From the NCBI GenBank assembly GCA_963741205.1, contig CAVUHW010000032.1:1-26482 (forward strand): 26,482 nucleotides of DNA, given 5' to 3'. Positions 1 through 26,482 of the stretch are shown in pieces. This DNA is from Nitrospirota bacterium. GTDB lineage: Bacteria > Nitrospirota > UBA9217. Every line of letters begins with the position of its first letter. Position 1 is the stretch's first letter. The translations under genes were made by a program, and so were the position numbers. A model generated the notes under the pieces. That model was not told the origin of the DNA, ran no database searches, and saw nothing but the letters and a program-made list of their open reading frames with translations.

Positions 1-3
1 CAG

Positions 4-40
4 TTGACAAACATATACCCTTATATGATATAATATACCC
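4..40 (+). promoter_or_regulatory. sigma70 promoter for tnpA (extended -10), probably giving a leaderless mRNA
   Basis: TGnTATAAT at 26-34 ends 6 nt before ATG 41, with no Shine-Dalgarno. TTGACA at 4-9 (19-bp spacer). Direct repeat ATATACCC at 13-20 and 33-40. Confidence 0.65.
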
Positions 41-613
41 ATGAAGCTTAGCGAATGGGCACGTCAGCAGGGGTTGGCCTATAAGACGGTGTGGCGGATG
101 TGGAAGCTGGGACAGTTGCCGGTGCCGGTTGAGCAGCTGCCGACGGGAACGATTATTGTTCACCCTCCGGCATCGTCCGGCGAGGGCGGCACCGCACTCT
201 ATGCCCGGGTGTCTGGCGCCGATCAGAAGGCCGATTTGGACCGTCAGATAGCCAGGCTCAGCGAGTATGCGGCAAGCCGGCAACTGCGCGTTGTCGAGGT
301 GGTCAAAGAGGTAGGTTCCGGCCTGAACGGACATCGCCGCGCCATGCTTCGCATACTGAGAAATCCCGGTGTAAGCACCGTCATCGTAGAGCATAGGGAC
401 AGGTTAATGAGGTTCGGCATCGAATACGTCGAGGCCGCTCTCGCCGCACAGGGTAGAAAACTCATGGTCATCGAACCTGATGAGATGAAGGACGATATCG
501 TGCGCGATCTCCATGAAGTCATCGTTTCCCTATGTGCAAGACTATACGGCAAGCGCTCGGCAAAGAACCGGGCCAAACGCGCAGTCGAGGCCGCCACCGG
601 AGTCAAGGAATGA
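41..613 (+). CDS. tnpA: IS607-family transposase (MerR-like HTH plus serine recombinase)
   Basis: MKLSEWARQQGLAYKTVWRM HTH, catalytic YARVS, EVGSGLN, EHRDRLMRFG, ARLYGKRS; 190 aa. Confidence 0.95.
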   Translation: MKLSEWARQQGLAYKTVWRMWKLGQLPVPVEQLPTGTIIVHPPASSGEGGTALYARVSGADQKADLDRQIARLSEYAASRQLRVVEVVKEVGSGLNGHRRAMLRILRNPGVSTVIVEHRDRLMRFGIEYVEAALAAQGRKLMVIEPDEMKDDIVRDLHEVIVSLCARLYGKRSAKNRAKRAVEAATGVKE

Positions 614-2148
614 GGGAGCATCGTACCTACCAGTGCCGCATCGCCGCGGACAGCGGCACCGATGCCGCTCTTACGGCCTATGCAGCGCTTTACAGCAAGG
701 CTGAGAGAACGCTTTTTGCCAAGCTACGGTCTGGCGGCAATCTCACCGACCTTAAACGAGAATTTATACCGAAGTTCGGGATAACCGCCAGGCAGTTCAA
801 TGCAATGGCCGCGGTGCTTAAGGGCAAGATCGCATCAATTAAGGAGCGAAGGACCGGACTAATTCAGGAGATGGAGAAAAGGATCGGGAAGGCGAAGAAC
901 GTGCTTTCCGAAATCACCGATCCCGCCAAGAGGCATCAGAAAAAGCGTCGTATCGCAAACCTGGTCACCCGGCTCGATCAACTCAAAGCCGATAAAGAGG
1001 CAGACAATGTCCGCCTCTGCTTTGGAAGCAGGAAGCTGTTCAGATCACAATTTAGTCTTACGGCAAATGAATACGTTTCCCGTACCGACTGGAAGAAGGA
1101 CTGGCAGCAGGCCCGGAGCAGTCAGTTCTTCGTGATCGGGTCAAAGGACGAGACGGCAGGATGTCAGGGATGCGTTGCCACTGCGCAGAGTAGCGGCAGT
1201 ATTTCACTCAAGCTTCGGATGCCGAATGCTTTGGCTCGAAATAGCAAATACCTGGATATTCAGGGTCTCCGGTTTAACCACGGCCATAATGAAATTATTG
1301 CCGCTATATATAGGCGACTGTCCAGTGACAAGTCTCTATGGCAGCCGGTTAACTACCGCTTCGTGAAAGACGCCAAGGGATGGCGGGTGTTCGTCACGGT
1401 GTCTCTTCCTGAAATCCCTCGTATATCGCAAAAAAGCATCGGAGTAGTCGGCATCGATATAAACGCCGGCCATCTGGCTGTTACCGAGACAGACAGATTC
1501 GGCAACCCGGCAGAGTATTTCACGGTTCCCTGCGTTACCTACGGCAAGACATCGAAACAGCGGCTTGCCGTAATCGGCGATGCCGTAAAACAGGCCGTTG
1601 AATTCGCGGTTTTGAAGCAAAAGCCGCTTGTCATCGAGAAACTGGATTTTTCCAAGAAGAAGTCAGTCCTTGAGAAGGAATCCCGTAAATATGCACGGAT
1701 GCTGTCCTCGTTCGCGTATACCGGGATTCAGACAATCTTAAGGGCCAGGGCGTTCGATTCCGGGATAGAGGTTCATGAGGTCAATCCCGCGTACACGTCG
1801 GTAATCGGGAGATTCAAGTTCAGCGCCCGATACGGGATGTCTGCGCATAACAGCGCGGCGCTCGTAATCGGACGGAGGTTCATGGGACTTCGGGAGACGC
1901 TGCCAAATCAGCTTCACGGCACCCTGCCGCTATCCGTGAGAAATCGCGGCAAGCATGTGTGGAGCAAGTGGGCGGCCGTCTCTGGAATCTCTCAAGCAGC
2001 GCATGCAGCGCACGGACGGTCCCGTATTCGACGGGATCCTCGCCGTCACCTGGACTCCCCGCAGGGAGCCAAGGCACGGCTTGCGACCACACCGTCCGTC
2101 GCCGGTGAAATCCCGGCGGGCGAATCGTCACCAGCACTGTTCGGGTGA
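610..2148 (+). CDS. tnpB: TnpB-related RNA-guided protein (IS607-associated, long form, ~512 aa)
   Basis: RuvC-I GIDIN, RuvC-II VIEKLDF, VNPAYTS; RuvC-III reads AHNSAA. Start placed at ATG 610, which overlaps the tnpA stop. Confidence 0.88.
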   Translation: MREHRTYQCRIAADSGTDAALTAYAALYSKAERTLFAKLRSGGNLTDLKREFIPKFGITARQFNAMAAVLKGKIASIKERRTGLIQEMEKRIGKAKNVLSEITDPAKRHQKKRRIANLVTRLDQLKADKEADNVRLCFGSRKLFRSQFSLTANEYVSRTDWKKDWQQARSSQFFVIGSKDETAGCQGCVATAQSSGSISLKLRMPNALARNSKYLDIQGLRFNHGHNEIIAAIYRRLSSDKSLWQPVNYRFVKDAKGWRVFVTVSLPEIPRISQKSIGVVGIDINAGHLAVTETDRFGNPAEYFTVPCVTYGKTSKQRLAVIGDAVKQAVEFAVLKQKPLVIEKLDFSKKKSVLEKESRKYARMLSSFAYTGIQTILRARAFDSGIEVHEVNPAYTSVIGRFKFSARYGMSAHNSAALVIGRRFMGLRETLPNQLHGTLPLSVRNRGKHVWSKWAAVSGISQAAHAAHGRSRIRRDPRRHLDSPQGAKARLATTPSVAGEIPAGESSPALFG

Positions 2149-2210
2149 CGTTATGGACACCAGGAATATTTGTCCATAGATTAAGGAACGACATAATGGT
2201 TGACAGTTAA
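2095..2210 (+). ncRNA. Putative TnpB omega/reRNA 3' scaffold plus flanking guide
   Basis: Three hairpins: CGCCGG/CCGGCG (2100-2118), CGTCACC/GGTGACG (2126-2150), TATGGACA/TGTCCATA (2152-2178). They overlap the tnpB 3' end, as TnpB reRNAs do. The 5' boundary is unknown. Confidence 0.55.
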
Positions 2211-2293
2211 AGAAAAGTGACCTGCCCCTTGCAACGTGGGTTATACTTGAGAACCCGTTCTCAAATACAGAGCCACAACCAAGGAGGCAGGCC

Positions 2294-3406
2294 ATGAAAC
2301 ATTTTATCACATTCGTCGGACTTGATGTACACAAAGATACCATTGATATTGCGATAGCCGAATCAGGTGACGACAAGGAAGTCCGCCATTACGGAAAAAT
2401 CGACGGAGACCTCGTGGCATTGGATAAAGCCATCAGGAAGCTCCGGAGCAAAGGGGCGGAACTTCACTTTGTCTATGAAGCCGGTCCCTGTGGCTATGAT
2501 ATTTATCGTCATCTGACAAGGCAGGGATTTTCGTGCATCGTGGTAGCCCCCTCTCTGATTCCGAAAAAGAGCGGGGACCGGGTCAAGACAGATCGACGTG
2601 ATGCAATAAGCCTTGCCCGTTTGTACCGCTCCGGAGAACTGACAGCAGTTTATGTTCCCCGCGAGGACGACGAAGCCATGCGGGATTTAACCCGTGCGCG
2701 AGAGGACGCAGTCAGCGCATCACGCATCGCCCGTCAGCGGCTTGGGGCCATGCTCCTGCGGCTGGGGTACCGGTATGGCCGCAAATCGTTGTGGAGCACA
2801 GCCCATTTCAACTGGCTGTCCACGATCAAGATGCCGCATCCAGCGCAGCAGATCGCGTTTCAAGAGTATATCCATGCCATCAGGGAATGCAGCGACCGGG
2901 TGAACCGCCTGACTGAACAAATACAACAACTCATCCCGGACTGGAGGCTTGCGCCGGTGGTCAAGGCCCTGCAATCGCTTCGAGGGGTATCAATCATGGT
3001 CGCCACAACCACGATAGCCGAGATTGGCGACTTGAGTCGCTTTGCAAATCCGCGACAGCTTATGGCATATCTGGGTCTGGTGCCGTCCGAGCAATCCAGC
3101 GGGAAGAAGGAAAAACGCGGTGGCATCACCAAAACCGGCAATGGGCATGTCAGGCGCGCCCTTGTGGAGGCAGCGCAAGCATATCATCACCAGGCCCGCG
3201 TCAGCAGGTTACTGCTTGCAAGGCAGGAAGACCTGCCCGATAGCATCCGCAAGATCTCCTGGAAAGCCCAGGTGAGGCTGTGCGGTCGCTTCCGGAAACT
3301 AACCGGCCGGGGGAAAACCAGGAACAAGGTCGTGACCGCGATCGCCCGAGAGCTATCCGCCTTCATGTGGGCCATTGCGAAAGAAGTGCCAATCCAGTAC
3401 GCATAA
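2294..3406 (+). CDS. IS110-family DEDD transposase/recombinase
   Basis: GLDVHK, YEAGPCG, KTDRRDA (DEDD tetrad); C-terminal YLGLVPSEQSSG and GITKTGN; SD AAGGAGG. Confidence 0.95.
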   Translation: MKHFITFVGLDVHKDTIDIAIAESGDDKEVRHYGKIDGDLVALDKAIRKLRSKGAELHFVYEAGPCGYDIYRHLTRQGFSCIVVAPSLIPKKSGDRVKTDRRDAISLARLYRSGELTAVYVPREDDEAMRDLTRAREDAVSASRIARQRLGAMLLRLGYRYGRKSLWSTAHFNWLSTIKMPHPAQQIAFQEYIHAIRECSDRVNRLTEQIQQLIPDWRLAPVVKALQSLRGVSIMVATTTIAEIGDLSRFANPRQLMAYLGLVPSEQSSGKKEKRGGITKTGNGHVRRALVEAAQAYHHQARVSRLLLARQEDLPDSIRKISWKAQVRLCGRFRKLTGRGKTRNKVVTAIARELSAFMWAIAKEVPIQYA

Positions 3407-3494
3407 GCATATTATCAAAGGGCTACGAACCATAAAGGAGGCCATATACAGCAACAATAAAAACATCCAAGGCAGAAGCAGGGACGTGGTCGCG

Positions 3495-3630
3495 TTTTAG
3501 GGAGAACCCTCGAACCTACTATGGAATAAGGCAATGCCGAACTTCCGCTACTAGACCGAGGAAGCTCCCCGGCGAAAACAAGTCATGCGGTCAAACCCGC
3601 GAATATCAGAGTGATCAAACGTCGAACAAC
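3495..3630 (+). ncRNA. Putative bridge/seek RNA with target- and donor-binding loops
   Basis: Stem CCTCG(3508-12)/CGAGG(3557-61) encloses ACCTACT (reverse complement of the right flank AGTAGGT) and GCTACTAG. A second loop contains ATATCAGA (3603-10), matching the predicted circle junction. Confidence 0.65.
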
Positions 3631-4082
3631 AGGCCCCGTCTCTGGTTGTGCCTTGGATCTATACTGAATACGTGAACCTTTATAACAAGGGACAGGGAAA
3701 CTATTTTCTCCTTGACAACTGTCAACCATATCAGTAGGTGTTGTTGCCGACCGGGAAAGAGAAGACTGATCTTTTCTGATTGAAATGTTTAGCGGTAACA
3801 TCATCCTGAAGGTCACAGCCGTTTAGATTTATCGAATGTGTAAGTTTCCCCCCGAATTTATTAACATCCACAAGAAAGACCCTGTTCCCGTTATCCAATC
3901 GGAATATCCAATCGGAATTATTGACAATTCAGGGCATCAAGCATATATTTATTCAACATACCGTGAGAGTTTTAGCATGTTGACTGTGACAGTCGTTAGC
4001 GCAAATCCAATGTTATCATATCAGTAGACCATCCACAATAAAAGATAAGGTGAAGTAATAACATAATGTTCGATGAGGTGTT

Positions 4083-5822
4083 ATGAAGAACAAAACTATT
4101 AACGAGAGAACATTGTTTAATAAAGACGGCTCTCAGACAGCGGAAATGTTTACTACTGTTTTGAACAATATTTCGCAGGGGATGGTCATTGTTGGGCCGG
4201 ACTATACCGTGCTGGCATTCAACAAACAGTTGGAGACAATTTTTGGTTTACCGGAGGGTGCACTCGAGGTAGGCCGTGATTTCAGAGATGTTCTCAAGGG
4301 ATGGGCTGATGTAACGGGACAAACACAGGATATCCTTAAACAGACTTTACGAGAGCTTGACCAGCCCAATCCCTTTGAAATTGAATTCCCGCAAACGAAA
4401 CAAGGGGTTAATCAATGGTGTCTCCTGACCCATCACCCTTTGCCCTCAAAGGGATTTGTGAGGGCATATTCTGACATCACCGCGAGGAAAAAGGCGGATG
4501 AGCAGCATAGGTATGATGCCTTCCACGATCCCCTGACAGGCCTTCCGAACCGGGCACTTTTCATGGACCGGCTCCAACATATCATCACCGTATCGCAACG
4601 ACGACACGGCACTTTTAACTACGCGGTCTTTTTTCTCGACATGGACCGGTTTAAGATCATCAACGACAGCCACGGCCATACCGTCGGCGATCAACTTCTC
4701 ATCGTCGTCGGTCGCAAGCTGGCCGATTGCATCCGGCCCGGAGATACCATCGCGCGGCTGGGTGGTGATGAATTTGCCCTTCTCTTGCAGAACATCAACG
4801 ATCCCGCTAACGCAATCACCGTCGCCGAACGGATCCGTGAAAAATTGGCCGCTCCGCTCGATATCAGAGGCCATAAGATATTCACCTCTATCAGCATAGG
4901 AATCGCCTTAGGCTCGGAAGGCTATGAACGGCCGGAACAGGTCCTTCGCGACGCGGACATCGCGATGTACGAGGCAAAAGGACGGAGAAATGCATCGTAT
5001 GAGATCTTCGATATCAGGCTGCATGCCAATATCCTGGATCGGATGCAACTGGTGGCCGACCTGAGGGGAGCAGTCGACAATAAGGAACTTACTCTCTACT
5101 ATCAGCCCATCATCGACCTGAACAAGCAACAGTTGGCGGGATTTGAAGCACTCGTCCGATGGAATCATCCGAAGCGTGGGCTCATCTACCCCATGGAGTT
5201 CATCCCCTTGGCAGAGGAGCAGGGACTCATCTATCAGATCGGTGCATGGATTCTTCACGAAGCCTGCCGCGAGCTGAAATTACTTCAGACGCGGTACCCC
5301 TCGCAGCAGCCGCTCACTATGAGCATCAACATTTCAAGCAGACAATTCTCGCAGCAGGATCTGGTCGGTATACTATCCGGATGTCTCAAAGAGACAGGAG
5401 TTGATCCGCACACTTTGATATTGGAAATCACCGAGAGTATGATCATGGAGAACGTCAGTGCCGCCGTGGAGACAATGAACCGACTTCGCAACTTAGGGAT
5501 ACAGCTCCATATTGATGATTTTGGCACCGGGCATTCTTCGCTGAGTTACCTGCAACTCTTCCCGGTGAGTGCGCTCAAGATCGACCGCAGTTTTATCAAC
5601 AAACTTACCACGAGCGGTGGCAATCAGGAAATCATCACACACATCGTTTCCCTGGCCAAGAGCCTGAATTTCGAGGTGATTGCAGAAGGAGTCGAAATGG
5701 AGCATCAATTAGCCAACGTCAAGAATCTGCATTGCGGCTATGGCCAGGGTTTCCTCTTTGCCCGTCCCATGGCTTTTAATGCAATTGACGCGTGGATGCA
5801 AGACCATGAGCGTCAAATCTAA
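4083..5822 (+). CDS. PAS-GGDEF-EAL diguanylate cyclase/phosphodiesterase
   Basis: N-terminal PAS fold, HDPLTGLPNR, RPGD I-site, RLGGDEF, FEALVRW, IDDFGTGHSSL, AEGVE, QGFLFARP. Confidence 0.95.
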   Translation: MKNKTINERTLFNKDGSQTAEMFTTVLNNISQGMVIVGPDYTVLAFNKQLETIFGLPEGALEVGRDFRDVLKGWADVTGQTQDILKQTLRELDQPNPFEIEFPQTKQGVNQWCLLTHHPLPSKGFVRAYSDITARKKADEQHRYDAFHDPLTGLPNRALFMDRLQHIITVSQRRHGTFNYAVFFLDMDRFKIINDSHGHTVGDQLLIVVGRKLADCIRPGDTIARLGGDEFALLLQNINDPANAITVAERIREKLAAPLDIRGHKIFTSISIGIALGSEGYERPEQVLRDADIAMYEAKGRRNASYEIFDIRLHANILDRMQLVADLRGAVDNKELTLYYQPIIDLNKQQLAGFEALVRWNHPKRGLIYPMEFIPLAEEQGLIYQIGAWILHEACRELKLLQTRYPSQQPLTMSINISSRQFSQQDLVGILSGCLKETGVDPHTLILEITESMIMENVSAAVETMNRLRNLGIQLHIDDFGTGHSSLSYLQLFPVSALKIDRSFINKLTTSGGNQEIITHIVSLAKSLNFEVIAEGVEMEHQLANVKNLHCGYGQGFLFARPMAFNAIDAWMQDHERQI

Positions 5823-6040
5823 GGCATAATAATTCGGGATCAGGTGTCCGCTAATTGGATCCGTTGTGAACTACGCGAGAGCGTCGCTATAGGAGAGGCC
5901 CAGGATCAGCAAAGAAGCGGATAATTCCGTTTGAAGTATTCAGCGAGCCATCCATCCTGAAGTTCACGCCAGATAGAAATCGCAGATATGCGCACTTCAT
6001 GTCGAACTTCTCTTTTGAACTGACGTCTACATAACGCAAG

Positions 6041-6076
6041 AGAGCCGTTTCCAAGGAAAGGAAACGGCTCTTTTAT
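6041..6076. terminator. Intrinsic terminator, probably bidirectional, between convergent genes
   Basis: Perfect 12-bp stem AGAGCCGTTTCC/GGAAACGGCTCT followed by TTTATT on the + strand. Confidence 0.8.
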
Positions 6077-6102
6077 TCATGTTGATGTGCGGATGAAACT
6101 TA

Positions 6103-6756
6103 CTACGGCCAAAAACGCGTCTCGTGACAAGAAGAAGTATTAGACGGAGTACATGACCTGGCCGTGAAGCTGTACGTAATGCTGCTGGCGATATCCACAG
6201 TCCCGTTGTCGTGTGTTTGCCATGCCAGCGCGTGACAATTCGTACAGACAAAGTTGGTCTGTTGCATGTGGAACACGTGTTTTCCGGTATTCGGCGGAAA
6301 GGCATGACATGAGGAACAGTCATAGAATGTCTCCGCATGGCAGCTCGTGCAGGAAGGTCCGCTTCCCGGGACGCCCTTGAAATCCGCCCCGTGGCACGCC
6401 GCGTTGGAGCAGGCCGTGAGAATCGTGGGGCCGTTCAATACATAATCCCGGTGATTGAGATCGGCGTCATCCTGCCATGCTGCGGGATGGATCGACAAGG
6501 GACCGCCCAGATGACAGGTCGTACAGGACACCTTAACGATCCCGCCGCTCAGGTCCTCGCCGTGGCATTCCTTGCAGGAGAGGGCGCCGTTATTTTCCAC
6601 TGCGGTACGATGATCCTGCGGCACCCATCCTGCCGCATGTTTTTGCGCATCGGCATCAAAGGGGGCCTGGGAATTCGGGGTGCTGCAAGCCCAGAGCAAA
6701 GCGGCCCCGGCGAGAAGCAGCGCGGCGACCACCGTCAATTTTATTTTATATGACAT
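6103..6756 (-). CDS. Multiheme c-type cytochrome lipoprotein (ExtD-like position), up to 7 hemes
   Basis: Lipobox LLWA|C. Five CxxCH plus CSNAACH (CX4CH) and CTPSNTSSCH (CX7CH). Start ATG 6756 chosen for the GAGAGG SD. Confidence 0.88.
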   Translation of the reverse strand: MSYKIKLTVVAALLLAGAALLWACSTPNSQAPFDADAQKHAAGWVPQDHRTAVENNGALSCKECHGEDLSGGIVKVSCTTCHLGGPLSIHPAAWQDDADLNHRDYVLNGPTILTACSNAACHGADFKGVPGSGPSCTSCHAETFYDCSSCHAFPPNTGKHVFHMQQTNFVCTNCHALAWQTHDNGTVDIASSITYSFTARSCTPSNTSSCHETRFWP

Positions 6757-7187
6757 ACTCTGCACCTCTCATTATTCTGACGACCATGACAGGGAAAGCA
6801 CGAAGCCGGGTTTATCCTGCCGTCGATCTGATGCTGGTTCAGATAGTCTCCCCGGTGTGGCAGCGACCGTTCCGGTGAAGCTTTGTACTTGTCGCTCGGC
6901 TTCAACTCTTCCTTGTGGGCGTGGCAGTCGGAACAAAAGGATTCCTTGTGGCAGACGCCGCAGGCTTGGCTGTTCTGAGCTGCGTAGAACTTGTGACGGG
7001 TGATGTAATCAGGCGTATGATTCATCGCGGCCCGGCCGTCGTTATGGCAGTCGCTGCACTGAGGAGGCGCCGTCACCTCCACCGGATGCCAAGCCGCCAT
7101 ACTCGCCGTCTTTGCACAGGCGAAGAGGGCCGCGGCCAACGCCGGCAGAAGCAGCAGAAATATCGCTTTTCCTGTTTTATTGCTCAT
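6741..7187 (-). CDS. Pentaheme c-type cytochrome lipoprotein (ExtC/ExtF-like)
   Basis: Lipobox ALFA|C. Five CxxCH (CSDCH, CGVCH, CSDCH, CFPCH, CRVCH). Lies directly after the porin gene. Confidence 0.9.
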   Translation of the reverse strand: MSNKTGKAIFLLLLPALAAALFACAKTASMAAWHPVEVTAPPQCSDCHNDGRAAMNHTPDYITRHKFYAAQNSQACGVCHKESFCSDCHAHKEELKPSDKYKASPERSLPHRGDYLNQHQIDGRINPASCFPCHGRQNNERCRVCHIK

Positions 7188-7188
7188 G

Positions 7189-8502
7189 CTACACCCCCTT
7201 CTTCTGCTTACCGTAGCCGAGATCGAACCGGTAGTTCAGTTTAAAGAAGCCACGGACTTCCTTGTCGAAATCGGGGTTCTTCGCGTACTCTACGTCCGCG
7301 CCCACATTCAACCGCTCCCTCACCTCATACATGGCGGCCAGGGACACCGAATAGGCGTCCTTCACGCCGTTTATGGCCTCCTTGTACGCCACATCGAGAG
7401 CGTCAAGCGTGAGGTCGGTCTTGCCGAATTTCTTAAACCCGTACGCGCGATACTCCGTATACTTCAGGCGGTCCGTATCGCCTTCCATTGCGTGGATAGA
7501 CAGTCCCGCGCCTCCGGATTTCATCACGCTGTACCGGATGTTCCCGCCGAAGTATTTCGCGTTACCGGCGATCTTATAATCGAATTGCTTGTAATCCACG
7601 GACAGGTTCAGTTTATCGTTCACTGCGTAAGCAACCTCTTCCCCCAGGATCGTGACCTTTTCATTGGGGTCTATGGCAACCGGATCGAAAAAGAACGCCG
7701 CTGATGTCGCCCCCGTGAAAAAGGACTTATAATCGATCATGGACGCCGTCGTATTAAGTCTCACATTCGCAAACGGTCCGAGTACGAGGACGTAGGTATG
7801 TTCCATCCATTCCTTCGTAATGGCATTATAGTTCGATTTTCCCAGGAGTTCTACCTTGTTCACGGGTCTGAGCCAGAGGTCTATTCCCTGTTCCTTGCGG
7901 AAGTCTTCGCTGTTTTTCTCCTCTTTCAAAGCGGAGACGCCGATCCGGTACAGTCCGGGAATTTGGTGGGATAATCGCGCGCCGTAGATGACGTTGTTGC
8001 CGGGCGTATCCGTCTCCGTCTCCACGGGGACCCCGCCAAAGGCCGACACGCCGAAATTGGCCAGAAGGTCGGTCCGCGCATAGACGCCGTCCACCCTCTC
8101 TGCCGCAACGCCTTCGAAGACCATGGTCCTGCCGAGGTTAACGACCGAATTGCCGGTTGCTCTTTTATAGCTCAGATAACCGTATTGCAAATCGGAGTTG
8201 GATCTCTTGCCGAACGACTCATCCTGAAGGTCGTACCTGCCCCACCCTCCGAAATGCGCCGAGAATGCGCCATCGGGGGTATTTTGCACCGAGAAATCGA
8301 GGTACTCGTACAGGGGCAGCAAATTGCTCTTATCAGCGGTCTCCCTGGATTGCAGGTAGGTGTTCGATGACCCCGTCACGTCGACTGCGCTGGAAACGGC
8401 GGGAAACAGGGCGCAGCAGATAAAAAACGACAGCGCAGCCGTCGCAATCCGCTGCACCACGATACCGCCCGGTTTTTGAAGAAACAAGTTCTTTCTCTTC
8501 AA
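7189..8502 (-). CDS. Outer-membrane beta-barrel porin of a porin-cytochrome conduit
   Basis: Signal peptide ...FPAVSSA|V. Alternating amphipathic Tyr/Gly-rich strands ending LNYRF. No heme motif. Probable TTG start at 8502 after GGAGGG (ORF is open from 8529). Confidence 0.8.
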   Translation of the reverse strand: MKRKNLFLQKPGGIVVQRIATAALSFFICCALFPAVSSAVDVTGSSNTYLQSRETADKSNLLPLYEYLDFSVQNTPDGAFSAHFGGWGRYDLQDESFGKRSNSDLQYGYLSYKRATGNSVVNLGRTMVFEGVAAERVDGVYARTDLLANFGVSAFGGVPVETETDTPGNNVIYGARLSHQIPGLYRIGVSALKEEKNSEDFRKEQGIDLWLRPVNKVELLGKSNYNAITKEWMEHTYVLVLGPFANVRLNTTASMIDYKSFFTGATSAAFFFDPVAIDPNEKVTILGEEVAYAVNDKLNLSVDYKQFDYKIAGNAKYFGGNIRYSVMKSGGAGLSIHAMEGDTDRLKYTEYRAYGFKKFGKTDLTLDALDVAYKEAINGVKDAYSVSLAAMYEVRERLNVGADVEYAKNPDFDKEVRGFFKLNYRFDLGYGKQKKGV

Positions 8503-8889
8503 AATATTGCCCTCCTTTCTTCTTTCCATTTTGGGCTACTGGTTCATTTATTCCACAAAATTAATTTCATATTGTCTGAATCTTTCCTTGCCCGGCGAGT
8601 GTAAGAAAGCCAACGGAAGAGGGTGCGTCCCCGAAACATCCTAGGTTCAACATTCTTTCTCCAGTATCCGAGTCCCGAATAGAGAGACAAACAAAGCTCA
8701 AACATGTATTAACAACACCGCGAGATCAGAAAGAGCGCGCTGCGCGGTAGTTGGTGGCCCTTTGATCACAGCGATCCTTGGAGAACCGACAAATACCAGG
8801 TGAAGTATGTAGTCACAAAATCATCCTGCCCTGCGGCAGGGCGCTCCGTATATCCTTACTTCTTACTTGCCATAAGAGCATTCGAAAAT

Positions 8890-8937
8890 AAAAAAGCCGG
8901 GCGCCTGAGTATCGAAAGATATTTCGGCAGCCCGGCT
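8890..8937 (-). terminator. Riboswitch expression-platform terminator
   Basis: Minus strand AGCCGGGCTGCC...GGCGCCCGGCTTTTTT; the 5' arm is the 3' end of the aptamer. Confidence 0.75.
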
Positions 8938-8996
8938 ATCTCAGAGAGACCCTAGGTTTTCCGCCCCACCCTCGCGGATGGTTGAGTATTTTTATC
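8918..8996 (-). ncRNA. GEMM-I (c-di-GMP-I class) riboswitch, 3',3'-cGAMP-selective A20 variant
   Basis: Minus strand GATAAAAATACTCAACCATCCGCGAGGGTGGGGCGGAAAACCTAGGGTCTCTCTGAGATAGCCGGGCTGCCGAAATATC closely resembles Geobacter GEMM-Ib aptamers. A at the G20-equivalent position (8987). Confidence 0.9.
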
Positions 8997-9025
8997 TATC
9001 TGCTGCTATGTGATACGAACTGCCT

Positions 9026-9058
9026 AAAAGAGAGCGCCCTGTATTGCGACAAGGCGCT
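9026..9058 (-). terminator. Probable terminator after the giant cytochrome gene
   Basis: 10-bp stem AGCGCCTTGT/ACAGGGCGCT (one G-U pair) followed by CTCTTTT on the minus strand. Confidence 0.55.
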
Positions 9059-9079
9059 TTGTATCGCCTGACTACATAG

Positions 9080-11623
9080 TTACCATGTATGCGAGCCATG
9101 GCAGGAGTTCGAACAGGAGCGTGTGGTCGGATTCCAGCCCGGTGTGCTTCCGCTCGCGATGTTTACCACGCCGTTGTTGTGAGTTGCCGTATTCACGGTC
9201 GTCTTGCTGTAACCCGTACCGTGGCAGGTGCTGCACGACAGCCCTTCTGAGTTCACGTGGAGTGAGTGATGGCCGGTTGCCGGCGGGATGGAGTGGCAGG
9301 AACCGCACGTCGGTGTAGGCGTTGGTGTAGGCCCTGCTGTCGTCCCCAGGGCAGTCGCTATCGCCTGGATCTGCGTTGTCGTGAGGGATATAGAGCTCAT
9401 CTGGCTCACGCTCGAGAGGGCGGAGCTGATCGTAGAGGCTGAAGCGCCGCGTACGCTGCTACTCGCAAGTGCACCGTGGCACGAGCTGCAGTAGCTGGTA
9501 TAAAGCGCTGCACCGTCTGTCGGTGCAGGAGTCGGCGCCGTGGCCAGCGCAGTAGCGATGGACTGGATCTGCGCTGCCGTGAGGACCGAGAGTGAGCTCA
9601 TTTGGCTCACGCTGCCTATGGCAGTCTGGATCTGAGTGGCCGTTCTTCCAGCCTTGGCGCTCGCGGCCAGCGTTCCGTGACACGAACTGCAGTACGTGGT
9701 GTAAAGCGCAGCTCCGTCAGTCGGCGCAGGCGTTGGTGTTGGCGTCGGCGACTGCGTTCCTGTCGTTCCCAGGGCAGTCGATATCGCTTGGATCTGCGTA
9801 GACGTGAGGGAGATGGCTCTCATCTGACTCACGCTCGAAAGGGCGGAGCTAATCGTAGAGGCTGAAGCGCCGCGGACGCTGCTACTAGCAAGTGCGCCGT
9901 GGCACGAACTGCAGTAGCTGGTATAGAGCGCAGCGCCGTCTGTCGGTGCAGGAGTCGGCGCAGTGGCCAAGGCAGTAGCGATGGCCTGGATCTGCGTAGT
10001 CGAAAGATTCGAAAGCGAGCTCATGGCGCCGACGCTGCCTATGGCTGTCTGGATCTGAGTGGCCGTTCTTCCAGCCTTGGCGCTCGCGGCCAGCGTTCCA
10101 TGACACGAACTGCAGTACGTGGTGTAAAGCGCAGCTCCGTCAGTCGGCGCAGGCGTTGGTGTTGGCGTCGGCGACTGCGTTCCTGTCGTTCCCAGGGCAG
10201 TCGATATCGCTTGGATCTGCGTAGACGTGAGGGAGATGGCTCTCATCTGACTCACGCTCGAAAGGGCGGAGCTAATCGTAGAGGCTGAAGCGCCGCGGAC
10301 GCTGCTACTAGCAAGTGCGCCGTGGCACGAACTGCAGTAGCTGGTATAGAGCGCAGCGCCGTCTGTTGGTGCAGGAGTCGGCGCAGTGGCCAAGGCAGTA
10401 GCGATGGCCTGGATCTGCGTAGTCGAAAGATTCGAAAGCGAGCTCATGGCGCCGACGCTGCCTATGGCCGCCTGAATCTGGGAGGCCGTCCTTCCCGCCT
10501 TGCTGCTCGTTGCAAGCGCACCGTGGCACGAACTGCAGTTGGCCGCATAGAGCGTTGCCCCGTCAGTTGGAGTGGGTGTTGGTGTCGGCGTTGGGGCCGG
10601 TGTAGTCGCTAATGCAGAAGCGATGGCCTGGATCTGCGTTGCCGAAAGATTCGACAGTGAGCTCATGGCGCCGACGCTGCTGATACCCGTCTGAATCTGG
10701 GAAGCTGTTGCACCCCGCTTGGTGCTGCTCGCCAATGCACCATGGCATGAACTGCAGTTGGTTGCATAGAGCGCAGCCCCATCATTTGTCGTAGGCGTGG
10801 GCGTCGGCGTAGGAGTCTGCGCGGGCGCTGATCCCAATGCTGTTGCTATAGCCTGAATTTGAGCAATCGTGAGGTTGGAGAGAGACCCCATGGCGTTCAC
10901 ACTGCCGATGCCGGACAGTATCTGGGCGGCAGTCCTTCCCTTCTTGCTGCTTGTGGCAAGGGCGCCGTGGCATGAACTACAATACGTCGCGTAAAGCGAA
11001 GCGCCGTCGGTCAGTGTTGGAGTGGGCGTGGGTGTTGATGCAGGCGTTGTCGCTAACGACTCCGCAATGGCCTGAAGCTGGGCTGTAGTTAAATTCGAAA
11101 ACTGACTCATTCCGCCTTTGTTGTTTGCAATGGCCGCCTGGATCGCGGATACCATTGCGCCGGCCTTGCCGCTTGTTGCAAGCGGACCATGGCAACCACT
11201 GCATTTTTCAGTATAAAGGGCAGCCCCGTCAAGCGACGCGGTTGATGAGGTGGGAGTATCTACCGCGTTCGTTGTGTTGGTGGGATTTGTCGTCCCTACC
11301 GTTGTCAAGGCGGACACAATTGCCTGGAGTTGCTCGGCGGTGAGGCTCCCATAGGCCCCCATGCCGCCCATGTTATGTGCAATCGCGTTTTGGATCTGGG
11401 ATATTGATGCCCCTTTCTTGCCGCTCGTGGCAAGGGAGCCATGACATCCGCTGCAGTCGCTGCTATAGAGCGCGGCCCCATCGATCGTTCCCGAGGCTGT
11501 CGTATCCGTCGAATTGCCGCTGCTGCACCCGAAAAGCGCGAAGGCCAGAATTATCGCACCGATCACAATCAGGTTGAGCACAAATAGGTTGATATTTTCC
11601 GTCTTCATAGTATCCGTTTTCAT
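9080..11623 (-). CDS. PgcA-like extracellular lipoprotein cytochrome: 10 tandem monoheme His/Met domains plus C-terminal triheme module (13 hemes, 847 aa)
   Basis: Lipobox ALFG|C. Ten repeats DGAxLYxxxCSxCHG...M...LxxxQ(I/L)Q(A/S)I joined by PT-rich linkers, then CGSCH, CSTCH, CSNSCH. Start 11623 has SD AAGGAAGG. Confidence 0.9.
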   Translation of the reverse strand: MKTDTMKTENINLFVLNLIVIGAIILAFALFGCSSGNSTDTTASGTIDGAALYSSDCSGCHGSLATSGKKGASISQIQNAIAHNMGGMGAYGSLTAEQLQAIVSALTTVGTTNPTNTTNAVDTPTSSTASLDGAALYTEKCSGCHGPLATSGKAGAMVSAIQAAIANNKGGMSQFSNLTTAQLQAIAESLATTPASTPTPTPTLTDGASLYATYCSSCHGALATSSKKGRTAAQILSGIGSVNAMGSLSNLTIAQIQAIATALGSAPAQTPTPTPTPTTNDGAALYATNCSSCHGALASSTKRGATASQIQTGISSVGAMSSLSNLSATQIQAIASALATTPAPTPTPTPTPTDGATLYAANCSSCHGALATSSKAGRTASQIQAAIGSVGAMSSLSNLSTTQIQAIATALATAPTPAPTDGAALYTSYCSSCHGALASSSVRGASASTISSALSSVSQMRAISLTSTQIQAISTALGTTGTQSPTPTPTPAPTDGAALYTTYCSSCHGTLAASAKAGRTATQIQTAIGSVGAMSSLSNLSTTQIQAIATALATAPTPAPTDGAALYTSYCSSCHGALASSSVRGASASTISSALSSVSQMRAISLTSTQIQAISTALGTTGTQSPTPTPTPAPTDGAALYTTYCSSCHGTLAASAKAGRTATQIQTAIGSVSQMSSLSVLTAAQIQSIATALATAPTPAPTDGAALYTSYCSSCHGALASSSVRGASASTISSALSSVSQMSSISLTTTQIQAIATALGTTAGPTPTPTPTCGSCHSIPPATGHHSLHVNSEGLSCSTCHGTGYSKTTVNTATHNNGVVNIASGSTPGWNPTTRSCSNSCHGSHTW
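9609..10468. repeat. Near-identical 423-bp tandem duplication (two heme domains per unit)
   Basis: 9609-10045 matches 10032-10468 at offset 423 with only a few substitutions seen; a more diverged partial copy lies at ~9340-9600. Confidence 0.9.
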
Positions 11624-11765
11624 AGTATCTGTCCTTCCTTCAAATCCTAAATGGCTTGTACTCCATCCCGTCACGGTGCCGAACTGCTCTTTTGTAATTG
11701 CTCCACTCAAAGAAAGACGATGAAAATATGATGGCTTTTTCTGCACTCTTACGCTTGCTATATAA

Positions 11766-11782
11766 TGCAACTTAAATGCCAG
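11766..11782 (-). promoter_or_regulatory. sigma54 (-24/-12) promoter of the giant cytochrome gene
   Basis: Minus strand CTGGCATTTAAGTTGCA = GG-N10-GC, with AT-rich DNA upstream. Confidence 0.8.
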
Positions 11783-11856
11783 ATTAGTATTATGATGTCA
11801 TCTTATTGATATTATTAATTTAAGAGTGATTATTATAAGTACGATAAATAATCTTG

Positions 11857-11960
11857 CTGTATGGATTATTAGACAGTGATAATCCATGATAAAAGCAATA
11901 CATGTTAAAATATTAAAAAAATCAGTATGATAATAAATTGTATGCAATTACATACAATTT
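11857..11960. promoter_or_regulatory. Two TGT-N12-ACA upstream activator sites
   Basis: Perfect IR AAATTGTATG-N6-CATACAATTT (11935-11960) and CTGTATGGATTATTAGACAG (11857-11876), about 75-180 bp upstream of the sigma54 promoter. Confidence 0.6.
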
Positions 11961-12178
11961 GGTGGCAAATCCATACGAAGCAACCCTCCGATAGGGGGGG
12001 TCTACCGCGATGAATTTTCACGCGATCAAGTAGGTTTCCTACCGAATTTTTAACGCATCCCGATGACAGCCCCCCCGTTTGACATCTCCCTGAATCAAGC
12101 ATGTATTCATACAGTGGAGCTACCCCTCGCTGGCTAGCAACCCTGTTCATGATTATTCCTCTTAGGATCTAAATTCAT

Positions 12179-12709
12179 ATGTCTCTAAGGTGCAGAACCT
12201 GCGAGGCGGGCTGCAAGCAGGAATTCGACGTCCCGGTCGGCACTCGCCGCAGGCGGGTGATCATCAGGGAAGAAGGGACCTATCCCAATGTGAAGGTGCG
12301 CTACATCTCCACGGCCTGCAATCACTGTGAAGAGCCGTCGTGCATGAAGGCTTGTCCTGTTCAGGCGATCAGCAAGGAGCCCGAGTTCGGCGTTGTGCTG
12401 ATCGACCAGGGAAAGTGCATAGGCTGCAAGAGATGCGCGGCGGCATGCCCGTACGGCGCTCCTACCTTTGACGAAAAAAAGCAGAAGATGGATAAATGCA
12501 CGTTCTGCATTCACCGGTTGAAAGAGGGGCTACCTCCCGCCTGTGTCAGGACCTGCCCAGGTTATGCCTTATGGCATGGCAAGATGTCAGATATCGAGGC
12601 ACAGACGACTCCCGATGAAATTTTCAGGAGACCGCTCAAAGACCGGCTGCCGGAATTTGCAGATCCCAAACTTACGATACCGTCGGTTAGATTCTCAGAG
12701 AACAAATGA
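12179..12709 (+). pseudogene. 4Fe-4S electron-transfer subunit (DmsB/PsrB/TtrB family), 5'-truncated
   Basis: CRTCEAGC lacks the first Cys and the usual N-terminal strand. CNHCEEPSCMKACP, CIGCKRCAAACP and CTFC...PACVRTCP are intact. Confidence 0.75.
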
Positions 12710-12721
12710 ACGGAGTTTTGA

Positions 12722-12749
12722 GGTGGAGCGGACGCCTGTCCGCTCCACC
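12722..12749. other. Intergenic stem-loop
   Basis: Perfect 12-bp stem GGTGGAGCGGAC/GTCCGCTCCACC with no U-tract on +; possibly stabilises mRNA. Confidence 0.6.
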
Positions 12750-12762
12750 AGAAATTTAAAAT

Positions 12763-13347
12763 ATGGATACCATGATAATGGACCCTTCCAGGGCGCTCAG
12801 CCTGCTCTCCAACATCTACCTCTGCAAGCCGTCACAAGAGGCCATCGAGGAATGGACAGCATTGCTCGCCGAGGACACGTCGATTTTTCTTCAGGAGCTG
12901 AAAGAAGCCGCGAAGGCGTGTGAAATAAATTCGAAGAACGATCTGGATGATGTCCTCCGGGAATACACACGTCTTTTTATCGGACCCTACAAACTGCCGT
13001 GTCCGCCCTGGGAATCGGTGTATACTTCTTCTAAGAGGCTGATGATACAGGATGCGGCTGAGGAAGTTCAGAAATTGTACCGGGAGGCCGGATTGACGAT
13101 CAATAGCCCGAATATCATGCCTGACCATATCGGGGCTGAGCTGAACTTTCTTGCCGTCCTGTTTGAGAAGATGGGCCGGGAAACAGAAAATAAAGAACTG
13201 TACGTGGACACGATCAAGAGATTTATGGAGGACCATCTCTTGAAGTGGGTACCCCGGTTCACTCGTGATATGGAAGAGGCGACAGACAGCCCGTTCTATA
13301 AGGCACTGGCGCGGACGACGAGAACGCTGCTGGAAACGATCGGATGA
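12763..13347 (+). CDS. TorD/DmsD-family molybdoenzyme maturation chaperone
   Basis: EYTRLFIGP, PPWESVY, PDHIGAELNFL, FMEDHLLKW. Confidence 0.92.
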   Translation: MDTMIMDPSRALSLLSNIYLCKPSQEAIEEWTALLAEDTSIFLQELKEAAKACEINSKNDLDDVLREYTRLFIGPYKLPCPPWESVYTSSKRLMIQDAAEEVQKLYREAGLTINSPNIMPDHIGAELNFLAVLFEKMGRETENKELYVDTIKRFMEDHLLKWVPRFTRDMEEATDSPFYKALARTTRTLLETIG

Positions 13348-13373
13348 TAGTTCTCGGGCAGGGAGAAGGCAGA

Positions 13374-13976
13374 ATGATCAAAGAAAATCAAACAATAAGG
13401 ACGCCTGATTTTGAGACGCTCTTGCAGGAGTCCGTGAAGACGCACGGCCACCTCTGCGCCGGTCAGGTGCTAGGCGTCCGCATGTCCCTGCTCGGGCTCC
13501 GGGAGATCGGCATCAGAGATCCGAAGGGAAAGGATCGAAAAAACCTGATTGTGTTCGTTGAGATGGACCGGTGCGCTACCGACGCGGTCCAGTCCGTGAC
13601 GGGCTGCAGCCTTGGCAAGAGAAGCATGAAATTCATGGACTACGGCAAGATGGCCGCGACGTTCCTGAACCTGAAAACAGGCAAGGCAATGCGGGTCATT
13701 GCCCGCGAGGATTCGCGGGAGCAGGCAAAAGAATACTTCCCCGACATTGATAACAAATACGCGGCTCAGCTTGAAGCGTACAAGGTCATGGCCGATGGTG
13801 AGCTTTTCGACGTGATGGAAGTTGCCGTGAAGATTCGTCCCGAGGACATGCCGGGGAGGCCGATGCGCAGGGTGCGATGTGACTCCTGCGGGGAGCATGT
13901 CCAGGACATGCGGGAGGTTTATCAGGACGGCAAGGTCCTGTGCGTTCCCTGCGCTCAGGCGGCTATTACGAAGTAA
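13374..13976 (+). CDS. FmdE-family protein with C-terminal zinc finger
   Basis: HGHLCAGQVLG, EMDRCATDAVQSVTGCSLGK, CDSCGE...CVPC. Alternative start at 13344; the last codons may be frameshifted. Confidence 0.88.
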   Translation: MIKENQTIRTPDFETLLQESVKTHGHLCAGQVLGVRMSLLGLREIGIRDPKGKDRKNLIVFVEMDRCATDAVQSVTGCSLGKRSMKFMDYGKMAATFLNLKTGKAMRVIAREDSREQAKEYFPDIDNKYAAQLEAYKVMADGELFDVMEVAVKIRPEDMPGRPMRRVRCDSCGEHVQDMREVYQDGKVLCVPCAQAAITK

Positions 13977-13996
13977 AAGAATCTTTTTTAGGGGTG

Positions 13997-14019
13997 CGTT
14001 ATGCAAAAAAGCCATAACG
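13997..14019. promoter_or_regulatory. ModE-box-like palindrome overlapping the regulator's start codon
   Basis: CGTTATG-N9-CATAACG perfect inverted repeat. Confidence 0.55.
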
Positions 14020-14363
14020 GTCTTGATATAGGTCAAAGATATGGATCGAAGTAGGCGGTGAGCCGGTTTTTGGCCGGGGCAGGCGATTTCTGCTGGAGGC
14101 CATAGACACCCACGGTCGATCAACCGGGCCGCGCAGGAAGTCGATATTTCCTTTCGCAAGGCATGGGGCCATATCAAAGCGATGGAGGACCGGCTGGGCG
14201 TGAAACTCGTCGAGCGGCAGACCGGGGGCAAGAACGGCGGCGGCGCCGTCTCACCAATGATGCGCGCGAGTTTCTGAAGAAATATGAAGCGCTGGAAAAA
14301 GGCATACAAGAGATCGTTGATGAACGTTTCAGGACGATATTCAAGGGAGGGTCCCATGTGTGA
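14001..14363 (+). CDS. Single-domain ModE-like winged-helix regulator (three apparent frameshifts)
   Basis: Reconstructed across frames: ...SKIWIEVGGEPVFGRGRRFLLEAIDTHG/INRAAQEVDISFRKAWGHIKAMEDRLGVKLVERQTGGKNGGGA/LTNDAREFLKKYE. Shifts near 14030, 14116 and 14249. No molybdate-binding TOBE domains. Confidence 0.8.
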
Positions 14364-15429
14364 CGACGCGCATGAAAGCCATGGTTCCACCATGAAGGCA
14401 ATACCCGTCAGCCAGGCCGTCGGCACGGTCCTTGCCCATGATATTACGGAGATACGGCCCGGCGAGTTCAAAGGTCGTGCATTCAAAAAAGGGCATATCA
14501 TCAGGGAAGAGGACGTCTGTCACCTTCAGCGGCTCGGCAAGGAACACCTCTTCGTGCTTCAGGTCGCTGAAGACGAGATGCACGAGAACGACGCGGCATA
14601 TGCGATCGCCAGGGCGCTCATGGGCGAGGGGGTCGCGATCAAGGGCGAGCCGAAGGAGGGGAAGATCAGCATCGTTGCCGAGCGGGACGGGCTCCTGAAG
14701 ATAGACCGTGACGCGCTGCTTGAGTTCAATATGCTGGGCGAGGTCATGTGCGCAACACTCCATGACAATACGCGTCGTGAAAAAAGGCCAGACAGTCGCG
14801 GGCACGAGGGCGATACCTCTGGTAGTAAAGAAAGCATGTCGTTGAACCGGCGGTTCGCATATCGGCGCTCAACAGCGTCAGGCCGGTATCATTGAGGTGA
14901 AGGAGATTCGAAAACCGAAGGTGGGCGTCGTTATCACCGGGAATGAAGTCTATCACGGCAAGATCAAGGACGCATTCGCACCGGTCATTACGAAGAAGAT
15001 CGAAGAGGTCGGTGGGGAACTTGTCGGCGTCTATTATGCGCCGGATGATAAGGCGTTCATCGTGGACAGGCTCCGGGAACTGTTGAATGCCGGGGCTGAC
15101 TGCTGATCACCACGGGCGGCATGTCCGTTGACCCCGATGACGTAACGCGGTTCGCGATCAGGGAACTCGGCGCTACAGAATAACTTATGGCTCAGCCGTT
15201 CTGCCCGGGAGCCATGTTCCTTATCGCTTATCTCGATTCCATTCCGATTATCGGCATTCCCGCCTGCGGCATGTACGCGAAAACCACGATCTTCGATCTG
15301 ATCCTTCCCCGTGTTCTTGCCGGTGAGAAGATCGGACGGAAAGAGGTTGCAGCACTCGGCCACGGCGGTCTGTGTATGAAGTGCGACGTGTGCAGGTATC
15401 CGGTCTGTCCCTTCGGGAAGCTGGGATAG
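14356..15429 (+). CDS. MoeA-related molybdopterin-binding protein (multiple apparent frameshifts)
   Basis: AVGTVLAHDITEIRPGEFKGRAFKKGH, TVAGTRAIPL, VVITGNEVYHG, TTGGMSVDPDDVT, PGAMFL, GGLCMKCDVCRYPVCPFGK, spread over several frames. Confidence 0.8.
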
Positions 15430-15642
15430 AATTTATGAAAATCACATCACCGAATTTACCGATGGATCAGAATAAAGTCTTCAGCGATTTGTTCATGCTT
15501 TGGAGGGCGGGTCCTCATTCCATCCTGCCAAGTCCCTCCCATGCCGCAGATCGGGGGATAAAAAGAGCGACCCTTTCTGCGCGCCCACGTCGACGTGCCG
15601 CCAATTGTCATTTCAACATAACCCCGCATCCCAACAGCACAC

Positions 15643-15670
15643 TTGACAAACACGTGCCCGGTGATAACCT
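15643..15670 (+). promoter_or_regulatory. Possible sigma70 promoter for the torD-B-A operon
   Basis: TTGACA (15643-48), 16-bp spacer, TAACCT (15665-70) preceded by TGn. Confidence 0.4.
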
Positions 15671-15782
15671 TTAGATTATTGCCCCCCTTTATTCCTTCTA
15701 GTTAAAACAGCCCAGGTTCTGCCCCAAAGTATTATTACGGGCGGAAAGGACGGGCTCGTATTTGAAAACCTCTGGAGGAACC

Positions 15783-16481
15783 ATGCTTGAAGAGAAAGTG
15801 GAAAGGTCGGGCATAACAAAAGGCAGAAGCGGCGTTTACCATCTCCTCGCCTCGGCCTACCTGAAAGAGGCGACAACCGAGTTCCTCGCTATATTGAAAA
15901 GCGAAGCGGTCGCGGACGCGCTCCAGGAGCTTGGCATAGACCTGGGCCGTGCGCTGCCCGACACACCTCAGCACATCCTGCTGAACGATCTTGCCGAAGA
16001 ATACGCCGCATTGTTCATTGTGCCGGGCGGCATTCCTCCCTACGAATCCGTTCGTCTGCACGGCATGTTGAACCAGAAACCCTCTTGGGAGGTCGAGGAA
16101 TTTTACCGGAGCTGCGGTCTTGTGATCAAAGACGAGTGCCGCATACTGCCCGACCATCTCGGCATGGAGCTTGAATTCATGGCGTACCTGGCTGAAAAGG
16201 AGGGTGGTGCGCGGCGGCGCGGGGATGAAAAAGAGTCTTCGAAATGGTCCGGATTTCAGGAGGAGTTTTTCCGGGGCCATCTGGATCCGTGGGCTTTCGA
16301 TTTTCTGCGGGATTTGCAGAGACTCGCTTTTCATCCTTTTTATAAAGGGGCTGGTTCCTTGATCGTACACTTCCTGGAGACGGAGAAAGAATACTTCGGC
16401 AGCCTGAATGCCAGCGCAGCGAACGGGTTGCCGCAAGACGAAATCAACGACGTTTCTTTACTGAGAGGAGGACAACCATGA
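15783..16481 (+). CDS. Second TorD/DmsD-family chaperone
   Basis: EEYAALFIVP, PPYESV, PDHLGMELEFMAYL, FFRGHLDPW. SD GGAGG before ATG 15783. Confidence 0.9.
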   Translation: MLEEKVERSGITKGRSGVYHLLASAYLKEATTEFLAILKSEAVADALQELGIDLGRALPDTPQHILLNDLAEEYAALFIVPGGIPPYESVRLHGMLNQKPSWEVEEFYRSCGLVIKDECRILPDHLGMELEFMAYLAEKEGGARRRGDEKESSKWSGFQEEFFRGHLDPWAFDFLRDLQRLAFHPFYKGAGSLIVHFLETEKEYFGSLNASAANGLPQDEINDVSLLRGGQP

Positions 16482-17235
16482 GCGATAGAAAAGAAAGACC
16501 TGACCAGGAAGGAATTCCTTACCCTATCCGCTGCTGCGGGGGCCGCGCTTGTCGCCTCCGCTGGCGAGGCCCGGGCGGCAGGGATGAAAAAACCAAAGTG
16601 GGCGATGGTGATGGACGTGCGGCGATGCATCGGCTGCCATGCCTGCACCGTCGGGTGCAAGGCGGAGAACGACGTGCCCCTCGGCGTGTGGAGGACCCAT
16701 ATCCGGACCTACGAGAAGGGCAAGTATCCCCACGCAAAACGATATTTTTTCCAATGGATCTGCAATCACTGCGGAAACTGCGCCGAGGCTTCACAGGGCG
16801 CGGGCCTCGGAAGTTTCTCCAGGCGGGAGCGACGGCATCGTCATCTTCGACTATAAAAAATTGCAGGGGAAAACAGCTGCCCAGATCAAGGCCGAGGCCG
16901 ACCTCGTCATATCGGCCTGCCCGCTGGAGGCGATCTACGTGAATCCTTTCACCGGCTTTCCCGAGAAATGCACCTTCTGCGTCCATCGGGTGGAAAAGGG
17001 ACTTGTCCCTGCCTGCGTGCAGACCTGCATCCCGCGGGCGAGGGTCTTCGGCGACCTTTCGGACCCGGACAGCGTTGTTTCAAAGCTCATCGCCTCGAAC
17101 CCGACGAAAAAGCTATGTGCTGACGGCATAGTGTACTACATCGGCGCGGAAGGCCACCAGATCGATTCGATCAGGGGCAACAGGCAGGTTGATCCTCAGG
17201 ATTTCGATAAAGGCATTCTCACCCAGTATCTCTAG
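16478..17235 (+). CDS. Tat-signal 4Fe-4S subunit (TtrB/ArrB/PsrB-like), two apparent frameshifts
   Basis: Reconstructed signal ...KKDLTRKEFLTLSAAAGAALVASAGEARA, then CIGCHACTVGC, CNHCGNC, ACP, CTFCVHR...PACVQTC. Shifts near 16490 and 16825. Confidence 0.8.
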
Positions 17236-17247
17236 GAGGCGCTGGCC

Positions 17248-19769
17248 ATGGATATTACACGCAGAAATTTCATCAAGCTGGGAATGGCGGCCGGCTCAGC
17301 AGCCGCTGTTGGCGGGACAAGTTCATTCGCGGAAGCTGCCGAGCCTGAACTTGGCGGAAGAGGCGTTCATGTGAAGGATGACCGGGTGAGCGGCGAGGAA
17401 TGGGACAAGGTTGTGCCCTACACCTGCCTCGTTTGCAATATCGAGGACGGCGGCCTCGCCTATGTCAAGAACGGAAGGGTGAAGAAGCTTGAGGGCAATG
17501 ACAAGCACGTGTCCACGCGGGGAAGGCTCTGCGCGAAGGGCAATTCCGGGATCGGGCATATCTACGATCCGGACAGGATACTCTATCCCCTGAAAAGGAC
17601 AGGGCCGCGGGGAAGCGGAAAGTGGAAGCGGGTCTCCTGGGACGAGGCGATCACAGAGGTGGCCGCGAAGATCACGGCAATCGAGGCAAGCGGGCATCCG
17701 AATGAGATCATGATGAAGTGGGGCAGGAACCGCTCCGGGGGCGCGGCCGAACGGTTCATGGCGACCCTGGGCTCCAACACGATCGTGAACCACACCTCCA
17801 CCTGCGAGGCGTCCAAGAAGATCGGCATGGAGCCCACGTGGGGTCCGGACATCGAGACGCCTGACTTCGAGAACACCAAGTACATCATCAACTTCGGGAG
17901 CAATATCCTCGAGGCAGGGTACTTCATGAACCCCTACTCGCAGCGGCTCATGGACGGACTCGTGGACGGAAAGGCGAAGCTCGTCACCTTCGACGTGCGG
18001 CTCTCCAATACCGCGGCGAAGAGCGACGAATGGATCCCGCTTTTCCCGGGCACGGACGGCATCGTGGCCCTCGCCATGGCGAACGTCATCATGCAGGAAG
18101 GGCTTGCGGACAGGGACTTCATCAACACCTGGACGAACTATCCCGCTGACAAGCTCGAAGAGCATTTGAAGCAGTTCACTCCCGAGATGGCGGAGAAATA
18201 TTCCGGGGTCCCGGCAAAGGACATCAGAAGGATCGCGATCGAGTTCGCCAGCGTCAGGCCGGCCACGACCTACACCTACCGGGGGCCGTGCAAGCACCTC
18301 TACGGGTCCTACAACGAGCGGTGCACCATGCTCCTTCCCATCATCACGGGGAACATCGACGTGAAGGGCGGATACTGCCTGCCGAGAGGCATGGGCTATG
18401 ACCAGCCCCAGCCCACGCCCCCGAAGGCCAAGGAGCCGAGCTATCTTTCCACGCCGCCCGATTATCCCCTGGCGCACCATAAGGTGAGCCACTTGACGCC
18501 TTTCTGGATCAAGGAGGGAAAGCAGAAGATCGGGCATGTATTTCAACTACATGTCCTGCGAGGCGTTCACGAACCCTGCCGCGAGCTACTGGCGGGAGGT
18601 GCTGCTCGACGAAAAGCTCATTCCCTTCAGCGTTACCTTCTCGAACCAGATGAACGAGACCACCGTGCTGATGGACCTCGTCCTGCCGGACTGCAGCTAC
18701 CTCGAACGGCACGATCCCGAGAGCATGCCGTCGAGCCTGTGGCCGTGGGTCGGCATCAGGCAGCCTGTCGTGAAGCCCCTCGGAGAGGCGATCGAGTTCA
18801 GGGAAATCCTCAAGATGATCATCCAGAAAGTGGACCCTGACGGCAAAAAGGGCATGAGGCAGTACTGGGAGTTCAAGGACGGCGAGGACTATCTCCGCAG
18901 ACAGTTCGAGAACATTCCCGGCCTCAAGGAAGCGGGCGGCTACGACTTTCTCAAGAAAAACGGCGTCTGGCCCGTGTACGGCACCCTCGATCCCGCGACC
19001 GGGAAGATCATGGGCAAGGACGGCAAGCTGATCAAGCCGGAGTACGGCCTTTACATGAAGGAAGACCCGAACGGAAAGGTAACCGTGGGCGGCAAGAAGC
19101 GCAAGGGTTTCGGCACACCGGACGGCAAGATCAAAATCTATGTTTCGTTACGAGAAATACGGGTTCAGCCCGCTTCCGACGTTCAAGGCCCACCCGTGGC
19201 ACTGGGAGAAGAACGGCTCGTCAAAACTCAAGGACGACCAGATGATCATGACCACCTTCAAGTGGAACGTCCATGTCCAGAGCAGGACGGCCAATCTGAA
19301 GTGGATGAACGAGATCGTGCACAAGAATCCCGCCTGGCTCAATCCCGAGACCGCCGGAAAGCTCGGGATCAAGGACGGAGCCCTGATCAGGATCACGACC
19401 CCCGTAGGGTACATGGTGACGATGGCTAAGGTCACCGAGGGAATCCACCCCAGGGTCGTAGCGGTCTCCAATACCCTGGGGATGAAATTCGGCAGGGTCG
19501 CCATGGCCGACAAGGACGCTCCCATGCCGATGTGGGGCGGGGTGGAGGAGCCGGACCTGAAGAACATCTGGTGGAAGGCCGAAGGGGTCAACCCGAACTA
19601 CGTGATCCCGGTCTCCGCTGACCCGATCGGCGGCTCGCAGGGCTGGTACGACACCGTCGCATCCGTCGCTCCGGCAAAGCCCGGGGACAAGTTCGGCGAC
19701 GTCATGGTTGACAACGCAAAGCACTTCGAGTTCTTCAAGGAGAAAAGTGGAGAAACTTCCTCCCGCTGA
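17248..19769 (+). CDS. Tat-exported molybdopterin oxidoreductase catalytic subunit, Psr/Arr/Arx/Ttr branch (~840 aa, two apparent frameshifts)
   Basis: TRRNFIK Tat motif, CLVCNIED...LCAKG, YDPDRILYPLKR, NHTSTCEAS (Cys Mo ligand), DLVLPDCSYLER, HVQSRTAN. Shifts near 18535 and 19148. Confidence 0.9.
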
Positions 19770-20127
19770 ATTGAAGACGGGACATTAAGAGTTAACCCTT
19801 CCTGTGTCTGTGGGGGTGGACTATTTTGGGCCGCCCTCACGGGCCCGGACGATCTGATGAACCTGCCTCGCAACTCCCCTCTGCCCGGCAATTTGAACGC
19901 CGCCGGGTTACGCTATTCGAAGTCCTCTTCATCGAAGCGGGGGAGATACTTGAAAACTTCCTCAGGAAGACGACCGAGCTGTCCCGCAATCTCAGCGCAG
20001 AAGACCTATTGAATCGTTTGGCAGGACGCACGGCATGCCCAGAGTCGCGATTATCAACTTCTACGTAATACCCACTGGCGGAAAACAAACCAAAAGCGTT
20101 ATAATATTGTAATCGCATAAATAGAGG

Positions 20128-20732
20128 ATGACCATGTCTTTTAGTAAACAGGATTTTTCTACAATATACGATGAGTATTATCCGAAGATCGTCAGATATC
20201 TCACAAGGCTGATTGGCGAGTTAGAGGCAGAGGACGCGGCTCAGGAAACGTTCGTAAAAATAGATCGCTCGCTTGATAACTTTCGTGGTGAATCCAGTCT
20301 GTCCACATGGATCTACCGGATTGCAACAAACACGGCAATGGATCATCTCCGCAGGCCCTCCTCGAAGCGATCAGTGCGACCCACGGAAGAAAAAGACGTT
20401 CTGGGAGATGAAGATGCCGGGCCCATCGACAACAAGCCTTTGCTCGATACACTGCTGATCCGGAAGGACATGAATGATTGTATCCGGGGCGTTGTTGACA
20501 GCCTTCCTGGCGACTACAGCACTGTGCTCGTTCTGAGTGAATTCGAAGGTTTGACGAATTCGGAAATTGCCGAGATCATCAGCATATCTCTGGACACGGT
20601 AAAGATCAGACTGCACCGCGCGAGGACGAAGCTCAGGAAGGCACTTGAAGCCAAATGCAATTTCTACCGCGATGAACGAAACGAACTCTCCTGCGACCAC
20701 AAGACCACCCCTCTGAAATTCCTCAAAAATAA
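20128..20732 (+). CDS. ECF sigma-70 factor with Cys-containing C-terminal tail
   Basis: AEDAAQETF, FRGESSLSTWIYRIATN, EIAEII...TVKIRLHRAR, tail CNFYRDERNELSCDHK. As sequenced it reads through to 21051; one more A in the run at 20725-29 gives a TAA stop. Confidence 0.85.
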
Positions 20733-20737
20733 TAAGA

Positions 20738-20766
20738 TGTATCCTTTTTCTCCCTCCCTTCGTCTA
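20738..20766 (+). promoter_or_regulatory. ECF-type promoter
   Basis: TGTATCC-N16-CGTCTA directly after the sigma gene and before SD AGGAGGTG (20777-84). Confidence 0.6.
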
Positions 20767-20790
20767 TATGGTCGAAAGGAGGTGAGGCAT

Positions 20791-21051
20791 ATGTTTCCGT
20801 GCTTGGGTTTTGGCTATGGATATTGGTGGATATTTCCGATCATTATGACCGCAATGATGGTTCTTTGCTTCTTCATGATGAGAGGACATGCGGGTTCGAT
20901 GACGTGCGGCCCGGGTTTCGGCAGATCGGGCAGCCACAGCGAAAGTGCATCCGATCGTCTTCTTGATATTCTGAACAGAAAGTATGATCAGGGAGAGATC
21001 AATAAGCAGGGGTATGAAGAGAAGAAAAAAGACATTGCGGGGCGCACATAA
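20791..21051 (+). CDS. Small membrane protein with SHOCT domain
   Basis: Strong SD; one TM helix (WWIFPIIMTAMMVLCFFMM); LDILNRKYDQGEINKQGYEEKKKDI. Confidence 0.8.
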   Translation: MFPCLGFGYGYWWIFPIIMTAMMVLCFFMMRGHAGSMTCGPGFGRSGSHSESASDRLLDILNRKYDQGEINKQGYEEKKKDIAGRT

Positions 21052-21085
21052 CAGTCGCCTGAAAATCGCAAGGAGGATGACTGAA

Positions 21086-21322
21086 ATGACTGCTGAAGAA
21101 ACAAACAAGAAGGAAGACAAGACGAAATCGGAAGGTTCGGGTCCAATGGGGTCCGGGATGATGGATGTGATGGGAAAATGCTGCTCAGGTGAAGGAGCTT
21201 TTGCCGACTGCTCAACTATGATGAAAGGCATGATTAAGAAAATGAGAAGCCAATCCTGTTGCGCGCCAAAAACAAAGGATACCGGGCCTGAGGAGGGGAA
21301 AAATGAAAGAGCCGATCAATAG
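21086..21322 (+). CDS. Small Cys/Met-rich hypothetical protein
   Basis: SD AGGAGG (21071-76); 78 aa with two CC pairs, one further Cys and many Met. Confidence 0.65.
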   Translation: MTAEETNKKEDKTKSEGSGPMGSGMMDVMGKCCSGEGAFADCSTMMKGMIKKMRSQSCCAPKTKDTGPEEGKNERADQ

Positions 21323-21878
21323 TTTCGCCCTTGAGGTTTCAAGAACCTGCAAGAGCTGTCCAACGGGAGAAATAGCCGGATCCAGAAATCTTGAAGAAGG
21401 GAAAATTCCGGTACTGTCCTGCGAAGGGGCGTGTATACGGGGCGAGATAGCGCGGCTCGCCGCCAATATGGTTGCAAAAGAGGAACCATACCGGCGTGGC
21501 TGTCACGGAGAATTATTCACTGTGCCCGAATCGGCCCTGGCTCAATGGATCAAGAAGGCAGGAAAAATCGTGCTGATTGACGGATGTTTTCTCAGGTGTC
21601 ATGGCAGGATACTGGAAAATCTCGTCGGGAAGGAGAACCTGGTCCAGTTCGACGCGCTTTCTTTTTACGGGAAAAGAATATACTGACCGCTTTGATATCG
21701 ATTCAGTCCCGGAAGCGGAGCGCAAAAAGACGGCGCGGAAGGTGGCGGACATCGTCCTGGAAGCGTTGAAAAAAGCGCCTGTGCGCGAGACGGGGTTCCG
21801 GCCGGGACGGGATGCGGTGCTGTAGCAACTGGCGCTATACCAGAATCCGCGGCGGTGTCAGGTTGCGGCTGCAGCTGA
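21303..21878 (+). CDS. DGC-domain putative zinc/metal-binding protein (two apparent frameshifts)
   Basis: CKSC, VLSCEGAC, VLIDGCFLRC, then KYTDRFDID..., then a third-frame tail TGCGAVATGAIPESAAVSGCGCS*. Confidence 0.7.
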
Positions 21879-21954
21879 ATTAAAAACGTATATGAATGTC
21901 CCGTACGTAAGGACTCTCATAAACCAGTTAGACTCATCCAATGGGACTTTGTAA

Positions 21955-22057
21955 AGAAGGGCGCTATGCGTAATCGCTCTACTCATGGGCGCGTACGTAA
22001 CCATCGCCGGTATGTGCCCGATTGACACGATGATGCAGAAGATGCCCGGGCAGTAAT
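21955..22057 (+). pseudogene. Possible DUF2892/YgaP-like membrane protein remnant
   Basis: Frame RRALCVIALLMGAYVTIAGMCPIDTMMQKMPGQ* resembles the GxCP...KMP end of that family; no intact 5' part. Confidence 0.3.
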
Positions 22058-22118
22058 GATTAAGGAGAAAGAACGCGCAACCGCCACCTAATACGGGCGG
22101 TATGAGGAGGTATTACAA

Positions 22119-22655
22119 ATGCCATTCTCTCTTAAAGATCGTGATATATCTGCTGATATCTCTAATGTTCATTCTGCTCTGATTGTACCTTGCAGATTCT
22201 GCCCGGCTGCCAGTCTCTCTGTGAGAGAGAAGAAACCTTTCATACAGCTATTTAGCAGATTTCTAAAAACCGAAGCATATGAATCGTATATTAAGGAATT
22301 GAAATCCCGTCTGGAGCATGCCGGCATCAAAGCAGAAGTATTTTACAGCAGGCTGCCTCATCACTTCGTTGTTTGCATGTGGACATCAGGACGCCGGCAA
22401 GACCTAAAAAAACGCGCATCGGGGTTCGACGCTGTTATAGTACTGGGCTGTGGTGCTGCTGTAAAGACCGCCGAGGACTGCATAGAATCTGCTACGTGTA
22501 AGATCATCCCTGGTATGGAAGTTGATGGCATCATGAATGTTATTCCGTCGTTTCAACTCCCTTGTACTATATCGCTTGAAGTAACCAGTGTGATTCGAGT
22601 GCTTGAGTACCGATCAGGAACTATTGTGTCATGCAGTCAGGGAAAGACGAACTAA
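22119..22655 (+). CDS. Cys-rich hypothetical protein, resembling the N-terminal domain of MetV-type proteins
   Basis: SD GAGGAGG; ALIVPCRFCP, VVCMW, DAVIVLGCGAAV. Confidence 0.6.
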   Translation: MPFSLKDRDISADISNVHSALIVPCRFCPAASLSVREKKPFIQLFSRFLKTEAYESYIKELKSRLEHAGIKAEVFYSRLPHHFVVCMWTSGRRQDLKKRASGFDAVIVLGCGAAVKTAEDCIESATCKIIPGMEVDGIMNVIPSFQLPCTISLEVTSVIRVLEYRSGTIVSCSQGKTN

Positions 22656-22787
22656 CAGCAGTCTCACCTACGACTGGTATCAGGACAAGCCGAACCAAGC
22701 TAATGCAGAGGACGGCCTTCATCCACGGTCGAGAGGGGCCGTGAAAGCTGCCCCCATTACCACATTGGGCCACGGAAGGACAGACTG

Positions 22788-23533
22788 ATGCAGTCAGCGA
22801 ATCGATTTGCAGCTTATTTGGTAATCGTCCTAGCCACTCTTTCTGGCGGAGGCTCGTTGCTAATCTTCGGTGCTTTCCTGATCGCCGGGCCTTTTACCGT
22901 TATCCACTTGAACATCTCGGAACCGAGGCGTTGCTATGGGACGGGTTCCTGTCCGCAGTGTTCTTCCTTCAGCATAGCGGGATGATACGATCGTCATTTC
23001 GTACTTGGCTTTCGTCCATTATACCCGCCCACTACTACTCCGCAACGTATGCAATCGCATCCGGCACAGTCCTCACAGCCGTGGTGCTTCTATGGAAGCC
23101 ATCGCACACGACTCTCTTTGAGGTCCAGGGGCTTTTGCGGATACCGTTTCGTGCCGCCTTCCTCCTTGCCGTTGCCGGTTTTGTGTGGGGCGTTCGGACG
23201 CTTGGAGAATTTGATCCCTTTGGCCGGCTCTCCATTTTAACGCACTTGAATAACAAGCAGCAGGCGCCGCACTTGGTTGTTCGAGGCCCCTATCTCTGGG
23301 TCCGTCACCCACTTTATTTCTTCATGTTGGTTTTCATCTGGGCAACTCCCTCCTTGAGTTTAGACCGCTTACTCTTCAATTTGCTCTGGACATTCTGGAT
23401 CGTTCTCGGTTCTTGCCTTGAGGAGAAGGATCTTGTTGCTGAATTTGGCGAGAGCTATCGTCACTATCAAGACATGGTCCCGATGCTCATTCCGTGGAGA
23501 TGTCCTGTTGGGAAAATTTTCAAGACACCATGA
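22788..23533 (+). CDS. ICMT/NnrU/MddA-like integral-membrane methyltransferase (one apparent frameshift near 22925)
   Basis: FFLQHSGMIR, GPYLWVRHPLY, EEKDLVAEFGESYRHY...VPMLIP; several TM helices. Confidence 0.8.
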
Positions 23534-23981
23534 AATAATGCATTCCAATTCTGGAATGGTTGTGCCATGGTGCCTTTCTATGCAGTCAGCTCGCCCAGCC
23601 TGCAGCCGGCTGCTTCGCAAAGCTGAGCTTGCTGTTCCAATGCACAGTTCAATAAAGTCGGCAATTAACAAAAAGTAGAAATACCCTGTTAATTTCAACT
23701 GGTATTTCACACTTTGCCAATCGAGTGCGGACGTGAAGTAGTAGGTTCAGCGCGCAGATCATCCTGTAGGTCACGCCAAACACAACTCTCGGGGCTGCGC
23801 ACTTCATGCCGAATTTGTTAACGCATGGCCAAGAGAGATTCTTTCCCCATCATCCTTTCCCCGTCCTTTTCCCGCCATAATCGAATTCGTTGACAACCAA
23901 CTGGATAAGTCGTAAATTGCAACAAATTATGTCACGCCACTCGAAGCCGCTGCTTCAAGTGTTGCACTTCGAGATTGAATT

Positions 23982-25312
23982 CAGTCCTGTCCGGTTGTTA
24001 CGTAAATAGATTCAATTGGTTATCATCACGATGTTCTATTTCGTGATTAATTGTTTCGTTAACCAGCTGAGAAATGGGTATTTTCTCAAAAAGGTTGACC
24101 TCCAGAATCTGTAGAATCGTATGGAGACTGCCAGGAAGGTTTAATCGCTTCTTGACAATCGCCACGAGCAGATAGACACTCACCGCAGTCCAGATTTGAG
24201 TCTTGACCGCATTGGGTGATGTTCCAAAGAACGACTTGATGCGAAGATGCTGCTTGATCCATTTGAAGAACAGCTCGACCTGCCATCGGGATCGATAAAT
24301 ATCGGCGACCGTTTTGGCTGGGAGTAAGAAGTTGTTCGTTAGAAACACCAGACGCTTGTCTCGTTCGGCATCGTGATAACGCACCCGGCGCAAAGGATCG
24401 GGATAGGCCATACGCGATTTGTAGCCGACGAGCAGAACTGTCTGATCGGCTTGTACGCCGATGGCTTTGTCCACTGATGCGGAATAGATGCGGCGCAATC
24501 TGGTGTTGTGTTTGCTTCGAATAACGAAGAACGCCGAAAGCTGATTGATATGATAGAGCCGCTCGAAATCGAGATAGGCGCGGTCCATCGTATAGACCGA
24601 ATCGGCTTCGAATGGAACGGCATCCATCATATTGACGTCGTGAACGCTGCCGGGAGTCACGAAAATAAAGGTCGGGATTGATCCCTGCACGTTGAGCAAA
24701 GTGTGAATCTTGACGGCTGCTTTCTTTTTTCGAAACGTCGCCCACGGGAATGTGGACAAGCAGAGATCGATAACCGTTGAGTCCAACGCATAGACCGCGA
24801 GCTTCAGGTCGAGGCCAAGCTCCTCGTTCCGGTAGAGTTTGCTGGCGATATCGATGAGTATATAGCCGAAGTCCTGATAAATGCGGAAGTCCCGAAGCTC
24901 GTTGGCGTCTGCTAGCGTGGACTTTGCGATCTTCCCTCGGAATCCCATGTGATAGAGCTTTGGTCGATGGGAATTGAGGCACGTTATGATGTCGCGTAGG
25001 CTTTCTCGATAGGTCAGTTGAGCAAAGGCCATGCAGAGAAACTGATCCGTACACGAGAAACTCCTGACCTTGTGATTGCCTTGGTAACGAAGGACGCATT
25101 GATTGAACTCGTATCGTGGTAGATGCTCGATCAGTTGAGCGAAGATCGTTTTCCCGGAATTCATCCTGGTCCCCCCTCATGCAGTGATGAGGTGAATTAT
25201 AAGATGATTCTGGATAAATTGAGTTCAAATCGAAAAGTTGCATATAGGGTTTTTTATCTTTGTATGACAGTGAGTTATCACACATTAGAAAAACGATAAC
25301 CGGACACTAAGG
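23982..25312 (-). mobile_element. IS4-family insertion sequence
   Basis: Imperfect terminal IRs CAGTCCTGTCCGGTT and CCTTAGTGTCCGGTT (11/15) flank the transposase; no adjacent target duplication. Confidence 0.8.
23998..25164 (-). CDS. IS4-family DDE transposase (DUF4372-type N-terminus)
   Basis: QLTYRESLRDI, ALDSTVI, MDRAY, YRSRWQVELFFKWIKQ (YREK motif); 388 aa, intact. Confidence 0.95.
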   Translation of the reverse strand: MNSGKTIFAQLIEHLPRYEFNQCVLRYQGNHKVRSFSCTDQFLCMAFAQLTYRESLRDIITCLNSHRPKLYHMGFRGKIAKSTLADANELRDFRIYQDFGYILIDIASKLYRNEELGLDLKLAVYALDSTVIDLCLSTFPWATFRKKKAAVKIHTLLNVQGSIPTFIFVTPGSVHDVNMMDAVPFEADSVYTMDRAYLDFERLYHINQLSAFFVIRSKHNTRLRRIYSASVDKAIGVQADQTVLLVGYKSRMAYPDPLRRVRYHDAERDKRLVFLTNNFLLPAKTVADIYRSRWQVELFFKWIKQHLRIKSFFGTSPNAVKTQIWTAVSVYLLVAIVKKRLNLPGSLHTILQILEVNLFEKIPISQLVNETINHEIEHRDDNQLNLFT

Positions 25313-25448
25313 TTTCCCCATCTGCTACATGTTGCTACTCTGTGCAATCCCCTGACGATGCTTTCATTAATTATCGATGCCCGCTACATGATTTGTGTTC
25401 TGTTTTCCTGATCGATTTTCTCGGGTGTTCCGTCAATTGTTAGACCCC

Positions 25449-25478
25449 GATAAAGCCAAACCCCTTGTGAGAGGGGTT
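25449..25478 (+). ncRNA. Degenerate GEMM-I riboswitch remnant (P2 only)
   Basis: GATAAAGCCAAACCCCTT-GTGA-GAGGGG matches the 5' half of GEMM-I with a GNRA loop; the GACGCAAAGCC/P3 part is not recognisable. Confidence 0.4.
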
Positions 25479-25572
25479 CCCATGCGCACACGGTCCGGGA
25501 AGCATGGCTTTCCAACTGACGGTCAGTCTTGCTTCAATGTCTTTATCGTCATCAAATGCAAAGGAGGCGTAT

Positions 25573-26080
25573 ATGAAAAGGCTTATCGTCGCGGTTTTTT
25601 TGACAGCTGCAGGTGGTTTCGATCATGCTTGATAGCGTGGCGTTCGCGGGAACAGCACAGAACAACGCGGGATGCGGTCTCGGGACGATGCTATTCAAGG
25701 ACAACGCCAATGATTCAGCTCTGCTCCAGGCGATCCAAGCATTCTTAAATTTCTTCCCGCCGTTGTCTCTCGTACCTACTGTTGGCATTACTGCTGGTTC
25801 GGCTGAATGCCAGAAGCCAAAGAAGTTTGCAAGCAGTGATCAGGTAAATGAATTTATGGCGGCCAACATGGACAATCTGGCTCGTGATATCGCCCAGGGC
25901 CGCGGCGAGACGCTCGATGCCTTCGCCGAAGGACTCTAACGGGTTCAGCGGAAGAGCGCCCCGAGTTCTGACTTGCGACTGCAGTCCGGTTTCAGCCGCA
26001 TTCTTGTACGTCTCCCAGATGTTCAGATCAGGCGGATGCGCCATGGACGATATCGCTGCCGTCTCACCCGCGGTTCTTGA
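25573..26080 (+). pseudogene. DUF3015-family exported protein, disrupted
   Basis: SD AAGGAGG, MKRLIVAVFL signal, AGCGLGTMLF, GITAGSAEC, NMDNLARDIAQGRGETLDAFAE. Frameshifts and stops; 3' end approximate. Confidence 0.7.
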
Positions 26081-26179
26081 GCGCGCCAGATTGTTGGTGG
26101 AACGCCCGGCTCCAGAGGCAATTCAAGCCCAAAATACAACTCTCCACTTGGTACACTAACTGGGGATAGGTCAACGCGT

Positions 26180-26482
26180 AGCTGTTAATCGCGACCCTCA
26201 CCTTCAGCGTCACCATGTCGCCTGCGTTAGCCGACAGCGACAAACGCGTGGTGAAAGTCATGACCCAAAACATGGATGCGGGAACAGATCTCCTATTCTA
26301 TTTTGCAAAGATCCGATTACTGCGACCAACTTACCTATAAGAACTACTGGCCACCGACTTCCGTGGCCGCGCCGGGCTGCTGGCGGACCAAATTGTCATC
26401 CAGCAACCCTATCTGATCTCTCTCCAGGAGGTAACGCTGTGGCAGACGATTTCGGCTACCGGGGAAGCCGGCATCCTGGCCG
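26180..26482 (+). pseudogene. Secreted endonuclease/exonuclease/phosphatase-family protein, N-terminal part (frameshifted, runs off the window)
   Basis: Signal-like LLIATLTFSVTMSPALA, VKVMTQNMDAGTDL, then RAGLLADQIVIQQPYLISLQEVTLW in another frame. Confidence 0.55.

Follow-up and report, generated by a model that had tools for sequence, protein, structure and literature searches.

The arrangement at the start of this contig raises the question of whether one RNA-guided transposon has been re-aimed at another. In the window, the whole stretch of 26,482 nt analysed here (GCA_963741205.1, contig CAVUHW010000032.1, positions 1-26,482 of the forward strand, Nitrospirota bacterium, UBA9217), an IS607-family element carrying a tnpB-like gene ends where an IS1111-type (IS110-family) element begins, and the first-pass annotation proposed that the TnpB is programmed against the left end of this neighbor. 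If true, this would be a natural re-aiming of one RNA-guided transposon at another and an instance of mobile-element conflict. Since any DNA next to the right end becomes the guide, guide content alone is uninformative on function without a TAM, and the main value of the locus is as a worked example of guide content without evidence of function. The abutment is real but looks accidental, and both insertion sequences are of known kinds. The IS607-family part of the locus comprises:

1 to 2190, plus strand: IS607-family element, truncated where the contig begins, about 12 nt into its left end, and with its right end reading ...TAAGGAACG, the final family G missing
41 to 613, plus strand: tnpA serine recombinase, 190 aa (NF033518 and PF00239)
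610 to 2148, plus strand: tnpB-like gene, 512 aa, D283/E343/H413 (H for the RuvC-III Asp), no C4 zinc finger (TIGR01766, alignment, AF2)
2101 to 2190, plus strand: right-end structured region, putative 3' omegaRNA scaffold, with hairpins 2101-2117, 2126-2150 and 2153-2177 and tail AGATTAAGGAACG
2191 to 2210, plus strand: would-be guide template, the first bases of the IS1111-type element, with the register set by analogy with CboIStron

TnpA scores 188.7 bits against NF033518 (IS607 family transposase; cut-off 110) and also matches PF00239, and the tnpB-like start overlaps the tnpA stop at 610-613. Copies of both elements were sought in the whole assembly by BLAST with window positions 1-4100. 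The IS607-type element is present at six places in the genome, four of which include the right end, and the similarity of the three other copies (C8:510-2699, 94%; C2:4748-6937, 90%; C15:196416-198133, 93%) stops exactly at window position 2190, which places the right end there. The flanks of these copies diverge after '...TAAGGAACG' plus G. The 43 distinct right ends from 80 related loci mostly read GGA(A/G)CGG, with ACAACGG as the Dehalococcoidia type, and seven identical Chlamydiae copies diverge only past GGAGCGG. The family overall has matching GG cores at both ends; the right core of the window copy is AAC-GA in place of the AAC-GG of the C8, C2 and C15 copies and the family. At the other end, the tip in C8 reads GG-TTGAAAGCAG-TTGACAAAC and the window begins at CAGTTGACAAAC; C8 is the only place in the assembly with a left-end tip of this type among the matches listed, with none at contig ends. 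Window 1-10, CAGTTGACAA, was considered as the left-end tip and rejected, as the family comparison puts the tip about 12 nt further left. A simple insertion would give an IS607 left flank of X-CTA followed by the core and GGTTGAAAG; this flank would be X-CTA whichever element inserted first and so does not decide the order.

The neighboring element and its target comprise:

2191 to 3734, plus strand: IS1111-type insertion sequence, 1544 bp, with ends defined from the C12 copy and copies in eight relatives, and near-identical copies elsewhere in three metagenome runs
2196 to 2208, no strand assigned: left sub-terminal inverted repeat, 13 nt, 100% complementary to its partner at 3717-3729
2294 to 3406, plus strand: DEDD transposase, 370 aa (PF01548, PF02371; NF033542)
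3465 to 3658, plus strand: predicted seekRNA/bridge-RNA region within the 3' non-coding DNA, enclosed by a 25-nt inverted repeat
3509 to 3561, plus strand: target loop of the seekRNA; the guide for the right flank, AACCTA(CTA), is at 3513-3521 and that for the left flank, CTAC(TAG), at 3548-3554
3712 to 3717, plus strand: TTGACA -35 in the right end, which a circle would place 18 nt from CATAAT (2192-2197)
3735 to 3865, plus strand: IS110 target, right half (TAGGTG...), bordering a dispersed repeat family with copies in C9, C41, C11, C15 and C20

The transposase scores 269.9 bits against NF033542 (cut-off 140). Its DEDD domains, the sub-terminal inverted repeats, the longer 3' non-coding region (328 nt downstream of the transposase gene and 103 nt upstream) and the predicted seekRNA segments place the element in the IS1111 group, where it represents a new element that targets (C)TAG^TAGGT (the caret marks the insertion point). 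Its start at 2191 agrees with about 16 copies in the genome and its relatives: the left end ACATAATGG(T/C)TGACAG opens the C12 copy (72%), the one other such copy found in this genome, and every full or partial copy from eight relatives. The formation of a promoter at the circle junction is a concept described in PMC11187229. As the first-pass annotation had noted, the predicted guide region holds the junction -10. This is CATAAT at 2192-2197, and its partner in a circle would be TTGACA at 3712-3717.

With each end independently defined by other copies of its own element, the IS607 right end at 2190 and the IS1111-type left end, with its inverted repeat, at 2191 abut exactly, with zero bp between them, as had been claimed. 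The 2190/2191 boundary is precise to within one base, A2191 standing in place of the last G of the family CGG. This abutment affects one of the four IS607 right ends in the genome; an IS110 transposase was found in 0 of 80 TnpB-family loci, and an IS607 end next to 0 of 16 other IS110 left ends. No pieces or joints bridging 2190/2191 occur among the listed contigs from four DNA runs, and the junction-spanning 22-mer gave 0 matches in an exact search of metagenome contigs, although in neither case does a blank equal absence. The six RNA runs gave 0.05-0.16 of sampled words.

The TnpB-like protein is divergent. It scores 46.2 bits against TIGR01766 ('TnpB-related'; cut-off 32) and 52.8 bits against guided_TnpB NF040570, below the cut-off of 100, with no Pfam match at E<=0.001, and a PDB sequence search yields coiled-coil noise with no TnpB or Cas12 match. 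In an alignment of 21 homologues, D283 and E343 are invariant, the RuvC-III position is His in 20 and Asp in the other, and a Cys cluster between E343 and H413 is absent; the protein departs in this way from the canonical RuvC D-E-D triad and C4 zinc finger. The AF2 model (mean pLDDT 72.1) retrieves Cas12f, Cas12k and Cas12g as the top Foldseek matches in the PDB (E 1e-8 to 1e-5, TM 0.27-0.56), and the predicted fold is TnpB/Cas12f-like. Loss of the zinc finger and His for the RuvC-III Asp fit the RIIIr-4 clade, in which the protein is tentatively placed from its published description.

The right-end hairpins are likewise a family trait. Across 22 family sequences, hairpins 1 and 2 show covariation, with 97.7% of cells paired and 8 of 12 pairs changed on both sides, and their covariation score was reached by 0 of 500 shuffles; the single-sequence fold of 2096-2212 gives a z of -1.76, which is weak alone. 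Family conservation drops past CGG, at the transposon boundary. The hairpins had been described as reaching 2190 and in fact stop at 2177, with 2178-2190 forming a single-stranded tail. Conserved, covarying hairpins at this position fit an omegaRNA scaffold and suggest a putative RNA. An Rfam scan of 1-6000 at E<=1 returned 0 matches, and no curated model covers either this RNA or the seekRNA. Since guides are taken from the DNA just outside the IS607 right end, the predicted guide is the IS110 left end. A2191 occupies scaffold position -1, and by analogy with CboIStron the guide proper would therefore start at 2192; if the RNA is made, its guide would be CATAATGGTTGACAG...

Whether such a guide could act depends on the motif next to its target. 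The TAM proxy used here consists of family left flanks together with the GG core, and draws both on these flanks and on the analogy to another TnpB clade. Of 22 family left-flank sites, at least three of which look like wrong regex picks, 19 have a G immediately before the GG core, as do all seven copies of one multicopy element. Within this genome the C8 left flank reads TAG^GG, and two of the three visible left-end contexts are not clean RGGG (the core is AG in C2, and the left flank is missing in C32). RGGG, including the GG core used by TnpA, serves as the target/TAM proxy for this TnpB family. The bases preceding IS110 left ends (n=15) are TAGA in 13, AAGA in one and TAGG in one, and those at the circle junction would be CAGA, such that a GGG-type motif precedes 0 of 15 left ends and would be absent from the junction. 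With TAGA or CAGA in front of the left ends and RGGG as the family proxy, other IS110 copies are not expected to be cut, repressed or homed into under RNA guidance, and the guide of this IS607 copy is probably an orphan.

The first-pass reading, in which an omegaRNA directs the TnpB-like protein to IS110 left ends or circle junctions for cutting, promoter repression or homing, with target contexts of the form ...CTAGACATAATGG... or ...TCAGACATAATGG..., is in our judgment very unlikely. In its favor, the guide template is indeed the IS110 left end with its -10, the C12 copy differs from the guide at only 1 of 16 positions, the scaffold is conserved and covarying alongside a predicted Cas12f/TnpB-like fold, and the D-E-H residues are kept in 20 of 21 homologues, a kind of active-site conservation that the authors of a TnpB survey take as likely activity (PMC10691335). 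These points are set against the TAGA, AAGA, TAGG and CAGA contexts, by which the family motif appears to precede none of the 15 IS110 left ends examined; against an arrangement that is unique; against the state of the C12 copy, the sole other such IS110 copy in the genome, which is 72% identical and frameshifted; and against passages of PMC10691335 and PMC10278001 and a full-text search for 'RIIIr-4', in which no activity or TAM for this clade was found. What stands of the original claim is the position of the guide template; the proposed cutting, repression or homing is not supported, given the lack of RGGG, the one-off arrangement, the D-E-H variant and the guide mismatch. The TAM, the existence of the RNA and nuclease activity are themselves inferred.

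The inverted repeat of the IS110-type element, GGTTGACAG, resembles the sub-terminal motif of the IS607 left end, and the IS607 landing site may therefore be other than pure chance; if TnpA were drawn by such mimicry, IS607/IS110 pairings would be favored rather than random. It is a distant prospect, both that this mimicry favors the pairing and that a D-E-H, zinc-finger-less TnpB tolerates non-GGG motifs or binds without cutting and so polices IS110 circles and copies through a guide formed by the first approximately 16 nt, including the junction -10.

The order in which the two elements arrived is informed by the seekRNA. Downstream of the transposase gene, the non-coding DNA contains two variable blocks, one the reverse complement of the right flank and the other matching the left flank in the same sense. 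They covary with the flanks across nine elements, with own guide-flank pairs averaging 7.1/10 (eight distinct elements) and 54 cross pairs 3.7/10. The core is TAG in all nine other full-length elements with both flanks (eight distinct), and other left ends (n=16) show TAG in 15 and AAG in one. The window copy matches its right flank at 5/6 positions and its left flank at 0/4, and its core is ACG instead of TAG. A 93% identical relative with identical guides (L002) sits at CTATTAG^TAGGTG, near-identical copies in runs X1, X2 and X4 (one difference in 652 nt; none in 199 nt) have three other left flanks, all CTA plus G, and C9 retains an unoccupied paralogous site, ...CACCTAG^TAGGTGCTGTTGTTGCC... 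(CACCTAG^TAGGTG). These sequence comparisons indicate that the IS110 element had been aimed at a site other than the IS607 end.

We hold with moderate confidence that two unrelated insertion sequences of known kinds lie end to end by accident, the IS1111-type element having inserted first and the IS607 element having landed later at its boundary. This order is preferred because the guides mismatch the IS607 end, and on grounds of parsimony. The IS1111-type element would have inserted under seekRNA guidance at a programmed (C)TAG^TAGGT at the edge of the local repeat, and the IS607 element would later have integrated at a non-canonical GA core, made up of the final base of the flank and the initial A of the IS1111-type element, leaving the omegaRNA scaffold at its right end to run into the left end of the neighbor. 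In the earlier state, the IS110 element would have stood at TAGGTGTTGTTGCC behind a ...CTAG left flank, with IS607 not yet present.

The reverse order, by which IS607 entered CTAG^TAGGTG at a GT core and the IS1111-type element then inserted off-target beside it, directed mainly by its right-flank guide, is improbable, and would have left an IS607 right end followed directly by TAGGTGTTGTTG, without IS110, as the earlier state. It draws on the 5/6 fit of the right flank, on the natural tolerance of poor left-guide matches (L003, L005 and L013 score 1/4) and on IS1111/IS110 members known to target transposons, namely IS4321/IS5075 and ISEc21 (PMC11187229), but must accommodate a left guide matching at 0/4, an ACG core where all nine full-length elements and 15 of 16 left ends have TAG, and three metagenome copies of the same variant that all sit at CTA plus G; as TAG lies within both guide blocks, two of the three core-proximal bases would be mismatched in each. 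In CboIStron, GG is reported to be strictly required by the IS607-family TnpA (10.1101/2023.11.20.567912), which makes the GA core of the IS110-first order itself anomalous, and the GT core of the reverse order equally so. Neither intermediate state was found in the listed contigs of four DNA runs, the metagenome contig patterns or the congener loci: an exact metagenome-contig scan with 29 nt of the right flank gave 0 matches, and the orthologous loci of 14 congeners have in common only the GGDEF-EAL gene from about 4040 on, with no syntenic match for the upstream DNA; none of these blanks equals absence. An assembly chimera, or a deletion or rearrangement fusing a distant IS607 end to the IS110 end, would account for a contig that begins inside the IS607 left end and leaves the left flank off-contig, for the lack of a bridging contig among those listed and of exact matches to the junction 22-mer, and for the loss of the canonical junction base from both elements (GG to GA, TAG to ACG). 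Such an origin is highly unlikely, as the two ends have no common sequence to mislead a k-mer assembler, the contig passes without a break from unique DNA across IS110 to an IS607 copy of its own kind, 94% and not fully identical to C8, and a single common G fits either end to within one base.

Under the preferred IS110-first order, passive effects are the likelier outcome: the loss of the left flank and of the TAG core paired by the seekRNA should hinder excision of the IS110 copy, and the GA right core may hinder that of the IS607 copy. The IS110 transposase and seekRNA may be expressed by read-through from tnpB or from a weak hybrid promoter (TTGTCC-N16-CATAAT, 2170-2197); the promoter scan that called this site found three where 1.4 are expected, which is not significant. 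As by-products, the analysis defines a large zinc-finger-less TnpB family by its ends, its GG core, its RGGG flank motif and its covarying hairpins at the right end, and gives for the new IS1111-type element the target (C)TAG^TAGGT and the guide blocks of its seekRNA.

The closest parallel for the IS607-family element is CboIStron of Clostridium botulinum, an IS607-family element with TnpA_S, TnpB and omegaRNA (Zedaveinyte et al., 10.1101/2023.11.20.567912), in which the TnpA target TGGG has been shown experimentally to be the TnpB TAM, and in which the right end carries TCGG as 'self', with -1 as the last scaffold base (10.1101/2023.11.20.567912). Both systems have a serine-recombinase TnpA followed by tnpB, a GG core, a right end of CGG, a left flank plus core of xGGG, and a structured RNA, here predicted, that overlaps the tnpB 3' end and takes its guide from the flank. 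The present element differs in its predicted 512-aa D-E-H TnpB-like protein without a zinc finger, in the absence of a group I intron (the Rfam scan of 1-6000 gave 0 matches), and in a right core of GA flanked by another insertion sequence. The RIIIr-4 proteins described by Altae-Tran et al. 2023 (PMC10691335) likewise have the RuvC-III Asp-to-His change, no C4 zinc finger, a serine recombinase partner and mobility in several copies; the tentative clade assignment here follows that description.

The IS1111-type element resembles ISEc11 and the IS1111-family members with seekRNA described by Siddiquee et al. 2024 (PMC11187229) in its DEDD transposase, sub-terminal inverted repeats, long downstream non-coding DNA, two flank-matching segments and predicted junction promoter, and differs from the ISEc11 type in targeting (C)TAG^TAGGT within a local repeat and in a left flank replaced by an IS607 end. 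IS4321/IS5075, which target Tn21-family inverted repeats, and ISEc21, which targets a conserved stretch of IS3-family transposase genes, are likewise tied to another transposon (PMC11187229); there the seekRNA specifies that transposon, whereas here the guides mismatch the IS607 end at all four left-flank positions and at the core.

The window covers bases 1 to 26,482 of C32, one contig of the 50-contig assembly. Its first 3.7 kb is occupied by four co-directional features, namely tnpA, a tnpB-like gene, a DEDD transposase gene and a non-coding tail, listed here with the right-end hairpins of the IS607 copy.

41-613, + strand: tnpA, serine recombinase (NF033518, 188.7 bits against a cut-off of 110)
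610-2148, + strand: tnpB-like gene, 512 aa, overlapping tnpA
2101-2117, 2126-2150 and 2153-2177: right-end hairpins 1, 2 and 3, from folding
2294-3406, + strand: DEDD transposase (PF01548, PF02371, NF033542)
ending at 3734, + strand: non-coding tail of the IS1111-type element, 328 nt

In a BLAST search of the whole assembly, similarity to the window ends exactly at 2190 in three further IS607 copies (contigs C8, 94%; C2, 90%; C15, 93%), where ...TAAGGAACG is followed by G and then unrelated DNA; the window copy has A. Among 43 distinct right ends of the TnpB-like family, taken from 80 related loci of public genomes, the majority finish GGA(A/G)CGG and the Dehalococcoidia-type ACAACGG, and in a Chlamydiae genome seven copies stay identical through GGAGCGG and differ beyond it. 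The family right end is therefore ...CGG, with A2191 replacing the final G in the window copy. The outermost ~12 nt of the IS607 left end are missing at the start of C32 (window 1-12), and the assembly lacks the left flank of this copy; the true left tip, GG-TTGAAAGCAG-TTGACAAAC with two TTGRC sub-motifs, lies at C8:500-521 and, in degenerate form, in C2. At one related locus, L061, a right-end-like CGG abuts the left tip upstream of tnpA (...AAACGG/TTGGCAGCAG; slashes mark junctions), resembling a circle junction or tandem remnant. Most other element copies are decayed, and only those in C32 and C8 look intact: C2:4748-6937 has frameshifts in tnpA and tnpB, C15:196416-198133 lacks most of tnpA, and the IS110 transposase at C12:49014-50561 is divided between two frames. 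Two further IS607 copies, C20:18159-19741 and C20:126792-128299, are incomplete and lack both ends.

Hairpins 1 and 2 covary across 22 family sequences, with 97.7% of cells paired and both sides changing in 8 of 12 pairs, a score reached by 0 of 500 shuffles; slid controls are 29-47% paired. The hairpins are compatible with an omegaRNA scaffold overlapping the last 15 tnpB codons, an overlap that would account for the strong conservation of the C-terminal peptide AGEIPAxESSxALFG in aligned homologues. For CboIStron, an IS607-family element, TnpA_S is described as requiring a GG core and preferring TGGG, which is also the TnpB TAM, with TCGG at the right end as a 'self' signal and the last scaffold base at position -1 (10.1101/2023.11.20.567912). 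The present family follows the same flank and core logic: G lies immediately 5′ of the GG core at 19 of 22 left-flank sites (regex picks, some wrong on inspection) and in 7/7 Chlamydiae insertions, with A or G ahead of that G, whereas at the right end this position is C. Taken as a proxy, these flanks would make RGGG the TAM and 2192 the first guide base in the window copy.

The first-pass annotation had taken this guide to be the IS110 left end and TnpB to be programmed against it, so that one element could cut, repress or home into the other. The observation is confirmed with one-base refinements, the ends adjoining at 2190/2191, and the positional part of the interpretation holds, but functional targeting is unsupported. 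Of 15 IS110 left ends examined, 13 are preceded by TAGA, one by AAGA and one by TAGG, and the circle junction, in which the excised right end joins the left, would give CAGA; since GGG is absent before all 15 and at the predicted junction, the TAM, as read from the flank proxy, precedes none of them, an outcome that the first-pass annotation itself had named as refuting its idea. A functional reading is further weakened because the sole other genomic copy of this IS110 type (C12) is 72% identical and frameshifted, an IS110 transposase occurs at 0 of 80 TnpB-family loci, and no IS607 end abuts any other IS110 left end (16 in the comparison). The abutment is most likely accidental.

The ends of the IS1111-type element are defined by the 72% copy in C12 and copies in 8 relatives (41 genomes searched): the left junction is ...TAG/ACATAATGG at 15 of the other 16 left ends and AAG at one, and the right junction is invariably ...CATATCAG/. 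Aligned 3′ regions of nine such elements share the frame CTCG-N6-CTATGG...CTTCCG-N4-TAGA, in which N6 is reverse-complementary to the right flank and N4 equals the left flank immediately before TAG (guide/flank matches averaging 7.1/10 for own pairs vs 3.7/10 for cross pairs). The window guides, AACCTA and CTAC, predict the target CTACTAG/TAGGTT, with which several sites agree: a 93% relative with identical guides is inserted at CTATTAG/TAGGTG, three metagenome runs contain near-identical copies with three further left flanks, each ending CTA+G, one of these copies having a right flank that again begins TAGGTG, and C9 holds the unoccupied paralogous site CACCTAG/TAGGTGCTGTTGTTGCC. The window right flank, TAGGTG, matches its guide at 5/6 positions; the left flank, the IS607 end, matches at 0/4 and has the core ACG, not TAG. 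A dispersed repeat family (GTTGTTGCCGACCGGGAAAGAG...) begins exactly at the IS110 target (window 3735-3865; C9:1-80, C9:913-983, C41, C11, C15, C20, C5, C10), contigs including C40 and C24 terminate in ...AGTAGTAGG(T), and this repeat looks like the element's natural landing site. Just two occurrences of the 11-mer CATATCAGTAG, which spans the IS110 right end and the start of its flank, are present in the 4.27-Mb assembly, at 3727-3737 and, 290 nt away, at 4017-4027 upstream of the GGDEF-EAL gene; the second copy could be a relic or pseudo-site. The PAS-GGDEF-EAL protein directly downstream (4083-5822, 579 aa) has a 91% paralogue at C26:277721-279629 and orthologues in 14/14 congeners searched.

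With either order of insertion, one IS607 core has to be non-canonical: GA when IS607 is the later arrival, GT when it is the earlier. Insertion of IS110 first and IS607 second is favoured, by inference, because only the reverse order additionally needs IS110 to have inserted without a left guide match and without a TAG core. No intermediate state was found in contigs of 4 metagenome DNA runs, by exact patterns in metagenome_contigs or at 14 congeners' loci. The IS110 left inverted repeat GGTTGACAGTT (2198-2208) is similar to the IS607 left-end motif GG/TTGACAA (C8:500-521) and sits 8 nt from the GA core, the inner motif of a real IS607 left end lying 10 nt from its core; the right flank of the C15 copy likewise begins GG-TTGAC. 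This likeness may have attracted TnpA.

Bridge-RNA excision complexes are described as reading flanks as well as ends (PMC13626964), so the window IS110 copy, with its foreign left flank and mismatched core, should excise poorly. Mismatched cores abolish CboIStron excision (10.1101/2023.11.20.567912), and the GA right core may thus hamper excision of the IS607 copy. The genes tnpA, tnpB and IS110 tnp and the seekRNA all lie on the + strand. The interval 2148-2294 has no terminator-like site on the + strand, so tnpB read-through could drive the IS110 transposase and seekRNA, as could a weak hybrid promoter-like site (TTGTCC-N16-CATAAT, 2170-2197, 9/12 matches) formed across the IS607/IS110 junction.

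The TnpB-like protein is one of a large family, with 3,749 matches among 8,000 candidates scored. It has no Pfam match and scores 52.8 for guided_TnpB (NCBIfam), under the cut-off of 100, and passes that of TIGR01766 'TnpB-related'; its AlphaFold model (pLDDT 72.1) matches structures of Cas12f, Cas12k and Cas12g at E 1e-8 to 1e-5. An alignment of 21 homologues shows no variation at D283 and E343 and has His at the RuvC-III position in 20; no cysteine cluster lies between E343 and that His. The accessible text of PMC10691335 and of a 59-orthologue screen (PMC10278001), the only full-text matches to 'RIIIr-4', yielded no reported activity or TAM for this major TnpB clade, which its describers predict to be active (PMC10691335). 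RIIIr-4 is characterized by RuvC-III Asp to His replacement without a C4 zinc finger (PMC10691335); the window protein has the same replacement and zinc-finger loss and, judged by that description, fits the clade. A second, unrelated IS110-family transposase (~30% identity) has at least three genomic copies (C5:5727-6590, C9:13298-14161, C41:14382-15245). The window element at 2191-3734 has perfect 13-nt sub-terminal inverted repeats and a long non-coding region downstream of tnp, both hallmarks of the IS1111 group (PMC11187229). Both elements are new, and each belongs to a known kind of IS.
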